Source of the DNA: Saprospiraceae bacterium
GTDB lineage: Bacteria; Bacteroidota; Bacteroidia; Chitinophagales; Saprospiraceae
Direction: 5' to 3'
DNA length: 64,000 nucleotides
Assembly (NCBI GenBank): GCA_020436935.1
Contig: JAGQWX010000018.1
Location: 19,529-83,528, forward strand
Both the position numbers and the translations under genes were made by a program. Under the pieces are notes generated by a model. The model had not been told where the DNA came from, did not search any database, and was given only the letters and a program-made list of their open reading frames with translations. This document shows, piece by piece, positions 1 to 64,000 of this stretch; position 1 is the stretch's first letter; each line of letters opens with the position of its first letter.

Positions 1-9262: not shown

Positions 9263-10054
9263 TTATTCAAAACTGAGTGTAAAGTTCTTTACCGGCCTGG
9301 CTTGCTCATCGAGGAACCTCATCGAAAAATCGATCATTCCGGGACCATTGATGATTGCTCCGCGCACTATATTTCTGCCCTTCTTTAAGGTGAGCAACTT
9401 TGATGCGCAATGGTCAACGACCATGTCTTTGTCTCCCGGGATGACCAGGGCTTCTTCGCCATTAAGCCAGAACATGCCTGCAGAATTGCACCCCGCCATC
9501 ATTCTGACATTTTTTATTTCCTGGGGACAGTCGATGATGGTTACCACCCAGTACAAGACGCCATACTGTGGTTTACTCATGGCGTATGAGTATCGGTGTA
9601 GTTTGAAATTGAATAATTTGCTGTCTATCGCACGCCACTTGTATTCCTGATCTCCCATTTTAGACACCGATTCTTTTTTTGGAACCATGGTGAAATCTGT
9701 GGAGAAGTTTAAAGTGTCTACTGCGGCTCTCAAATAATTTTCTGTGAGTATGTTGTTTCTGGCTATGTCTTTTTTGATGGGATCCATGACCAACCATCTT
9801 TGCACGAACCCTTTGGCATCCGGTGCTTTCTTAGGGGTGACAGCGACAGAAAAGTATGCCCCTAAAGTGCGTGATGTATCGCTCTGAATGGGAACGGAAA
9901 TATTTGGGGGTCTGAAGCCTCCCGGACCTGGTCCCTGGCCCGGACCCGGTGGATTTCCGGGACCTTGTCCTTGTTGTGCAATAGCTGCCATTTGAAGCCC
10001 AAGTAACATGAGCAAAGGCATGGTCCACCTTAACGATTTGAATTTACTGATCAT
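9263..10054 (-). CDS. Secreted hypothetical protein with a Gly/Pro-rich low-complexity N-terminal region
   Basis: The probable start is the Met of MISKFKSLRWTMPLLMLLGLQMAAIAQQ (signal peptide), followed by GQGPGNPPGPGQGPGPGG. No recognisable domain. Tandem with the GH43 gene on the minus strand. Confidence 0.6.
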   Translation of the reverse strand: MISKFKSLRWTMPLLMLLGLQMAAIAQQGQGPGNPPGPGQGPGPGGFRPPNISVPIQSDTSRTLGAYFSVAVTPKKAPDAKGFVQRWLVMDPIKKDIARNNILTENYLRAAVDTLNFSTDFTMVPKKESVSKMGDQEYKWRAIDSKLFNFKLHRYSYAMSKPQYGVLYWVVTIIDCPQEIKNVRMMAGCNSAGMFWLNGEEALVIPGDKDMVVDHCASKLLTLKKGRNIVRGAIINGPGMIDFSMRFLDEQARPVKNFTLSFE

Positions 10055-10189
10055 CAGATTTCTTTTGTAAATTATTAATTGTGTTATACACACTTAATAT
10101 GGCTTTGACAAAGATATAAAAGAATGGATATGTTGGTTGATTGGCAGTGTTTTTTAAGGAATATTTTGAATTTGGAAGAGGTCATAGAC

Positions 10190-11041
10190 CTAATCCAACA
10201 CCTTCAAATCTTTGAAAATGGACCTGGTAATGGACTTTCTGCAAGCCCCAAAATCTTCGCGGTTTTGGTTTCTGTCCTGCAAAAGTCTGGTCGCAAAAAA
10301 ATAAACATCATTTCCTTTCTCGATATAACCCACCCACCAGCCGGTGTTGATGTTGTTTTCTCGGGTCCAGCCTGTTTTTGATCTTATGGTAAAGGCATCA
10401 GTGAATTCAGTCACCATTACTTTTTTGACGATGGCCATGTTTTCCTGGGAGAAAGGTAAATTGCCAGCGTACAATTTTCTGAGGAATTCGACCTGATTGA
10501 TGGGCGAGATAGCGAAAGCTCCAAAATTCCAGAAATCGGCGTCTTTTTGTGAAAGGTCTTGGTTGCCATAGTCAGATAGATGGAGGTAATGTTCATAGCG
10601 CTCTTTGCCTATGCGTTTGGCCAATTCTATAAACACCCATCCGGCAGAAACTTCAAATGCTTCTTTCACGGACATGTCGTGGTATATTTCAGGTCTGTAG
10701 CCATATTTGACGGTGTCAGTATCTCCTGGCCACGCAACGATCTCATGCTCATTAGCAATGACTTTGGTCTCTAATGCTATCAGCAAATTGATGATTTTGA
10801 AGGTAGATGCCGGGAGGGTAGGGAATTTCACCCCAAGGGTATCAGAAAGTATCCACTCTTTGTTTTGTTGATTGAAAATGGCTATGGAGCCTTCAACTCC
10901 GCATGCATCAAAATAGGATTTGAATTCTGGTTGGATGGTGGTTTTGTAAGGTATAGGTTTGGTGGGTGTTTCAATTGTGTTTTTCTTATACTGGCATGCA
11001 ATGATTAGTATTGAAAAAATGATTAGTTTATGTAAGTGCAT
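10190..11041 (-). CDS. Class D (OXA-type) beta-lactamase lipoprotein
   Basis: Lipoprotein signal (FSILIIACQ). Class D motifs PASTFKI (S-T-F-K), YGN (SDYGNQD), KTG (SKTGWT) and WWVG. 283 aa. Confidence 0.8.
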   Translation of the reverse strand: MHLHKLIIFSILIIACQYKKNTIETPTKPIPYKTTIQPEFKSYFDACGVEGSIAIFNQQNKEWILSDTLGVKFPTLPASTFKIINLLIALETKVIANEHEIVAWPGDTDTVKYGYRPEIYHDMSVKEAFEVSAGWVFIELAKRIGKERYEHYLHLSDYGNQDLSQKDADFWNFGAFAISPINQVEFLRKLYAGNLPFSQENMAIVKKVMVTEFTDAFTIRSKTGWTRENNINTGWWVGYIEKGNDVYFFATRLLQDRNQNREDFGACRKSITRSIFKDLKVLD

Positions 11042-11059
11042 TGTTTGTAAAAGATGTAA

Positions 11060-11761
11060 TTATTTTAATGAAACAGGATTTAATTTGTCCTCCATCCACT
11101 TGCCTGGGTTATTGATAATGTAGTTTTGAATTCTGATAAAAGCATCCTCTGACCTGATGATATGGTCGTGATAATTTTGTTGAAAAAAATGATTTTTGCG
11201 ATGATATTTTGGAATTGGTAAATTATGCTGGTCAATATAATCATCAATTTTTGTATTCACTGCCGATTTGAATCCTGCAATAAATGACGATATGGATTTT
11301 GGTAATCGTTGCGGTAGAAACGAACGGCCGTTCGTTTCTACGGTGCCGTTCGTTTCTACATCACCGTTCGTTTCTGCGGTGCCGTTCGTTTCTAAATCAC
11401 CATCCAATTCAACAAAATTGTTCGTTTCAACAATGCCGGACATTTCTGTGGGGCTGTTTTGTGGAACTGCAAGGTGGTTCGGTTTTACATTGTTATTAAT
11501 TTCGACAATGGTATGCAGATGATTAGGCATCAAAACAAATGAATGCAGAAATAATTCAGAACGCAAATCAAAGGATTTGTACCATTCCTGCAAGACGATT
11601 TCCCCCATTTCTGATAAAATCATTACACCATTTTCAATCCTTCCTAAATTGCATGTTCTATTTTGTGTAACAATGGTTAAAAAATAAAAAGCATCTGAGG
11701 AATAATTCCAATGGGGCCTTCTATGTGAAGATGTTCTGAATTTGTTTCGAAATTTTTCCAC
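11060..11761 (-). CDS. IS200-like HUH (Y1) transposase-like protein of the RAYT-like family, carrying an in-frame repeat insertion
   Basis: HuH motif LMPNHLHTIV. SFIAGFKSAVNTKI. C-terminal YHDHIIRSEDAFIRIQNYIINNPGKW, the family signature with the catalytic Tyr. The central linker contains the tandem ETNG(T/D)(A/V) repeats. Confidence 0.7.
   Translation of the reverse strand: MEKFRNKFRTSSHRRPHWNYSSDAFYFLTIVTQNRTCNLGRIENGVMILSEMGEIVLQEWYKSFDLRSELFLHSFVLMPNHLHTIVEINNNVKPNHLAVPQNSPTEMSGIVETNNFVELDGDLETNGTAETNGDVETNGTVETNGRSFLPQRLPKSISSFIAGFKSAVNTKIDDYIDQHNLPIPKYHRKNHFFQQNYHDHIIRSEDAFIRIQNYIINNPGKWMEDKLNPVSLK
11314..11401. repeat. 28-bp perfect palindrome followed by ~4 copies of an 18-bp tandem repeat, inside the HUH transposase-like CDS
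   Basis: gtagaaacgaacgg|ccgttcgtttctac (11314-11341) is a perfect inverted repeat. ccgttcgtttct(a/g)(c/a) then recurs every 18 bp at 11328, 11346, 11364 and 11382. In-frame, encoding the ETNGxx repeats. Confidence 0.85.
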
Positions 11762-11793
11762 AGCTGATGGTTCTCATTAGGGCCAACCCAATC

Positions 11794-13185
11794 CTACATC
11801 ATCTTCATCGCCACAGGATCCCACAATAGCGGTTTTCCTGCTTTCATACTCATGTTAGCTCCCAATGATGGGGCAGCGGCCCTGAGTCCAAAGGTGGTGT
11901 CTTCTACAATTTTATCCCCATCGCGCAATGCTTTAATGAAATTCTGCCAGTGGTGGGCATGGGCGTTGTATCCTTCAGGAAGGCTATATTTAATTTCCTG
12001 TGGTGACTTGATTTTATAACGGAAGTCATTGCCGTGGGTAGCTTCAAACCATTTTTTGAAATCTTGTTGTTGCTTTTCGGAGAATGTGCCGAAGGAATCC
12101 CAACCACCATAGGTAGGTTCCGTTCTTACCGGTCTGTTGATGACTGTGACTCCATCTCCTTCGACAGAAATGACGCCTTCTGTCCCTATGAGTCTGACGT
12201 GTGAACCGCCGCCAGAACCATCGACAAAGTTGACGCGCATTTGTACATTGAAAGCAGGGTGATTTGCACTTTTGTCATAATCGAGCAAGCCGAGCGTAAC
12301 ATCAGGAGCATCTCTGCCATCTTTCCAGAATCTTAGTCCTCCGGTTCCATAAATCTTAGAAGGCCCTACAGCTCCTGTGATGACGTGGAGAGCCGTGAAG
12401 AGGTGTACGAAAAGGTCACCGGCAACCCCCGTGCCATAGTCATCGTAATTTCTCCACCTGAAAAATCTTGTTTTGTCAAAAGGTCTTTTTGGTGCATCAC
12501 CAATAAATGCGTCCCAACCAACTGTTTCCGGACTTGCATCCGTAGGTATGCTGTATTGCCATGCTCCATTGGAGGAGTTGCGGTCATTGCGCGTATCAAT
12601 CAAAATAAGGTCACCAATTGCGCCTGATTTGTAGAGTTCGGCAGCCTTAAGTGTTTCCAGTGAAGTGACCCTTTGGGAACCAACCTGGACTTTAAGCCCT
12701 GATTTTTTTTCTGCCTCAACCATAGTCATGCCTTCGTCGAGGTGGTGCATCATTGGCTTTTCGCAATAGACTGCTTTGCCTGCTTTCAAGGCTTCTTTCA
12801 TGATGTGATCGTGCCAGTGGTCTGAGGTAGAGATACAGACTGCATCAATGTCTTTCATTTCGAGCATCTGGCGGTAATCGCGCATGGTTTTGACATCCTT
12901 GCCAAACTTCTCCTGCATCATCGTCAGCCTTCCGTCATACAAGTCGCAAGCGGCAGCAATCTCCACTCCAGAAACTTTGGATGCTGAGTTGGCATTGGCA
13001 AGACCCTGGATGCCACAGCCAATGAATCCTATTCTGATTTTGTCATTGGCGGTGAACTTTCTGTTTGCGAATGCATTCTCGGGCATTTCCAGGAAATTTT
13101 CACCGGCTTTGAGATTGGTACCGAGAAGTAAAAGACCACCAAGGCTTGCTTTTTTGATGAATTTGCGTCTGTTTTCTTTTGACAT
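11794..13185 (-). CDS. Gfo/Idh/MocA-family NAD(P)-dependent oxidoreductase with a twin-arginine (Tat) signal
   Basis: MSKENRRKFIKKASLGGLLLLG is Tat-like. IRIGFIGCGIQG Rossmann motif. Typical Gfo/Idh/MocA length. Confidence 0.85.
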   Translation of the reverse strand: MSKENRRKFIKKASLGGLLLLGTNLKAGENFLEMPENAFANRKFTANDKIRIGFIGCGIQGLANANSASKVSGVEIAAACDLYDGRLTMMQEKFGKDVKTMRDYRQMLEMKDIDAVCISTSDHWHDHIMKEALKAGKAVYCEKPMMHHLDEGMTMVEAEKKSGLKVQVGSQRVTSLETLKAAELYKSGAIGDLILIDTRNDRNSSNGAWQYSIPTDASPETVGWDAFIGDAPKRPFDKTRFFRWRNYDDYGTGVAGDLFVHLFTALHVITGAVGPSKIYGTGGLRFWKDGRDAPDVTLGLLDYDKSANHPAFNVQMRVNFVDGSGGGSHVRLIGTEGVISVEGDGVTVINRPVRTEPTYGGWDSFGTFSEKQQQDFKKWFEATHGNDFRYKIKSPQEIKYSLPEGYNAHAHHWQNFIKALRDGDKIVEDTTFGLRAAAPSLGANMSMKAGKPLLWDPVAMKMM

Positions 13186-13426
13186 GGCTTGAATTCTTTG
13201 ATTTGGATTTAAAATAACTACAGACTAAAATAAAAGTATATTTTCAAACCAAAGTATTTTCACCCAATTTGTATTATTTCCACCCCAAAGCACAGGATAA
13301 GCTCTGAGCCTTAATAAACATTACTACAAATTGATTGCCATTTGGATTTCTTTGTTGATGTAAATCCATTGAAGTACTGATTCTTCTATATCAAGGCACT
13401 TCGAAATTTTTGATCAGTAAGATTGA

Positions 13427-16400
13427 TCAAAAATTCTCATGCTTGATGACTACTCCCGGTTGAATCACAAGGTTGCCATCTTGAACAATTAATGATGTTT
13501 TAAACCTCAGGTTGCTTTCGAATATATAATCCTTGTAAATGGTACCAGGAGCATCAATGGTAAAACTGTTGACTTTTGTGTTCCTGAAGTCAAAATGCAT
13601 ATTATATGGCGATTGGTTGACAATTATAAAATCCGCTAAACTGAGATTTGCGCCAGTATTGGGTCCAAATTTCAATGTTTGGATGCTTGTATTATGCGAT
13701 GTTCCAAGAATTTTAAGGGTGCTGTTTCCCCTACAAATGATGAGAGGGTCGAAGAAGCCAGCAGTTTTTGTAAGCCCGATGACAGGTTTTTGATACTCGT
13801 CATAATTGTTGCCCATCTCCATATTTACATTTTCAAAATAAAACTTACCACCTTTACTGATATCTAAAAACTGATTGACCCGCATCAAAGTTTGTAAGCC
13901 TACACCTCCATCGTTTCCCAGAAATTCTACTTTTAGATCTGTAAGAGATATACTCCCGGTAAAGAACAATGCATTCAATTTCAGGAAAATATCTTTATCC
14001 ACACCGCGAAATGAGATATTTGCGATCGATACATTATTATTAACAAAAAGGGTATCGTCCTCATGGTATCCATATTGGTCTACGACCAGAGTGTCGGCAT
14101 TTTTTAAGGAAGTCAGATTTGTAGGACAACCTCCTGATATATTGCTCCAATTGGGCAAAGGGTCAAATTCATTGGTAAAACCAATCCAATAGAGATTTCC
14201 TGAAAATGTGTTGGGTGAAAAGTTGATTCCCTGATTGTTGCCAATATCAATACTCTCAGGTGCATGAAAGATTGTGCCACCGACAGCTTGTACTCCTTCA
14301 AGTGCAATTTTCCCGAGAATACATAGGTTGTTAACGGTCTTCATCTCCATTTTTATACTCGATGAAGTTGATTTAATGGATGCCTGAGGAAGTGAGTTGC
14401 CAGGACCGCGAATTCCATAATTTACCCGAAGACCTGCGCCGGAGTTGGTTCCAATTTCAAGTTTTGCATTGTTTCCCAATATGAGGGAGTCCACAGATAT
14501 TGAGTCAAATGAATTACGTACGATGCCTTCACCACTCAAAATCAACTTCTCCGCAAAAAAATCGTATGTCAAATTTAGAAGCAGCGAATTGTTTAGTTCA
14601 ATTTGTTTGAGGGGAGTAGGCTTGTGTTGTAGTACTTTTGCTTTTACAGAAGCTTGAGATCCATTGATTGTGGTAGGGCTAAACTCATTGCTACATAATC
14701 TTACCAAAGAATCTGACTCAATGTGGCTGGTTCCCAGATTAAACGTTTTCTCACCATCAGCCCCCTGAATGCTACGCGCATAGATATCATGATTGTTGGT
14801 ATTAAAAGTGCCTCCATCAATGGATAAAATTTCGTCAAGGTTTAGATCATGGTCAATATTAAATATGCTGCCGGAACCTTTGAAATAAAGATATAAACCA
14901 GGCAAGTTGTTTTGTATATTTATATCGCCTTGACCATCCAGCCATATTTGATATAATTGTGCAGCTGCATTCGTATTGAATACTGCTTGAGGTCCTATTG
15001 TGAAAGAGCCTGTATTGACATGTGGCTTTGTTCCTTGCGTATATCCGAATGGCTTATAAAGGGTTACAGCCCCATTATTTGGATTGCTTATCCATGTGAA
15101 ATCTTGGCATTTAGTTCCAATGGAGTAATCCATTAGAATTTCCTGACCCGATCCATCAAAAGAAAAATCATCAATGATAACATTATCGACAGCTCTTGGT
15201 ACACAGGCACCAGGATTATTTAGTGTTTTGGTTTGCAAAGACCAATGGCCTGCGTCAAACCAATTACCGCTGCCATCGACCCAATAGTAAGTTGTGCTTG
15301 TGGTATTTAATGTGGCATTCCAATAGGCATTACTGCCGATCACCTTTCCGGAGGTGACATTAAAAGATGCCCCACCTGTAGTTTTGATGTTGTGAATTAA
15401 GGCCCTTGGAAAAGTAACTGTGCCGATGGTTCTTTTGAAAAAATAGTCATTCTCATTTTTTATGGTAAACATAGTCAAGAGATTGCATGGCCCCCCAGGA
15501 GGTGTTGTAACACTGCCGTTTATGGTCAATTCATTAAAATATGCCCAATTTTCAAAGGTGCTAAACTCTATGGTTTTTCCTGGTTGAATGATTTCGAGAA
15601 GATTGTTGATGGTCATTGAACCTGCGATTCTCGTCAGAAATTCATTGTCAATTTCCAAGTGGTTGATTATTGGATTTCTTACATCCATATTTAACTCATC
15701 TCTATCTAATGGAGGGTCAAAGTTTGTAAGGATAGCATGATCAAGATGAATGTCGTCAAGAAAAAATCTTGGTGAGGATATGGTATGATTTCCGTGCAGT
15801 GTTACTGCTCCAGTATTATTGTATTTCGAATAAAAAAGATTTGTACAAATTATAATCGAGTTATCAAGATAAAGGTCTTTTATTAATGCGTTATCGCTAG
15901 AATATCCCGGAACCCCAACAAACATTGATCCAACAGTGATTTGTGTGCTTTCAGCTAAAAGCACACCTTTATAAAACCTGAAAGTAGCGTTAACTGTCAA
16001 TGGACTTTTGACATTTAAAGCTACTCCTTCTACATCAAAAGTAAGATCATTAAGATCGATATTTTTTGTATCAATCAAGTGTTCATCTTTAAATCCAGGA
16101 CCATTGATCGACCATTTATTAACATGTGGTACGTTATATGTAGTTATAACATTGCTTTCAAAGGTAAGGTCGCCATGCACTTGAATGAATAGGGGGTTGA
16201 GGTTTGAGCCCTGAAAGATAAGTGTTGCGTTTTCTGCATAAAAGTTGTTGGCAAAAAATGTTGTTCCAGCTGGAAAAATGACAGTAATATGTCCAGCGTC
16301 GGCGTTGGTAAGAAAAACATTGTCTGTTGGAGATGGTATGGTGCCTAATGGGTTTCCACTTACGTCTGTCCAATTCGCAGGATCGTTGTAGTTACCTGTC

Positions 16401-16516
16401 TGAACCTTATCCCAAAAGTGATCTAAGGCTATACCTTTTATAGCAAAGGTAATTGATAGTAAAAAGATAAAAACCCTTGGTTTTGAACTTTTTAATTCAA
16501 TTTTAAAATGCATCAA
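13427..16516 (-). CDS. Large (1029 aa) Asn/Thr/Gly-rich secreted protein; possible beta-helix or adhesin-like
   Basis: N-terminal signal peptide. Highly Asn-rich and repetitive. No recognisable T9SS C-terminal domain (CTD) and no catalytic motif. Confidence 0.65.
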   Translation of the reverse strand: MMHFKIELKSSKPRVFIFLLSITFAIKGIALDHFWDKVQTGNYNDPANWTDVSGNPLGTIPSPTDNVFLTNADAGHITVIFPAGTTFFANNFYAENATLIFQGSNLNPLFIQVHGDLTFESNVITTYNVPHVNKWSINGPGFKDEHLIDTKNIDLNDLTFDVEGVALNVKSPLTVNATFRFYKGVLLAESTQITVGSMFVGVPGYSSDNALIKDLYLDNSIIICTNLFYSKYNNTGAVTLHGNHTISSPRFFLDDIHLDHAILTNFDPPLDRDELNMDVRNPIINHLEIDNEFLTRIAGSMTINNLLEIIQPGKTIEFSTFENWAYFNELTINGSVTTPPGGPCNLLTMFTIKNENDYFFKRTIGTVTFPRALIHNIKTTGGASFNVTSGKVIGSNAYWNATLNTTSTTYYWVDGSGNWFDAGHWSLQTKTLNNPGACVPRAVDNVIIDDFSFDGSGQEILMDYSIGTKCQDFTWISNPNNGAVTLYKPFGYTQGTKPHVNTGSFTIGPQAVFNTNAAAQLYQIWLDGQGDINIQNNLPGLYLYFKGSGSIFNIDHDLNLDEILSIDGGTFNTNNHDIYARSIQGADGEKTFNLGTSHIESDSLVRLCSNEFSPTTINGSQASVKAKVLQHKPTPLKQIELNNSLLLNLTYDFFAEKLILSGEGIVRNSFDSISVDSLILGNNAKLEIGTNSGAGLRVNYGIRGPGNSLPQASIKSTSSSIKMEMKTVNNLCILGKIALEGVQAVGGTIFHAPESIDIGNNQGINFSPNTFSGNLYWIGFTNEFDPLPNWSNISGGCPTNLTSLKNADTLVVDQYGYHEDDTLFVNNNVSIANISFRGVDKDIFLKLNALFFTGSISLTDLKVEFLGNDGGVGLQTLMRVNQFLDISKGGKFYFENVNMEMGNNYDEYQKPVIGLTKTAGFFDPLIICRGNSTLKILGTSHNTSIQTLKFGPNTGANLSLADFIIVNQSPYNMHFDFRNTKVNSFTIDAPGTIYKDYIFESNLRFKTSLIVQDGNLVIQPGVVIKHENF

Positions 16517-16742
16517 TGGTTTTTTTGATCGAAAATACCAGTGGTAAAAGGTGTATTACCTACCCAAAAGTGTGGTTTTAGCTCCATGTTCCAAAAGAAT
16601 GACTAAATCAGAACATGAAGTGTCTGGTAAGTTAAGCGGACGAATATTGATTGGTTTTCAAATGGAATAATGTCAACAGAAGGATTTGCAAACAGGGGTT
16701 GAAATGTTCGAGACTTTTTAAACATCGATAGGAAATAGCTAT

Positions 16743-17219
16743 CTACCAGCTGCTATTGCTACCTTCCAAAAGCCCCTTTAGATTGTCCAGACCTTTCTGT
16801 AAGTCTTTGCCCAACATGCCTTTAAAGATGAAAGAAAACAGGCTCATAGGGAATTTTGTCTCACCCTCAAAGGTCCAGGTCACCCTGGTTTTGTCTGGGC
16901 CAAGCTCTTTGGTCAGAAATTTTGAAGTTGCAGTGTTTTTCATAGGACGCTCAAACTGAAGGAGGTAGGCTATCTCCTCATTGGGCATGAGTTTGGTGAT
17001 GGTTTGTTTCCCAGCACCTACGTTTTTATTCGTGCTGTCCCAACTGTATTGATATCCTACTGTGCCATCCGTGCCTGATGTCGTGACTTTTTGGTTGGGG
17101 TCTGCCATATTCCAGACGCTGAATTTGTCCTGATTCCTGGATATTTTAATAAAATCATAAACCGTAGTTATGGGTTTATTGATATCCACAGATTTTTCAA
17201 TGATCATTTTTTTAGCCAT
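16743..17219 (-). CDS. SRPBCC (START/Bet v1-like, polyketide-cyclase-like) domain protein
   Basis: 158 aa; MAKKMIIEKSVDINKPITTVYDFI...; length and composition typical of SRPBCC. Confidence 0.6.
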   Translation of the reverse strand: MAKKMIIEKSVDINKPITTVYDFIKISRNQDKFSVWNMADPNQKVTTSGTDGTVGYQYSWDSTNKNVGAGKQTITKLMPNEEIAYLLQFERPMKNTATSKFLTKELGPDKTRVTWTFEGETKFPMSLFSFIFKGMLGKDLQKGLDNLKGLLEGSNSSW

Positions 17220-17440
17220 AACATAAGACTTAAAGGATGTTAACTAATGATTGCCAGAATAAATATAGGATTGCAACAGGATATTCTCGAACAAAATCCG
17301 CACAAAAGTTCGACTTCGTTCAAACAAGTGTCATTGTTACTCTGGATTCTGTACTCTGTTTTGGTTTCCCGCAGATTAGCGCAGAAAAACGCGCTGATTT
17401 TCGCTGAAAATGGGTGGTATCTCATGAAAAAGTTGCCTCT

Positions 17441-17950
17441 AATACCTAATACCGTGTGCTAAAGACCAGGCTTCGGCTACGCTGGCTTCGGCTTCGCTCA
17501 GCCACCAAGCGTATAATTACGAATCTTCAATTACGAATTACGGATTATTTTGTTTGGGTTTTATTGTTTACGGCTCAAGTCAATTTAATCAATATGAATC
17601 TTAATGTCTTAACCACGATCTCCGGATTCTTTGCGTTCTCAAACTTCACCACCTCTTTGCGCCATTGCGAGAGATAAAGGGATATGTATTTAATATTAAG
17701 GGCTTTTGGAGAGGAATATGAACCAAAAAGACCAACACCAAAAGACCAACACCCAAAGACCAGGCTTCAGCTCCGATCAGCCACCTTTAGTTGGATCAAA
17801 TAATAACATCGACTTTTATTTTCCGAAGAAAATGCAAATAATCCCGCAAAAATACACTGAAAGTGGGTGATGTCTATGGAAGACACAAGCAATCTAAAAC
17901 CTAATACCTAAAACCTTGTGCTAAAGACCAACACCTAAAGACCAACTCCC
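17441..17950. repeat. Composite intergenic repeat, copy 1: AAGACCA-type short tandem motifs, an AATTACGAATTACGG motif and an ~80-bp conserved core (17597-17680)
   Basis: The core aatcttaatgtcttaa..tctttgcgttctcaa..ttcaccacctctttgcgccattgcgagagataa recurs reverse-complemented at 63524-63604. aaagaccaacacc-like motifs at 17445-17460, 17720-17760 and 17915-17950 match 63395-63430 (rc). The aattacgaattacgg motif matches 63366-63385 (rc). Confidence 0.6.
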
Positions 17951-17957
17951 GATCCAA

Positions 17958-18398
17958 CTATTTCTTCTCTTCAACCCTCACCTCGGTCCTTTTTTGCATT
18001 TCTTCAAGCCCTAGTTGATAAGGGACAAACCTTATTTTATCACCAAAATACCCCTTTTGTTTAAGGTGAAGCTTTGCCGTTACCTTTCCCATGCTACCAA
18101 ATGTTACTTTGTCAACACCGGCATGAGGAATTCTGATGGTTTTGAAATAATTGGTGATGTAGAAGTGATCCTGATCAAATTCTATGCGTTTGAATGTCCA
18201 GAACTTGAAATAGAATAAAGCAAGGATTGGCAAAATTACTGCCCAGTAAATCACCTTACTTACAGGACTGAAAAATAGATCAAAATTGGAATTGTCTGTT
18301 AATATCAATGTGAGGCCAAACGTCAGCATCCATGTTGCATAGATGATCGGTATGAACATTTTCCAGAACAGCGTCCAGTTGGATGTAATTCTAATCAT
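17958..18398 (-). CDS. Hypothetical integral membrane protein (3-4 TM) co-transcribed downstream of tatC
   Basis: Hydrophobic segments. Start overlaps the tatC stop by 8 nt. Confidence 0.5.
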   Translation of the reverse strand: MIRITSNWTLFWKMFIPIIYATWMLTFGLTLILTDNSNFDLFFSPVSKVIYWAVILPILALFYFKFWTFKRIEFDQDHFYITNYFKTIRIPHAGVDKVTFGSMGKVTAKLHLKQKGYFGDKIRFVPYQLGLEEMQKRTEVRVEEKK

Positions 18399-19287
18399 TG
18401 ACGGGCACTATGGCTTTGTTTTTCTTTTCTATGTTTTTGACTACTCTGATGGATATTTCATATAGCAATATCATTGGAGTGCCAATCAACATCTGAGTAA
18501 TGACGTCGGGAGGGGTCAGAATTCCTGCAAAAATGAAGATGATGACAATGGCATGGCGTCTGTATTGCCTCATAAATGAGGAGGTAATCAGTCCCACCTT
18601 ACCAAGGAAGTAGGCCACGATGGGCAATTCGAACAATATCGCAGTTGGAAGGGTGAACATGGTCATGTAATTCACATAGGATGCGAGTGTTGGAGAATTT
18701 TCTGCTTCCGTTCCCACTGTATATGAACCCAGCCAGGTAATAGCAAAAGGCGCAATAATGTAATACCCAAAAGCAACCCCGGTAAAAAAGAGAAAGCTGC
18801 AGTATAGTACAATGCCTCTCACTGCTTTTTGCTCTGTCTTGTACAGTCCAGGTTTTATAAATCGCCAGAACTCCCAAAATATATAAGGAAATGACGAAAT
18901 CAAGCCCAGCCAGAATGCTACTTTCATGTGGATGAAGAACTGTTCTCCCATCTCCCGGGTAATCAGATTGAGCTCTGGGGGTGAAAAACAAATCGCCGGA
19001 GAAATATCGCAGATTAGTTTATATGTAATGAATCCCGGCTTTTTTGGACCAAAAACGATGGTGTCAAAAGTAAATGACTTCATCGTGAAAAAAACGATCG
19101 CCAGAACCAATATCGCAAGAACCGACCTGATGATGTGCCATCTTAATACTTCCAGATGATCGAAAAAGCCCATCTCATCTTCTTCTGGCCCGTCAGCACC
19201 GGCGTTTTTCTTCTTTGTTAAAACACTAAATAAGGACATGCTTTTTTGAAATGTGATGCAAATATAGAAAGTCTGTATCATTCTCAA
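18391..19287 (-). CDS. tatC: Twin-arginine translocase subunit TatC
   Basis: FDHLEVLRWHIIRSVLAILV (TatC N-terminal signature) and six TM helices. The true start is probably the internal MSLFSVL Met. Confidence 0.85.
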   Translation of the reverse strand: MRMIQTFYICITFQKSMSLFSVLTKKKNAGADGPEEDEMGFFDHLEVLRWHIIRSVLAILVLAIVFFTMKSFTFDTIVFGPKKPGFITYKLICDISPAICFSPPELNLITREMGEQFFIHMKVAFWLGLISSFPYIFWEFWRFIKPGLYKTEQKAVRGIVLYCSFLFFTGVAFGYYIIAPFAITWLGSYTVGTEAENSPTLASYVNYMTMFTLPTAILFELPIVAYFLGKVGLITSSFMRQYRRHAIVIIFIFAGILTPPDVITQMLIGTPMILLYEISIRVVKNIEKKNKAIVPVND

Positions 19288-19333
19288 CTATCTGACAATA
19301 CCAATATGCCCAAGACCGTTTGTTTTTATACAT

Positions 19334-20596
19334 TTGCTGCGTTTTATCGACAAACGGAGCCAATTGCTCAAAAATATGATGATCAAAAAAAATGCTTTTT
19401 CCATCACTTTCACACTGATGCTTGTTCTCGGTATGTATTCACAAATACTTACGGGGCAAAAGAGAGCGGCATACAGCTATACCTTTGATGGTTGCAATTT
19501 GCAGGATGCTACGGCTTTTGGAGACGATGCCAAATTGATGGGCAATTTGTCCTGCGGCTGCGGTATTGGGGGGGACGGGCTCAAATTTTCAGGAAATGAA
19601 AGCCTGGAACTGGGCGGTGAAATCAATCAGATTTTTTCAAAAGACTTCAGCATTGACTTTTATGTGAACATCACATCTTCATTTGCTTCTACTGATATAT
19701 TGTCCATACAGTCGGCCTGTAGCCTTGATTCCTCAATCTATTTGAAATACCTGCCGCAGACAAAAGAGATTATCGTTGAAATTTCAGAAGACGTAGGTGA
19801 GTATTATGTTTTAAAAGGCCCCATTGGCAGTTCTTGCTGGAACAGGATTACCCTGACAAAAAGCCAGCTTAACTATTCTCTATTCATCAACAATGAATTG
19901 GCAGAACTGGAACAAGTCAGCAGAAATATTCCCATCTCCAAAAATGCCAGACTTAGGTTTTCAGGCAGTCCATGTACTGTAAAAAGTGATGATAAGTTTG
20001 TAGGCGTAATTGATGAAGTCAAGATTTACAATGTTGCGCTTTCAAGACAAGACCTGCAAAACTCTTACGTATTCCCGGATCAGGTGGTCAATATTGACAC
20101 CACCATCTTAAAAGGAAACAGTGTTGACATCAATGTGGGTACGACTTGTTTTGACAACTTCACCTGGACCCCGACTACAGGACTGAGCAACCCCTCCTCA
20201 CTTTCTACTACAGCAACACCACAGGAGACGACCACCTACGAATTGAGTCTTACCAATAATGGATGTGAAGAAGTATCCTCAGTGACCATAAATGTGATAG
20301 AAGCAGACGAAAAAGATTGTTCCAATTTGTTGATTCCGGCTGCATTTACACCAAATGGAGATAACCTCAATGATGCCCTGGGAATTGCCAACACATTTAT
20401 AGTAGACAAAATAGAGTCATTTGAGATCTACGATCGTTGGGGTGGATTTATCACGAGCTTTTCACAAAAATCAGATCGCTGGGACGGTACCAAGAACGGG
20501 AGCCCAATGCCTGGCGGGTCTTATTTTTATAAGATTTCATACATTTGTGACAATCAGGCTTATGGGAAAGCAGGTAGTTTTCTCATGCTCAAATAA
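19334..20596 (+). CDS. LamG (concanavalin-like) domain protein with a T9SS type-B (gliding-motility-associated) C-terminal domain
   Basis: C-terminus LIPAAFTPNGDNLNDALGI...IYDRWGGFI...WDGTKNGSPMPGGSYFYKISY matches the TIGR04131-type CTD. LamG-like N-terminal region. Signal peptide after the internal MMIKK Met. Confidence 0.75.
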   Translation: MLRFIDKRSQLLKNMMIKKNAFSITFTLMLVLGMYSQILTGQKRAAYSYTFDGCNLQDATAFGDDAKLMGNLSCGCGIGGDGLKFSGNESLELGGEINQIFSKDFSIDFYVNITSSFASTDILSIQSACSLDSSIYLKYLPQTKEIIVEISEDVGEYYVLKGPIGSSCWNRITLTKSQLNYSLFINNELAELEQVSRNIPISKNARLRFSGSPCTVKSDDKFVGVIDEVKIYNVALSRQDLQNSYVFPDQVVNIDTTILKGNSVDINVGTTCFDNFTWTPTTGLSNPSSLSTTATPQETTTYELSLTNNGCEEVSSVTINVIEADEKDCSNLLIPAAFTPNGDNLNDALGIANTFIVDKIESFEIYDRWGGFITSFSQKSDRWDGTKNGSPMPGGSYFYKISYICDNQAYGKAGSFLMLK

Positions 20597-20604
20597 AAGC
20601 ATCC

Positions 20605-21171
20605 ATGATATTCGACGACCAGGAATTTAAAGGTGAAGCAGTAGCAAAAGCCATTGCCGATGGAGCCTTGTATGAATACTGTATTTTCAGAGATGGTGAT
20701 TTGTCGGGCATGGATCTTTCGCGTTGTAAGTTTGTCAATTGCGATTTTATTGAAGTCAACCTCAGCAATATTGCCCTGACCGGCACCAGGTTCCAGGAGT
20801 GCAGTTTTCAATCGTGTAAGATATTGGGTTTTGATTTGAGTGGCATCAATTCCATAGGATTTAAAGCCACTTTTCAATCTTGCAATCTGTCTCATGCGGT
20901 TTTCATTGGCATTGGCTTGAAAAATGCGAGCTTTGAAGATTGCAAACTCCAGGGCGCAGATTTTACTGATGCAGATTGCTCGGGTGTAAGCTTTCTCTCT
21001 TGTAATTTTGCAGAGGCTGTCTTTGATCAGACCAACCTTGAAAAGGCCAATTTTACCGGTGCTTATGGATACTATATAGACCCAAGACAAAATAAACTTA
21101 AAGGGGCAAGATTTGACTTTCCCCATGCAATTGGTTTACTGGAACCATTTGGTGTGATCATCAACAGCTGA
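20605..21171 (+). CDS. Pentapeptide-repeat protein
   Basis: Continuous A(D/N)LxG-type pentapeptide repeats (CKFVNCDFIEVNLSNIALTGTRFQECSFQSC...). 8 bp downstream of the LamG gene. Confidence 0.8.
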   Translation: MIFDDQEFKGEAVAKAIADGALYEYCIFRDGDLSGMDLSRCKFVNCDFIEVNLSNIALTGTRFQECSFQSCKILGFDLSGINSIGFKATFQSCNLSHAVFIGIGLKNASFEDCKLQGADFTDADCSGVSFLSCNFAEAVFDQTNLEKANFTGAYGYYIDPRQNKLKGARFDFPHAIGLLEPFGVIINS

Positions 21172-21186
21172 CCTTTCTTTTGTTAT

Positions 21187-24024
21187 CTACCTGGCTCCCG
21201 GAGGGCTTTTTCTTTCGATAAAATCAATGATGGTTTTGCTCAAATGCTGAGAGGTGCCCTGACCTTCATAAATGCCGTGCGTTCTGTTGGGATAAGCCAT
21301 AAATTCAAACAGCTTGCCATGTCGAACAAGTTCGTTGATGAGCAATTCAGCATTTTGGTAATGTACATTATCATCGCCTGTACCATGGACAATCAATAAA
21401 TTTCCCTGCAGATTTTTTGCGAAAGTTACGGGAGAAGAAGCCACATATGCCTCTTCGTTTTCCTGCGGTGTACCCATAAACCTTTCCATGTAAATGTTGT
21501 CATACAGATGCTGATCTGTGATGGATGCAACTGCAACCCCGGTTTTATAAATTTCAGGATATCTGAACATCAGGTTGAGGGTCATGTTACCGCCACCACT
21601 CCAGCCGTGTACAACCACACGTGAGGTATCGATAAATGGCCATTTGAACACTTCTTTAGCGGCCATTGCCTGGTCTCGGGCATTGACTATACCAAACTTT
21701 TTATAAACCGCCATACGGTATGCTGTACCTTTCAATGAAGGCGTTCCCCTGTTGTCCATGGCAATACCGATATATCCCTTTGGTACCAGCTGTGCACCAA
21801 ATGAATTGAAAGTCGGAGCATCATTGGCAACTGTGCTTGCCGGCTCACCGTAAGTGTAGAAGAAAACCGGATATTTTTTTGCCGGATCAAAATCTTTTGG
21901 CTTAGCCATAATGCCGGAAATGTCAACACCGTCTATGGTCGTCACAGAAAATTTTTCAAGATCATAATTGTTATTGGGTTTCCTGAATTCGTCATCCGTC
22001 AGCGGATAAACTTTTTTATGGTCAGGAAGATGAACGAGCCGATAATTGGTCAAAGTATGGATGTTTTTGAATGAATGGAGGGCATATTGGCCATCCGGTG
22101 AGAAAACATAGCCATTGGTGCCATCAAATTTCTGGGGTGTAACCCTGATGGAATCTCCCTTATCTACCTGGATGGAATATAGATATCGCTCAGTGGCATC
22201 ATAAGGCGATGCTTCAAAGTAAATGGTCTTGTTTTTGGCGTCAAAGGCAAGCATATTGGCGTCGTAATTGCCTTTGGTGATGATTTCCTGTTTCTTTCCG
22301 TCTCTGGATATTTTCGATATTCTGAGCCAACCATCCTTTTCATGTGCCCTTAAAAAGGACTGGTTGTCGTCCATCCATATCCACCATGGATCGTCCCATG
22401 CAAAAACATTGAAAGGAGCGATCCAGCCATTTTCCTGATGCTCTTCATACACCTTATTTGCTTTTCCGGTTTTGATGTCACAGAGATAAAAATTGCCATG
22501 ATTCTGCTCTCTGTTGAGTTGCATCACCATGATCTCGTTGTTTCCTGCCCATGAAATTCTGGGAATATAATTGTTGTCGGATGCTCCGGGTATTCCCATC
22601 CAAACTGTTTTTGCGGAGGCAAGCCCTACAACGCCAATCTTGACATCGGACGGATATTCCCCGGTTTTTGGATACTCGATTTCAGTAACTACCGGATACT
22701 TGCCATCTGTATTGTTCAGCATTTTGAATTTTTTCACCTTGGAGGCATCCACCCTCCAGTAAGCAATGTTTTTACTGTCGGGACTCCACCGGAAGCCATC
22801 CCTGGCTCCAAGCTCTTCTTCGTATGCCCAGTCAAAAGTGCCGTTGATGATGCCCGTGGTGCCATCTTTTGTCAGCTGATAACGTTTGCCGGATGCTTTA
22901 TTTTCTACATAAATGTTGTGTTTATACACATAAGCCACGTGTCTTCCATCAGGTGCAAACTTGGCAAATTGCAAAGAGGAGGGATCAAAACCCTGGCCTA
23001 ATTTCCTGCCTTTTTTGCTTTTCAGGTCAAACAACCAATAGTCACCTTTTGTATTGGCGCGCCAGACTTTTGCGGAGTTGGTGTATATCAACACTGAGTT
23101 GAGGTCTTCAGACCATACCATGTCTTCAACAACAGAACTTAGTCCGGAGGATTTCAGGTCTGAAACGCCCAGGATCATTTTTTTCGTTTCTAAATTTGCT
23201 GCATCACCAAGATAAATCCCCTCCGCGTCCTTGGTCCAGAATTGATGAGAATTGGGCAGCCATTTCATGTCCCTGATGTTGATTTGCGGAGCACTGACTG
23301 TTGTTGCAGACGATGCGGAAGACCGGGGGTAAAACAACTCTAAAGGCAACTTGCTGTTGGAACGAAAATCATGGTAATGCTCAACCTGGAGCAGCTTGCC
23401 GTTGCGGTAAAATCTTATTTTTGATTCAATCCATGCCTTTCCAACGGGTTGGTGGCCCTCAAAAACCACGTCTTCTTTTTGATCTCCGGCGTATCTTATC
23501 ATCCTTAGGAGCACATGTTTTTCTGAATCGTACCAGAGTTGATTGCTTACCTCATCTTCATTTATGGCGCCTACAACAAAGACTTTTTTGCCACCGAAGC
23601 TGTTTTCATGTCCTTTGTTGATATCGAAACCATATTTTCGGAGTCTTTCTTTTACTTCAGAATAATCATAAAAGTACATTCCACCCAAAAGGAAGAGCAG
23701 GTCATTGTCTTGCTGCATGCTTCTTTTTAATTCGCCGGACCTGTATGAAAATAAGGAATCGCTTCTGTAAATGACGAAATTTCCCTGGCTCTGATCTCCA
23801 AAATCGATTCTAAATTTATCAGGAAGGATACCATTTTCGTACCATGTCTCAGTCTTTATCAAAGTGTCATTTCTATAGGTCTCGGTGGTTTGGGTAAAAG
23901 TGAAATCGTTGTACCAGACACCATTGTATTTTTTATACAACATTTGCATGAATTCCTCGCCTGATGGGATACTGGAAGTGATGTTAAAAAAAACAGAAAT
24001 GAGTAAAGAAAAAAACAGAGCCAT
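21187..24024 (-). CDS. S9-family serine peptidase, dipeptidyl-peptidase IV-like, with an extra ~230-aa N-terminal domain
   Basis: DPP-IV propeller region. Catalytic triad contexts HGWSGGG (Ser), GTGDDNVHYQN (Asp) and NRTHGI (His). Signal peptide. Confidence 0.85.
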   Translation of the reverse strand: MALFFSLLISVFFNITSSIPSGEEFMQMLYKKYNGVWYNDFTFTQTTETYRNDTLIKTETWYENGILPDKFRIDFGDQSQGNFVIYRSDSLFSYRSGELKRSMQQDNDLLFLLGGMYFYDYSEVKERLRKYGFDINKGHENSFGGKKVFVVGAINEDEVSNQLWYDSEKHVLLRMIRYAGDQKEDVVFEGHQPVGKAWIESKIRFYRNGKLLQVEHYHDFRSNSKLPLELFYPRSSASSATTVSAPQINIRDMKWLPNSHQFWTKDAEGIYLGDAANLETKKMILGVSDLKSSGLSSVVEDMVWSEDLNSVLIYTNSAKVWRANTKGDYWLFDLKSKKGRKLGQGFDPSSLQFAKFAPDGRHVAYVYKHNIYVENKASGKRYQLTKDGTTGIINGTFDWAYEEELGARDGFRWSPDSKNIAYWRVDASKVKKFKMLNNTDGKYPVVTEIEYPKTGEYPSDVKIGVVGLASAKTVWMGIPGASDNNYIPRISWAGNNEIMVMQLNREQNHGNFYLCDIKTGKANKVYEEHQENGWIAPFNVFAWDDPWWIWMDDNQSFLRAHEKDGWLRISKISRDGKKQEIITKGNYDANMLAFDAKNKTIYFEASPYDATERYLYSIQVDKGDSIRVTPQKFDGTNGYVFSPDGQYALHSFKNIHTLTNYRLVHLPDHKKVYPLTDDEFRKPNNNYDLEKFSVTTIDGVDISGIMAKPKDFDPAKKYPVFFYTYGEPASTVANDAPTFNSFGAQLVPKGYIGIAMDNRGTPSLKGTAYRMAVYKKFGIVNARDQAMAAKEVFKWPFIDTSRVVVHGWSGGGNMTLNLMFRYPEIYKTGVAVASITDQHLYDNIYMERFMGTPQENEEAYVASSPVTFAKNLQGNLLIVHGTGDDNVHYQNAELLINELVRHGKLFEFMAYPNRTHGIYEGQGTSQHLSKTIIDFIERKSPPGAR

Positions 24025-24097
24025 ATGATAAAATTTTGATTACAAATGTACTCTTTTGAAAAACACAATTGCTTACCCCATTATACGTGATACCTTA

Positions 24098-24272
24098 ATA
24101 TAGACTCGTAGGAAATTGATTTGTCTACAAAATCGCTACCAATGCCTACACAGTGTAGTGACTGCGTTGTTAAGCCTCGCCGGAGCGCCCACTTCGTCTG
24201 CATTTAACGCCTTGAACTCTTCTTTTTTGTATTTGCAATTAAAATGGACAATCCATTTTCCGACGAGTATAG
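24098..24272. repeat. MITE-like intergenic element, copy A (~175 bp, imperfect terminal inverted repeats)
   Basis: Core 24162-24269 is ~85% identical to the reverse complement of 32204-32310. Arms atagactcgtaggaaattgatttgtc (5') and gacaatccattttccgacgagtata (3') correspond to the arms of copy B. Confidence 0.55.
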
Positions 24273-24319
24273 AAAATATAAAAGGACTAATATTCCTATA
24301 ATAATCACTCCGGACTAAA

Positions 24320-24919
24320 TCACATGATTTCTCTCACCTTGACCATAGCGGCAGACCTGGAATTGACATCAAGTTTCTGAAATATTCTGCTGATGTGAAA
24401 TTTTACAGTGTTCACTGATAAGATAATTTTACTGGAAATTTCAGTGTTTGATTTTCCTTCCCAAAGCAAGTGCAGCACTTCATATTCCCGCGGTGAAAAT
24501 TCTAATCTGAGCTTTTCATTCATCACTTTTAATGTAGGGAATTCTTTTTTGATTTCGCTCTGGTAGCGATGCATGGCAATTTCTATACTGGTGATGATGT
24601 CCCTGTCTCTGAACGGTTTGATGATGTAACCATAGGGTAAGGTGGCTACTGCCAGTTCAATGGTAAGTTTATCTGAGTAGGAAGTAACATATATGAATGG
24701 AATGGATTTGGATTGCAGGACTTTGGCTATTTCAATGCCGGAAATATGTCCTTTGAGAGAAATGTCCAGCAAAACCATCTCAGGATTTCTGTTGCTGATC
24801 ATATCCAGGGCCTTGGTCCCACTGTGTGCTATACCTACGACCGTGTATTCGGCTTCTTTAAGCGTGATTTCCAGATCACTGGCTATCAAAGGCTCATCTT
24901 CTACAATCAAAATCTTCAT
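24320..24919 (-). CDS. Response regulator, NarL/FixJ (LuxR-HTH) family
   Basis: MKILIVEDEPLIASDL...LLDISL receiver domain. C-terminal LuxR HTH (EYEVLHLLWEGKSNTEISSKIILSVNTVKFHISRIFQKL). Confidence 0.9.
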   Translation of the reverse strand: MKILIVEDEPLIASDLEITLKEAEYTVVGIAHSGTKALDMISNRNPEMVLLDISLKGHISGIEIAKVLQSKSIPFIYVTSYSDKLTIELAVATLPYGYIIKPFRDRDIITSIEIAMHRYQSEIKKEFPTLKVMNEKLRLEFSPREYEVLHLLWEGKSNTEISSKIILSVNTVKFHISRIFQKLDVNSRSAAMVKVREIM

Positions 24920-25301
24920 ATAATGCCATTGAATGTGTGATTAGAGCGATATTTTGAGTCGGGTGAAAATAGCTTACATTTGTCTAATTGGTTAGAATTC
25001 ATATTATTATAACGATCAGGTATCTTCAAAATTAATCCTTCAATGATTGATGAAACAATACTTTTGGGTGGATTTAATGCTGAATTATGTTTATTTCTTT
25101 GTGAAAAGATTGATATGCAGCAAAAAAAGCCAACAGCCAAGATACTTTCAATGCCAAAAACACCTCTCAAAAGAAAAGAAAATTCAAAAAAATTGATTCT
25201 GGAAGATGTGATTTTGCCATTGAAGGAAATTGACGATTTGTTGGATGCTTACTTTGAAAACCTCAATACCAAAACAGATGAGACGGAGAAGCCATAAAGG
25301 C

Positions 25302-27500
25302 ATGGATATTATATTGAAACTTCATACTGTAGTTTACACGTTATTTTTTAGTGGACTGGTCTTTGTATTGCATGGACAGCAAGCTTCATTTAAGAATTTT
25401 GTCGAAGCCATCCAGGAAGGTGATTCTATTACTGCTTTATCCACATTTCAAAGTTTTTCCAAGACAAACAAAAGCGCTGACAGTATAGGCCTGGCTACCA
25501 TGCTTCTGGAGGGTACATACCCTCACCTCGTGCCTGACGAGCAAAATAAAAAACTAAAGCGATCAGATGCTGAGCGCATTTTGGACATGCTTTATGCCAG
25601 TTCACATTTGCTTTTTGCCAATCCTCAGACCTTTCTGAAGGTTGCGGATTATGGAATAGCTACTGCCAAAAAGTATGAAATAAAACACATATGGTTCAAA
25701 TTTTTTACCGCCAAGGCAAGCTATGGCATGATCACAAAAAATCAGGATTTGCTCCAGGCTTCATTTGCAGATGTTGAGGATTATGATTTTAAAGACGACA
25801 GCCTTAATTATGCATCGTTGCTTTATTTCAAGGCAACGTATAAAAAAATTACCAACGACACATCTGCAGGTGAATGGTACACGCAATGTATCAATGTCTT
25901 GAAAGACAAGACCAAAAATCAGACTGATTCCTCATTTATGGCTGCAGTCTGTACCGACTATGGTAGCCATCTGGCAACTTTTGCTCAGCTTAAGGAATCT
26001 GTCAGGTATTATATAATGGGGTTGAAATATTTACCTGAAGGAGAAAATTATGTTTCTGTCAAGGTCGGCATTCTGAGCAGGCTGGCTAGAACTTATTTCA
26101 GACTTGAAAACACCGTTGAAGCCAAAGCCTATCTGGACGAAGGGGACAAAATTTGCAATTCCAATGAAATGGGAACAGCGCGAATCAGAGAGCTATTACC
26201 TTTGTATGGGGACATTGCTTCCAAAGAACAAAATTATCAGGAGGCCATTGACCATTATTTGAAGGTGCATCAGCAAGCCGAGCAAAACAATTCGGAATAC
26301 CTCCAAAAAATAACAGCTCTAAAAATTGCCCACTGTTATCTGGAATTAAATGAAAAGAACGAGGGGAAAGCCTGGTTTGAAAAATCAAAACTGAATGGCA
26401 AGGCGGATAAAGAGAGCGATTTTTTGGAATTGACCTTCTTGACAAACCTGGCCATGCAGGAGGGAAGAGCACAGGCAGCTGTCACATATGCCGAACAGGC
26501 AAATGAGATGGCAGAAAAAACACTTCTTCCATATTTGGAGCTGAACGCAAAAAAGAATCTCTATGAGGCGTATAAATTGGCCGGCAAAAACGATTTGGCC
26601 TTATCGATTTACGAAGATTTTCAGTTTCAGAGGGATCAATTGTACCGACAAGGTCAGGAGGCTGCTGTTGAAGCACTACAAACCGACTACCAGGTTTCAC
26701 TGAGAGAGGAAAAAATAGCCACACTCAATGCCCTCAATGAGGCCGGAGCCAGAGTGCGAAAGGGCCAGAGCATGCTCATCATTGGGTCTTTGATAGCCTT
26801 GGTCTTTTTATCCCTATTGCTGCTGCAGGTATATAAGCTCAACCAAAAACTGAAGTCAAAGAATGAGGCAATTTCTAAGGCAAATTCAGAAAAGGAAACC
26901 TTGCTCAAGGAAATACACCACAGGGTCAAAAACAATTTACAGGTGATTTCTTCTTTGCTCAAATTGCAATCCAAATATATAAAGGATGACAATGCCATCA
27001 AGGCCATCGCTGACGGACGCACCAGAGTACAGTCGATGGCATTGTTACACCAGAGTTTGTATAAAGAAAACAATCTCAAAGGAGTGGAGATGAGGTCTTA
27101 TTTCAAAAACCTGGTTGAATCCCTGTTTGAGACCTACAATATCGAAGATGAAAAGATAACATTGACCCTGGACATAGACGATCTCATATTGGATGTTGAT
27201 ACTGTAATACCGCTAGGCCTCATCACCAATGAACTCATATCCAACGCACTCAAGCATGCATTTGTAGATAGAAAACATGGACAAATAACAGTTTCCCTCA
27301 AGGAATCTGATAAAAAATTGATACTCATTGTCTGGGACGATGGAATAGGTATAGACCTGAATAAAACCAGCAACAACGGATTTGGGGCTATGCTCATTGA
27401 TTCACTGAGCAATAAGCTTGATGGGAAAATTGTCAGAAAATCTACAAATGGATCTCATATAGAAATCATCATTTCTGATTATTGGAAGATAGCAGGTTAA
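25302..27500 (+). CDS. TPR-repeat membrane sensor histidine kinase of the HisKA_2 type
   Basis: Signal/TM, TPR-like repeats, coiled coil and a TM segment (MLIIGSLIALVFLSLLLL). HHRVKNNLQVISSLLKLQ (HisKA_2 H-box) and an HATPase_c domain. The start is taken at MDIILK, in frame with the track ORF at 25230. Divergent from the LuxR regulator. Confidence 0.8.
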   Translation: MDIILKLHTVVYTLFFSGLVFVLHGQQASFKNFVEAIQEGDSITALSTFQSFSKTNKSADSIGLATMLLEGTYPHLVPDEQNKKLKRSDAERILDMLYASSHLLFANPQTFLKVADYGIATAKKYEIKHIWFKFFTAKASYGMITKNQDLLQASFADVEDYDFKDDSLNYASLLYFKATYKKITNDTSAGEWYTQCINVLKDKTKNQTDSSFMAAVCTDYGSHLATFAQLKESVRYYIMGLKYLPEGENYVSVKVGILSRLARTYFRLENTVEAKAYLDEGDKICNSNEMGTARIRELLPLYGDIASKEQNYQEAIDHYLKVHQQAEQNNSEYLQKITALKIAHCYLELNEKNEGKAWFEKSKLNGKADKESDFLELTFLTNLAMQEGRAQAAVTYAEQANEMAEKTLLPYLELNAKKNLYEAYKLAGKNDLALSIYEDFQFQRDQLYRQGQEAAVEALQTDYQVSLREEKIATLNALNEAGARVRKGQSMLIIGSLIALVFLSLLLLQVYKLNQKLKSKNEAISKANSEKETLLKEIHHRVKNNLQVISSLLKLQSKYIKDDNAIKAIADGRTRVQSMALLHQSLYKENNLKGVEMRSYFKNLVESLFETYNIEDEKITLTLDIDDLILDVDTVIPLGLITNELISNALKHAFVDRKHGQITVSLKESDKKLILIVWDDGIGIDLNKTSNNGFGAMLIDSLSNKLDGKIVRKSTNGSHIEIIISDYWKIAG

Positions 27501-27641
27501 TATACAAAAGTGCTGAATTGTGACAGCTTTATCAAAGTTGTGCTATGGTTAAAACCAAAAAATCAGAGTTTGATGGTACAACATACAATTGCTGAAATTC
27601 ACAGGGAGAAATTTGAAATAACTGACGTAAGGTAAAAACAA

Positions 27642-27682
27642 AAGGAGCACACATAGTATGTTCTATATGTGCTCCTTTTTTA
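27642..27682. terminator. Bidirectional hairpin terminator between convergent genes
   Basis: aggagcacacata...tatgtgctcct stem followed by a T-tract. Confidence 0.5.
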
Positions 27683-27701
27683 GTTTCCTGTGCAAAAAAG
27701 A

Positions 27702-28676
27702 CTATCCTTTTCCTCCTTGCAGGAATTCCTGATAAGATTCCAGTTCTGCCCATTTGCCGTCATTGGCCAATTCAGCTTGTTTTGGCCAGGTGGTGGGATC
27801 TGCGAGCTGGAAATTTGCTCCTGCAGCAGAAAGAATTCCTTTCAGACTTTCTGGGGTGGACTCAGCGAGTGCCTTCCAGGTTTTGATGCCGGCATTGTGC
27901 AACAATTCTTCGATTTTCGGACCAATTCCTTCGACGATTTTGAGGTCGTCTTGTTTGTAGGTTTTAATGATGCCCAATTTGATGAGCATTTTTTCAAGCT
28001 TGGAGTCGCTTTGGGTGCCTGTTGCTACACCGGTGTCAAGGTTTTTCTGTAGTGCCATGAGTGCATCAAAATCTCCATCAGCAGCCAGTTTTGCTTGTTC
28101 CGGCCATGAGGACGGATCTATGATTTTGTAAGAATCTCCGTATTTGTTGAGAATGGCTCTGAGGCTTTCAGGGCTTTGTGCTGCCAATTCCTGCCAGCTG
28201 CCAATACCATTTTCCTTGAGTACCTCATCCATCTTCGGACCTATGCCTTCGATGATTTGTAAGTTGTCTGATTTGAGTTTCGCGTATTTACCGACTGACG
28301 CTCCCATGCCTGTGCTTTCGCCACCAGATGAAGTGGCAGATCCTGCTGCAAATCCTGCAGCCATGCTGGCAAGATTGCCCCCAATACCTGCCTCAGAAGA
28401 AGACTTGAGGCTGTTCATTTCTTCCTCCATTTCTCTGACTCTACCTTTGGCAAGTGCAACATCACCTTCCAAATCTGCAGTTTTTGACCTGCATTCTGCC
28501 AGACTGGCTTCTACGCCTTTGAGTTTGTTATTGAGCGAAGCTATATTGGCCTCATACTCACTGATCATGGATTTGTACTTACTCCACAGTGCCCAGCCTA
28601 AGCCCAGGCCCAGAAGAAATGGCAACAACCATTGAAGCCACCATGGAAAGGAACAAAAATCAAATAAAGCTATCAT
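27702..28676 (-). CDS. Membrane-anchored coiled-coil protein with two helix-hairpin-helix (GIGPK) repeat domains
   Basis: N-terminal TM. Coiled coil (SLNNKLKGVEASLAECRSK...). Gly/Ser linker. Two ~75-aa repeats of LxI(I/V)EGIGPK(M/I)(D/E)E(V/L)L...GI.(S/T)W..LA...PE.L..IL...G......DP..WP.QA.LA.DG. Confidence 0.65.
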   Translation of the reverse strand: MIALFDFCSFPWWLQWLLPFLLGLGLGWALWSKYKSMISEYEANIASLNNKLKGVEASLAECRSKTADLEGDVALAKGRVREMEEEMNSLKSSSEAGIGGNLASMAAGFAAGSATSSGGESTGMGASVGKYAKLKSDNLQIIEGIGPKMDEVLKENGIGSWQELAAQSPESLRAILNKYGDSYKIIDPSSWPEQAKLAADGDFDALMALQKNLDTGVATGTQSDSKLEKMLIKLGIIKTYKQDDLKIVEGIGPKIEELLHNAGIKTWKALAESTPESLKGILSAAGANFQLADPTTWPKQAELANDGKWAELESYQEFLQGGKG

Positions 28677-28696
28677 GATATATTTTTTTTCGTTGG

Positions 28697-29512
28697 TTAT
28701 TTAATGATTTGTAATTCGGTTCTTCGGTTTTGTTGCCTTCCGGCCTCAGTGTCATTGGATGATACCGGCTGACTCTCACCTGCGCTTGTTGCAGTGATTT
28801 GCGCTTCAGGCACTCCCTTGCTGATGAGGTAGGCTTTCACAATGTCTGCTCTGCGCTGTCCGAGGGCAGTATTGCTGGCTTCATCCCCAACATCGTCTGT
28901 GTGTCCGGTCAGCACCACTTTTTCACCGGAAGCAGTCACTCTTTCGGCTACATCATTGAGGTAAGATTCTACCTGGTCATCATTCAATTTATTTGTTGAG
29001 TTGAAAGGGAAGTAGATCAAAGTCTTATCTGCAATTTCTTTGACGTTTTCAGTATTGACCCTGTATTCAAATTCGCAGGCTTCAAACGGGTTTGTTTCGT
29101 TCGGAGCTGATGCCATCATTCTCGACATAAGCCTGACGCGTTCATCCGGAATTTCCGGAAATAGTTTTCTTGCGGCGTCTGCACGTGCAAGACCCAGGTT
29201 TTCAAATGTGGTGTTGTTGACCTCCGCCTCACCATAAAGTCCTGTAATTTCCAGGAGCTTATCAGCTCCCAGAGAAGCAAGAATGTCCTGTTTTCTCGCT
29301 GCCCAATCATCATTGGTAATAGCATCTCCGCTGGAATAGCGATACATCAGAGGCCCTGAAGCTGCACCTACAGCTGCGGGATCCGTCGTTACAGGCGCTA
29401 CACTTTCAGTAGATGTAGTTGCACTGCCTTCGCATTCTTTAGAGCATTGATGATAAAACCAACCGAGAATCAGCCATGCGATCACAAAGATTGCTGCTAA
29501 TAAATTTCTCAT
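28697..29512 (-). CDS. OmpA-family peptidoglycan-associated protein
   Basis: C-terminal OmpA domain (LTGHTDDVGDEASNTALGQRRADIVKAYL...NRRTELQI). Confidence 0.85.
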   Translation of the reverse strand: MRNLLAAIFVIAWLILGWFYHQCSKECEGSATTSTESVAPVTTDPAAVGAASGPLMYRYSSGDAITNDDWAARKQDILASLGADKLLEITGLYGEAEVNNTTFENLGLARADAARKLFPEIPDERVRLMSRMMASAPNETNPFEACEFEYRVNTENVKEIADKTLIYFPFNSTNKLNDDQVESYLNDVAERVTASGEKVVLTGHTDDVGDEASNTALGQRRADIVKAYLISKGVPEAQITATSAGESQPVSSNDTEAGRQQNRRTELQIIK

Positions 29513-29900
29513 CTGTATTTAATATGTGTTGGTTGGTGAATAAATATCTTGGAAATATAAAAAACTGCTGAGGTTATTCAAAATTATTTATAGGCAATAA
29601 TGGTCATCTTGTAATTTTTGATCTAATAATTAGACTTTTGGCTATTTAGCATTGGTTATTTGTTTTTTTTGAAAATGAAAATACCAGTTACTAAGTTTAC
29701 TTAAATTATCATTATTGCTTTTCAGTTTGGACGAGCATTCACAATAAATGTCACATAGGATCTTGGAAATTTTGTTTTTCCCAAACAACACACATCATAC
29801 TTATGCTAAACCATGCTTGTTTTAAAGTTTGCCAAAGTTGTCTTGAATATTTCTTTATGTTTGTTATCGGATTACTAGCAATAAAAATTACATTAAATCT

Positions 29901-30746
29901 ATGACCCAGGTTTTTCACAGCATTGAGCCGTTGGCCCAACTATTATATGAGCACATCAGTAAGGGCGAGGATGTAGCGTTTGTACCAACCATGGGCGCTT
30001 TGCACGAAGGACACGCTCTTTTGATGGAAGAAGCCAAAAAGCATCAACCGATTGTAGTGGCCAGCATATTTGTAAACCCGACTCAATTCAATGATAAAAA
30101 GGATCTTGAAAAATATCCGCGAACGCTTGAAAAGGATGTGGTAATTTGTAATGGTGCAGGTCTTGACTATCTATATGTTCCGGAAGTTTTTGAAATATAT
30201 CCACCCAGCCTCAATACTGAATTGAATCTTGATCTTGAGGGACTGGACAAGGTGATGGAAGGAGCTTTTAGGCCCGGACATTTTGATGGTGTCTGCCAGG
30301 TTGTAAAGAGATTGCTTGATCTGGTGCGCCCAACTCACCTGTACATGGGCCAGAAGGATTTTCAACAGTTTACGATCATAGATTTTATGATCAAAAAACT
30401 TGATATCCCTGTAAAATTGGTCGTTATTCCTACCTCCAGACAAAAATCTGGTCTTGCCAGATCTTCACGAAATGCAAGATTGAGTACCAAAGGCCGACAA
30501 AAAGCAGCCACCATTTATCGCACTTTAAAATCAATTGAAGAGAAAAAACATGAATTACCTGTGCCTGAATTGGAGTCATACGGCATGAAAAGGCTTAAAA
30601 AGGCCGGATTTGAACCCGAGTACGTCACCATTTCTGATGGAACCACCCTACAGCCATTGAAAGTTTTAGAGCCGGGTCAATATGCTGTTGTTTGTGTTGC
30701 TGCCTGGCTCGAGGGGGTTAGACTCATTGATAATCTTGTATTGTAA
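29901..30746 (+). CDS. panC: Pantoate--beta-alanine ligase
   Basis: FVPTMGALHEGHALL and SIFVNPTQFN signatures. Confidence 0.92.
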   Translation: MTQVFHSIEPLAQLLYEHISKGEDVAFVPTMGALHEGHALLMEEAKKHQPIVVASIFVNPTQFNDKKDLEKYPRTLEKDVVICNGAGLDYLYVPEVFEIYPPSLNTELNLDLEGLDKVMEGAFRPGHFDGVCQVVKRLLDLVRPTHLYMGQKDFQQFTIIDFMIKKLDIPVKLVVIPTSRQKSGLARSSRNARLSTKGRQKAATIYRTLKSIEEKKHELPVPELESYGMKRLKKAGFEPEYVTISDGTTLQPLKVLEPGQYAVVCVAAWLEGVRLIDNLVL

Positions 30747-30751
30747 AACAA

Positions 30752-31687
30752 ATGAAAGACATTCAACTCGCTGCTGTTGATATAGGTTCAAATGCGATAA
30801 GACTACAAATTGTGCGCCCTATTCTCGAGGGACAACGCGTGGCCTTCAAGAAGACAGAGTTTTTGCGTTTCCCATTGAGACTTGGACAGGATGTGTTCAA
30901 AAGGGGAAGGATTTCTGACAGCACTGCGGCAAGATTCATCAAGTTGATGACTGCTTTCAAATACCTGATTGATTTGTACGAAGTGAGTGATCATATCGCA
31001 GTGGCAACATCGGCCATGCGGGAGGCACAGAATGGCATGGAACTCGTTGCTGCGGTAGAAGAAAAGTGTGGTCTCAAAATTCAGATCATAGAAGGAGGAC
31101 TGGAAGCGGAGATATTGAGCAAAGCCATCATCCCTGTCATCGATAGTGGTAAGTTTGTGCACATAGACGTGGGAGGTGGTAGCACCGAGCTCAACATTTA
31201 TGCCGGCAAGTTGCGCATTGCTTCACGATCGTTCAATATGGGTTCTGTCCGTAAGCTCAGCAGTGAGGTCAAGGCGGCTACATTTGATGAGATGAAGACA
31301 TGGTACCATGAACAGGAACTTGTAGATGATGGTTCGCCTGTCAGCGCAATCGGGACAGGAGGCAACATCAACAAGCTGTACTCTCTGGCCAAAATAAAAG
31401 GAGAAAGTGTCATGAGCATTTTTGAAATGGAAGCAATCAGGGCTTACATTTCAGCATACAATGTGGATCAAAGGGTGTCACAACTGATGATGAACCCGGA
31501 CAGGGCTGACGTCATCTTGCCGGCCTCAGAAATCTACATGAAAGTCATGAAAATCATTGGTGCCACCAATATGTACGTCCCTGGTGTAGGACTAAAAGAT
31601 GGCCTGATTTATAATTTATATGAAAAAGCAACCGGCACACCTCTGAGCGATGTGAGGTTTGTCGATCAGATGTATATGGAACATTGA
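30752..31687 (+). CDS. ppx: Ppx/GppA-family exopolyphosphatase/guanosine pentaphosphatase-like phosphatase
   Basis: AAVDIGSNAIRLQI N-terminal actin-like ATPase motif; ~310 aa. Confidence 0.8.
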   Translation: MKDIQLAAVDIGSNAIRLQIVRPILEGQRVAFKKTEFLRFPLRLGQDVFKRGRISDSTAARFIKLMTAFKYLIDLYEVSDHIAVATSAMREAQNGMELVAAVEEKCGLKIQIIEGGLEAEILSKAIIPVIDSGKFVHIDVGGGSTELNIYAGKLRIASRSFNMGSVRKLSSEVKAATFDEMKTWYHEQELVDDGSPVSAIGTGGNINKLYSLAKIKGESVMSIFEMEAIRAYISAYNVDQRVSQLMMNPDRADVILPASEIYMKVMKIIGATNMYVPGVGLKDGLIYNLYEKATGTPLSDVRFVDQMYMEH

Positions 31688-31711
31688 TTGCATTTTCCTG
31701 TTTTCAATAGA

Positions 31712-32065
31712 TTACATTCTCTCGCCTTTGATGAGCCATACCTCTCTAATCGAGGCTTCTTTGAGATGGACCCATTTTTTTCGTTCTTCATCCTTAAAAA
31801 AGTCATCAATTTGATGCTGATGGTCAAATGAAACCAAATGAATTTCATACGGCGTTTCCATAATGCCCTCAATGACATTGTCCTTGTCCACCTTTGTTCT
31901 GAGCAAAAGTTTCCCTCCATATTTAGCAATAATAGGGATAGCGTGGCTTTCAAATTCATTAAAAACAGCTTCAGACCCTGGATGTATATAAATCAGCTGG
32001 GTAATTAAAATCATGATCGATCCTAAATTTTCAAGCAAAGTAGGGTGAACTTTTAAATCTGCCAT
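31712..32065 (-). CDS. Small conserved hypothetical protein (DUF1330-like)
   Basis: 117 aa, no motif; the family call is from memory only. Confidence 0.5.
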   Translation of the reverse strand: MADLKVHPTLLENLGSIMILITQLIYIHPGSEAVFNEFESHAIPIIAKYGGKLLLRTKVDKDNVIEGIMETPYEIHLVSFDHQHQIDDFFKDEERKKWVHLKEASIREVWLIKGERM

Positions 32066-32203
32066 GCCATTGGATTATAAAATTGTGTGATGAGGCGGAG
32101 ATATTTTCTATAATTATCTTTTTGGATTGCGTACAGCAATTAGAATTTCATTAGTTACTTACAATCATTGGTCAATATGACACTAAAATGAAAGTCATGT
32201 TTG

Positions 32204-32368
32204 TACTCGTCAGAAAATGGATTGTTCTTTTAAAATGCGCAAGCAAAAATCCAAAGTTCAAGGCATTAAACGCAGACGGAGTGGAGGCTCCGGCGAGGCT
32301 TAATAACGCAGAAATTTGTATTTTTGATAACAGATTAATGGACAAATCTATTTCTGACGAGTATATAG
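32204..32368. repeat. MITE-like intergenic element, copy B (inverted relative to copy A), immediately upstream of hemE
   Basis: 13-bp perfect terminal inverted repeats tactcgtcagaaa (32204-32216) and tttctgacgagta (32353-32365). The core is the reverse complement of 24162-24269. Confidence 0.6.
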
Positions 32369-32414
32369 CAAAAGCCAATAAAATATATCTTTGCGCCCTC
32401 ATAAAAACAGAAGC

Positions 32415-33443
32415 ATGCTTCAAAACGATATTTTCTTAAAAGTACTAAAGGGCGAAAGCGTAGAAAGGCCGCCGGTTTGGCTGATGCGTCAGGCAGGAAG
32501 GATTCTCCCCCAATATAGAGCAGTAAGAGAAAGCCTTAGCGGTTTTGTCGAGTTGGTCAAAAGCCCTGACCTTGTCGCTGAAGTTACTGTACAGCCTGTA
32601 GATGAACTGGGCGTTGATGCTGCTATCTTGTTTTCTGACATACTCGTTATACCTGAAGCCATGGGTCTGCCCTATGAACTGATTGAAAAAAAGGGACCGT
32701 TTTTTCCGAAAACCATCCACCAATCAGCTGATATAGCGAACCTTATTTCCGGCGAAGAAGCCGCGGCAAAATTGGATTATGTATACGATGGTATTGATGC
32801 TACAGTGGCAAAGCTCGAGTCAAGAGTGCCGCTCATTGGATTTGCAGGGGCACCTTTCACATTACTTTGCTATATGGTTGAAGGAAAAGGAAGCAAAACA
32901 TTTTCACAGGCAAAGAAGTTTTTATATGCTCAACCAGAAGATGCACATTTGCTCCTACAGAAATTGACCGATACCATCATTGTCTATCTCAAGACCAAAG
33001 TAGCACATGGTGTCAATGCCGTTCAGGTATTTGATTCCTGGGCCGGCTCGCTTGATAAAAAAACATACAATGAGTTTTGTATCCCATATCTGAAACAGAT
33101 CAATGATGCCATTTTGCCTCTTGTTCCGGTAATTCTTTTTTCAAAAGGCGCATGGTTTTCACTGGCAGAGCTGGACCAGATTGGCAGTACTGCACTGGGG
33201 ATTGACTGGAATATGGACCCACAATTCGTGCGAAATATCACCGGTCCGGACAAAGTTTTGCAAGGCAATCTTGACCCTTGCGTTTTGTATGGTGATGCTG
33301 ATTTTATCAGAGCTGAAGCCATCGATATGATGAAGGCATTTGGTAAAAATCACATTGTCAATCTCGGACATGGAGTATACCCCGATACCCCTCTTGACGG
33401 AGTCAAGGCATTTGTAGATACAGTAAAAGCATTCCGGTACTAA
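32415..33443 (+). CDS. hemE: Uroporphyrinogen decarboxylase
   Basis: PPVWLMRQAGRILPQY signature. Start taken at the ATG (MLQNDIF); the track ORF begins at an upstream TTG. Confidence 0.93.
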   Translation: MLQNDIFLKVLKGESVERPPVWLMRQAGRILPQYRAVRESLSGFVELVKSPDLVAEVTVQPVDELGVDAAILFSDILVIPEAMGLPYELIEKKGPFFPKTIHQSADIANLISGEEAAAKLDYVYDGIDATVAKLESRVPLIGFAGAPFTLLCYMVEGKGSKTFSQAKKFLYAQPEDAHLLLQKLTDTIIVYLKTKVAHGVNAVQVFDSWAGSLDKKTYNEFCIPYLKQINDAILPLVPVILFSKGAWFSLAELDQIGSTALGIDWNMDPQFVRNITGPDKVLQGNLDPCVLYGDADFIRAEAIDMMKAFGKNHIVNLGHGVYPDTPLDGVKAFVDTVKAFRY

Positions 33444-33528
33444 TCATTGCTTTTGTTGTACATTTGATTAATTGGATTATTTTTGTGGGGACCCTTACTC
33501 ACAAAGCAATAAAGCAAACATCAATTGA

Positions 33529-34437
33529 ATGAGTTGGTTTAAAAGATTAAAAGACGGTATACAAACAGCCACAAAGTCAAAAAAGGAAACTCCCGACGGA
33601 CTGTGGCACAAGTGCGAATCTTGTGGAGAACTATCCACTTTTAAGGACTTGAAGGAAAACTTGTACGTCTGTCCAAAGTGTGACTATCACGTAAGAATAG
33701 GTTCACAGGAGTATTTTGAAATCATCTTCGACGGAAAATTCACCAGACTTTTCGATGAAGTAGTTTCGACAGACATGCTTGAATTCAATGACCTGAAGTC
33801 ATACATAAAGCGACTTGAGGAAGCTTATAAAAAAACCGATGCCAAGGATGCTATCTCGGTAGCTTCAGGAAAGATAAAAAATAGAGGCATTACAGTCTGT
33901 GCCATGGACTTTACCTTCATTGGAGGGTCGATGGGCAGTGTTGTGGGTGAAAAGATTGCCAGAGCCATTGATTATTGTATCGAACATACGACACCTTTGC
34001 TCATTATCAGTAAATCGGGAGGAGCAAGGATGATGGAATCTGCTTTTTCGTTGATGCAAATGGCGAAAACCTCAGCAAAACTGACGATGTTGGCCAAGGC
34101 CAGAATTCCATACATTTCATTGATGACAGACCCTACAACGGGTGGAGTTACGGCGTCTTTTGCGATGTTGGGAGATATCAATATTGCAGAGCCAAAGGCT
34201 TTGATTGGTTTTGCTGGCCCAAGAGTCATCAAAGAAACCATTAAAAAAGACCTTCCCGAAGGATTCCAAACTGCAGAATACCTGCTTGACCACGGCTTTC
34301 TAGACTTTATCGTACATCGAAAGGAATTGAGACAGCGTCTCGACGAACTCCTATTGTTATTTTCAGATATCGATTACGATGAACAATTGGCCGAAGAGCC
34401 TCATGCTGAAGACGAAGTAGCAAGTGAAAAAAATTAA
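33529..34437 (+). CDS. accD: Acetyl-CoA carboxylase carboxyltransferase beta subunit
   Basis: N-terminal Zn ribbon CESCGEL...CPKCDYH. Carboxyltransferase domain. Confidence 0.93.
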
Positions 34438-35047
34438 AAACATCGTATTTGATTTTGGAGGCGTATTGCTCGACCTTGATATTGAGCGATCTTTCATCGA
34501 ATTGGCAATGGTACTGGATATGGATACCAACGATCTCCAAATCCTGGTTGACAAAATGATGCCTTACCTGAGCAGATACGAGAAGGGAGAAATCAATAGC
34601 GAAACCTTTATTTGGCACGTTCAAAAGCTAAGTGCAAAACAGGTAGACCCCCGTGAACTCATAGAAGCCTGGAATGCCATGCTTTTGGGATGGAATCCTG
34701 TGAAGCTGCAACAGTTGGAAGAACTTTCTTCAAAATTCAATCTTTATCTTTTCTCCAATACCAATGAATTGCACATGCAGTGGGTGCTAAAGGATTTGAA
34801 ATTGAACCATGGCATCACTGATTTTGATCAGCGATTTTTCAAAAAAGCATATTATTCATACAAAGTGGGTAAGAGGAAGCCGGATGCAGAAACCTATCAG
34901 TTCATTCTCGATAATGCCGGCATACTTGGAGAAGAATCCATGTTTATTGATGATACAGAGCAAAATGCAATTGCAGCGGGAGAAGCTGGTTTTCAGGCTG
35001 TTCACCATCCAACCAATGCAGGATTGGAATTTTTATTTGAGCTATAA
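34424..35047 (+). CDS. HAD-superfamily hydrolase (subfamily IA-like)
   Basis: [13 protein letters not shown] motif I; HAD fold length. Confidence 0.75.
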
Positions 35048-38000
35048 CTCTTCGTCGAGTAGCACTTCATTTTCTGCGAGAAGATCGGTCCTCATCAAAG
35101 GGATTTCCAGATAAAAAGTGGTCCCTTCTCCTTGTACAGAGTCAAAGTAAATGCGTCCGCCCATTGTTTCCAACATATTGGCAGTAATGGCCAACCCAAG
35201 TCCGGTACCCGAGCTCTTTGTGGTGAAATTTGGAGTAAATACTTTATCCTTCATTTCTTCTGCAATGCCCGAGCCGTTGTCAGTGACCCTGATTTTAGCT
35301 ATGTCTTTTTCCTTAGTCAGTTCCAGTACAATATGACCACGCTTGTCTTCAGGAATGGATTGGACAGCATTTTTGAGGATATTGTTGAGGATCCGCACCA
35401 AATGATTTCTGTCTGCGAAAACATATATCTCATTCATGGGCTCGATCAGGTCCACATCCATATCATCTCTTTTTCTGAACAAATCATGGACGTGCTCAAC
35501 CACCTCATTCAAAATGATTTTTTCATTTACTGTTTTTGGCATTGCGGCAAAATTGGAGAAAGAATTGGCAATGTGAGAAAGGTTGTTGATCTGCTCCATC
35601 AATGTTCCTGAGATTTTTTGAATCATCTTTTTGGCATTCTCAGGGTCTGAACTCGCAGCACGTTCCAGGTATTGGAGACTCAACTTCATTGGAGTCAGAG
35701 GGTTTTTGATTTCATGCGCAACTTGCTTTGCCATTTCCCTCCAGGCCATTTCCCTTTCTGTTTTGGCGATGATTTCGGCGCTTTTGTTGATTTCTTCTGT
35801 AAGCTTGTTGTATTCGTGGATGAGGTCTCCAATTTCATCTGAACTTGCCCAGCTCAGCTTGTTGTATGTTTTTCCCAGCTTAAACTGGCTGAGGCTTTCT
35901 CTCAGCTTGATCAGTGGCTTGGTGATGGAATTTGAGATACCCAAAGATATTGCAATGGCCAACAAAAACAGAAATATGTAAACGTTGAGCAGGGTGCCAA
36001 CATAGTTTTTGAGTTCTCCTGTAGATGATGCTGTTGATTTGTGGAATGTAATATAAGCGAACGGGTCTTTATTGCCCTTATACATAGGGATGAGGACCTC
36101 GTCATCGGTAAGGTTGTAAGACTTTACTCCGAGATTGTCCTTGTTGTTGTTGAGACTCTTGATTTGTTTCATGACGTACTGAGGTAACCTCGAGCGGTAT
36201 GCCCCTGTATTTCGTGCAGATGCCAATTGACCTTCACTGTTATATAGCGCCAGCCTTTTGCCATAAATAGCATTGATTTCGTCAAATTCATTCAGGATGA
36301 GGAAGTATGCTCCGGTTTTTGTAGGTACCTCTCTGGTCCTGAGGTTGATGTCGAGAGCCAGCGCATTACTCCTTTGGTCAAATTGTTCCAAATTTTTCTG
36401 GACATTGACATTGTTGAAATATACAGCGGTAATAACACCAATTACGGTGAAAGAAAAAACAATCAAGCCGATCACACTTAACTGGAGCCGCAACCTGAGT
36501 GAATTTTTTTCACTGATGCGCAGCCCATATTCGTTGGGTAGGAATTCTCTTAAAGAATTGAGTACAGTAAGCCCACCCAAAAAACTGAGCATTAATATAA
36601 AAATCAAAGAGAAAAGCGATATAGGTTTGAGTAGACCATCTTCCGGAATGAATGATGCGACCTGAAATGTATTGTCGATGGAATAGGTATAAAACTTATA
36701 ATTGTAGATGGAGGTATCCCGGCTGATGTAATCCGGGATCTCAGATTTGATGTAATCTATACCATTACCGCCTATCAACTTTTTGTCTTTGAAGAAGAGG
36801 TAATTGCCGCTGTACGGTTTCAACTCAGTGTTGTGAAATTTCAAAATCATGTGCACTGAGTCAGTAATGGGCTTATACCAGATAAAATTGGGTGGTGTTG
36901 GTTTGTAATAGAGGTTGTTTCCAACGAGTTTACTGTTGTTGATTTCTTCTCTTGAAGCCTCTATATCACTGGAATGATTGTTGAATAAGTTTTTTCCTTC
37001 CTGATCAAAAAGCTCTATATCAGTGAGTTTTTGGTTGCCAACTGTCCCATCTTTGGTTGACCCTATGATAGAGTAGATATAGGACTGAAAGTCAAAATAG
37101 TCATAGAACTGGTCCGATGATCTGTAGGCAAGCTGTTTGAGAAGATTGCTGAGCTCAAGGGTATAACTGGTGATTTTGATCTTGCTCAGGTCATCTTGTG
37201 ACAACTTATAAAAGCTGTCCTCCAGTTTATTTTTCTCGTTTTTGATGGTGCTGTATATAGCTCCCTTATAGGTGGAGAAAGTGAGAAACACCGAGTGAAA
37301 AACAACCCACCAAACAAAAAAACTGAGGTGTCGGTATTCCCTGTCCTGGAATACATCAAAGCTGAGCAGAAAGATCAGAATGAAGACAGCCAGTGTGAGC
37401 AAAACTATATTGTCAAGAGAGAAGAAATACATGCCACAGACGACCACAATCGTCACGAGGTAAATCAACATCTTTTTTGCAAAAGGGAAGGGACCACTGG
37501 TATTCCAAAAAAATAAATTGACCAGATAAAAATTGATAAAACAGTATCCTATCAGTACGATGGTAAAAAGCAATTCGTTGAGACCGCCCCCAAGAGGAGA
37601 ATTAATGGCAAAATCAAGGTGGCCAAGGTTTATGAAATTTTTGCTCTGATAAAAAATAAAGAAAAATATGATGGCTGTAGTACTTGCACCAAGTATCTGT
37701 CTTAAGGTAGGATTGCTTCTGTGAAGTCGTTCTACAAAATATGGATGGAGCGTCACTAAAATAATGTAAATGACAAATACCAAATCGGCTATCAGATCTA
37801 TCAGACTTAATTTGCCAAAAAAGTTGAGATACTTGACTTGATAGGCAGTCATTTCTTCCAAAAGAAAGGGGTTGATCCACAGTTTAAAGATGGCCCAGAA
37901 TATGCCTATCCCTGTCAGATAAAATAGGATGATCAGGCGCTGTTCACCCTCCTTCAAACCAAGAATTAGAGATCTCCATAAAGAAAGCAATCCAATTATT

Positions 38001-38548
38001 CCCAGAAGCCAAATGCATAATACACCCAACTGAATGTAAGAAGACACGGACTTAGCTGATTTTGAAATGGGCAGCGTTGCGGACAACACCTTGATATATC
38101 CATCAGGTGATTTTACTGCTGTCTTATATTTGGAGATGCCTTCCTGAATATAATCTCCCGTTGGTTTTATCAAACCGAGCTCTTCGTCTTCAAGCAATAC
38201 GAAATCACAAACCAGTTGTTCGTTTCTTATCTTTGAGTTGAAAACAATGTTAAGATTTGAATGATTTTTGATCTCCCTTTTATCATTCCAGTAAACTATG
38301 GAGTCGTTCTGGAAAATTTCAATCCGGTAGGCATTATTTTCAAGAATATCAAAATTTCTGGTGCGTAATGCCTCATTGATGAGGTCCAAATCGGTCTGGA
38401 GCCTGACCGATAGTTCAGTGAGGCTATTTACATCTTTATGTTGGTAATATTTTTTGATAGAAATCAATCCTATCAAAGCCAAAACAAAAAAGATGTTGAG
38501 GATTCTTACAAAATTCTTATTCAAGACCGTGCTTATTGCAATGAACAC
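35042..38548 (-). CDS. Large (1168 aa) multi-transmembrane sensor histidine kinase with no adjacent response regulator
   Basis: About ten predicted TM helices and two extracytoplasmic regions. HisKA H-box (VAHEIKNPLTPMKLSLQYL). HATPase_c (VTDNGSGIAEEMKDKVFTPNFTTKSSGTGLGLAI). Confidence 0.8.
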   Translation of the reverse strand: MFIAISTVLNKNFVRILNIFFVLALIGLISIKKYYQHKDVNSLTELSVRLQTDLDLINEALRTRNFDILENNAYRIEIFQNDSIVYWNDKREIKNHSNLNIVFNSKIRNEQLVCDFVLLEDEELGLIKPTGDYIQEGISKYKTAVKSPDGYIKVLSATLPISKSAKSVSSYIQLGVLCIWLLGIIGLLSLWRSLILGLKEGEQRLIILFYLTGIGIFWAIFKLWINPFLLEEMTAYQVKYLNFFGKLSLIDLIADLVFVIYIILVTLHPYFVERLHRSNPTLRQILGASTTAIIFFFIFYQSKNFINLGHLDFAINSPLGGGLNELLFTIVLIGYCFINFYLVNLFFWNTSGPFPFAKKMLIYLVTIVVVCGMYFFSLDNIVLLTLAVFILIFLLSFDVFQDREYRHLSFFVWWVVFHSVFLTFSTYKGAIYSTIKNEKNKLEDSFYKLSQDDLSKIKITSYTLELSNLLKQLAYRSSDQFYDYFDFQSYIYSIIGSTKDGTVGNQKLTDIELFDQEGKNLFNNHSSDIEASREEINNSKLVGNNLYYKPTPPNFIWYKPITDSVHMILKFHNTELKPYSGNYLFFKDKKLIGGNGIDYIKSEIPDYISRDTSIYNYKFYTYSIDNTFQVASFIPEDGLLKPISLFSLIFILMLSFLGGLTVLNSLREFLPNEYGLRISEKNSLRLRLQLSVIGLIVFSFTVIGVITAVYFNNVNVQKNLEQFDQRSNALALDINLRTREVPTKTGAYFLILNEFDEINAIYGKRLALYNSEGQLASARNTGAYRSRLPQYVMKQIKSLNNNKDNLGVKSYNLTDDEVLIPMYKGNKDPFAYITFHKSTASSTGELKNYVGTLLNVYIFLFLLAIAISLGISNSITKPLIKLRESLSQFKLGKTYNKLSWASSDEIGDLIHEYNKLTEEINKSAEIIAKTEREMAWREMAKQVAHEIKNPLTPMKLSLQYLERAASSDPENAKKMIQKISGTLMEQINNLSHIANSFSNFAAMPKTVNEKIILNEVVEHVHDLFRKRDDMDVDLIEPMNEIYVFADRNHLVRILNNILKNAVQSIPEDKRGHIVLELTKEKDIAKIRVTDNGSGIAEEMKDKVFTPNFTTKSSGTGLGLAITANMLETMGGRIYFDSVQGEGTTFYLEIPLMRTDLLAENEVLLDEEL

Positions 38549-38683
38549 AAAGTAAATAAATTAAAATTAATTTACATATGATTTTCTCTGGTATTCTTTA
38601 ATTTATGAGCATGTTTGCCGCAAGAAGGTACAAAAAAAGAAATCGATAAGTGAGGGGGTATTCAAAGCTATATGTAAAAAATG

Positions 38684-38720
38684 AAAAAGGTGGAGCCTTC
38701 ATGAAAGACCCCACCCTTTT
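38684..38720 (-). terminator. Hairpin plus T-tract downstream of the 38741..39244 gene
   Basis: On the minus strand, a gggtgg...ccacc stem followed by ttttt. Confidence 0.4.
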
Positions 38721-38740
38721 GTAATCTATTGTTTTGATGA

Positions 38741-39244
38741 TCAGTTGAGTATTTTCACTCCACTGGCCATAAACTTCAATTCAACTTTTGGCTCAGTTAT
38801 TTTTGCGATTTCCGCTGGGGATTTTCCCTCATCTTCAGCAAAATGCTTCAATTCTTCGACACTTGTCATGGCCTTATAAGCATTGCCTTTCATCACAATT
38901 TTTCCACCGCCCAAATCCTTTGGCATGAAAAATCCGTAATCTTTAAATTGGACAAACATTTCAGGTGCATTGCTGTCTTTCTCAGAAACAACATTCATCC
39001 AGCAACCTTTCATTTGGCAAACTGCAGCAACCTTGCCTTCCACTACAATATCGTTCATCTTTTCTTTGCCTTCCATTTTCATCAGGAGGTCATCGTAAGA
39101 AACAATTTTTTTAGCATTGAAATCTTCTCCAATGCTGGACTTTACATTTTGTTCACTGAGTGATACATTGCTGGTCTTACAAGCAATCACAGACAGCAGG
39201 CACACTGCTGATACTACATAAAAAAGATTCTTCATTGATCGCAT
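38741..39244 (-). CDS. Small lipoprotein (DUF4920-like) with a conserved CxMKGCWM motif
   Basis: Lipobox LLSVIACK. AAVCQMKGCWMN. 167 aa. The family name is from memory, with moderate certainty. Confidence 0.55.
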   Translation of the reverse strand: MRSMKNLFYVVSAVCLLSVIACKTSNVSLSEQNVKSSIGEDFNAKKIVSYDDLLMKMEGKEKMNDIVVEGKVAAVCQMKGCWMNVVSEKDSNAPEMFVQFKDYGFFMPKDLGGGKIVMKGNAYKAMTSVEELKHFAEDEGKSPAEIAKITEPKVELKFMASGVKILN

Positions 39245-39479
39245 AGTTCAAAAATTTGAAATTATTTGGTTGAAATTATTTTGCAAACTTAGGCGATTGC
39301 AGCAAATGAAACAATAATTTTTTCTAATCTCAGTTATAAAAACAATACAGTGGACATACGTGTTTTCAACAGGATCATTCAATAACAGATCCGATTACCA
39401 CCATATTTTTAATACCACCATATTATTATTAGCGCATAAGTAAAGTTTTACCTCTCCTGTTTTATCGAAAAAATGATCA

Positions 39480-41084
39480 TTGACACAGGGTATTTATTCA
39501 TCTAAAAAGTATGAACATATGAGGAAACTTATGATTTTATGCTGCATTTGTGCAATTGCAGAATTCGCTATTGCTGGCGACACCTGTAAGTCAGGAAATT
39601 GTTCGAATGGCTTAGGTACACTGGTATCAGACACTTATACATACAAGGGTACCTTTCTCAAAGGGCAATTCCATGGCAAGGGTAAAATAGTCTTCAATGA
39701 CAAGAGTCAATACGAAGGCGCATTTCAAAATGGCTATATTGAAGGAGTAGGGGAGTATCGCTATTCCGGAGGTCATGTTTACAAAGGTGATTTCATCAAA
39801 AACGCCCGAAGTGGAAAGGGAACCATGTATTATGCCAATGGTGACAAATATAAAGGTGCCTGGAAGAAAGACATGATGCACGGGATAGGCATCTACTCAT
39901 TCAAAGACGGCAGTGAATACCGCGGTGAGTTTAAGGACAATGTATTTGCCGGAAGAGGAATGATGACCATGCCCAATGGTGAAGTGTTGAAAGGCATCTG
40001 GGAAAACAACAAAATGATAGGGCCAGACAAGAACCAGGACAGGAGTGATAATACTCCTGTAAACAACTGCAATGCTCAATATTGTCATGAAACCCAGGGC
40101 ACTTACCGGTACAGCGATGGCACCATGTATGTTGGTCACTTTATGAATGGTAAGCCTGCCGGTAAAGGAAGAGTCAATTACAGCAACGGCAGTGTTTATA
40201 TTGGAGACTGGCTCAATGGTGCTCCGCACGGAGAAGGCAAGCTGACCACCTCAACTGGTCAAATTGTCGAAGGGTCATGGTTGGCCGGAAGATATCAAAA
40301 GCAAAAAACTTCAGAACCTGCAAGACAGTCAGGTTCTATGATTGCCTCCTCATCCAAAAAGGACGGCAAAACAACAATATACAGTCTTGTAGTTGGCATT
40401 GCCAACTACAAGACCATGCCTTCTCTGCGGTATACCGATGATGACGCCTACCAGTTTTTTGCCTTTGCCAAAAGCCCTGAAGGGGGAGCAGTTGAAGACA
40501 ATAATATTTCAATTTTGATAGATGATGCTGCTACAGCCTCACGCATCGTCACTGAACTAAAAAGAATTACCTCAAAGGCTGATGCCGATGATGAGATCAT
40601 GGTGTATCTTTCAGGTCATGGACTCGACGGTGGTTTTGTGCCATTTGATTATGGGGAAGGAGCATCAGTATTGCCCTACAAAAACCTGCTCAGCATTATT
40701 GATGAATCCCCCGCAAAAAACAAGATTTGTTTTGCTGATGCCTGTTACTCTGGTAGCATGGCTGCGAGAACCACATATTTTGCCGGACTCGAAGATTTTT
40801 ATACCCAACTCAATGGGAGCGGTCCGGGCACAGTGCTGATCATGTCGTCTATGAACCAGGAAGTATCGCTCGAATATTCAGGCATTCGGCAGGGCATATT
40901 TTCCCACTTTCTAATCAAAGGCCTCAAAGGCGCAGCCAATACCCAAAAAGACCGCATCATCACGGTAGAAGAACTTTACAGCTATGTTTCTGACAGAGTT
41001 AAAACTTATACCAACCATGCTCAAAATCCCAATATTGCAGGCAATTATGACCCATATATGCCGGTAGCTTTCCTACGTCAATAG
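39480..41084 (+). CDS. Secreted MORN-repeat protein fused to a caspase-like (peptidase C14) domain
   Basis: Signal peptide from the internal Met (MRKLMILCCICAIAEFAIA). About 8-9 MORN repeats (YKG.F..G..HGKG...). C-terminal caspase fold with His in VYLSGHGLDGG and Cys in CFADACYSGSMA. Confidence 0.75.
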   Translation: MTQGIYSSKKYEHMRKLMILCCICAIAEFAIAGDTCKSGNCSNGLGTLVSDTYTYKGTFLKGQFHGKGKIVFNDKSQYEGAFQNGYIEGVGEYRYSGGHVYKGDFIKNARSGKGTMYYANGDKYKGAWKKDMMHGIGIYSFKDGSEYRGEFKDNVFAGRGMMTMPNGEVLKGIWENNKMIGPDKNQDRSDNTPVNNCNAQYCHETQGTYRYSDGTMYVGHFMNGKPAGKGRVNYSNGSVYIGDWLNGAPHGEGKLTTSTGQIVEGSWLAGRYQKQKTSEPARQSGSMIASSSKKDGKTTIYSLVVGIANYKTMPSLRYTDDDAYQFFAFAKSPEGGAVEDNNISILIDDAATASRIVTELKRITSKADADDEIMVYLSGHGLDGGFVPFDYGEGASVLPYKNLLSIIDESPAKNKICFADACYSGSMAARTTYFAGLEDFYTQLNGSGPGTVLIMSSMNQEVSLEYSGIRQGIFSHFLIKGLKGAANTQKDRIITVEELYSYVSDRVKTYTNHAQNPNIAGNYDPYMPVAFLRQ

Positions 41085-41409
41085 ATATCATCATGCAATA
41101 GAACTCCCCCCATTTTACATACTCTCCCACGAACCATTCTTCCCACTTTATTTTCAACACATTAAATAAGTCCTGTCTTCCCTTAATTCATTATCAGTTT
41201 ATGGCATTTTAAAAGACTTGTATTCGGCTGACATTTTATGTGATGCCCTACTGACCATGTTCTTGATTTTGCTGTAATCTCACATAGGTGATATGTGCTT
41301 TTTTACCTTTTTCAATAAGAAGTGCTCATAATTATGCTGAAAAAGCCATTGAATAAGTCCTCTATGCCAAATTTAAATAAAATAAAACTTTATTTTAGGT
41401 CTGAAGATT

Positions 41410-42414
41410 TTGCTAATATTTGGAGCTGTTTGGGTATTTTTGTTGACCAAGTTCCAATTTGTGATAGCAAAATTATTCAGGGAAGACAAAAATTCAGGGA
41501 TATACTATATGCTCATTGCAGCATTTTGTTTCGCCTTGACGGGGGCCTGTTCGCGTTTTCTCAGACACGACATGGGGCCTATACAATTGGTTTTTTTTAG
41601 AAATCTTATAGGTCTGCCCTTCATTATTTATGCTTTATGGAGCAATCCTCCACAACAGCAAGCAGGGGGGAAAATTGGCTTGCTAATTTTCAGGGGCCTG
41701 ATCGGGACAATTTCTTTGTATGCTTTGTTCTATTCTATTTCCAAAATTGGTCTGGCAGTTGCCATTACTTACCAACAATCTTATCCTGTTTTTTTATCGG
41801 TGATGAGTTTTTTTGTCTTTGGTGAACGTTTGAAGCTAAAGGAGTGGGTAGCGGTCCTGATGGGTTTCGCAGGCATTTGTCTCATCTTTTTTCCTCAAAT
41901 TGACGATGGAGCCCTCTCATTAAAAAGCAATGTAATTGGCTTTCTCAATGCTGTATTGACAGGTACCGCATATCTCAGCATCAGAGGCTTGAGGGCCTAT
42001 TATGATACAAGGACAATCGTGTTGTCTTTTATGCTTTGTGGCCTGTTGATGCCTGTCATTTCGATGGGTGTTGGCCATTTTTGGTACAATGCAAGTTTTG
42101 ATTTTATGGTTGAAAAATGGAAAACACCATTGATTGCAGACCTTCCGGCCATCTTGTTATTGGGGTTGGCTGCTCTTTTTGGACAAATCTTTCTGACGAT
42201 GGCTTTTAGCCACGAGAGAACAGGAATCATTGCCGCAGTAGGTTATTCCAATATTGTATTCTCTGTTTTTTTCGGACTATTTTTATCTGATGCCATTCCG
42301 TCCTTAGTAACCTGGGCAGGTATTCTGCTGGTCATTCTTTGTGGGGTGATTATTGCATTTAGCAACAAACGGAATAAAATCATAGAAGAATCTGTTGAAG
42401 GACTGCCTTCATAA
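41410..42414 (+). CDS. DMT-superfamily (EamA-like) transporter, ~10 TM
   Basis: Two EamA-like hydrophobic halves. Confidence 0.7.
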   Translation: MLIFGAVWVFLLTKFQFVIAKLFREDKNSGIYYMLIAAFCFALTGACSRFLRHDMGPIQLVFFRNLIGLPFIIYALWSNPPQQQAGGKIGLLIFRGLIGTISLYALFYSISKIGLAVAITYQQSYPVFLSVMSFFVFGERLKLKEWVAVLMGFAGICLIFFPQIDDGALSLKSNVIGFLNAVLTGTAYLSIRGLRAYYDTRTIVLSFMLCGLLMPVISMGVGHFWYNASFDFMVEKWKTPLIADLPAILLLGLAALFGQIFLTMAFSHERTGIIAAVGYSNIVFSVFFGLFLSDAIPSLVTWAGILLVILCGVIIAFSNKRNKIIEESVEGLPS

Positions 42415-42423
42415 TTAAAATAT

Positions 42424-42457
42424 AAAAGGTGGAAAAACCTTAAGTCTTCCCACCTTT
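42424..42457. terminator. Bidirectional terminator between convergent genes
   Basis: Perfect 9-bp stem aaaaggtgg ... ccacctttt with a 16-nt loop, followed by T-rich sequence. Confidence 0.55.
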
Positions 42458-42476
42458 TACTATTGTTTTTGAGGGC

Positions 42477-43883
42477 TTATTCCCCTTCTTTCCTGGGCTG
42501 TATCTTAGGCTGTTCCTCGCTGTTTTTTACAATGGATTCCGGAAGGGACATTCCGCTTTGTTTGAGGAAATCATTCAATTGTGGCATCATACCATACAAG
42601 CCTTTGACAAAGTTGCTTACACCCTGGCCGCTGCCTGAGTCGTATACCACCACTTTGTCGATGTCAAGGTCTTTGATGGCCGAAGTCTGGATGGAAGTCA
42701 GTTCGGCAAGTTTATCTACCATCAGATAGTTGATGGCACTCTGAGCATCACCTCCAGAGGCGTCCACCAATTTTTTGAAACCTTCTGCCTGTTTTGTCAG
42801 CAACTCTTCCATACCTTTTGCCTGAGCCGATAGTTTCAGAATGATGGCATCGGCCTCACCCTTGGCAATCTCTCTTTGTCTCTGTGCTTCAGCCTGAGCA
42901 GCAATGATGGCTTTTTCCTTTTCTATATCTGCTATTACTACCTCGTCGGCCTGTCTTTTTGCTTTCTCCATCTGCTTTCTGGCGATTTCCGCATTTTCCT
43001 CCGCTTTGTATGCTTCTTCCAACGCTTTCGCCGAAGCTACTTTTTGGGCTGCGGTAGCTTTTCTACCAGCCTCAGCTACCTCAATGTCTTTAAGGGCGTT
43101 GGAGTTGGCAACTTTAATTGAAGCTGAGTTGGTACCTTCTACTGCAGCAGCCACTGCTTCGGCTTCACCGATTTCAGCTTTACTGTTGGCATTTGCTACC
43201 TTGACGCGTTCTTCTTGTTTGGCTTCTGCCTGTCCGATGGAACCTACTCTTTCTTCAAGGGCCACTTTTACCTTGGCCTCGTTGATGGCTTTTGCTGCAG
43301 CTTCCTGACCCAGTGCCCTGATGTAACCGGATTCGTCAAGGATGTCGGTCACGTTCACGTTGATGAGTTCAAGACCTATTTTATGCAACTCAATACCGAT
43401 GTTGGTAAAAACCGATTCAACAAACTTATCCCTGTCGGTATTCAATTCTTCAATATCCATATTGGCGATGACCAGCCTCATCTGTCCCATGATGATGTCG
43501 TGAGCAAGACTTGCGATATCGTCTCTTTTCAATCCCAATACTCTCTCTGCTGCGGCGATCATCAGATTTGGTTTATTGCTGATGCCCACGGTAAATTGAG
43601 CAGGCACAGAAACCCTGATGTTTTGTTTTGACAGCGCGTCAACTAGATTGACATCGATCGACATCGGTGTCAGGTCCATGTATTTGTAATCCTGGATGAC
43701 AGGCCATACAAAAGTCGCACCACCTGCATAACACTTGGCAGCACTCTCAGACCCTGTCTTACCGTATACAACAAGAATTTTATCACTCGGACACCTTTTA
43801 TACCTGCTGATAAAAAAGACCAGCAGCAAAATGATCACGAATAAAATAAAGGCAACAAGAATAATCATTTCTACATTCATCAT
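42477..43883 (-). CDS. Flotillin-like SPFH/band-7 protein (YqiK-like)
   Basis: N-terminal TM, SPFH domain, long Ala/Glu/Lys-rich coiled coil (EAKVKVALEE...AEAKQEERVK). Confidence 0.85.
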   Translation of the reverse strand: MMNVEMIILVAFILFVIILLLVFFISRYKRCPSDKILVVYGKTGSESAAKCYAGGATFVWPVIQDYKYMDLTPMSIDVNLVDALSKQNIRVSVPAQFTVGISNKPNLMIAAAERVLGLKRDDIASLAHDIIMGQMRLVIANMDIEELNTDRDKFVESVFTNIGIELHKIGLELINVNVTDILDESGYIRALGQEAAAKAINEAKVKVALEERVGSIGQAEAKQEERVKVANANSKAEIGEAEAVAAAVEGTNSASIKVANSNALKDIEVAEAGRKATAAQKVASAKALEEAYKAEENAEIARKQMEKAKRQADEVVIADIEKEKAIIAAQAEAQRQREIAKGEADAIILKLSAQAKGMEELLTKQAEGFKKLVDASGGDAQSAINYLMVDKLAELTSIQTSAIKDLDIDKVVVYDSGSGQGVSNFVKGLYGMMPQLNDFLKQSGMSLPESIVKNSEEQPKIQPRKEGE

Positions 43884-43920
43884 TAGATAATTTATGGTGA
43901 TAACTATATTTCAAAGGGTG

Positions 43921-44433
43921 CTATCTTTGGGCTTGAACCCAAAGGACGTCATCTTTCTCATCAAAAATCAAAACTTCTTCCCCTGTTTTGATTTCCATAT
44001 TGTCGTTACTTTTGGCGGGAAGTTCACGTTCCACGCCATTGATTTCTACGGTCACCAATCCAGCCTCGCCCGGCAATATCCTGAGATATACTTTTGCTTT
44101 TTTGCCAATGGCTTCTTCAGCTTTCCAGTTGACATTTTTTTGATTTCTAAGCAATAGTTTGAAAATATAAGCCAGTATAGCTGCGGTAACCACACCTGAT
44201 ATCAGAGCAGTCAGTATGGCCAGGGACATATTGTATCCCGAGAGCATCAAATACCTGAGTACCCATGCCCCGACAGCCAGCATGGTCAGTACAGATTTGA
44301 AAATCCCGAAACCTCCGTCCATGGACATGTCTCCATCTCCTGCGTCGGTGTCACCACCAAGTATTCCGAGAAGTAACAGGATGACCAATAGCGCAGCTGC
44401 GATGATGGCGATATATGCGAGGGTTTCTGTCAT
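43921..44433 (-). CDS. NfeD-like (YqiJ-like) membrane protein, the usual partner of flotillin
   Basis: TM helices plus a C-terminal OB-fold-like region (GLVTVEINGVERELPAKS). Directly upstream of the flotillin gene on the same strand. Confidence 0.7.
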   Translation of the reverse strand: MTETLAYIAIIAAALLVILLLLGILGGDTDAGDGDMSMDGGFGIFKSVLTMLAVGAWVLRYLMLSGYNMSLAILTALISGVVTAAILAYIFKLLLRNQKNVNWKAEEAIGKKAKVYLRILPGEAGLVTVEINGVERELPAKSNDNMEIKTGEEVLIFDEKDDVLWVQAQR

Positions 44434-44569
44434 TGTTGTAGCTTTAGGATGGTCAGTATCAATGTTGATATATCATTACAACAAACGGTATTGATAAATT
44501 GGTTTCTAAATATCATGGTATTGGTCGGCCATAGCAGCTTTTTGGTCGGTTATCACTTTGTCAGCTGGT

Positions 44570-45886
44570 TTATTCCTGCCTCCATGCGTCTCTTTCCTGG
44601 GTAACCTGCCAAACAGCACCACTATTTTCAAGACTTGTAAACATTGGCGTCCAGTCGGCCGGCCCAGCTGAAAGTGTCAGTATTTCGTAACGCCTCATCT
44701 TCAATATGATGTCGAGAGGATTGATTAACACAGGACATTCTTCGACACATGCATTACAGGTAGTACATGCGTGTAATTCTTCAGCAGTAATTCTTTCAAA
44801 AAGACCTCCATCGGTATTCACTTCGCTTGTTCCATCTGAAATATTTGAGTTTACCAAATATTCTGCCCTGTCCCGCACATCCATCATTATCTTTCTGGGT
44901 GAAAGTTTTTTGCCCGTAAGATTGGCCGGACAAGCTGCGGTGCATCGTCCACACTCGGTACACGAATAGGCATCCATGATATTTTTCCAACTCAGATCAG
45001 TGACGTCCTTGGCTCCGAACTGTGGCATTTCACCATCAGCCATGCCACTCTCCCCGGCAGACTCCAGTCCAAACATAGATTTCACTTCATTCATAATCTC
45101 CGGCATATTGTCCATCTCACCCCTTGGCTTGATGCCCGTAAAGTAAACATTTGGGAATGCGAGAAATATATGGAGATGTTTGCTTACAGGCAGATAAAGA
45201 ATAAAACCAAAGACTACAAGAATATGCAACCACCAACCAAATCTTTCCAAAAAAACCAATGTTCCCAGAGACTTACCGCCAAAGAGCATAGGTCCAAGCC
45301 ATGATGAAACGGCCAATGGCCCCGTATATGCGTAATGAGCCGGATCGACGGTCTGTAAAACCTTGTCTGCACCATTCATGGTAAAAATGCCTATCAGTAG
45401 TAACAATTCCCCTAACAATATGTAGTTGGCATCGAGCTTCGGCCAGCCACCCATTTCGGGTTTGACAAATCGAGGCACTTTGAGCAGGTTTCTTCTGGAG
45501 AGGAAAACAAAAGTGGCGATCAATGCAAGGAAAGAAAGAATCTCTATCAAATTGATGACAAGGGTATACAATCCTCCAAGGTGGGGAGCAAAATAGCGAT
45601 GACTTCCAAAAAAGCCATCAATCAGAATTTCTATCAACTCAATCTGCGTCAAAAGAAAAGCAACATAAATGAAACCGTGGAATAGGGCTGGCATGAAGTT
45701 TTTGAACATTTTTTTCTGGCCAAGTGCGATCAAAAAGACATTTTTCAAACGCTCAGTGACGCTGCCTGTCGGACTATATTCTTTGCCAAGACGTATAGCA
45801 CGCACCACTTTACCATACCTTTTTACAGCCAGATAGCCAACGATTCCAATGATGAGTATAAATATGATCTGTTGCATAAACTTCAC
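44570..45886 (-). CDS. Membrane-bound (Fe-S)-binding oxidoreductase: NarI-like TM domain plus two 4Fe-4S cluster motifs
   Basis: Five TM helices, then CTECGRCTAACP and CTTCNACVEECP. HdrD/DsrK-like layout, but no adjacent CCG-domain gene. Confidence 0.7.
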   Translation of the reverse strand: MKFMQQIIFILIIGIVGYLAVKRYGKVVRAIRLGKEYSPTGSVTERLKNVFLIALGQKKMFKNFMPALFHGFIYVAFLLTQIELIEILIDGFFGSHRYFAPHLGGLYTLVINLIEILSFLALIATFVFLSRRNLLKVPRFVKPEMGGWPKLDANYILLGELLLLIGIFTMNGADKVLQTVDPAHYAYTGPLAVSSWLGPMLFGGKSLGTLVFLERFGWWLHILVVFGFILYLPVSKHLHIFLAFPNVYFTGIKPRGEMDNMPEIMNEVKSMFGLESAGESGMADGEMPQFGAKDVTDLSWKNIMDAYSCTECGRCTAACPANLTGKKLSPRKIMMDVRDRAEYLVNSNISDGTSEVNTDGGLFERITAEELHACTTCNACVEECPVLINPLDIILKMRRYEILTLSAGPADWTPMFTSLENSGAVWQVTQERDAWRQE

Positions 45887-46068
45887 ATTCTATTGTTATT
45901 GCAAGATAGGTCAATCGCCTTAAGATTAGACCATTTTCCATGATGAAATTTGATGATGAAGCCCAATTCAAATGCTGTATTTTAAAAAACCACATGTTGA
46001 GGGTAATCAACAGCCAAATGGTTCATTTCTTATTGTTTTTATATCACAACATATCCATCTAAGCCCGA

Positions 46069-47562
46069 TCAGATTTTACTTTGGATCCATTCTTCGAGGT
46101 CAAGGTATATAAATGCCCTCTTTTCATATGGATCGTATTTGAGATTTTGCACTTCCTCCAAAAACTTTCTGAACTCTTGTCTTCTGTCTCCAATCGGTGT
46201 TCTCACCAGTTTTGAGAAGAAGGATATGGCCTTGTGTTGCAAGGCATTGCCATCATGCAACTTACTCGCAATGATTTTGGTGTTATTGGCCAGATATTCC
46301 ATAATCTCTATGTTGCCCATATCGTAATGAGCCATCATAAACATGATCCTGGTATACACCTGTATGTCCTGTCTGAGAGCACCCATCTCCATTTTCTGAA
46401 TGTCGTTGAGATAATCTATGGCCTTGCCCGGATCTTTCGCCATCAGATGCATCCATGCGAACTTAAAATAGAATACCATGATTCTGTGCGAATCCAATTT
46501 GGATCTGTACCGGTTGATCCTTCGCATGGTCCCTGGAATGGCTGCAATGCCCTCTTTGTATTTTTTCTGAATGAAAAACTTGTTGAGCCTTCCATGGTGG
46601 ACATACATGAAAGATATGATTTGTGAATTAGGGCTAAACTTCTTGTAGTTGGCCTTTCTGAATTTCTCCAATTCATCCAGGCGAACTATGAATTTATCTG
46701 TTTCTCCGAGATTGAAAGAACACGTAAGCAGGTAGTGAAATCCCCGCATAAAAAGGTCAGGATCTTCCTCTATCATCTGAGGGGCAGACTTAAAGGCTTT
46801 GATCCACTTGTCTGCATATACGTAACAATTCTCAAAGTCAAGTGAAATATAATAATACCATACCAATGACTGATACAAATACACCTGTTCCGGGAAGTTG
46901 AGTTTTTTGATGTCGAGTTTTGGTAGGTTGTCCTCAAAGAAAGCATTGATACGTTCGTGTTCCTCGGCATTTTTGACATGCCCAAACTTGATGTAAAAGG
47001 CATGGAGGAGAAGCCTTAGATTAGAAAGTTTTGTGGAATTGAGAATTTCCTGACTCGTTTTTAGGGCAAGAGCAGTCAGATTTTCTGTTGTATCGGGTCC
47101 ACTTCTGGTGATGTGACGTGATTCGATCGTCTTTTCGGTTTCGAGCAGAGACAGAAAAAGGATGTCATTGTTTGACTTTAAAGCCAGTGCTTTTGCTTTT
47201 TCGAGGAGCTTAAGACTCTGCAGATAAAGCCCTTTACTGTATAAGATATCCACAAAATCCAGATATTCCCTGATCTCTATATCGGCCTTCTTTTGGATAT
47301 AGATCAACCGCAGACTGATCATGATTTGTTTGTACAAATGCCGCTTGAGATTGCTGTATTGAGACTTGTCTGTATCCTTTAATTTTGAAAAAATCAGGGG
47401 CTCATTGAGCTCTTTTTGTTTGTCCATCAATTCAAAAAGCTGGACGTATTTGAGGTTGTCACTGTCCTGAATGCGGTTGGCATAGACAGTGAAATTTCGT
47501 TTTTCTGCCTTGGAAAGCGATTTTATCAGTTGAAAAAGCTGGTCGGTTTGCGATATAGGCAT
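46069..47562 (-). CDS. Hypothetical all-helical (TPR-like) cytoplasmic protein, divergent from glnK
   Basis: 497-aa ORF, no recognisable motif. Confidence 0.5.
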   Translation of the reverse strand: MPISQTDQLFQLIKSLSKAEKRNFTVYANRIQDSDNLKYVQLFELMDKQKELNEPLIFSKLKDTDKSQYSNLKRHLYKQIMISLRLIYIQKKADIEIREYLDFVDILYSKGLYLQSLKLLEKAKALALKSNNDILFLSLLETEKTIESRHITRSGPDTTENLTALALKTSQEILNSTKLSNLRLLLHAFYIKFGHVKNAEEHERINAFFEDNLPKLDIKKLNFPEQVYLYQSLVWYYYISLDFENCYVYADKWIKAFKSAPQMIEEDPDLFMRGFHYLLTCSFNLGETDKFIVRLDELEKFRKANYKKFSPNSQIISFMYVHHGRLNKFFIQKKYKEGIAAIPGTMRRINRYRSKLDSHRIMVFYFKFAWMHLMAKDPGKAIDYLNDIQKMEMGALRQDIQVYTRIMFMMAHYDMGNIEIMEYLANNTKIIASKLHDGNALQHKAISFFSKLVRTPIGDRRQEFRKFLEEVQNLKYDPYEKRAFIYLDLEEWIQSKI

Positions 47563-47605
47563 AGCAAAGGCAGTTGGTATATATTATTGAAATTCAATGA
47601 TTTGT

Positions 47606-47617
47606 ATCAACGTTGAT
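47606..47617. promoter_or_regulatory. 12-bp perfect palindrome ATCAACGTTGAT ~115 bp upstream of glnK
   Basis: Read directly from the sequence. Position is consistent with a dimeric regulator operator. No known consensus assigned. Confidence 0.2.
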
Positions 47618-47732
47618 TTCTTTTGGAGATGACAAATATACAACAAATCAGTATTTATACTGATACTCTGCGGATGTAATCTTGTACTGTAAATTTTACA
47701 ATTAACTAGCTAATACAAAAAATTGATTCCGC

Positions 47733-48071
47733 ATGAAGAAAATTGAAGCAATCATCAGATCATCTAAGTTTGAAGCTGTGAAGACAGCGCTTAGCGAAAT
47801 CGGCGCAAATTTCTTTACCTTCTTTGAAGTAAAAGGTTTTGGAAAGCAGGCCGGAGAGCACGTAGTATACAGAGGTGCAGAATATGACCTTGGATACATC
47901 GCTCGTATGAAAATAGAAGTCATCGTTACCAACGACAGCGTTGAGAAGGTTTCCAACACCATCAGAAAGGCTGCCCACACTGGTGAAATCGGTGACGGTA
48001 AGATTGTCATCACTCCAATTGACGAGATCATTAGCATCAGAACTGCCAAGGTTAATGAATCTGCTCTTTAA
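47733..48071 (+). CDS. glnK: Nitrogen regulatory protein P-II
   Basis: MKKIEAIIRSSKFEAVKTAL...EVKGFGKQAGEHVVYRGAEY...GDGKIVITPI. Immediately upstream of amt. Confidence 0.92.
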   Translation: MKKIEAIIRSSKFEAVKTALSEIGANFFTFFEVKGFGKQAGEHVVYRGAEYDLGYIARMKIEVIVTNDSVEKVSNTIRKAAHTGEIGDGKIVITPIDEIISIRTAKVNESAL

Positions 48072-48116
48072 AACCGGAACAACTAAATTTTAAAACAAAG
48101 ACTAAATCGATTAAAT

Positions 48117-49343
48117 ATGGAAGAAGCAACAATTTCACAAGAATTATTCACGATTAACAATTTGTGGGTAATGATTGCAGCCGCTTTGGTATTCATCATG
48201 CACCTTGGGTTTGCATGTGTAGAAGCTGGTTTTGTACAAAAGAAAAACGTAGTAAACATATTATTCAAAAACACCACTATTCCTGCCATTGGACTTTTGA
48301 CTTATGCGCTGATGGGTTTCAATCTAATGTACCCTGGAAGTGATTACGCAGGAGGTTGGTTTGGATTCGCCGGATTTGGTATCGGCACTGATGAAGCAGG
48401 TCTTACCTCTGCATATACTGATTGGGGTGGATATACTTACTGGACAGACTTTATCTTCCAGGGTATGTTTGCAGCAACTTGTGCTACCATCGTATCAGGT
48501 GCTGTTGCAGAAAGGGTGAAACTTATTCCTTTCCTTATATTCACTACATTGTTTGTAGCAATAGCCTACCCAATCACAGGTATGTGGAAGTGGGGAGGAG
48601 GATGGCTCAATGAGCTTGGATTCCACGACTTTGCAGGATCTTCATTGGTTCACTCTGTAGGTGGATGGGGAGCACTCGCCGGAGCTATGTTGCTCGGACC
48701 AAGAAAGGGTAAGTACACAGAAAATGGCGTAAAACCAATCCCTGGTCACAGTATGCCATTGGCTACAATCGGAGTATTCTTACTTTGGTTCGGATGGTAC
48801 GGCTTTAACGGAGGTTCGGTACTTTCTGCAGATGCCCCAACGGTTTCACTGGTATTTGTGACTACTTCATTGGGTGCTGCTGCAGGTGCAATCACTGCCT
48901 TGTTTACCGCATTTTTTATGTTTAAATCATATGACCTTTCAATGGTGCTCAACGGTATCCTTGGAGGTCTGGTAGGTATCACTGCTGGTGCGGATGTTAT
49001 TACTCCAATGGAATCTATCATCATCGGAGGTATTGCCGGAATCATCATTCCATTCGCAGTTGTTTTCTTCGACAAATTGAAGATTGACGATCCTGTGGGT
49101 GCAACTTCTGTTCACCTCGTATGTGGTGTTTGGGGTACGCTAGCGGCAGGTATCTTCGGAGAAGGTAAAGACGTTGTAGCTCAGCTTACAGGAATTGCAG
49201 CAATTGGAGTGTTCTCATTCGCATTTGCTTTCATCGTATTCTATATTTTGAAATTGACAACTGGTATCAGAGTACCAGATACAGAAGAAGAAAGAGGGCT
49301 CGATATTACTGAGCACGAAATGGAAGCCTACAAAATGTTCTAA
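48117..49343 (+). CDS. amtB: Ammonium transporter (Amt family)
   Basis: 11-TM Amt signature regions (DFAGSSLVHSVGGWGALAGAMLLGPRKGKY). Adjacent to glnK. Confidence 0.93.
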   Translation: MEEATISQELFTINNLWVMIAAALVFIMHLGFACVEAGFVQKKNVVNILFKNTTIPAIGLLTYALMGFNLMYPGSDYAGGWFGFAGFGIGTDEAGLTSAYTDWGGYTYWTDFIFQGMFAATCATIVSGAVAERVKLIPFLIFTTLFVAIAYPITGMWKWGGGWLNELGFHDFAGSSLVHSVGGWGALAGAMLLGPRKGKYTENGVKPIPGHSMPLATIGVFLLWFGWYGFNGGSVLSADAPTVSLVFVTTSLGAAAGAITALFTAFFMFKSYDLSMVLNGILGGLVGITAGADVITPMESIIIGGIAGIIIPFAVVFFDKLKIDDPVGATSVHLVCGVWGTLAAGIFGEGKDVVAQLTGIAAIGVFSFAFAFIVFYILKLTTGIRVPDTEEERGLDITEHEMEAYKMF

Positions 49344-49372
49344 TCAGCAGTTAATAATCCCTTCAATAAAAA

Positions 49373-49408
49373 GCGGTTCTCATCTGCCAATGAGAACCGC
49401 TCTTAAAA
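49373..49408 (+). terminator. Rho-independent terminator after amt
   Basis: Perfect 11-bp stem gcggttctcat/atgagaaccgc with a 6-nt loop, then tcttaaaa. Confidence 0.6.
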
Positions 49409-49577
49409 CAAACACAATTAAAACAAAAACTAAATCGTGTCTATCTGACTAAAATCGATTTGCAAAGGTATAACAAAATATAGATTTCATTATCAGGAAA
49501 TTGTTATACACTAGTTAATAGATAGACTCTGGATTTGGTTTCAAAAACATTCAAAAACTAAATCTAATCTTTAAATT

Positions 49578-50645
49578 ATGAAAAGAGTTTACGTATTATT
49601 GATGCTTGCGGTATTTACTTTACCGGCTTATGCTCAGATCATGCTTGACAGCAGCTTTACGATCAGTGGATCAGCTGATGTTTATTTCAGAACAAACCTC
49701 AACAGTTCAAACACCCTCATTGAAGATGGTTATGAAACAGGGAGGACAGTAGCTCCTGGAAGTTCATTTGCAAACCTTCCTGGATTTTCATTGGGTATGT
49801 TTAATTTGATTGGCGAATATTCTTCAGACAAATATGGTTTTAAAGCTGACTTGGTTTTCGGTCCAAGAGGTAGAGATGCGGTTTTCAATTCTGAACCAGC
49901 ACTGGCCATTGTTAACCAGTTGTACGGTTGGGTAATGTTGGGTGATAAAGTAAAAGCCACTTTGGGTAACTTTAATACATACCTGGGTTATGAAGTAATT
50001 TCACCAACAGTGAATTACAACTACTCTACCTCATACATGTTCTCTTATGGTCCTTTCTCCCACACAGGTTTGAAACTTGACTTTGATTTGGGATCAGGAT
50101 TCTCTTTGACTGGTGCGTTGATGAACCCTACTGACTGGACTGACTTCAACCCATTTGGTGAGTTGAACTATGGTGCACAGTTGGGTTATGCAGGCGATGC
50201 TTTCTCAGGCTTCCTTAACTATTTGGGCGGACCTGGTTATAACCAGATCGACTTTACAGGTGGTGCTCAGGTTAGCGACAACTTTTTCCTTGGTTTGAAT
50301 GCTACTTCAGCTGTAGATTTATTCTCAGGTGTTGCATTGTATGCGCAAGTTGCTGCAAGTGAGTCCGTTGGATTTGGTTTGAGAGGTGAATATTTTGTTG
50401 ACCACGGATTAGGCATCGTTGGCGGAACTACTGATGCTTCTGAAAGTGTTATGGACTTGACACTCTCTATGAACTATACCGTTGGAAACTTCAGACTTAT
50501 TCCTGAAGTAAGAGTAGACTTATTCTCTGCTGATGATTCAGTAATCACTGATTCTGCATATAATGCGGCTGCAGATGCATACGCGCCAACTGCATTCAGC
50601 AAAAATTTGGCATCTTTTGTATTGGCTGCCGTCTACTCATTCTAA
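49578..50645 (+). CDS. Outer-membrane beta-barrel porin-like protein in the nitrogen cluster
   Basis: Signal peptide (LPAYAQ). Alternating beta-strand pattern. C-terminal aromatic residue (…AAVYSF). Sits between amt and gltB. Confidence 0.6.
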   Translation: MKRVYVLLMLAVFTLPAYAQIMLDSSFTISGSADVYFRTNLNSSNTLIEDGYETGRTVAPGSSFANLPGFSLGMFNLIGEYSSDKYGFKADLVFGPRGRDAVFNSEPALAIVNQLYGWVMLGDKVKATLGNFNTYLGYEVISPTVNYNYSTSYMFSYGPFSHTGLKLDFDLGSGFSLTGALMNPTDWTDFNPFGELNYGAQLGYAGDAFSGFLNYLGGPGYNQIDFTGGAQVSDNFFLGLNATSAVDLFSGVALYAQVAASESVGFGLRGEYFVDHGLGIVGGTTDASESVMDLTLSMNYTVGNFRLIPEVRVDLFSADDSVITDSAYNAAADAYAPTAFSKNLASFVLAAVYSF

Positions 50646-50740
50646 ACTCAACATGGCATTTTTACTTAAATGTTAAAAAATTAACCATGAACGTGTAAAT
50701 TGTTGATTGATTAATTTGCGATATGTAATAAATAACAACT

Positions 50741-50773
50741 GGTATGGATTTTCGTATTTTTGCGATCCATACC
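50741..50773. promoter_or_regulatory. 8-bp perfect inverted repeat (ggtatgga N17 tccatacc) ~50 bp upstream of gltB, within a TTTGCGAT direct-repeat pair
   Basis: Read from the sequence. tatttttg inside it fits the Bacteroidetes -7 TAnnTTTG motif. Confidence 0.2.
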
Positions 50774-50824
50774 TGTTGTTTTTAAAAGAATAATTGGAAA
50801 AATTAAAATTTTATATAAGAAACT

Positions 50825-53800
50825 TTGAAGTTGATGGAAAAAAATTTGGAGAAGCAGTCAGGCTTGTATGTGCCGGAGTTAGAATCTGATGCATGCGGAA
50901 TTGGTCTAATGGCCAATTTGAACGGGAGTCCTCTGCATACCCTGGTTGCTGATGTGTTGACTATTTTGGAAAATATGGAGCACAGAGGTGCCTGTGGTTG
51001 CGAAGCCAATACTGGAGATGGAGCGGGTATTTTGACACAAATTCCTCATGAGTTTTTTAGCATATATGCCGAAGAACAAGGTGTAAAACTTCCTTTACCT
51101 GGTAAATATGGTGTTGGTTTTGCATTTCTTCCAAAAGATTCAACTCTAAAAGCATCCTCAAAAGCCATCATTCAGGTTGTTGTTGACAACTATGATTTTG
51201 AGTTGTTCCTGGAAAGAGTAGTCCCTGTAGACAATTCGATGATTGGATTCAGCGCATTGAGCACTGAACCGGATATGGTTCAGATTTTTGTCAGTCCAAG
51301 AACAGAGATGGCAGAAAAAGACCTTGAAAGAAAACTCTATGTTTTAAGAAATGCCATTGTCAGGGCTGTTGCCAAAGCACACCCTGAGATCAGCGAACTG
51401 TTTTACTTTAGTTCGTTTTCATGTAAAACTATAGTATATAAAGGCCAGCTCACTGCGAGCCAGGTCAGACAATATTTTAATGACCTTTCAGATCACTTTT
51501 TCAAATCTGCGGTGGCCCTCGTTCACTCCAGATTTAGTACGAACACTGTACCGAAATGGAAACTGGCTCAGCCGTTCAGATGTATTGCACACAATGGTGA
51601 GATCAATACAGTTCAAGGTAATGTCAACTGGTGGAATGCCAGAGAAGGGGACCTCGAGTCCAAGGCTTTTGATGCTTCAGAGTTAAAAGTTTTAAAACCT
51701 GTATGTAGCCGGACATTATCTGATTCCGGAAACTTTGATGCTGTACTTGAATTTTTGATCCGCGACGGACTTAGTCTGCCGCATGCACTTATGATGATGA
51801 TTCCTGAGGCCTGGCACAATGATGATAGCATGCCTCAGTTCAAAAAAGATTTTTATGAATTCCACGAAGCTGTCATGGAACCATGGGATGGCCCGGCGTC
51901 TATCTGTTTTACAGATGGTAAGGTACTGGGAGCCACACTTGACAGGAATGGACTCAGACCATCTAAATACTGCCTTACTTCAGACAATTTCCTTATCCTG
52001 GCCTCTGAATCAGGGGTTTTGCCGCTCAATCAGGATAAGATCATATATAAAGGTAACCTCAGACCAGGCCAGATACTTATCGCCGATCTCGATCAGAAAA
52101 AGATCATTGGCGACGATGAATTGAAAAGAATCGTTTGCAACAACAACCCATACGGTGGTTGGTTAGAAGCAAATAGAATAAATATAGACAGCATAGAGTC
52201 CGTTAGAGTCAAAAGAGATCATGCACTTGACCTTATGACCAGACAAATTGCTCAGGGTTTTACAAAAGAAGACGAAGAGGTCATTCTGGCCTCCATGATC
52301 AAAGATGGCAAAGAGCCTATTGGATCAATGGGATCAGACATTCCTTTGGCCGTCCTTTCTACCCAAGCCCAGCACATTAGTCATTACTTTAAGCAGCAGT
52401 TTGCGCAGGTAACCAATCCTCCAATAGATCCGATTCGTGAAAGACCTTTCATGAGTCTTGAGGGATATCTGGGAGGATCTGCCAAAGTGAACGGAGCATC
52501 TGAAGCAGGTGCAAAGGTCATCAGGATCAAGTCACCGGTGTTAAATACCAAAAACTTTGGCAGGATTCTCAATTCTGAAGCTCATGGTTTTGGTGTAAAA
52601 TCTTTTGCAGCTGTATTTAATGCGGAAGAAACCGGTGATCTGAAAAAATCATTGGATGTATTGTGCCAGGATGTAGAAAATGCCGTCAAAGAAGGTGTAA
52701 AAATCATCATCATTGACAATACAGCTATTTCTGAATACCAGGCAGCTATTCCATCATTGATGGCAGTTGGAAAACTGCACCACTATCTGATCAGCAAAGG
52801 TATCAGACGCAGAGTATCTCTACTCGCTAAAACAGGCGATACAACCGAGGTTCATCACTTTGCCTGTCTTTTTGGTTATGGTGCTGATGCAGTATACCCT
52901 GAACTGACGCTTGAAACCATCGAAGACCTTGTAAGGAGTAAAGAAGACATCACATTTGAGAAAGCGGAGTACAATTATAGCAAGGCAGTCAACGAAGGCC
53001 TTTATAAAGTAATGTCCAAACTAGGCATCTCTACCATGCTCTCCTACAAAGGTGCGCAGGCGTTTGAAGCGGTGGGCATATCTACTGAAGTAATAGACTA
53101 TTGTTTCAAAGGTACAGTTTCCAGAATTGAAGGAATGACCTTTGAGCAACTCGCGAAAGAATGCCTCCACTATCATTACCTGGCATTCAATGTAGAAGTT
53201 TCTGAACTCATTGAGTCAGGAAGATATCAGTGGAAAAGAAGGGGTGAATTCCACCTGTTCAATCCTACATCGATTCATTTGCTGCAGCACAGTACAAAAT
53301 CAGGGGATTACAATCTCTACAAAAAATATACAGAAGCCATCAACGATCAGTCCAAAAAGGCCTGTACTTTGAGAAGCTTGTTTAAGATCAAAAAAGGGAA
53401 AGGTATTCCTATCGAGCAGGTCGAGTCTGTTGAGTCGATCATGAAGAGATTTGCTACCGGAGCAATGTCATTTGGGTCCATCTCTGAAGAAGCACATACC
53501 ACTCTTGCCATTGCCATGAACAGGATTGGTGGCAAGAGCAACTCGGGTGAGGGAGGTGAAGATTCTGCAAGATATAAGGTCAAGCCAAACGGTGATCTCC
53601 TCAGATCAGCCATCAAACAAGTAGCATCGGGCCGCTTTGGGGTGACGATAGAATACCTCAACAATGCAGACGAACTCCAGATCAAGATGGCTCAGGGTGC
53701 AAAGCCCGGAGAAGGTGGTCAGCTGCCAGGCCATAAGGTAGATGATACCATCGCCAGAATTAGAAACAGTACGCCCGGAGTAGGACTTATATCTCCTCCT

Positions 53801-55360
53801 CCGCACCACGATATTTATTCCATCGAAGATCTTGCTCAGCTGATATTCGATTTGAAAAACTCCAACAGAGATGCGAGAATTTCCGTAAAACTGGTATCAA
53901 AAGCCGGTGTAGGTATCATCGCATCCGGTGTTGCAAAAGCACACGCTGACCACATCCTGATCTCAGGTCACGATGGCGGTACAGGCGCTTCACCTTTGAG
54001 TTCGATCATGCACGCAGGTTTGCCATGGGAACTTGGTCTTTCTGAGACCCATCAGACCCTTGTCAAAAATGGTCTCAGAGACAGAGTTGTCATCCAGACC
54101 GACGGTCAGATCCGTACAGGAAGGGACATGGCGATTGCTACCATGCTCGGTGCAGAAGAGTGGGGTATTGCTACGGGAGCTCTTGTGGTCAGTGGATGTA
54201 TCCTCATGAGAAAATGTCACCTCAATACTTGTCCGGTAGGTGTTGCTACCCAGGACCCGGATTTGAGGGCCAAATACGAAGGTAAGGTCGAGTATCTGAT
54301 CAACTTTTTCAACTTCCTGGCTCAGGATCTTAGAGAGATCATGGCAGAACTGGGAGTAAGAAGCGTCAATGAACTCGTAGGAAGAACCGATCTACTTGAA
54401 GCCGACATCAAAGGAAGGCACTGGAAATACGACAACCTGGATTTGTCAAATGTATTCCATAAAGAGAAATCTCCAAAAGGTTATGAGCACCAGACGAACT
54501 ATCAGTCAGTAGCTCAGGACCATGGTATCGACCTCGTTCTGGACAGACAACTCATCAAATATTCTGAACTGGCCATATCTGACAGGATACAAATCAACAG
54601 CGTATTTGCAGTCAAGAGTACTGACAGAGCGGTTGGAACCATGTTGTCTTCTGAGATTGCAAAAAGATATGGACTTAAAGGTTTGGAACCGGAATCTATA
54701 AAATTCAGATTCAGGGGTTCGGCAGGACAAAGTTTCGGAGCATTCGGAGCGCGAGGCATAGAATTCCTTTTGGAGGGTGAAGCCAATGACTACTTCGGTA
54801 AGGGATTGAGTGGAGCTACATTGATTGTTGTTCCAGACAGGAATGCTTCTTTTGATCCATCAGAAAACATCATCATCGGTAATGTTGCATTTTTTGGTGC
54901 TACATCCGGACAAGCTTACATCAAAGGCTTGGCAGGAGAAAGATTCTGTGTAAGAAACAGTGGAGCTGAAGTAGTTGTGGAAGGAGTAGGACACAATGCC
55001 TGCGAATACATGACAGGAGGAAGAGCTGTAATTCTCGGATCTACGGGAAGAAACTTTGCAGCAGGTATGTCGGGAGGTATCGCATATATCTACGACAAGG
55101 ACAATGGCCTTGATGGCAGGGTGAATATGGAAATGGTAGAAATAGAAAGTCCGGTTGAAGAAGACTTTGAATACATCAGAACCATGGTGAGAGAACACTT
55201 CCGCCACACGAGTTCGATGAATGCACTGGCCATCCTCCAAAATTGGGATGAAGCCAAGTTTACCTTCAAAAAGGTCATTCCTACTGAGTACAAAGCAGTT
55301 ATGGAAAAAAAGAAAGCCTCAGAAGCGGCAAATGCCTCAAGAATGGCATCAACAAAGTAA
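50825..55360 (+). CDS. gltB: Glutamate synthase (GOGAT) large subunit
   Basis: N-terminal amidotransferase (ESDACGIGLMANL). FMN/Fe-S central domain. C-terminal GXGXG domain. 1511 aa. Confidence 0.95.
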   Translation: MKLMEKNLEKQSGLYVPELESDACGIGLMANLNGSPLHTLVADVLTILENMEHRGACGCEANTGDGAGILTQIPHEFFSIYAEEQGVKLPLPGKYGVGFAFLPKDSTLKASSKAIIQVVVDNYDFELFLERVVPVDNSMIGFSALSTEPDMVQIFVSPRTEMAEKDLERKLYVLRNAIVRAVAKAHPEISELFYFSSFSCKTIVYKGQLTASQVRQYFNDLSDHFFKSAVALVHSRFSTNTVPKWKLAQPFRCIAHNGEINTVQGNVNWWNAREGDLESKAFDASELKVLKPVCSRTLSDSGNFDAVLEFLIRDGLSLPHALMMMIPEAWHNDDSMPQFKKDFYEFHEAVMEPWDGPASICFTDGKVLGATLDRNGLRPSKYCLTSDNFLILASESGVLPLNQDKIIYKGNLRPGQILIADLDQKKIIGDDELKRIVCNNNPYGGWLEANRINIDSIESVRVKRDHALDLMTRQIAQGFTKEDEEVILASMIKDGKEPIGSMGSDIPLAVLSTQAQHISHYFKQQFAQVTNPPIDPIRERPFMSLEGYLGGSAKVNGASEAGAKVIRIKSPVLNTKNFGRILNSEAHGFGVKSFAAVFNAEETGDLKKSLDVLCQDVENAVKEGVKIIIIDNTAISEYQAAIPSLMAVGKLHHYLISKGIRRRVSLLAKTGDTTEVHHFACLFGYGADAVYPELTLETIEDLVRSKEDITFEKAEYNYSKAVNEGLYKVMSKLGISTMLSYKGAQAFEAVGISTEVIDYCFKGTVSRIEGMTFEQLAKECLHYHYLAFNVEVSELIESGRYQWKRRGEFHLFNPTSIHLLQHSTKSGDYNLYKKYTEAINDQSKKACTLRSLFKIKKGKGIPIEQVESVESIMKRFATGAMSFGSISEEAHTTLAIAMNRIGGKSNSGEGGEDSARYKVKPNGDLLRSAIKQVASGRFGVTIEYLNNADELQIKMAQGAKPGEGGQLPGHKVDDTIARIRNSTPGVGLISPPPHHDIYSIEDLAQLIFDLKNSNRDARISVKLVSKAGVGIIASGVAKAHADHILISGHDGGTGASPLSSIMHAGLPWELGLSETHQTLVKNGLRDRVVIQTDGQIRTGRDMAIATMLGAEEWGIATGALVVSGCILMRKCHLNTCPVGVATQDPDLRAKYEGKVEYLINFFNFLAQDLREIMAELGVRSVNELVGRTDLLEADIKGRHWKYDNLDLSNVFHKEKSPKGYEHQTNYQSVAQDHGIDLVLDRQLIKYSELAISDRIQINSVFAVKSTDRAVGTMLSSEIAKRYGLKGLEPESIKFRFRGSAGQSFGAFGARGIEFLLEGEANDYFGKGLSGATLIVVPDRNASFDPSENIIIGNVAFFGATSGQAYIKGLAGERFCVRNSGAEVVVEGVGHNACEYMTGGRAVILGSTGRNFAAGMSGGIAYIYDKDNGLDGRVNMEMVEIESPVEEDFEYIRTMVREHFRHTSSMNALAILQNWDEAKFTFKKVIPTEYKAVMEKKKASEAANASRMASTK

Positions 55361-55394
55361 TTTAATCAGTTAAATTTTCAGAAAAGTAAAATAG

Positions 55395-56858
55395 ATGGGA
55401 GACGTTCTTGGATTTAAAAAGTTTGGCAGATCTACGCCACTATCCAGAGATCCGCAGGAGAGAATCAACGATTACAAGGAAATATACATCAAGTCATCTG
55501 AAGAACATATCAGGACTCAGGGTTCCAGGTGTATGGATTGTGGTATTCCGTTTTGCCACAGTGGATGTCCGCTGGGCAACATCATACCTGATTTCAATGA
55601 CGCAGTACATAGAGGTGATTGGAAAGAAGCTTATGAAATTTTAACCATCACCAACAATTTTCCCGAATTCACAGGGAGGATTTGCCCTGCACCATGTGAA
55701 GGATCGTGTGTACTTGGAATCAACAATGATCCTGTGGCCATTGAATACATTGAAAAATCTATCATTGAACGTGCTTATAATGAAGGCTGGGTAAAGCCCG
55801 ACGAGCCTGAACGCACAGGTAAAAAAGTAGCGGTCATCGGTTCGGGCCCTGCAGGTCTTGCTGCTGCCGCCCAATTGAATAAAGCAGGACACAACGTCAC
55901 TGTATACGAAAGAAAAGACAGATTCGGAGGCCTGCTTAGGTATGGCATTCCGGATTTCAAACTGGATAAAGGAGTTGTTGACAGAAGGATAGAAGTCATG
56001 AAGGCTTCCGGCATTGAATTCAAGGCAGGCGTTTGGATCGGTGTAGACATCGATGCAGCTTCGCTTGATTCAGAATACGACGCTATCGTACTCTGCGGTG
56101 GAGCTACTGTGCCAAGAGATTTGAAAATTCCGGGAAGAGAAGCCAATGGAGTACATTTTGCAATGGATTTTCTTGAAAACTCCAACAGATACGTCGCTGA
56201 AGGTCAGAACGGCAAACCACTCATCAACGTACAGGGCAAAGACGTCATTGTCATCGGAGGTGGAGATACCGGAAGTGACTGTGTTGGTACCAGTAACAGA
56301 CAGAGGGCCAACTCCATTACCCAAATAGAATTGTTGACGAAGCCGAAATCTGAAAGAGGAGAAGCTGATCCATGGCCGTTGTGGCCTATGATATTGAGAA
56401 CTTCATCTTCTCACGAGGAAGGTTGTCAAAGAGAATGGTCCATCAATACCAAAGAATTCATCAAAGACGCAGACGGTAATCTCGCGGGCTTAAAGATTGT
56501 TGAAGTTTCCTGGGACAAAGATCCTGTGACAGGTAGATATACTTTTGTTGAATTGCCGGGTACTGAAAGTATCTTACCATGCCAGGCTGCTTTTCTTGCC
56601 ATTGGATTCCTCCATGGAGATCCAAAAGGCATCATGGCTCAACTCAATGTCGATCTGGACGAAAGAGGCAATGTACAGGCCAGCAACTATCAGACCAGCA
56701 ATAAAAAGGTCTTTACAGCGGGGGATATGCGCAGGGGCCAATCACTTGTGGTATGGGCGATCTCAGAGGGTAGGGAAGCTGCTAAAGCAGTGGACGAATA
56801 TCTCATGGGAGAACGCAGTCTGTTGGATACCAAAGAAGCAGGTTTGTTTACCATCTAG
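55395..56858 (+). CDS. gltD: Glutamate synthase small subunit (NADPH-dependent)
   Basis: Fe-S Cys cluster (CMDCGIPFCHSGCP). FAD/NAD Rossmann motifs VAVIGSGPAGLAAA and IGGGDTGSDC. Confidence 0.93.
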   Translation: MGDVLGFKKFGRSTPLSRDPQERINDYKEIYIKSSEEHIRTQGSRCMDCGIPFCHSGCPLGNIIPDFNDAVHRGDWKEAYEILTITNNFPEFTGRICPAPCEGSCVLGINNDPVAIEYIEKSIIERAYNEGWVKPDEPERTGKKVAVIGSGPAGLAAAAQLNKAGHNVTVYERKDRFGGLLRYGIPDFKLDKGVVDRRIEVMKASGIEFKAGVWIGVDIDAASLDSEYDAIVLCGGATVPRDLKIPGREANGVHFAMDFLENSNRYVAEGQNGKPLINVQGKDVIVIGGGDTGSDCVGTSNRQRANSITQIELLTKPKSERGEADPWPLWPMILRTSSSHEEGCQREWSINTKEFIKDADGNLAGLKIVEVSWDKDPVTGRYTFVELPGTESILPCQAAFLAIGFLHGDPKGIMAQLNVDLDERGNVQASNYQTSNKKVFTAGDMRRGQSLVVWAISEGREAAKAVDEYLMGERSLLDTKEAGLFTI

Positions 56859-57437
56859 GACTACCTCGATCTCATTTTTAAAGGGTTTTAATTGTAATTT
56901 CATTCCATTCTATGGGGTGCTATTAGGTTGTATGGTTGCTGAAACTGCTGAATCGCTGAACTGCTTATTTTTACTGAAAATTTTGATATGTACTTGGTCC
57001 AACCCTTTATGAGATTGAATACGCTAATTCGAACCGAGGGCTATTTATGGACAACTTATAAGATGAAAACCCTTCTTTAGGAGTGGTTGTGAGGAAAACC
57101 GGCAGTTAAAAATCACCATAAATCTTAATCCTATTTCTCATTCATAGGACTCTTGTTCCTATGTAAAATAGATTGCCTTATTCCTTGGTCCACATTTTCT
57201 CAAAATTTCTTCTCAAATCTCAGTCGTATTTTCTTCTGCAATTCCAGACCAATTCTCTTTGATGTTTGGTAAAATACGGTGTAGACAGATTCATGTTTTA
57301 ATGGATAGAGTACAATAATAAATGACCAAAATAATGATCAATATTATTTAAAATTAGTCTAAATAAACTTGCGTGTTTTGTGTTCGGTGCTTACTTTTGA
57401 CCCGTTATTTATATTGAGTCTAAATAAAAACAAAACA

Positions 57438-59786
57438 ATGAAAAGCACAATTACCCTAATGATGATGCTGATTTCTACCTTAATTTTTGCACAGCAAAGC
57501 TCCATATCAGGCAAGGTCATCGATGTACAAGGTGCTCCAATAGCGTATGCAGATGTGGTGGTCAAAGGCAGCACTATAGGAGTTTCAACCGACGAAAACG
57601 GTCAATTTGAGCTCACAAAAATCAATGGCGAGGATTTTGTCCTTCAAATATCTTTCCTTGGTTACAAGACCATTGAAGAAACCGTCAGGCTGCAGGATAA
57701 CACCTTTCAAAACAAGACCTTCGTCCTTGAAATTAACCCGGAAATGTTGGACGAAGTTGTTGTCAAAGGTAATCTTGGTCAAAACCTCTCTGTTGCCAAG
57801 TTGGGTAAAGCAGGCATAAAATCGATGGACCTCCCCCAGGCCGTATTTTCTCTTGATGAAAAAATCTTAACTGATCAGCAGGTAAGGTCCATGCAGGATG
57901 TGCTCATGAATACCAATGGCGTATACATCATGGGGGCTACGGGAGGTTATCAGGAAGAAATCGCAGGAAGAGGATTCTCTTTCAGAAGTGACAATACGCT
58001 TAAAAATGGTGTGAGGTACTTCAATGGCATGATGAGTGAATTGAGCGGAATTGAAAAAGTCGAGGTCCTCAAAGGAAGTGCTGCAATTTTATACGGTAAT
58101 GTTTCTGCTGGCGGAGTTTTGAACCTGATCACCAAAAAGCCTCGTTTTGACAGGGGGGGCGAGATTTCAATGACCACCGGAAGTTTTGGACTTACAAAAC
58201 CAGGGTTTGACATTTACGGCCCCATCAACAAAAACAAAACCCTGGCATTCCGATGGAATGGAAGTTACACCAAACAAAAAAGCTTCAGACAAGATGTCTT
58301 TTCAGAATCATTTTATCTCAACCCTTCCCTGCTTTATAGGATCAACAACAATACGGAGCTGCTCGTTGAGGCTGACTATACCCAGGATACCAGAGTGCCG
58401 GACTTTGGCGCAGGAATAGTCAATTACGAAGTCATCCCCAATTTTCCAAGAGATCGTTTTCTTGGCGTAAGATGGGGAAGGTACAATGCAAAACAGCTTT
58501 CTGCTTCTGCGTCCCTCAACCATAAATTCAGCAAAATATTGAATGGTGATGTTATGGTGGCTTACAGAAATTATGATACCCATTTATTTACAAATGCAAG
58601 ACCCAATTCAGGTGGATTGATCAAAGAAGACGGCAATTGGTCAAGAAACATCCAAAGAAGCAATGCTTCGAATGATTATTTACTGGCCCAGGCAAACCTC
58701 AGGGCTGACTTCAATACCGCAGGCATCCAGCACCGTGCATTGTTTGGTTTTGATTCAGATTATTCAAGTTCTGCCACACTGGCATACGACCAGTTTAGAA
58801 ACTATGATGTCGTCAATATTTTTGAAGACCAGCCCGCTGATGCCGGCACCAATATCCCGGAAATGACATTGAACAGGATGACCATCAACCCAGTCAACAG
58901 GTATGGTGTTTTTTTGCAGGACTTACTTTCTTTCAACGAACAGTGGAAGGTACTCGCAGGCCTTCGATACAGTCTGCAGGAATCTGTTTCTGACATTACT
59001 ACCGCTGCCACCGGAGTGACAGAATTTGGCACAAAGTCCAGCGATGGAGTATTTTCTCCAAGATTGGGCATCGTATATCAACCAGCAAAGAGACATTCTA
59101 TGTTTTTGTCATATTCCAACTCATTTGAATTGAATACTGGCGTAGATGTAAGAGGTAACGCCCTGCCACCATCTACCTATGACCAATATGAAATTGGAGT
59201 AAAAAATGACTTGTACAATGGCAATCTATCGGTCAATGTCACCGCATATGTCATCGATGTAGACAATCTCGCTCAGCAATCACTGGCCAATGGCAATACG
59301 GACAGAAATATCAAAGAATTGTCCGGGGCCATCAGGTCCAAAGGCGTGGAACTTGACCTGATGGCCACTCCAATAAAAGGCATGCGCGTTGTCGCAGGCT
59401 ATTCCTACAACCAGGCCCAATATACCAGCAGCAATATTTATATCGTAGGCGATTATCTCAGGTATAATCCCAGACATACAGCCAATGCTTCTGTGCATTA
59501 TAACTTCACTCCGGCATTCAAAGCAGGATTTACCGCTGCTTATATCGGCGAAAGATATGCCGGAAGAAATGCCCTGGCAGCCGGTTCATCTGACAACAGA
59601 AGGAATATACCTGTGGATGCCTATGCCCAACTCGATTTCTCTGCGTCCTACCAATTTGGAGCTTTTATCATTCGTGGAAAGCTCGGAAACCTCACCAACG
59701 CATACAGTTTTAATGTGCATGACGACAATAGTGTGAATCCTATAACACCAAGGAATTTTTCTGCAAGTCTTTCATACAAATTTTAG
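57438..59786 (+). CDS. TonB-dependent outer-membrane receptor with an N-terminal CarboxypepD_reg domain
   Basis: Signal peptide (LIFAQQ). ISGKVIDVQGAPIAYADVVV carboxypeptidase-regulatory-like fold. Plug (DEVVVKG..). 22-strand barrel with C-terminal …LSYKF. Preceded by a ~580-bp non-coding leader. Confidence 0.85.
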   Translation: MKSTITLMMMLISTLIFAQQSSISGKVIDVQGAPIAYADVVVKGSTIGVSTDENGQFELTKINGEDFVLQISFLGYKTIEETVRLQDNTFQNKTFVLEINPEMLDEVVVKGNLGQNLSVAKLGKAGIKSMDLPQAVFSLDEKILTDQQVRSMQDVLMNTNGVYIMGATGGYQEEIAGRGFSFRSDNTLKNGVRYFNGMMSELSGIEKVEVLKGSAAILYGNVSAGGVLNLITKKPRFDRGGEISMTTGSFGLTKPGFDIYGPINKNKTLAFRWNGSYTKQKSFRQDVFSESFYLNPSLLYRINNNTELLVEADYTQDTRVPDFGAGIVNYEVIPNFPRDRFLGVRWGRYNAKQLSASASLNHKFSKILNGDVMVAYRNYDTHLFTNARPNSGGLIKEDGNWSRNIQRSNASNDYLLAQANLRADFNTAGIQHRALFGFDSDYSSSATLAYDQFRNYDVVNIFEDQPADAGTNIPEMTLNRMTINPVNRYGVFLQDLLSFNEQWKVLAGLRYSLQESVSDITTAATGVTEFGTKSSDGVFSPRLGIVYQPAKRHSMFLSYSNSFELNTGVDVRGNALPPSTYDQYEIGVKNDLYNGNLSVNVTAYVIDVDNLAQQSLANGNTDRNIKELSGAIRSKGVELDLMATPIKGMRVVAGYSYNQAQYTSSNIYIVGDYLRYNPRHTANASVHYNFTPAFKAGFTAAYIGERYAGRNALAAGSSDNRRNIPVDAYAQLDFSASYQFGAFIIRGKLGNLTNAYSFNVHDDNSVNPITPRNFSASLSYKF

Positions 59787-59876
59787 AGGCGAGAATTATC
59801 ATTGCACTCCATTTCAAAAAAAAGAAATGAAGTTTAAACCAACAAGACATTAAATTATCAAAAGAAGAAAATAATA

Positions 59877-60377
59877 ATGAATAGTCAAACCATGAGGGTA
59901 TTGCACCGATACCTTGGATTTTTTCTGGCCGGGATTATGGCCGTATATGCACTGAGCGGTATTGTGATGATCTTCAGAGATACAGATTTTTTGAAGCAGG
60001 AAACAATCATGGAAAAAACACTTGCGCCCGGGTTGGCAGGTGAAGCATTGGGCAGAGAAATGCGCATCAGAGAATTTAAAGCTGACCGTGAAGAAGGAGA
60101 TTTGGTCTTTTTTAAAGGTGGCCAGTACAACAAAGCAACGGGTGATGCCAAGTGGACCACCAAACAACTACCTGCCGGAATAGAAAAGCTAACTAAAATG
60201 CACAAGGCAACTTCCAAAAGCCCACTGTTTTTCCTCAATATCTTTTTTGGAATTTCACTGCTGTTTTTTGTGATATCAGCTTTTTTCATGTTTGCAGTCA
60301 AATCTCCCATGTTTAAGAAAGGCATATATTATACCATAGCAGGCATAGTACTCACACTGATCATGTTGTTCGTCTAA
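59877..60377 (+). CDS. PepSY-associated TM-helix protein, partner of the TonB-dependent receptor
   Basis: MRVLHRYLGFFLAGIMAVYALSGIVM N-terminal TM motif and a C-terminal TM; 166 aa. Confidence 0.6.
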   Translation: MNSQTMRVLHRYLGFFLAGIMAVYALSGIVMIFRDTDFLKQETIMEKTLAPGLAGEALGREMRIREFKADREEGDLVFFKGGQYNKATGDAKWTTKQLPAGIEKLTKMHKATSKSPLFFLNIFFGISLLFFVISAFFMFAVKSPMFKKGIYYTIAGIVLTLIMLFV

Positions 60378-60407
60378 GATATATCGATCTGTCATCAATA
60401 ATACAGT

Positions 60408-64000: not shown

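Follow-up and report, generated by a model that had tools for sequence, protein, structure and literature searches.

The gene at positions 11,060 to 11,761 of the 64-kb stretch of DNA analysed here (the window) is best explained, with a probability that we put at about 80%, as an intact RAYT/TnpA_REP enzyme gene, present once in the window, that carries, in a disordered loop of its protein, an in-frame REP together with slippage-prone copies of one REP arm. RAYT-class enzymes bind and cut such DNA hairpins as single-stranded DNA. An intragenic REP is the already published (2018) hallmark of TnpA_REP subclass 2.4, to which the window gene adds one more ordinary case whose REP is a new sequence variant. 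For annotation, the in-frame REP explains the odd 'ETNG' linker and advises caution before calling such a gene disrupted or such a repeat a novel element. Of broader interest are the family-level figures: a palindrome density some 800 times higher in the loop than far from it, a symmetry maintained by compensated changes, REP variants common to internal and external copies, and frame-preserving arrays that differ between orthologues. They sharpen the question of why RAYT group 4 alone keeps its own substrate inside its own gene.

The gene, its protein and its neighbours

The features of the gene and of the protein that it encodes are as follows.

11060 to 11761, minus strand: RAYT/TnpA_REP-like HUH Y1 gene, an ORF of 233 aa with a GTG start and its stop codon at 11060-11062
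11477 to 11761, minus strand: residues 1-95, the N-terminal core sub-domain, to which the HuH strand belongs (model and alignment A1)
11513 to 11524, minus strand: NHLH (HuH motif), residues 80-83
11300 to 11476, minus strand: residues 96-154, a disordered and hypervariable insertion in the loop that joins the HuH strand (beta3) to helix alphaC (pLDDT and alignment)
11063 to 11299, minus strand: C-terminal core sub-domain, residues 155-233, with helix alphaC (RLPKSISSF...), the FFQQNYHDH strand and the catalytic-Tyr helix
11105 to 11122, minus strand: YIINNP, residues 214-219, in the Tyr block ...NYIINNPGKW

The original prediction had recognised an HUH transposase gene of RAYT-like type with a HuH motif and a C-terminal Tyr block, and both points are borne out. 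The Pfam profile PF01797 (Y1_Tnp) matches above its gathering threshold (25.5 bits, cut-off 23). The NCBIfam equivalog NF047646 (REP_Tyr_transpos) matches with 58.2 bits (E = 8e-16) but does not reach its cut-off of 80, the match being broken in two by the linker. Protein homologues numbered 893, and in an alignment of 25 sequences (A1) H81 and H83 of the HuH motif are invariant, as are F192, F193, Q194, D199, H200, Y214, N218, P219 and W222. The AF2 model has a core with pLDDT of ~90, in which the strand E81-88 bears the HuH motif and two helices are formed by residues 157-179 and 205-216, the latter with Y214, while residues 96-154 stay below a pLDDT of 50. Foldseek assigned this predicted fold with a probability of 1.00 to chains of ISDra2, IS608, IS200 and 4ER8, the lowest rmsd (3.4 A, at 14% sequence identity) being that to 4er8_A, the E. 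coli TnpA_REP with bound REP. The kinship to 4ER8 and IS608 is visible by fold only, since neither the protein nor the alignment profile gave a meaningful match when searched against PDB sequences. As judged from conserved residues and the modelled fold, the gene product is a RAYT-like HUH/Y1 enzyme with its HuH motif and catalytic Tyr intact.

The protein resembles the TnpA of IS200/IS605 elements (IS608, ISDra2) in its catalytic fold and in its HuH and Tyr chemistry, and these TnpA enzymes recognise hairpins in single-stranded DNA. An IS200/IS605 element, however, is multi-copy and has a subterminal hairpin at either end, whereas the gene described here occurs once in the window, has no terminal hairpins and bears its hairpin within the coding sequence. 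With the E. coli TnpA_REP (RAYT group 2, 4ER8) and with the RAYT group 3 enzymes studied by Corneloup et al. (2021) it has in common the HUH/Y1 fold, the GTAG-tagged hairpin as presumed type of substrate and a domesticated-looking gene, of which there is one copy in the window. In E. coli the REPs are found outside the gene and their stem is bulged, whereas the window REP has a perfect stem and lies inside it; RAYT groups 2 and 3 have neither a beta3/alphaC insertion nor an intragenic REP, and the window gene has both.

The gene had been described from the outset as single-copy in the window and domesticated in appearance, and the data fit this description. It is single-copy within the 64-kb window, and hairpins or REPs flanking it, including the terminal hairpins that had been proposed as a check, are absent. 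The gaps to the neighbouring ORFs measure 32 bp and 18 bp, this tightly packed gene order is kept in an orthologue, and a pN/pS of ~0.3 points to purifying selection. The ORF downstream (10190 to 11041) is, as predicted, a class D beta-lactamase on the same (minus) strand, although the gap is of 18 bp and not of 19 bp. A linkage to beta-lactamase as a feature of the family was considered and rejected, bla and oxidoreductase neighbours being found in 0/80 homologous loci; they occur only on near-identical orthologous contigs.

The internal palindrome and its arm copies

Within the disordered loop, three features could be delimited that belong to neither strand in particular.

11314 to 11341, no strand: intragenic 'double-foot' REP GTAGAAACGAACGG/CCGTTCGTTTCTAC, a perfect 28-bp palindrome translated as VETNGRSFL
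11328 to 11399, no strand: four tandem 18-bp units (TRF), each of one REP arm (14 nt) and a 4-nt spacer, encoding (L/A/V)ETNG(T/D)
11418 to 11431, no strand: fifth copy of the arm, in degenerate form (coding strand GTTGAAACGAAC.., encoding VETNNF), a 61% copy of the unit family

The perfect in-frame 14+14 palindrome that had been reported in the linker is indeed there: GTAGAAACGAACGGCCGTTCGTTTCTAC at 11314-11341 has two arms of 14 nt with no mismatch and lies in frame between the HuH strand and helix alphaC. Only four perfect hairpins in the 64-kb window have stems of 10 or more, and this is one of them. Its 14-mer arm, searched with at most 2 mismatches, occurs five times in the window, always at the RAYT-like locus (0.2 occurrences were expected, and 0/100 shuffles reach five). 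The layout of GTAGAAACGAACGGCCGTTCGTTTCTAC is 12+GGCC+12, like that of the entries ACL24330.1 and AFZ53750.1 in the supplementary table of Quentin et al. (2018), and it conforms to the 'double-foot' form (5' GT[AG]G / 3' C[TC]AC). From GTAGAGACGCACGGCCGTGCGTCTCTAC, the commonest form among the homologues, it differs by two pair changes, both fully compensated. Judging by form and homologous position, this palindrome of 28 bp belongs to the 'double-foot' REPs and is a putative substrate of the enzyme. The original prediction had offered a landed REP-like element as one of its readings, and this one agrees well with the GTAG...CTAC double-foot form and with the site, which is that of the known in-frame REPs of subclass 2.4. 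A search with the Rfam families gave zero matches anywhere in the window. The palindrome was also considered as an intrinsic terminator, a reading that was dropped since the coding strand has no T-run after the hairpin and the terminator scan detected nothing resembling a terminator at the palindrome on that strand.

The array of about four 18-bp units encoding ETNG repeats is confirmed by TRF (period 18, 3.8 copies, 11327-11394; also period 36, 2.1 copies, 94% matches). Its first unit on the plus strand is the right arm of the palindrome itself, and the encoded peptide of the repeat region reads LETNGT AETNGD VETNGT VETNG-RSFL. The degenerate arm copy at 11418-11431 is 92% complementary to 11314-11325. 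When the region was folded as single-stranded DNA or as RNA, the lone opposite arm could pair with alternative arm copies (z = -3.6 for DNA and -4.5 for RNA). In the syntenic orthologue (L081/L082) the palindrome is identical, the neighbouring units differ, and there are five of them against four in the window, as the idea of a hypervariable minisatellite had anticipated.

Homologous loci, dispersed REPs and subclass 2.4

A way to appreciate what is particular to the window gene is to compare the same loop throughout its relatives. The comparison set comprised the window and 80 homologous loci, 81 loci in all, with domain boundaries set by tblastn; the 80 homologous loci sit on 80 different contigs, and the closest of them are nearly all from Bacteroidota. 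Their linkers range from 56 to 371 nt and are not alignable. In this same loop, 67/81 loci have a perfect palindrome centred on GGCC whose stem measures at least 10, and the linkers of the 14/81 loci that have none are short. The density of such palindromes amounts to 5.6/kb in the loop, 0.36/kb in the 500-bp flanks and 0.007/kb further away, i.e., an enrichment of ~15-fold over the immediate and of ~800-fold over the distant flanks. The most frequent linker palindrome is GTAGAGACGCACGGCCGTGCGTCTCTAC (29 copies), and four Flavobacterium species have one variant in common. A pair-covariation statistic does not provide independent evidence here, because its input sequences had been pre-chosen as perfect palindromes, and for this reason it was replaced by a test with a control in which sites were selected by the CGGCCG core only: 54/87 linker sites had all 11 outer positions paired, and the control sites peak at 2-4/11. 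The palindromes also prefer one frame, by 65:4 in the linker versus 38:16 elsewhere. The ~15-fold concentration in the linker and the frame bias of 65:4 exceed what a passive passenger would strictly need, and shared ancestry or function may lie behind them.

Tandem repeats are found in the linkers of 49/81 loci, with periods from 6 to 60 nt, all of them multiples of 3 and 18 the commonest, and 38/47 of the arrays adjoin the palindrome. Many homologues, L010, L023, L007 and L031 among them, have an amplified arm, and many other arrays contain no REP arm at all (for example the SPSQ, SDQW and GGGF repeats).

Palindromes of the same type flank the gene at 16/81 loci, some loci (L045 and L052, for example) have hairpins on both sides of it, and 12/22 of the flanking palindromes have the lineage-specific core of the internal copy, versus 3.8 expected by chance. 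In metagenome contigs there are 132 copies of the consensus REP, 106 of which are not near such a gene, and in many unrelated long open frames it is translated as VETHGRASL or RDARPCVST. The family consensus REP is a dispersed repeat. The search for further copies that the original prediction had called for came back empty for the window variant: there is no second copy in the 64-kb window or in 20 kb of orthologous contigs (L081/L082), and a metagenome scan with the 22-nt core of the window palindrome had zero matches. Among the observations that sit less easily with the explanation that we prefer are the NCBIfam equivalog score, which stays under its cut-off, and the failure to find a REP population for the window enzyme.

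Only subclass 2.4 has REPs that lie in frame in the beta3/alphaC loop of tnpA_REP, between HuH and Y, in an insertion whose length varies and which contains short repeats (Quentin et al., 2018, BMC Genomics 19:475, PMC6006769). The REPs listed for this subclass in the supplement include a 28-nt form, GTAG-N8-GGCC-N8-CTAC, and GTAGAGACGCACGGCCGTGCGTCTCTAC as the double-foot REP of the protein ACL24330.1 (Quentin et al., 2018, PMC6006769). Subclass 2.4 corresponds to RAYT group 4 (Bertels, Gallie and Rainey, 2017). The window gene resembles it in most respects. It has a beta3/alphaC insertion of varying length with short repeats and no C-terminal tail domain, its 28-nt double-foot GTAG...CTAC REP lies in frame between HuH and Y, its Y motif YIINNP fits the YIxNNP of the published Table 1, Bacteroidetes are among the phyla of the subclass, and the REP of ACL24330.1 is the commonest internal REP among the homologues of the window protein. 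The subclass is of low copy number, and the gene occurs once in the window. On the other hand, the HuH motif is NHLH against a published consensus of NH[IFV]H, the 'W' motif of the whole clade is FQ (FFQQ) against WQ, the REP variant GAAACGAACGG/CCGTTCGTTTC is absent from the published REP table, and neither flanking nor dispersed REPs were found for the lineage in the window and the orthologous contigs. The protein thus appears most like TnpA_REP subclass 2.4, and its formal placement there is not proven because NHLH and FQ deviate from the published consensus; both descriptors are MEME consensus motifs and not the clustering criterion, and the mismatch weakens membership and does not exclude it.

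How the REP and its array may have arisen

The explanation that we favour runs as follows. A REP would first have arrived in the gene by a RAYT-type insertion; being in frame, it is simply translated (VETNGRSFL) within a permissive disordered loop, probably with little effect on the protein. The 18-bp tandem units are amplified copies of one REP arm with its 4-nt spacer, leaving one opposite arm to face four to five partner copies, so that the single strand can fold in several registers. Replication slippage, and not the action of the enzyme, would expand and contract the array, and selection would retain only those changes that come in multiples of 3.

The abundance of REPs in the linker might also mean that the internal REP is a selected cis-acting element, either a sheltered 'master copy' that unites the inheritance of REP and RAYT or a DNA or mRNA hairpin that tunes the expression of the RAYT. 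The linker is the commonest home of the REP (67/81 loci versus 16/81 with flanking copies), where the palindrome stays perfect by compensated changes across distant taxa, is present as one shared variant in four Flavobacterium species, is identical in the window and its orthologue despite their differing neighbour units and shows a stronger frame bias than at other sites; the region folds far better than shuffles, and the copy in the gene is the only one found for the window lineage. All the same, the REP is dispensable, given the 14/81 homologues with short linkers that go without it, and the hairpin, with no T-run on the coding strand, is not an intrinsic terminator. Copying or repair of REPs can preserve their symmetry without selection, the pair statistics came from sequences picked as palindromic, and Quentin et al. 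(2018, PMC6006769) judged the insert to be peripheral and of little impact. We consider a selected cis-acting role unlikely. We would give slightly less credit again to its most ambitious form, in which the whole system would turn on the internal REP: kept safe in the coding sequence as a master copy, it would allow enzyme and substrate to be inherited and horizontally transferred as one unit, with the enzyme acting on it in cis (as an autoregulatory hairpin or as a donor of new REPs), the internal REP serving as the last reservoir of its family in lineages where no other copy is visible, and the array being a record of the enzyme's cut-and-rejoin events. The enzyme itself might have left the half-REP tandem units behind, as traces of its cutting and strand transfer at the GTAG foot in place of polymerase slippage; this is doubtful too, and somewhat more so. 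The units start at or near the GTAG foot and hold exactly one arm, arm amplification is recurrent in the homologues named above, and the TnpA_REP enzymes that belong to groups 2 and 3 cleave beside REPs, at a CT or CA dinucleotide, and can rejoin the strands in vitro. The biochemistry of RAYT enzymes is confined to these two groups, with none for group 4. Against such footprints speak the many arrays without a REP arm (SPSQ, SDQW, GGGF) and the periods of 6 to 60 nt, which are typical of slippage beside a stalling hairpin.

Two alternatives remain. A neutral low-complexity linker, in which the repeats produced the palindrome by chance and REPs play no part, would suit a region that is disordered and hypervariable, and the original prediction had taken a fixed repeat number with no other copies of the palindrome as arguing for it. 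The exact palindrome was indeed found only once in the available sequence of the lineage, but the repeat number is not fixed, orthologues differing in it, which counts against such a linker; moreover, at the homologous position most relatives have a palindrome built alike, 28 nt long with a GTAG foot and a ACGGCCGT centre, and the consensus form is both a dispersed repeat and a published REP. This makes a neutral linker very improbable. We would attach even less weight to an autonomous IS200/IS605-type insertion sequence with hairpins as transposon ends, for all that the Y1 transposase fold and the hairpins on both sides of the gene at some loci (L045, L052) recall one. The window gene is not an IS because it has no flanking hairpins, and it lies 32 bp and 18 bp from the neighbouring ORFs. 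The window has a single copy, the 80 homologous loci are spread over as many contigs, the neighbours are syntenic in the orthologue, and the gene is under purifying selection (pN/pS ~0.3).

Returning to the in-frame insertion that we favour, it resembles the REPs and palindromic elements read through in unrelated genes (Di Nocera et al., 2013; the Rickettsia palindromic elements, RPEs), where the palindrome is likewise translated as an extra peptide in a tolerant loop. It differs from them in that the host gene is here the presumed cognate enzyme, and in that the insertion is family-wide and not sporadic.

The RAYT gene and its neighbours

The reading frame, catalytic motifs, palindrome and 18-bp repeats of the original prediction are all present at 11060-11761. 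The beta-lactamase does adjoin the gene downstream on the same strand, as had been claimed, with a gap of 18 bp rather than 19.

Features of the RAYT locus (window positions)
10190-11041, minus strand (that of the RAYT gene): class D beta-lactamase ORF, 18 bp downstream of the RAYT gene
11060-11761, minus strand: RAYT-type ORF, 233 aa, GTG start
11314-11341, inside the RAYT gene: perfect 14+14 palindrome, GTAGAAACGAACGG joined to CCGTTCGTTTCTAC
11327-11394: tandem array, period 18, 3.8 copies (Tandem Repeats Finder)
11418-11431: degenerate fifth copy of the palindrome arm
11794-13185: GFO/IDH/MocA oxidoreductase ORF, 32 bp upstream of the RAYT gene

The 233-aa protein carries the HuH motif NHLH at residues 80-83 and the Tyr motif at residues 214-219, within ...NYIINNPGKW. 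It scores 25.5 bits against Pfam Y1_Tnp (cut-off 23) and 58 bits (E = 8e-16) against the NCBIfam REP-associated tyrosine transposase, under the equivalog cut-off of 80; the linker breaks this match into two parts. Searching the PDB by sequence gave no match. In the AlphaFold2 model, built from an alignment with 25 homologues, the core is confident (pLDDT ~80-95) and the linker, residues 96-154 (pLDDT <50), lies between the HuH strand (81-88) and the helix 157-179. With this model, the Foldseek matches in the PDB at E <1e-3 were exclusively Y1 transposases (ISDra2, IS608 and IS200). A further match was 4er8_A, an E. coli REP-associated tyrosine transposase in complex with a REP hairpin, which gave the lowest rmsd of all hits (3.4 A) and also the best query TM-score (0.45). 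The homologue alignment shows no variation at H81, H83, Y214, N218, P219 and W222, and pN/pS outside the repeats is ~0.25-0.34 against the syntenic orthologue, from few substitutions. Taken together, the Y1_Tnp score, fold matches, invariant residues and pN/pS indicate that the gene is intact and very probably encodes a RAYT-type HUH/Y1 enzyme.

An insertion sequence was rejected: there are no flanking hairpins, the gaps to the neighbours are 32 bp and 18 bp, the gene is single copy in the window and its neighbours are syntenic in the orthologue. The order oxidoreductase-RAYT-beta-lactamase is common to the window and the orthologous contigs L081 and L082, and neither of these two neighbours occurs near any of the 80 other RAYT loci; the adjacency of the beta-lactamase is lineage-specific. 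The best NCBIfam match of the latter, the OXA-1327 family, reaches 431 bits, under the family cut-off of 590, so that it is a distinct relative.

A REP in the linker

In the 64-kb window only four perfect hairpins have stems of at least 10, and that at 11314-11341 is the sole one of its type. The other three (13405-13435, 40384-40414 and 49372-49401; stems 12-15) have no sequence relationship to the REP. At up to two mismatches, five matches to the 14-nt arm were counted, all at the RAYT locus (expected 0.2; none of 100 shuffles reached five). No second copy of this variant was found in the window, ~20 kb of orthologous contigs or the metagenome collection.

Homologues of the protein (893 at E <=1e-3, 195-282 aa) align well everywhere except in the linker, where many contain the peptide V(E/D)T(H/N)GR(A/V/S)(S/Y/F)L. 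At the DNA level we compared 80 loci from one-genome-per-species contigs, almost all from Bacteroidota, with the window as the 81st and with linker limits set by tblastn domain boundaries. A perfect palindrome with a stem of at least 10 lies in the linker of 67 of the 81 loci. These palindromes have no loop, stems of 10-25 and a centre between ACGG and CCGT. Their density is 5.6/kb in the linker, 0.36/kb up to 500 bp from the gene and 0.007/kb farther away. Pair counts from sequences preselected as palindromic are not independent evidence; the unbiased version is to select sites by the 6-nt core CGGCCG alone. In linkers, all 11 outer positions were complementary at 54 of 87 such sites and at least eight at 75, while 91 control sites elsewhere peaked at two to four, the chance level. 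The commonest form is GTAGAGACGCACGGCCGTGCGTCTCTAC (29 copies), and variants retain the symmetry (..ACACACGG/CCGTGTGT.., GTAGAACCGCACGG.., GTTGATACGCACGG..). The window palindrome differs from the family consensus in two pairs, both compensated.

This arrangement has a published counterpart. In the classification of TnpA_Y1 proteins by Quentin, Siguier, Chandler and Fichant (BMC Genomics 2018; PMC6006769), the REPs of subclass 2.4 are of a "double foot" kind, 5' GT[AG]G and 3' C[TC]AC. This subclass corresponds to Bertels' RAYT group 4, has the Y motif YIxNNP and includes members from Cyanobacteria, Bacteroidetes and other groups; it is unique in having REPs in frame within tnpA_REP, between HuH and Y, in a beta3/alphaC loop of variable length that contains short repeats. 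Their supplementary table gives GTAGAGACGCACGGCCGTGCGTCTCTAC, identical to our linker consensus, as a double-foot REP for the subclass 2.4 protein ACL24330.1, and GTAGGGGCGAACGGCCGTTCGCCCCTAC for another member. The window protein shares YIINNP, the variable loop and the lack of a C-terminal tail domain, and its palindrome the 12 + GGCC + 12 layout and GTAG/CTAC feet. However, it has NHLH where the published consensus has NH[IFV]H, and, like its whole clade, FQ in place of WQ, and because of these departures we describe it only as most like subclass 2.4, leaving formal assignment to the authors' HMMs. By form and homologous position the palindrome is thus best read as a REP, the in-frame feature already published for this subclass, which supports the overall interpretation of the original prediction; what is new is a further gene of the published kind with a new REP sequence variant. 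An intrinsic terminator was rejected (no T-run follows the hairpin, and a terminator scan gave no coding-strand site there), as was a known RNA family, since no Rfam entry matched in the window.

REP copies outside the linker

Sixteen of the 81 loci also have linker-type palindromes closely flanking the gene, for instance upstream in L012, L017 and L031, downstream in L075 and on both sides in L045. Twelve of 22 external copies had the 22-nt core of the internal copy (3.8 under random cross-locus pairing; 0 of 2000 trials reached 12), and in L077 the GTTGAGAC foot of the internal copy recurs 7 kb away. A metagenome scan with the consensus 28-mer matched at least 120 contigs. Since 106 of the 132 consensus sites lie away from any such gene (14 in a RAYT linker, 12 near one), this REP type is truly dispersed. 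Stop-free frames of at least 150 aa run through about half of the dispersed copies, which they read as VETHGRASL or RDARPCVST; the 28-mer has two open frames out of three and the same sequence on either strand, and this read-through agrees with the intragenic REPs of Di Nocera et al. (2013). The consensus is read through in many unrelated long frames (contigs L141 at 3234, 4835 and 7995, L118, L172, L109 and others); those of L141 are three paralogous ORFs of ~540-560 aa with the REP at equal relative position before an "IDISHLP.GVYF" C-terminal segment.

The frame is VETHGR.. rather than another in 65:4 RAYT linkers and 38:16 copies elsewhere (Fisher p = 5e-4, on data that lack phylogenetic independence). 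One variant (GTAGAACCGCACGG.., VEPHGRAVL) is common to four Flavobacterium species, with unequal repeat numbers. Both observations suggest that the internal copy has persisted vertically. The extreme concentration in the loop, the retained symmetry and the frame bias would also be compatible with a role in cis or as a "sheltered master copy", which we consider unlikely. TnpA_REP biochemistry covers groups 2 and 3 only, whose enzymes bind a folded single strand with its GTAG guide and cleave CT or CA dinucleotides.

Other arrangements were seen at single loci. Immediately upstream of the RAYT homologue of L037, eight tandem copies of AGACGCACGGCCGTGCGTCT (59-606) are spaced 60-72 bp apart, and the sole linker copy is degenerate and imperfect (ATGGACGGCCGTGCGTTT, 6 of 11 outer positions paired). 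In L029, three copies of GTAGAGACACACGGTCGTGTGTCTCTAC (8806-9374), centred on GGTC, not GGCC, and ~270 bp apart, precede the Arcicella RAYT homologue by ~1 kb; the linker of this gene contains a long array of VQAHGRVSEITTPIEI units. Another short palindrome family, GTGGTT[CG]GTG...CAC[CG]AACCAC, with several copies within a few kb (L039 4689-7438, L012 1683-2450), looks like a separate REP-like repeat of these genomes. In L077 (10742-11017) and L025 (8868-8987) a second, more divergent match to the RAYT-like N-terminal domain adjoins the main gene and may be a tandem paralogue or fragment.

Tandem repeats of the palindrome arm

On the coding strand of the window gene, one arm is present four times, with 4 nt after each, followed by a single opposite arm (LETNGT-AETNGD-VETNGT-VETNG-RSFL); the array is also detected with period 36 (2.1 copies, 94% matches). 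Tandem arrays occur in 49 of the 81 linkers, the best period being a multiple of 3 in all 49 and most commonly 18, and 38 of 47 overlap or abut the palindrome. Units containing the arm include VETHGRDMN x4 (L010), PNNVEPHG x6 (L023) and GRGILPC x4 (L007). The orthologous locus P0001 (L081 and L082), with the same synteny and an oxidoreductase 98.5% identical, has the identical palindrome and five units against four in the window, with point differences among units, in agreement with the hypervariable minisatellite that had been suggested. In the predicted coding-strand folds, ssDNA (-28.1 kcal/mol, z = -3.6) and RNA (-48.5 kcal/mol, z = -4.5), the single opposite arm pairs with non-adjacent arm copies, so that alternative registers would be available, a classic slippage substrate.

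What the first reader, a model, noticed from the sequence alone, without database searches (positions are those of the whole stretch)
39480..41084. Secreted MORN-repeat / caspase (C14) fusion protein with an intact His-Cys dyad
The N-terminal half is ~8-9 canonical MORN repeats (YxGxFxxGxxHGxG). The C-terminal half has caspase-fold signatures with the catalytic contexts SGHG and DACYSG. A Sec signal peptide precedes both. This is a periplasmic or surface orthocaspase with a MORN targeting module. Bacterial caspase-like proteases with accessory repeat domains are poorly characterised and are implicated in programmed cell death and defence. It sits between a DUF4920-like lipoprotein and an orphan giant histidine kinase. 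The juxtaposition is observed; any functional link is speculative.
Basis: partly seen in the sequence, partly recalled or inferred. Interest (0 to 1): 0.6.

Follow-up and report, generated by a model that had tools for sequence, protein, structure and literature searches.

The report
Exported MORN-caspase protease with conserved lipoprotein partner
This Saprospiraceae gene encodes an exported caspase-family cysteine protease fused to MORN repeats; the fusion is already catalogued but unstudied, and the new point is that it is nearly always paired with a small lipoprotein gene of unknown function (DUF4920).

Summary
The ORF at 39480-41084 (+), whose true start is probably ATG 39519, encodes a signal peptide, nine MORN hairpins in two Cys-x4-Cys-capped blocks, and a Peptidase_C14 domain.

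The protein is not new. The identical sequence is in NCBI as "caspase family protein [Saprospiraceae bacterium]". At least 571 species genomes encode relatives. MORN|metacaspase architectures were tabulated in 2016.

Its motifs are metacaspase/orthocaspase-like (DAC[H/Y]SG, acidic S1 positions), so cleavage after Arg/Lys rather than Asp is expected. Nothing supports a cell-death or defence role: the window is ordinary chromosome and the protein is exported.

The DUF4920 neighbour is not incidental. It lies divergently upstream in 58 of 74 assessable species loci, while all other neighbours vary. It is predicted to be an OB-fold lipoprotein. The histidine kinase is only genus-level synteny. In one subclade DUF4920 is followed by a TPR-sensor nucleotide cyclase and an HD protein.

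Verdict: an uncharacterised member of a known protease kind, probably periplasmic, with a conserved and apparently undescribed partner. Interest is moderate.

The parts
39519..41084 (+). MORN-caspase gene, 521 aa plus stop.
   Evidence: ORF list. Identical to the 521-aa NCBI protein P0001. Start and stop codons verified.
39519..39578 (+). Predicted Sec-type signal peptide, MRKLMILCCICAIAEFAIAG
   Evidence: Hydropathy profile. An N-terminal hydrophobic region before the first Cys pair occurs in 69 of 76 homologues. This is a heuristic; no dedicated predictor was run.
39579..40028 (+). Cys-x4-Cys hairpin cap (C23/C28) plus MORN block A of six hairpins
   Evidence: Pfam MORN. PDB MORN1 6t6q at E=6.7e-41. 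Model strands E22-E169 at pLDDT above 90. C28 is invariant and C23 at least 90% conserved.
40068..40298 (+). Second Cys-x4-Cys cap (C184/C189) plus MORN block B of three hairpins
   Evidence: C184 and C189 are invariant. Exactly two caps occur in 73 of 76 homologues. Model strands E192-E260.
40299..40373 (+). Disordered Lys/Arg/Ser-rich linker between the MORN array and the protease. A candidate pro-region processing site (inferred).
   Evidence: pLDDT below 50 at residues 263-278. Sequence.
40374..41081 (+). Peptidase C14 (caspase/metacaspase-fold) domain
   Evidence: Pfam PF00656. Foldseek hits to metacaspase 7qp0 (3.6e-9), MALT1 (1.4e-8) and Yca1 (2.5e-8). Domain profile against PDB: Yca1 1.9e-8, AtMC4 7.2e-8.
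40617..40619 (+).
   Evidence: Invariant in 76 homologues. Aligns with the His of YSGHG in Yca1 and AtMC4. Lies near the C-terminal end of strand 359-369.
40743..40745 (+).
   Evidence: Invariant. Aligns with the Cys of DSCHSG in Yca1. In the AtMC4 variant entry 6w8r the corresponding residue is Ala. Lies at the end of strand 401-409.
40746..40820 (+). Disordered loop directly after the catalytic Cys, in the position of a p20/p10 linker. It contains Arg417, a candidate autoprocessing site (inferred).
   Evidence: pLDDT below 50 at residues 410-434. Arg or Lys lies within 10 residues after CxSG in 72 of 73 homologues.
38741..39244 (-). DUF4920 lipoprotein gene, the conserved divergent partner. 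Predicted OB-fold with an invariant VCQxKGCWM motif.
39245..39518 (.). Shared divergent intergenic region of 274 bp. A Bacteroidota-type -7 element, TAAGTTTG, lies on the minus strand at 39284-39291, 40 nt upstream of the DUF4920 ATG.
   Evidence: Coordinates. The block is conserved in the 64% and 55% relatives. No family-wide motif was found.

Best explanation
The gene encodes an exported, most likely periplasmic, clan CD family C14 cysteine endopeptidase of the prokaryotic orthocaspase/metacaspase-like type.

After signal-peptide removal the mature protein has three parts:
- a rigid beta-sheet scaffold of two MORN blocks (6 + 3 hairpins), each opened by a Cys-x4-Cys hairpin that is probably disulfide-stapled;
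- a flexible basic linker;
- a caspase-fold domain with the His367/Cys409 dyad.

Because the S1 positions are acidic and the caspase QACRG context is absent, it should cut after Arg/Lys and not after Asp. It probably matures by autoprocessing in the disordered loop after the catalytic Cys and/or in the MORN-protease linker.

The MORN array most likely acts as a protein-protein interaction or oligomerisation module, not as a membrane binder.

The protease works together with, and is co-regulated with, the divergently transcribed OB-fold lipoprotein DUF4920, which could be its membrane tether, inhibitor/chaperone or substrate.

Shown: domain identity, dyad conservation and alignment, family-wide export features, and the conserved gene pair. 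Inferred: periplasmic location, P1 specificity, autoprocessing, and the nature of the DUF4920 relationship.
For: - Domains: Pfam MORN and Peptidase_C14 both score above their cut-offs.
- Fold: the N-terminal half matches MORN1 arrays (E about 1e-22). The C-terminal half matches metacaspases, MALT1 and procaspase-1 (E 4e-9 to 5e-8).
- Dyad: invariant in 76 homologues. It aligns with the Yca1 and AtMC4 catalytic residues, and the variant entry 6w8r has Ala under Cys409. In the model the His and Cys lie at or near the ends of successive strands.
- S1 pocket: the third Asp of the TDDDAY motif aligns with the Asp of Yca1 C-I-N-D-A, and the Asp two residues before the Cys is invariant. All characterised non-caspase C14 members prefer a basic P1 because of an acidic pocket (PMC5756287).
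- Export: a hydrophobic N-terminus occurs in 69 of 76 homologues. The paired Cys caps are invariant, as is typical of oxidising compartments. There is no Por_Secre_tail domain and no lipobox.
- Partner: DUF4920 lies divergently upstream in 60 of 80 species loci, or 58 of 74 with enough DNA to judge, at a median gap of about 180 bp. No other neighbour family exceeds 27 of 81 loci.
- Reciprocal test: 29 of 54 DUF4920 loci carry the protease.
- The pair persists down to about 38% protein identity.
- MORN arrays act as dimerisation and protein-interaction modules (PMC7725318).
Against: - No biochemical data exist for any member of this family.
- The S1-pocket Cys that matters in TbMC2 (Cys92) and AtMC9 (Cys29) is replaced by a near-invariant Thr306, so activity could be low or the specificity altered.
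- The signal peptide was judged heuristically only.
- Residue-level 3D superposition of the dyad could not be done, because the fold tools return no coordinates.
- DUF4920 occurs without the protease in about 46% of DUF4920 loci, and the protease occurs without DUF4920 in about 22% of loci. The partnership is therefore not obligate.
- Conserved adjacency within a single bacterial family could partly reflect shared ancestry.
- No complex prediction could be run.
Confidence: 0.6

Rival explanations
1. It is a cytoplasmic programmed-cell-death or anti-phage defence effector caspase, activated by infection or stress to kill the cell.
For: Weak domain-level matches only. The PADLOC 'caspase' model matches at E=2.3e-10 but covers only profile positions 3-129 of 453. 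The NCBIfam EACC1-associated caspase model scores 80.9 bits.
Against: - The EACC1 score is far below its 140-bit cut-off.
- None of the neighbours tested against PADLOC matched.
- The window is housekeeping chromosome: glutamate synthase, URO-D, ACC carboxyltransferase and DPP-IV.
- The export signal and Cys-pair caps are conserved family-wide.
- The only conserved neighbour is a lipoprotein.
Confidence: 0.04
2. It is a catalytically weak or inactive pseudo-protease, whose caspase fold and MORN array serve only as a binding scaffold in the envelope.
For: The S1-pocket Cys is replaced by Thr306. The review warns that an intact dyad does not guarantee activity and that loss of this Cys cuts activity by about 90% in AtMC9 (PMC5756287).
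Against: - His, Cys and the flanking SGHG and DAC(H/Y)SG motifs are invariant across 76 sequences that are only 37-66% identical overall. This indicates selection on catalysis.
- Known pseudo-orthocaspases replace the dyad itself with Tyr/Ser (abstract of PMC6426788).
Confidence: 0.12
3. It is a released nutritional or predatory protease, carried by outer-membrane vesicles or exposed at the cell surface. It would degrade environmental or prey proteins, with the MORN array binding the target surface.
For: The protein is exported. The window also encodes DPP-IV and TonB-dependent receptors, which suggests peptide scavenging. A Baltic Sea survey speculated that Bacteroidetes metacaspases help degrade phytoplankton polymers (PMC4933709).
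Against: - There is no T9SS C-terminal domain, no lipobox and no other outer-membrane translocation signal.
- It is a single conserved copy paired with a small lipoprotein. It does not lie in a polysaccharide- or peptide-utilisation locus.
Confidence: 0.15
4. The protease is functionally tied to the adjacent giant histidine kinase, for example by cleaving its sensor domain or by being regulated by it.
For: The HK-DUF4920-caspase-EamA order is kept in the window species and in the 64%-identical relative L174. In other clades the same position is often held by another transmembrane signalling protein, a TPR-cyclase.
Against: The kinase is absent from this position at 55% identity and in all more distant loci examined. 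No kinase family appears among the recurrent neighbours in 81 loci.
Confidence: 0.05

Closest known systems
Orthocaspases, i.e. prokaryotic C14 p20 proteases. The only biochemically characterised one cited is MaOC1 of Microcystis aeruginosa (PMC5756287).
   Same: Bacterial origin, a caspase-fold p20 core with a His-Cys dyad, an acidic S1 context that predicts a basic P1 residue, likely autoprocessing, and a modular accessory domain.
   Different: - The accessory module is N-terminal, whereas the review says orthocaspase extra domains are commonly C-terminal.
- The protein has a signal peptide.
- The S1-pocket Cys is Thr.
- It has a conserved lipoprotein partner.
- It comes from Bacteroidota (Saprospiraceae), not cyanobacteria.
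Type I/II metacaspases Yca1 (4f6o), TbMCA2 (4af8) and AtMC4 (6w8s)
   Same: These are the best sequence-profile and fold matches. The YSGHG and D(S/A)CHSG motifs and the S1 Asp align.
   Different: They are eukaryotic and cytosolic, and their activation depends on Ca2+ through acidic insertions and a p10 280-loop. Here the His-to-'PxDF' segment is short and lacks the acidic-rich insert seen in the Yca1 alignment. Ca2+ dependence was not tested.
MORN1 of Toxoplasma, Plasmodium and Trypanosoma (6t6q, 6t4d, 6t4r; PMC7725318)
   Same: 23-residue beta-hairpin MORN repeats forming an extended sheet (E=6.7e-41 by sequence, 2.9e-22 by fold).
   Different: MORN1 is a eukaryotic cytoskeletal protein made only of repeats. 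Here there are two blocks, each opened by a Cys-x4-Cys hairpin, in an exported protein fused to an enzyme.
MORN|metacaspase architectures tabulated from Baltic Sea metagenomes (PMC4933709, Table 1)
   Same: The same domain order, with one to four detected MORN units in front of a metacaspase domain.
   Different: That paper only lists them. It gives no export signal, no Cys caps, no partner gene and no function.
Gingipains and other secreted clan CD proteases of Bacteroidota (families C25 and C11). This comparison rests on my own knowledge, not a tool result.
   Same: Extracytoplasmic Arg/Lys-directed clan CD cysteine proteases with beta-rich accessory domains in the same phylum. A few homologues have Peptidase_C25 (PF01364) in their precomputed Pfam domain lists.
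   Different: They belong to different families (C25/C11, not C14) and are exported by T9SS through a C-terminal domain that is absent here.

Membership tests
Peptidase family C14 (Pfam PF00656, clan CD) | Profile score above the curated gathering threshold | tested here: met
   52.5 bits against a 21.4 cut-off, covering profile positions 5-224 of 233.
Peptidase family C14 (clan CD) | Caspase/hemoglobinase fold | tested here: met
   An AlphaFold model (mean pLDDT 83) matches metacaspases 7qp0 and 4f6o, MALT1 4i1p and procaspase-1 3e4c at E 4e-9 to 5e-8, probability 1.00.
Peptidase family C14 (clan CD) | Catalytic His then Cys, each following a hydrophobic beta-strand, aligned with known catalytic residues | tested here: met
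   H367 and C409 are invariant in 76 homologues. They align with the Yca1 and AtMC4 dyad, and 6w8r carries Ala at the Cys position. Strand ends are seen in the model. A residue-level 3D superposition was not possible.
Caspases in the strict sense (C14A, Asp-specific) | Basic S1 pocket: the Gln161/Arg164 context around the catalytic Cys of caspase-3 (the QACRG pentapeptide is recalled from my own knowledge) | tested here: not met
   The motif here is DAC(H/Y)SG, with Asp in place of Gln and His/Tyr in place of Arg. The defining residues are taken from PMC5756287.
Metacaspase/orthocaspase group (C14B-like, basic P1) | Acidic S1 pocket residues | tested here: met
   Asp309 aligns with the Asp of Yca1 C-I-N-D-A, and Asp407 (two residues before the Cys) is invariant. 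Activity itself cannot be tested here.
Metacaspase/orthocaspase group | Conserved S1-pocket Cys (TbMC2 Cys92, AtMC9 Cys29) | tested here: not met
   The aligned position is Thr306, at least 90% conserved. Its importance is described in PMC5756287.
Metacaspases types I-III | A p10 domain with the Ca2+-binding 280-loop, and Ca2+-dependent activation | tested here: inconclusive
   The C-terminal region aligns only weakly with the Yca1 p10 (domain 2 score 0.4 bits). No acidic insert follows the His. Ca2+ dependence needs biochemistry.
NCBIfam NF047832, caspase of the EACC1-associated type (conflict systems) | Score above the curated cut-off | tested here: not met
   80.9 bits against a 140 cut-off.
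PADLOC defence-system caspase | Full-length model match plus the partner genes of the system | tested here: not met
   The match covers only profile positions 3-129 of 453. None of the tested neighbours matched.
MORN repeat (Pfam PF02493) | Repeat profile above cut-off and a beta-hairpin array fold | tested here: met
   105.9 bits against 22.5. PDB MORN1 at E=6.7e-41. Foldseek 2.9e-22. Nine hairpins in the model.
Sec/SPase I-exported protein | N-terminal positive n-region, hydrophobic h-region and a small-residue c-region | tested here: met
   MRK + LMILCCICAIAEFAIA + G. The feature occurs in 69 of 76 homologues. This is a heuristic only; no SignalP-type tool was available.
T9SS cargo | C-terminal Por_Secre_tail/CTD domain | tested here: not met
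   There is no such Pfam hit. The protein ends with the last strand of the caspase domain.
DUF4920 (Pfam PF16267), for the partner gene | Profile score above cut-off | tested here: met

The most novel reading that the evidence does not exclude
The MORN-caspase and the OB-fold lipoprotein DUF4920 form a periplasmic proteolytic signalling module. In many Saprospiraceae it would feed into a membrane-spanning TPR-sensor nucleotide cyclase and an HD phosphohydrolase encoded directly downstream of DUF4920, and possibly into the giant histidine kinase in the window species. Regulated cleavage in the envelope would then be converted into cyclic-nucleotide or phosphorelay signalling. That would be a bacterial caspase homologue acting as a signalling protease outside the cytoplasm.
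Probability: 0.12. Interest if true: 0.7.

Novelty: new member of a known kind. Interest (0 to 1): 0.35.

Why it matters
What bacterial caspase homologues do is a long-standing open question. Only one orthocaspase is cited as biochemically characterised (PMC5756287), and cell-death roles are often assumed. This family points elsewhere: an exported enzyme, probably specific for Arg/Lys, with a scaffold domain and a conserved lipoprotein partner. That suggests envelope proteolysis, not suicide.

The conserved pair gives a concrete two-gene system to test. It occurs in at least one cultured species, Phaeodactylibacter luteus KCTC 42180 (L069). It also gives a first functional lead for DUF4920, which no paper in the searched library mentions.

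Tried and rejected
- **Shared operator in the divergent intergenic region.** K-mer enrichment over 60 species gave only AT-rich words, barely above shuffled controls.
- **The 17-nt direct repeat at 39396-39428**. It occurs only in the 100%-identical contigs L001-L004 and not in the 64% or 55% relatives. Its count in the window is unremarkable.
- **RNA elements.** There are no Rfam hits anywhere in the window.
- **A link to the histidine kinase.** It is conserved only to genus level.
- **'Short' MORN-less or single-block forms (P0241, P0242).** These are frameshift-split full-length genes that still sit next to DUF4920.
- **Defence-system membership.** PADLOC and the EACC1 model do not support it.
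- **DUF4920 against PDB by sequence.** No hit.
- **DUF4920 against afdb50.** The library was unavailable.
- **HD or TPR-cyclase homologues in the window.** None were found by tblastn.
- **DNA-level tandem duplication of the MORN units.** None was detected.
Full report
**1. Observation**

The ORF 39480..41084 (+) exists as listed.

- Pfam assigns MORN repeats at E=2.8e-31 and Peptidase_C14 at E=6.9e-14. The C14 match covers residues 303-520 and almost the full profile. A weak overlapping Peptidase_C13 hit is also reported.
- Seven canonical YxGx[FW]..G.G cores occur with a strict 23-residue period in two groups, 5 + 2. The AlphaFold model (mean pLDDT 83, MORN part above 90) adds a degenerate terminal hairpin to each group. 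The total is therefore 6 + 3 = 9 hairpins.
- SGHG and DACYSG are present. Their His and Cys codons are at 40617-40619 and 40743-40745.
- The likely start is ATG 39519, not TTG 39480. It yields a classical MRK/hydrophobic/AIAG N-terminus and reproduces exactly a 521-aa NCBI entry, "caspase family protein [Saprospiraceae bacterium]".
- The gene order is HK, DUF4920, MORN-caspase, EamA.

Residue numbers below use the ATG start.

**2. The protease domain**

In an alignment of 76 homologues at 37-66% identity, His367 and Cys409 are invariant. So are Gly366, Gly368, Asp407 and Ala408 of the flanking SGHG and DAC motifs (Ser365 is at least 90% conserved), along with D307-D308-D309-A-Y, KSPxGGA and ExSxE.

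A profile of the caspase domain alone finds these solved structures:

| Structure | E-value |
|---|---|
| Yeast metacaspase Yca1 | 1.9e-8 |
| Arabidopsis MC4 | 7.2e-8 |
| T. brucei MCA2 | 9e-5 |
| Legumains, GPI transamidase, MALT1 | weaker |

In the printed alignments SGHG lies on YSGHG and DACHSG on DSCHSG. In the AtMC4 variant entry 6w8r, which has Ala at this position where 6w8s has Cys, the Ala sits under Cys409.

Foldseek on the model independently returns metacaspases, MALT1 and procaspase-1 at probability 1.00. In the model the His and Cys lie at or near the C-terminal ends of successive strands (359-369 and 401-409), separated by a helix.

A coordinate-level superposition could not be produced with these tools.

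**3. Which kind of C14 protease**

The caspase-3 specificity residues Gln161 and Arg164 (the QACRG context) are replaced by Asp and His/Tyr (residues from PMC5756287). The third Asp of TDDDAY aligns with the Asp of Yca1 C-I-N-D-A, and the Asp two residues before the Cys is invariant.

All characterised non-caspase C14 enzymes cleave after Arg/Lys because of an acidic pocket (PMC5756287). A basic P1 residue is therefore the best inference, and "caspase" in the Asp-specific sense is not supported.

One caveat: the pocket Cys (TbMC2 Cys92, AtMC9 Cys29) is Thr306 here. The same review warns that an intact dyad alone does not prove activity.

The 25-residue loop directly after Cys409 is disordered in the model. 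It carries Arg or Lys within 10 residues in 72 of 73 homologues. Together with the basic MORN-protease linker, this is where autoprocessing would be expected (inferred).

The NCBIfam EACC1-type caspase model scores below its cut-off, and PADLOC gives only a partial domain match.

**4. The MORN half and export**

The N-terminal half matches apicomplexan and trypanosome MORN1 by sequence (E=6.7e-41) and by fold. Those structures showed MORN arrays to be protein-protein and dimerisation modules with no membrane binding (PMC7725318). "Targeting module" is therefore not the best reading.

Each MORN block begins with a Cys-x4-Cys hairpin. Cys28, Cys184 and Cys189 are invariant and Cys23 is at least 90% conserved. 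Exactly two such caps occur in 73 of 76 homologues, and a 664-aa relative has four cap-plus-MORN units.

Conserved paired cysteines fit an oxidising extracytoplasmic compartment, as does the hydrophobic N-terminus seen in 69 of 76 homologues. There is no lipobox and no T9SS C-terminal domain. A soluble periplasmic protein is thus the most likely outcome (inferred).

**5. Distribution and prior knowledge**

More than 1,300 database clusters match, and the 120 best-scoring ones all share the full-length architecture. At least 571 GTDB species genomes encode a relative. Nearly all of the 80 loci kept are labelled Saprospiraceae, Lewinellaceae or unclassified Bacteroidota. They include the cultured Phaeodactylibacter luteus KCTC 42180.

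MORN|metacaspase architectures were already tabulated from Baltic Sea metagenomes in 2016 (PMC4933709). The fusion is catalogued but not characterised.

Orthocaspase accessory domains are usually described as C-terminal (PMC5756287). Here the module is N-terminal.

**6. Neighbourhood**

The DUF4920 gene lies immediately upstream on the opposite strand in:

- the window;
- relatives at 64%, 55% and about 39-43% identity;
- 60 of 80 species-representative loci, or 58 of 74 with at least 1.2 kb of upstream DNA, at a median gap of about 180 bp.

Clustering all flanking ORFs shows no other neighbour family in more than 27 of 81 loci.

Starting from DUF4920 instead, 29 of 54 assessable metagenome loci carry the divergent protease. 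In five of these the proximal gene is one of two tandem MORN-caspase paralogues, each keeping the SGHG motif and the catalytic Cys (in one, L137, the following motif reads DACHAG).

Loci lacking DUF4920 form one clade of about 7-9 species plus several scattered singletons. The adjacency is therefore ancestral and was lost several times.

The kinase is retained only in the 64% relative and is gone at 55%.

**7. What DUF4920 is**

It is a lipoprotein of about 165 aa with lipobox VIAC and an invariant VCQxKGCWM motif. Its C-terminal helix segment (TSVxELRHYAEDEGKS..) is highly conserved.

No solved structure matches by sequence. No paper in the searched library mentions the family.

Its role relative to the protease, whether tether, inhibitor/chaperone or substrate, cannot be decided here.

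**8. Extended cluster**

In about 26 of the 60 paired genome loci, DUF4920 is followed on its own strand by one or both of:

- a protein of about 750 aa with a signal peptide, a long TPR array, one transmembrane segment and a class III nucleotide cyclase domain;
- an HD-domain protein of about 200 aa.

In L061, and probably in L068 (a 951-aa member of the same cluster that was not scanned), the cyclase and HD domains are fused. In L074 the cyclase sits directly next to the protease without DUF4920. HD also follows DUF4920 in 17 metagenome loci. The window itself has no HD or cyclase homologue.

This is the basis of the "periplasmic proteolytic signalling" reading, which remains speculative.

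**9. Context and verdict**

The window is ordinary chromosome, with glutamate synthase, URO-D, DPP-IV, TonB receptors and several kinases. It has no Rfam hit and no mobile or defence signature.

The finding is real and correctly described at domain level. The protein is an already annotated, widespread but unstudied orthocaspase-type protease, best filed as a new member of a known kind.

The value added here is threefold: the reclassification away from Asp-specific, cell-death expectations; the evidence for export; and the conserved, apparently undescribed DUF4920 partnership.

Noticed in passing
L037:1750-4020(-), L041:1817-4087(-), L061:1188-4175(-), L042:3742-4317(-), L074:2073-4277(-): In a subclade, DUF4920 is followed on its own strand by a signal-peptide/TPR/TM/class III nucleotide cyclase protein and/or an HD-domain protein of about 200 aa. 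The two are fused in L061, and probably in L068, which was not scanned. In L074 the cyclase directly flanks the MORN-caspase without DUF4920.
   Followed up: partly
window 39585-39602 and 40068-40085 (Cys23-Cys28, Cys184-Cys189): Each MORN block opens with a conserved Cys-x4-Cys beta-hairpin (consensus CxxGxCxNGxG). The duplication unit seems to be 'cap plus 2-6 MORNs', with four such units in P0052. I did not find this cap described.
   Followed up: partly
window 39396-39428: A 17-nt direct repeat (TACCACCATATT..., 1.9 copies) lies about 90-120 nt upstream of the protease ATG. It occurs only in contigs of the same species (L001-L004) and not in the 64% or 55% relatives.
   Followed up: yes
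window 39284-39291 (minus strand): TAAGTTTG matches the Bacteroidota -7 promoter consensus TAnnTTTG (consensus recalled from my own knowledge). It lies 40 nt upstream of the DUF4920 ATG, inside a block conserved in L174 and L005. No equivalent motif was found for the protease gene.
   Followed up: partly
window 35042-38548 (-): A 1168-aa histidine kinase whose first roughly 900 residues are multi-pass membrane and loop regions with no Pfam domain. No response regulator is adjacent. It is conserved in position in the 64% relative (L174) only.
   Followed up: partly
L102, L120, L137, L159, L173: Tandem duplicated MORN-caspase paralogues lie next to DUF4920. Each keeps the SGHG motif and the catalytic Cys (in one, L137, the motif reads DACHAG). 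The distal copy in L159 is the longer multi-block type.
   Followed up: yes
L175:4445-6140, L176:4274-5993: Apparent 'short' caspase genes are full-length MORN-caspase genes split by frameshifts into 2-3 called ORFs. These are either assembly errors in long-read MAGs or pseudogenes. DUF4920 is still adjacent.
   Followed up: partly
window 13427-16516 (-) and 46069-47562 (-): Two large ORFs of 1029 aa and 497 aa have no Pfam match at E<=1e-5.
   Followed up: no
window 42477-44433 (-): A Band_7/SPFH (flotillin-like) gene is followed by a 170-aa membrane protein with no Pfam hit. It resembles an SPFH-NfeD pair. The Band_7 gene is also present near the protease in the 64% relative.
   Followed up: no
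P0280, P0287, P0294, P0297, P0310: Some homologues of the caspase domain have Peptidase_C25 (gingipain, PF01364) in their precomputed Pfam domain lists. This hints at how close this subfamily sits to other secreted clan CD proteases of Bacteroidota.
   Followed up: no
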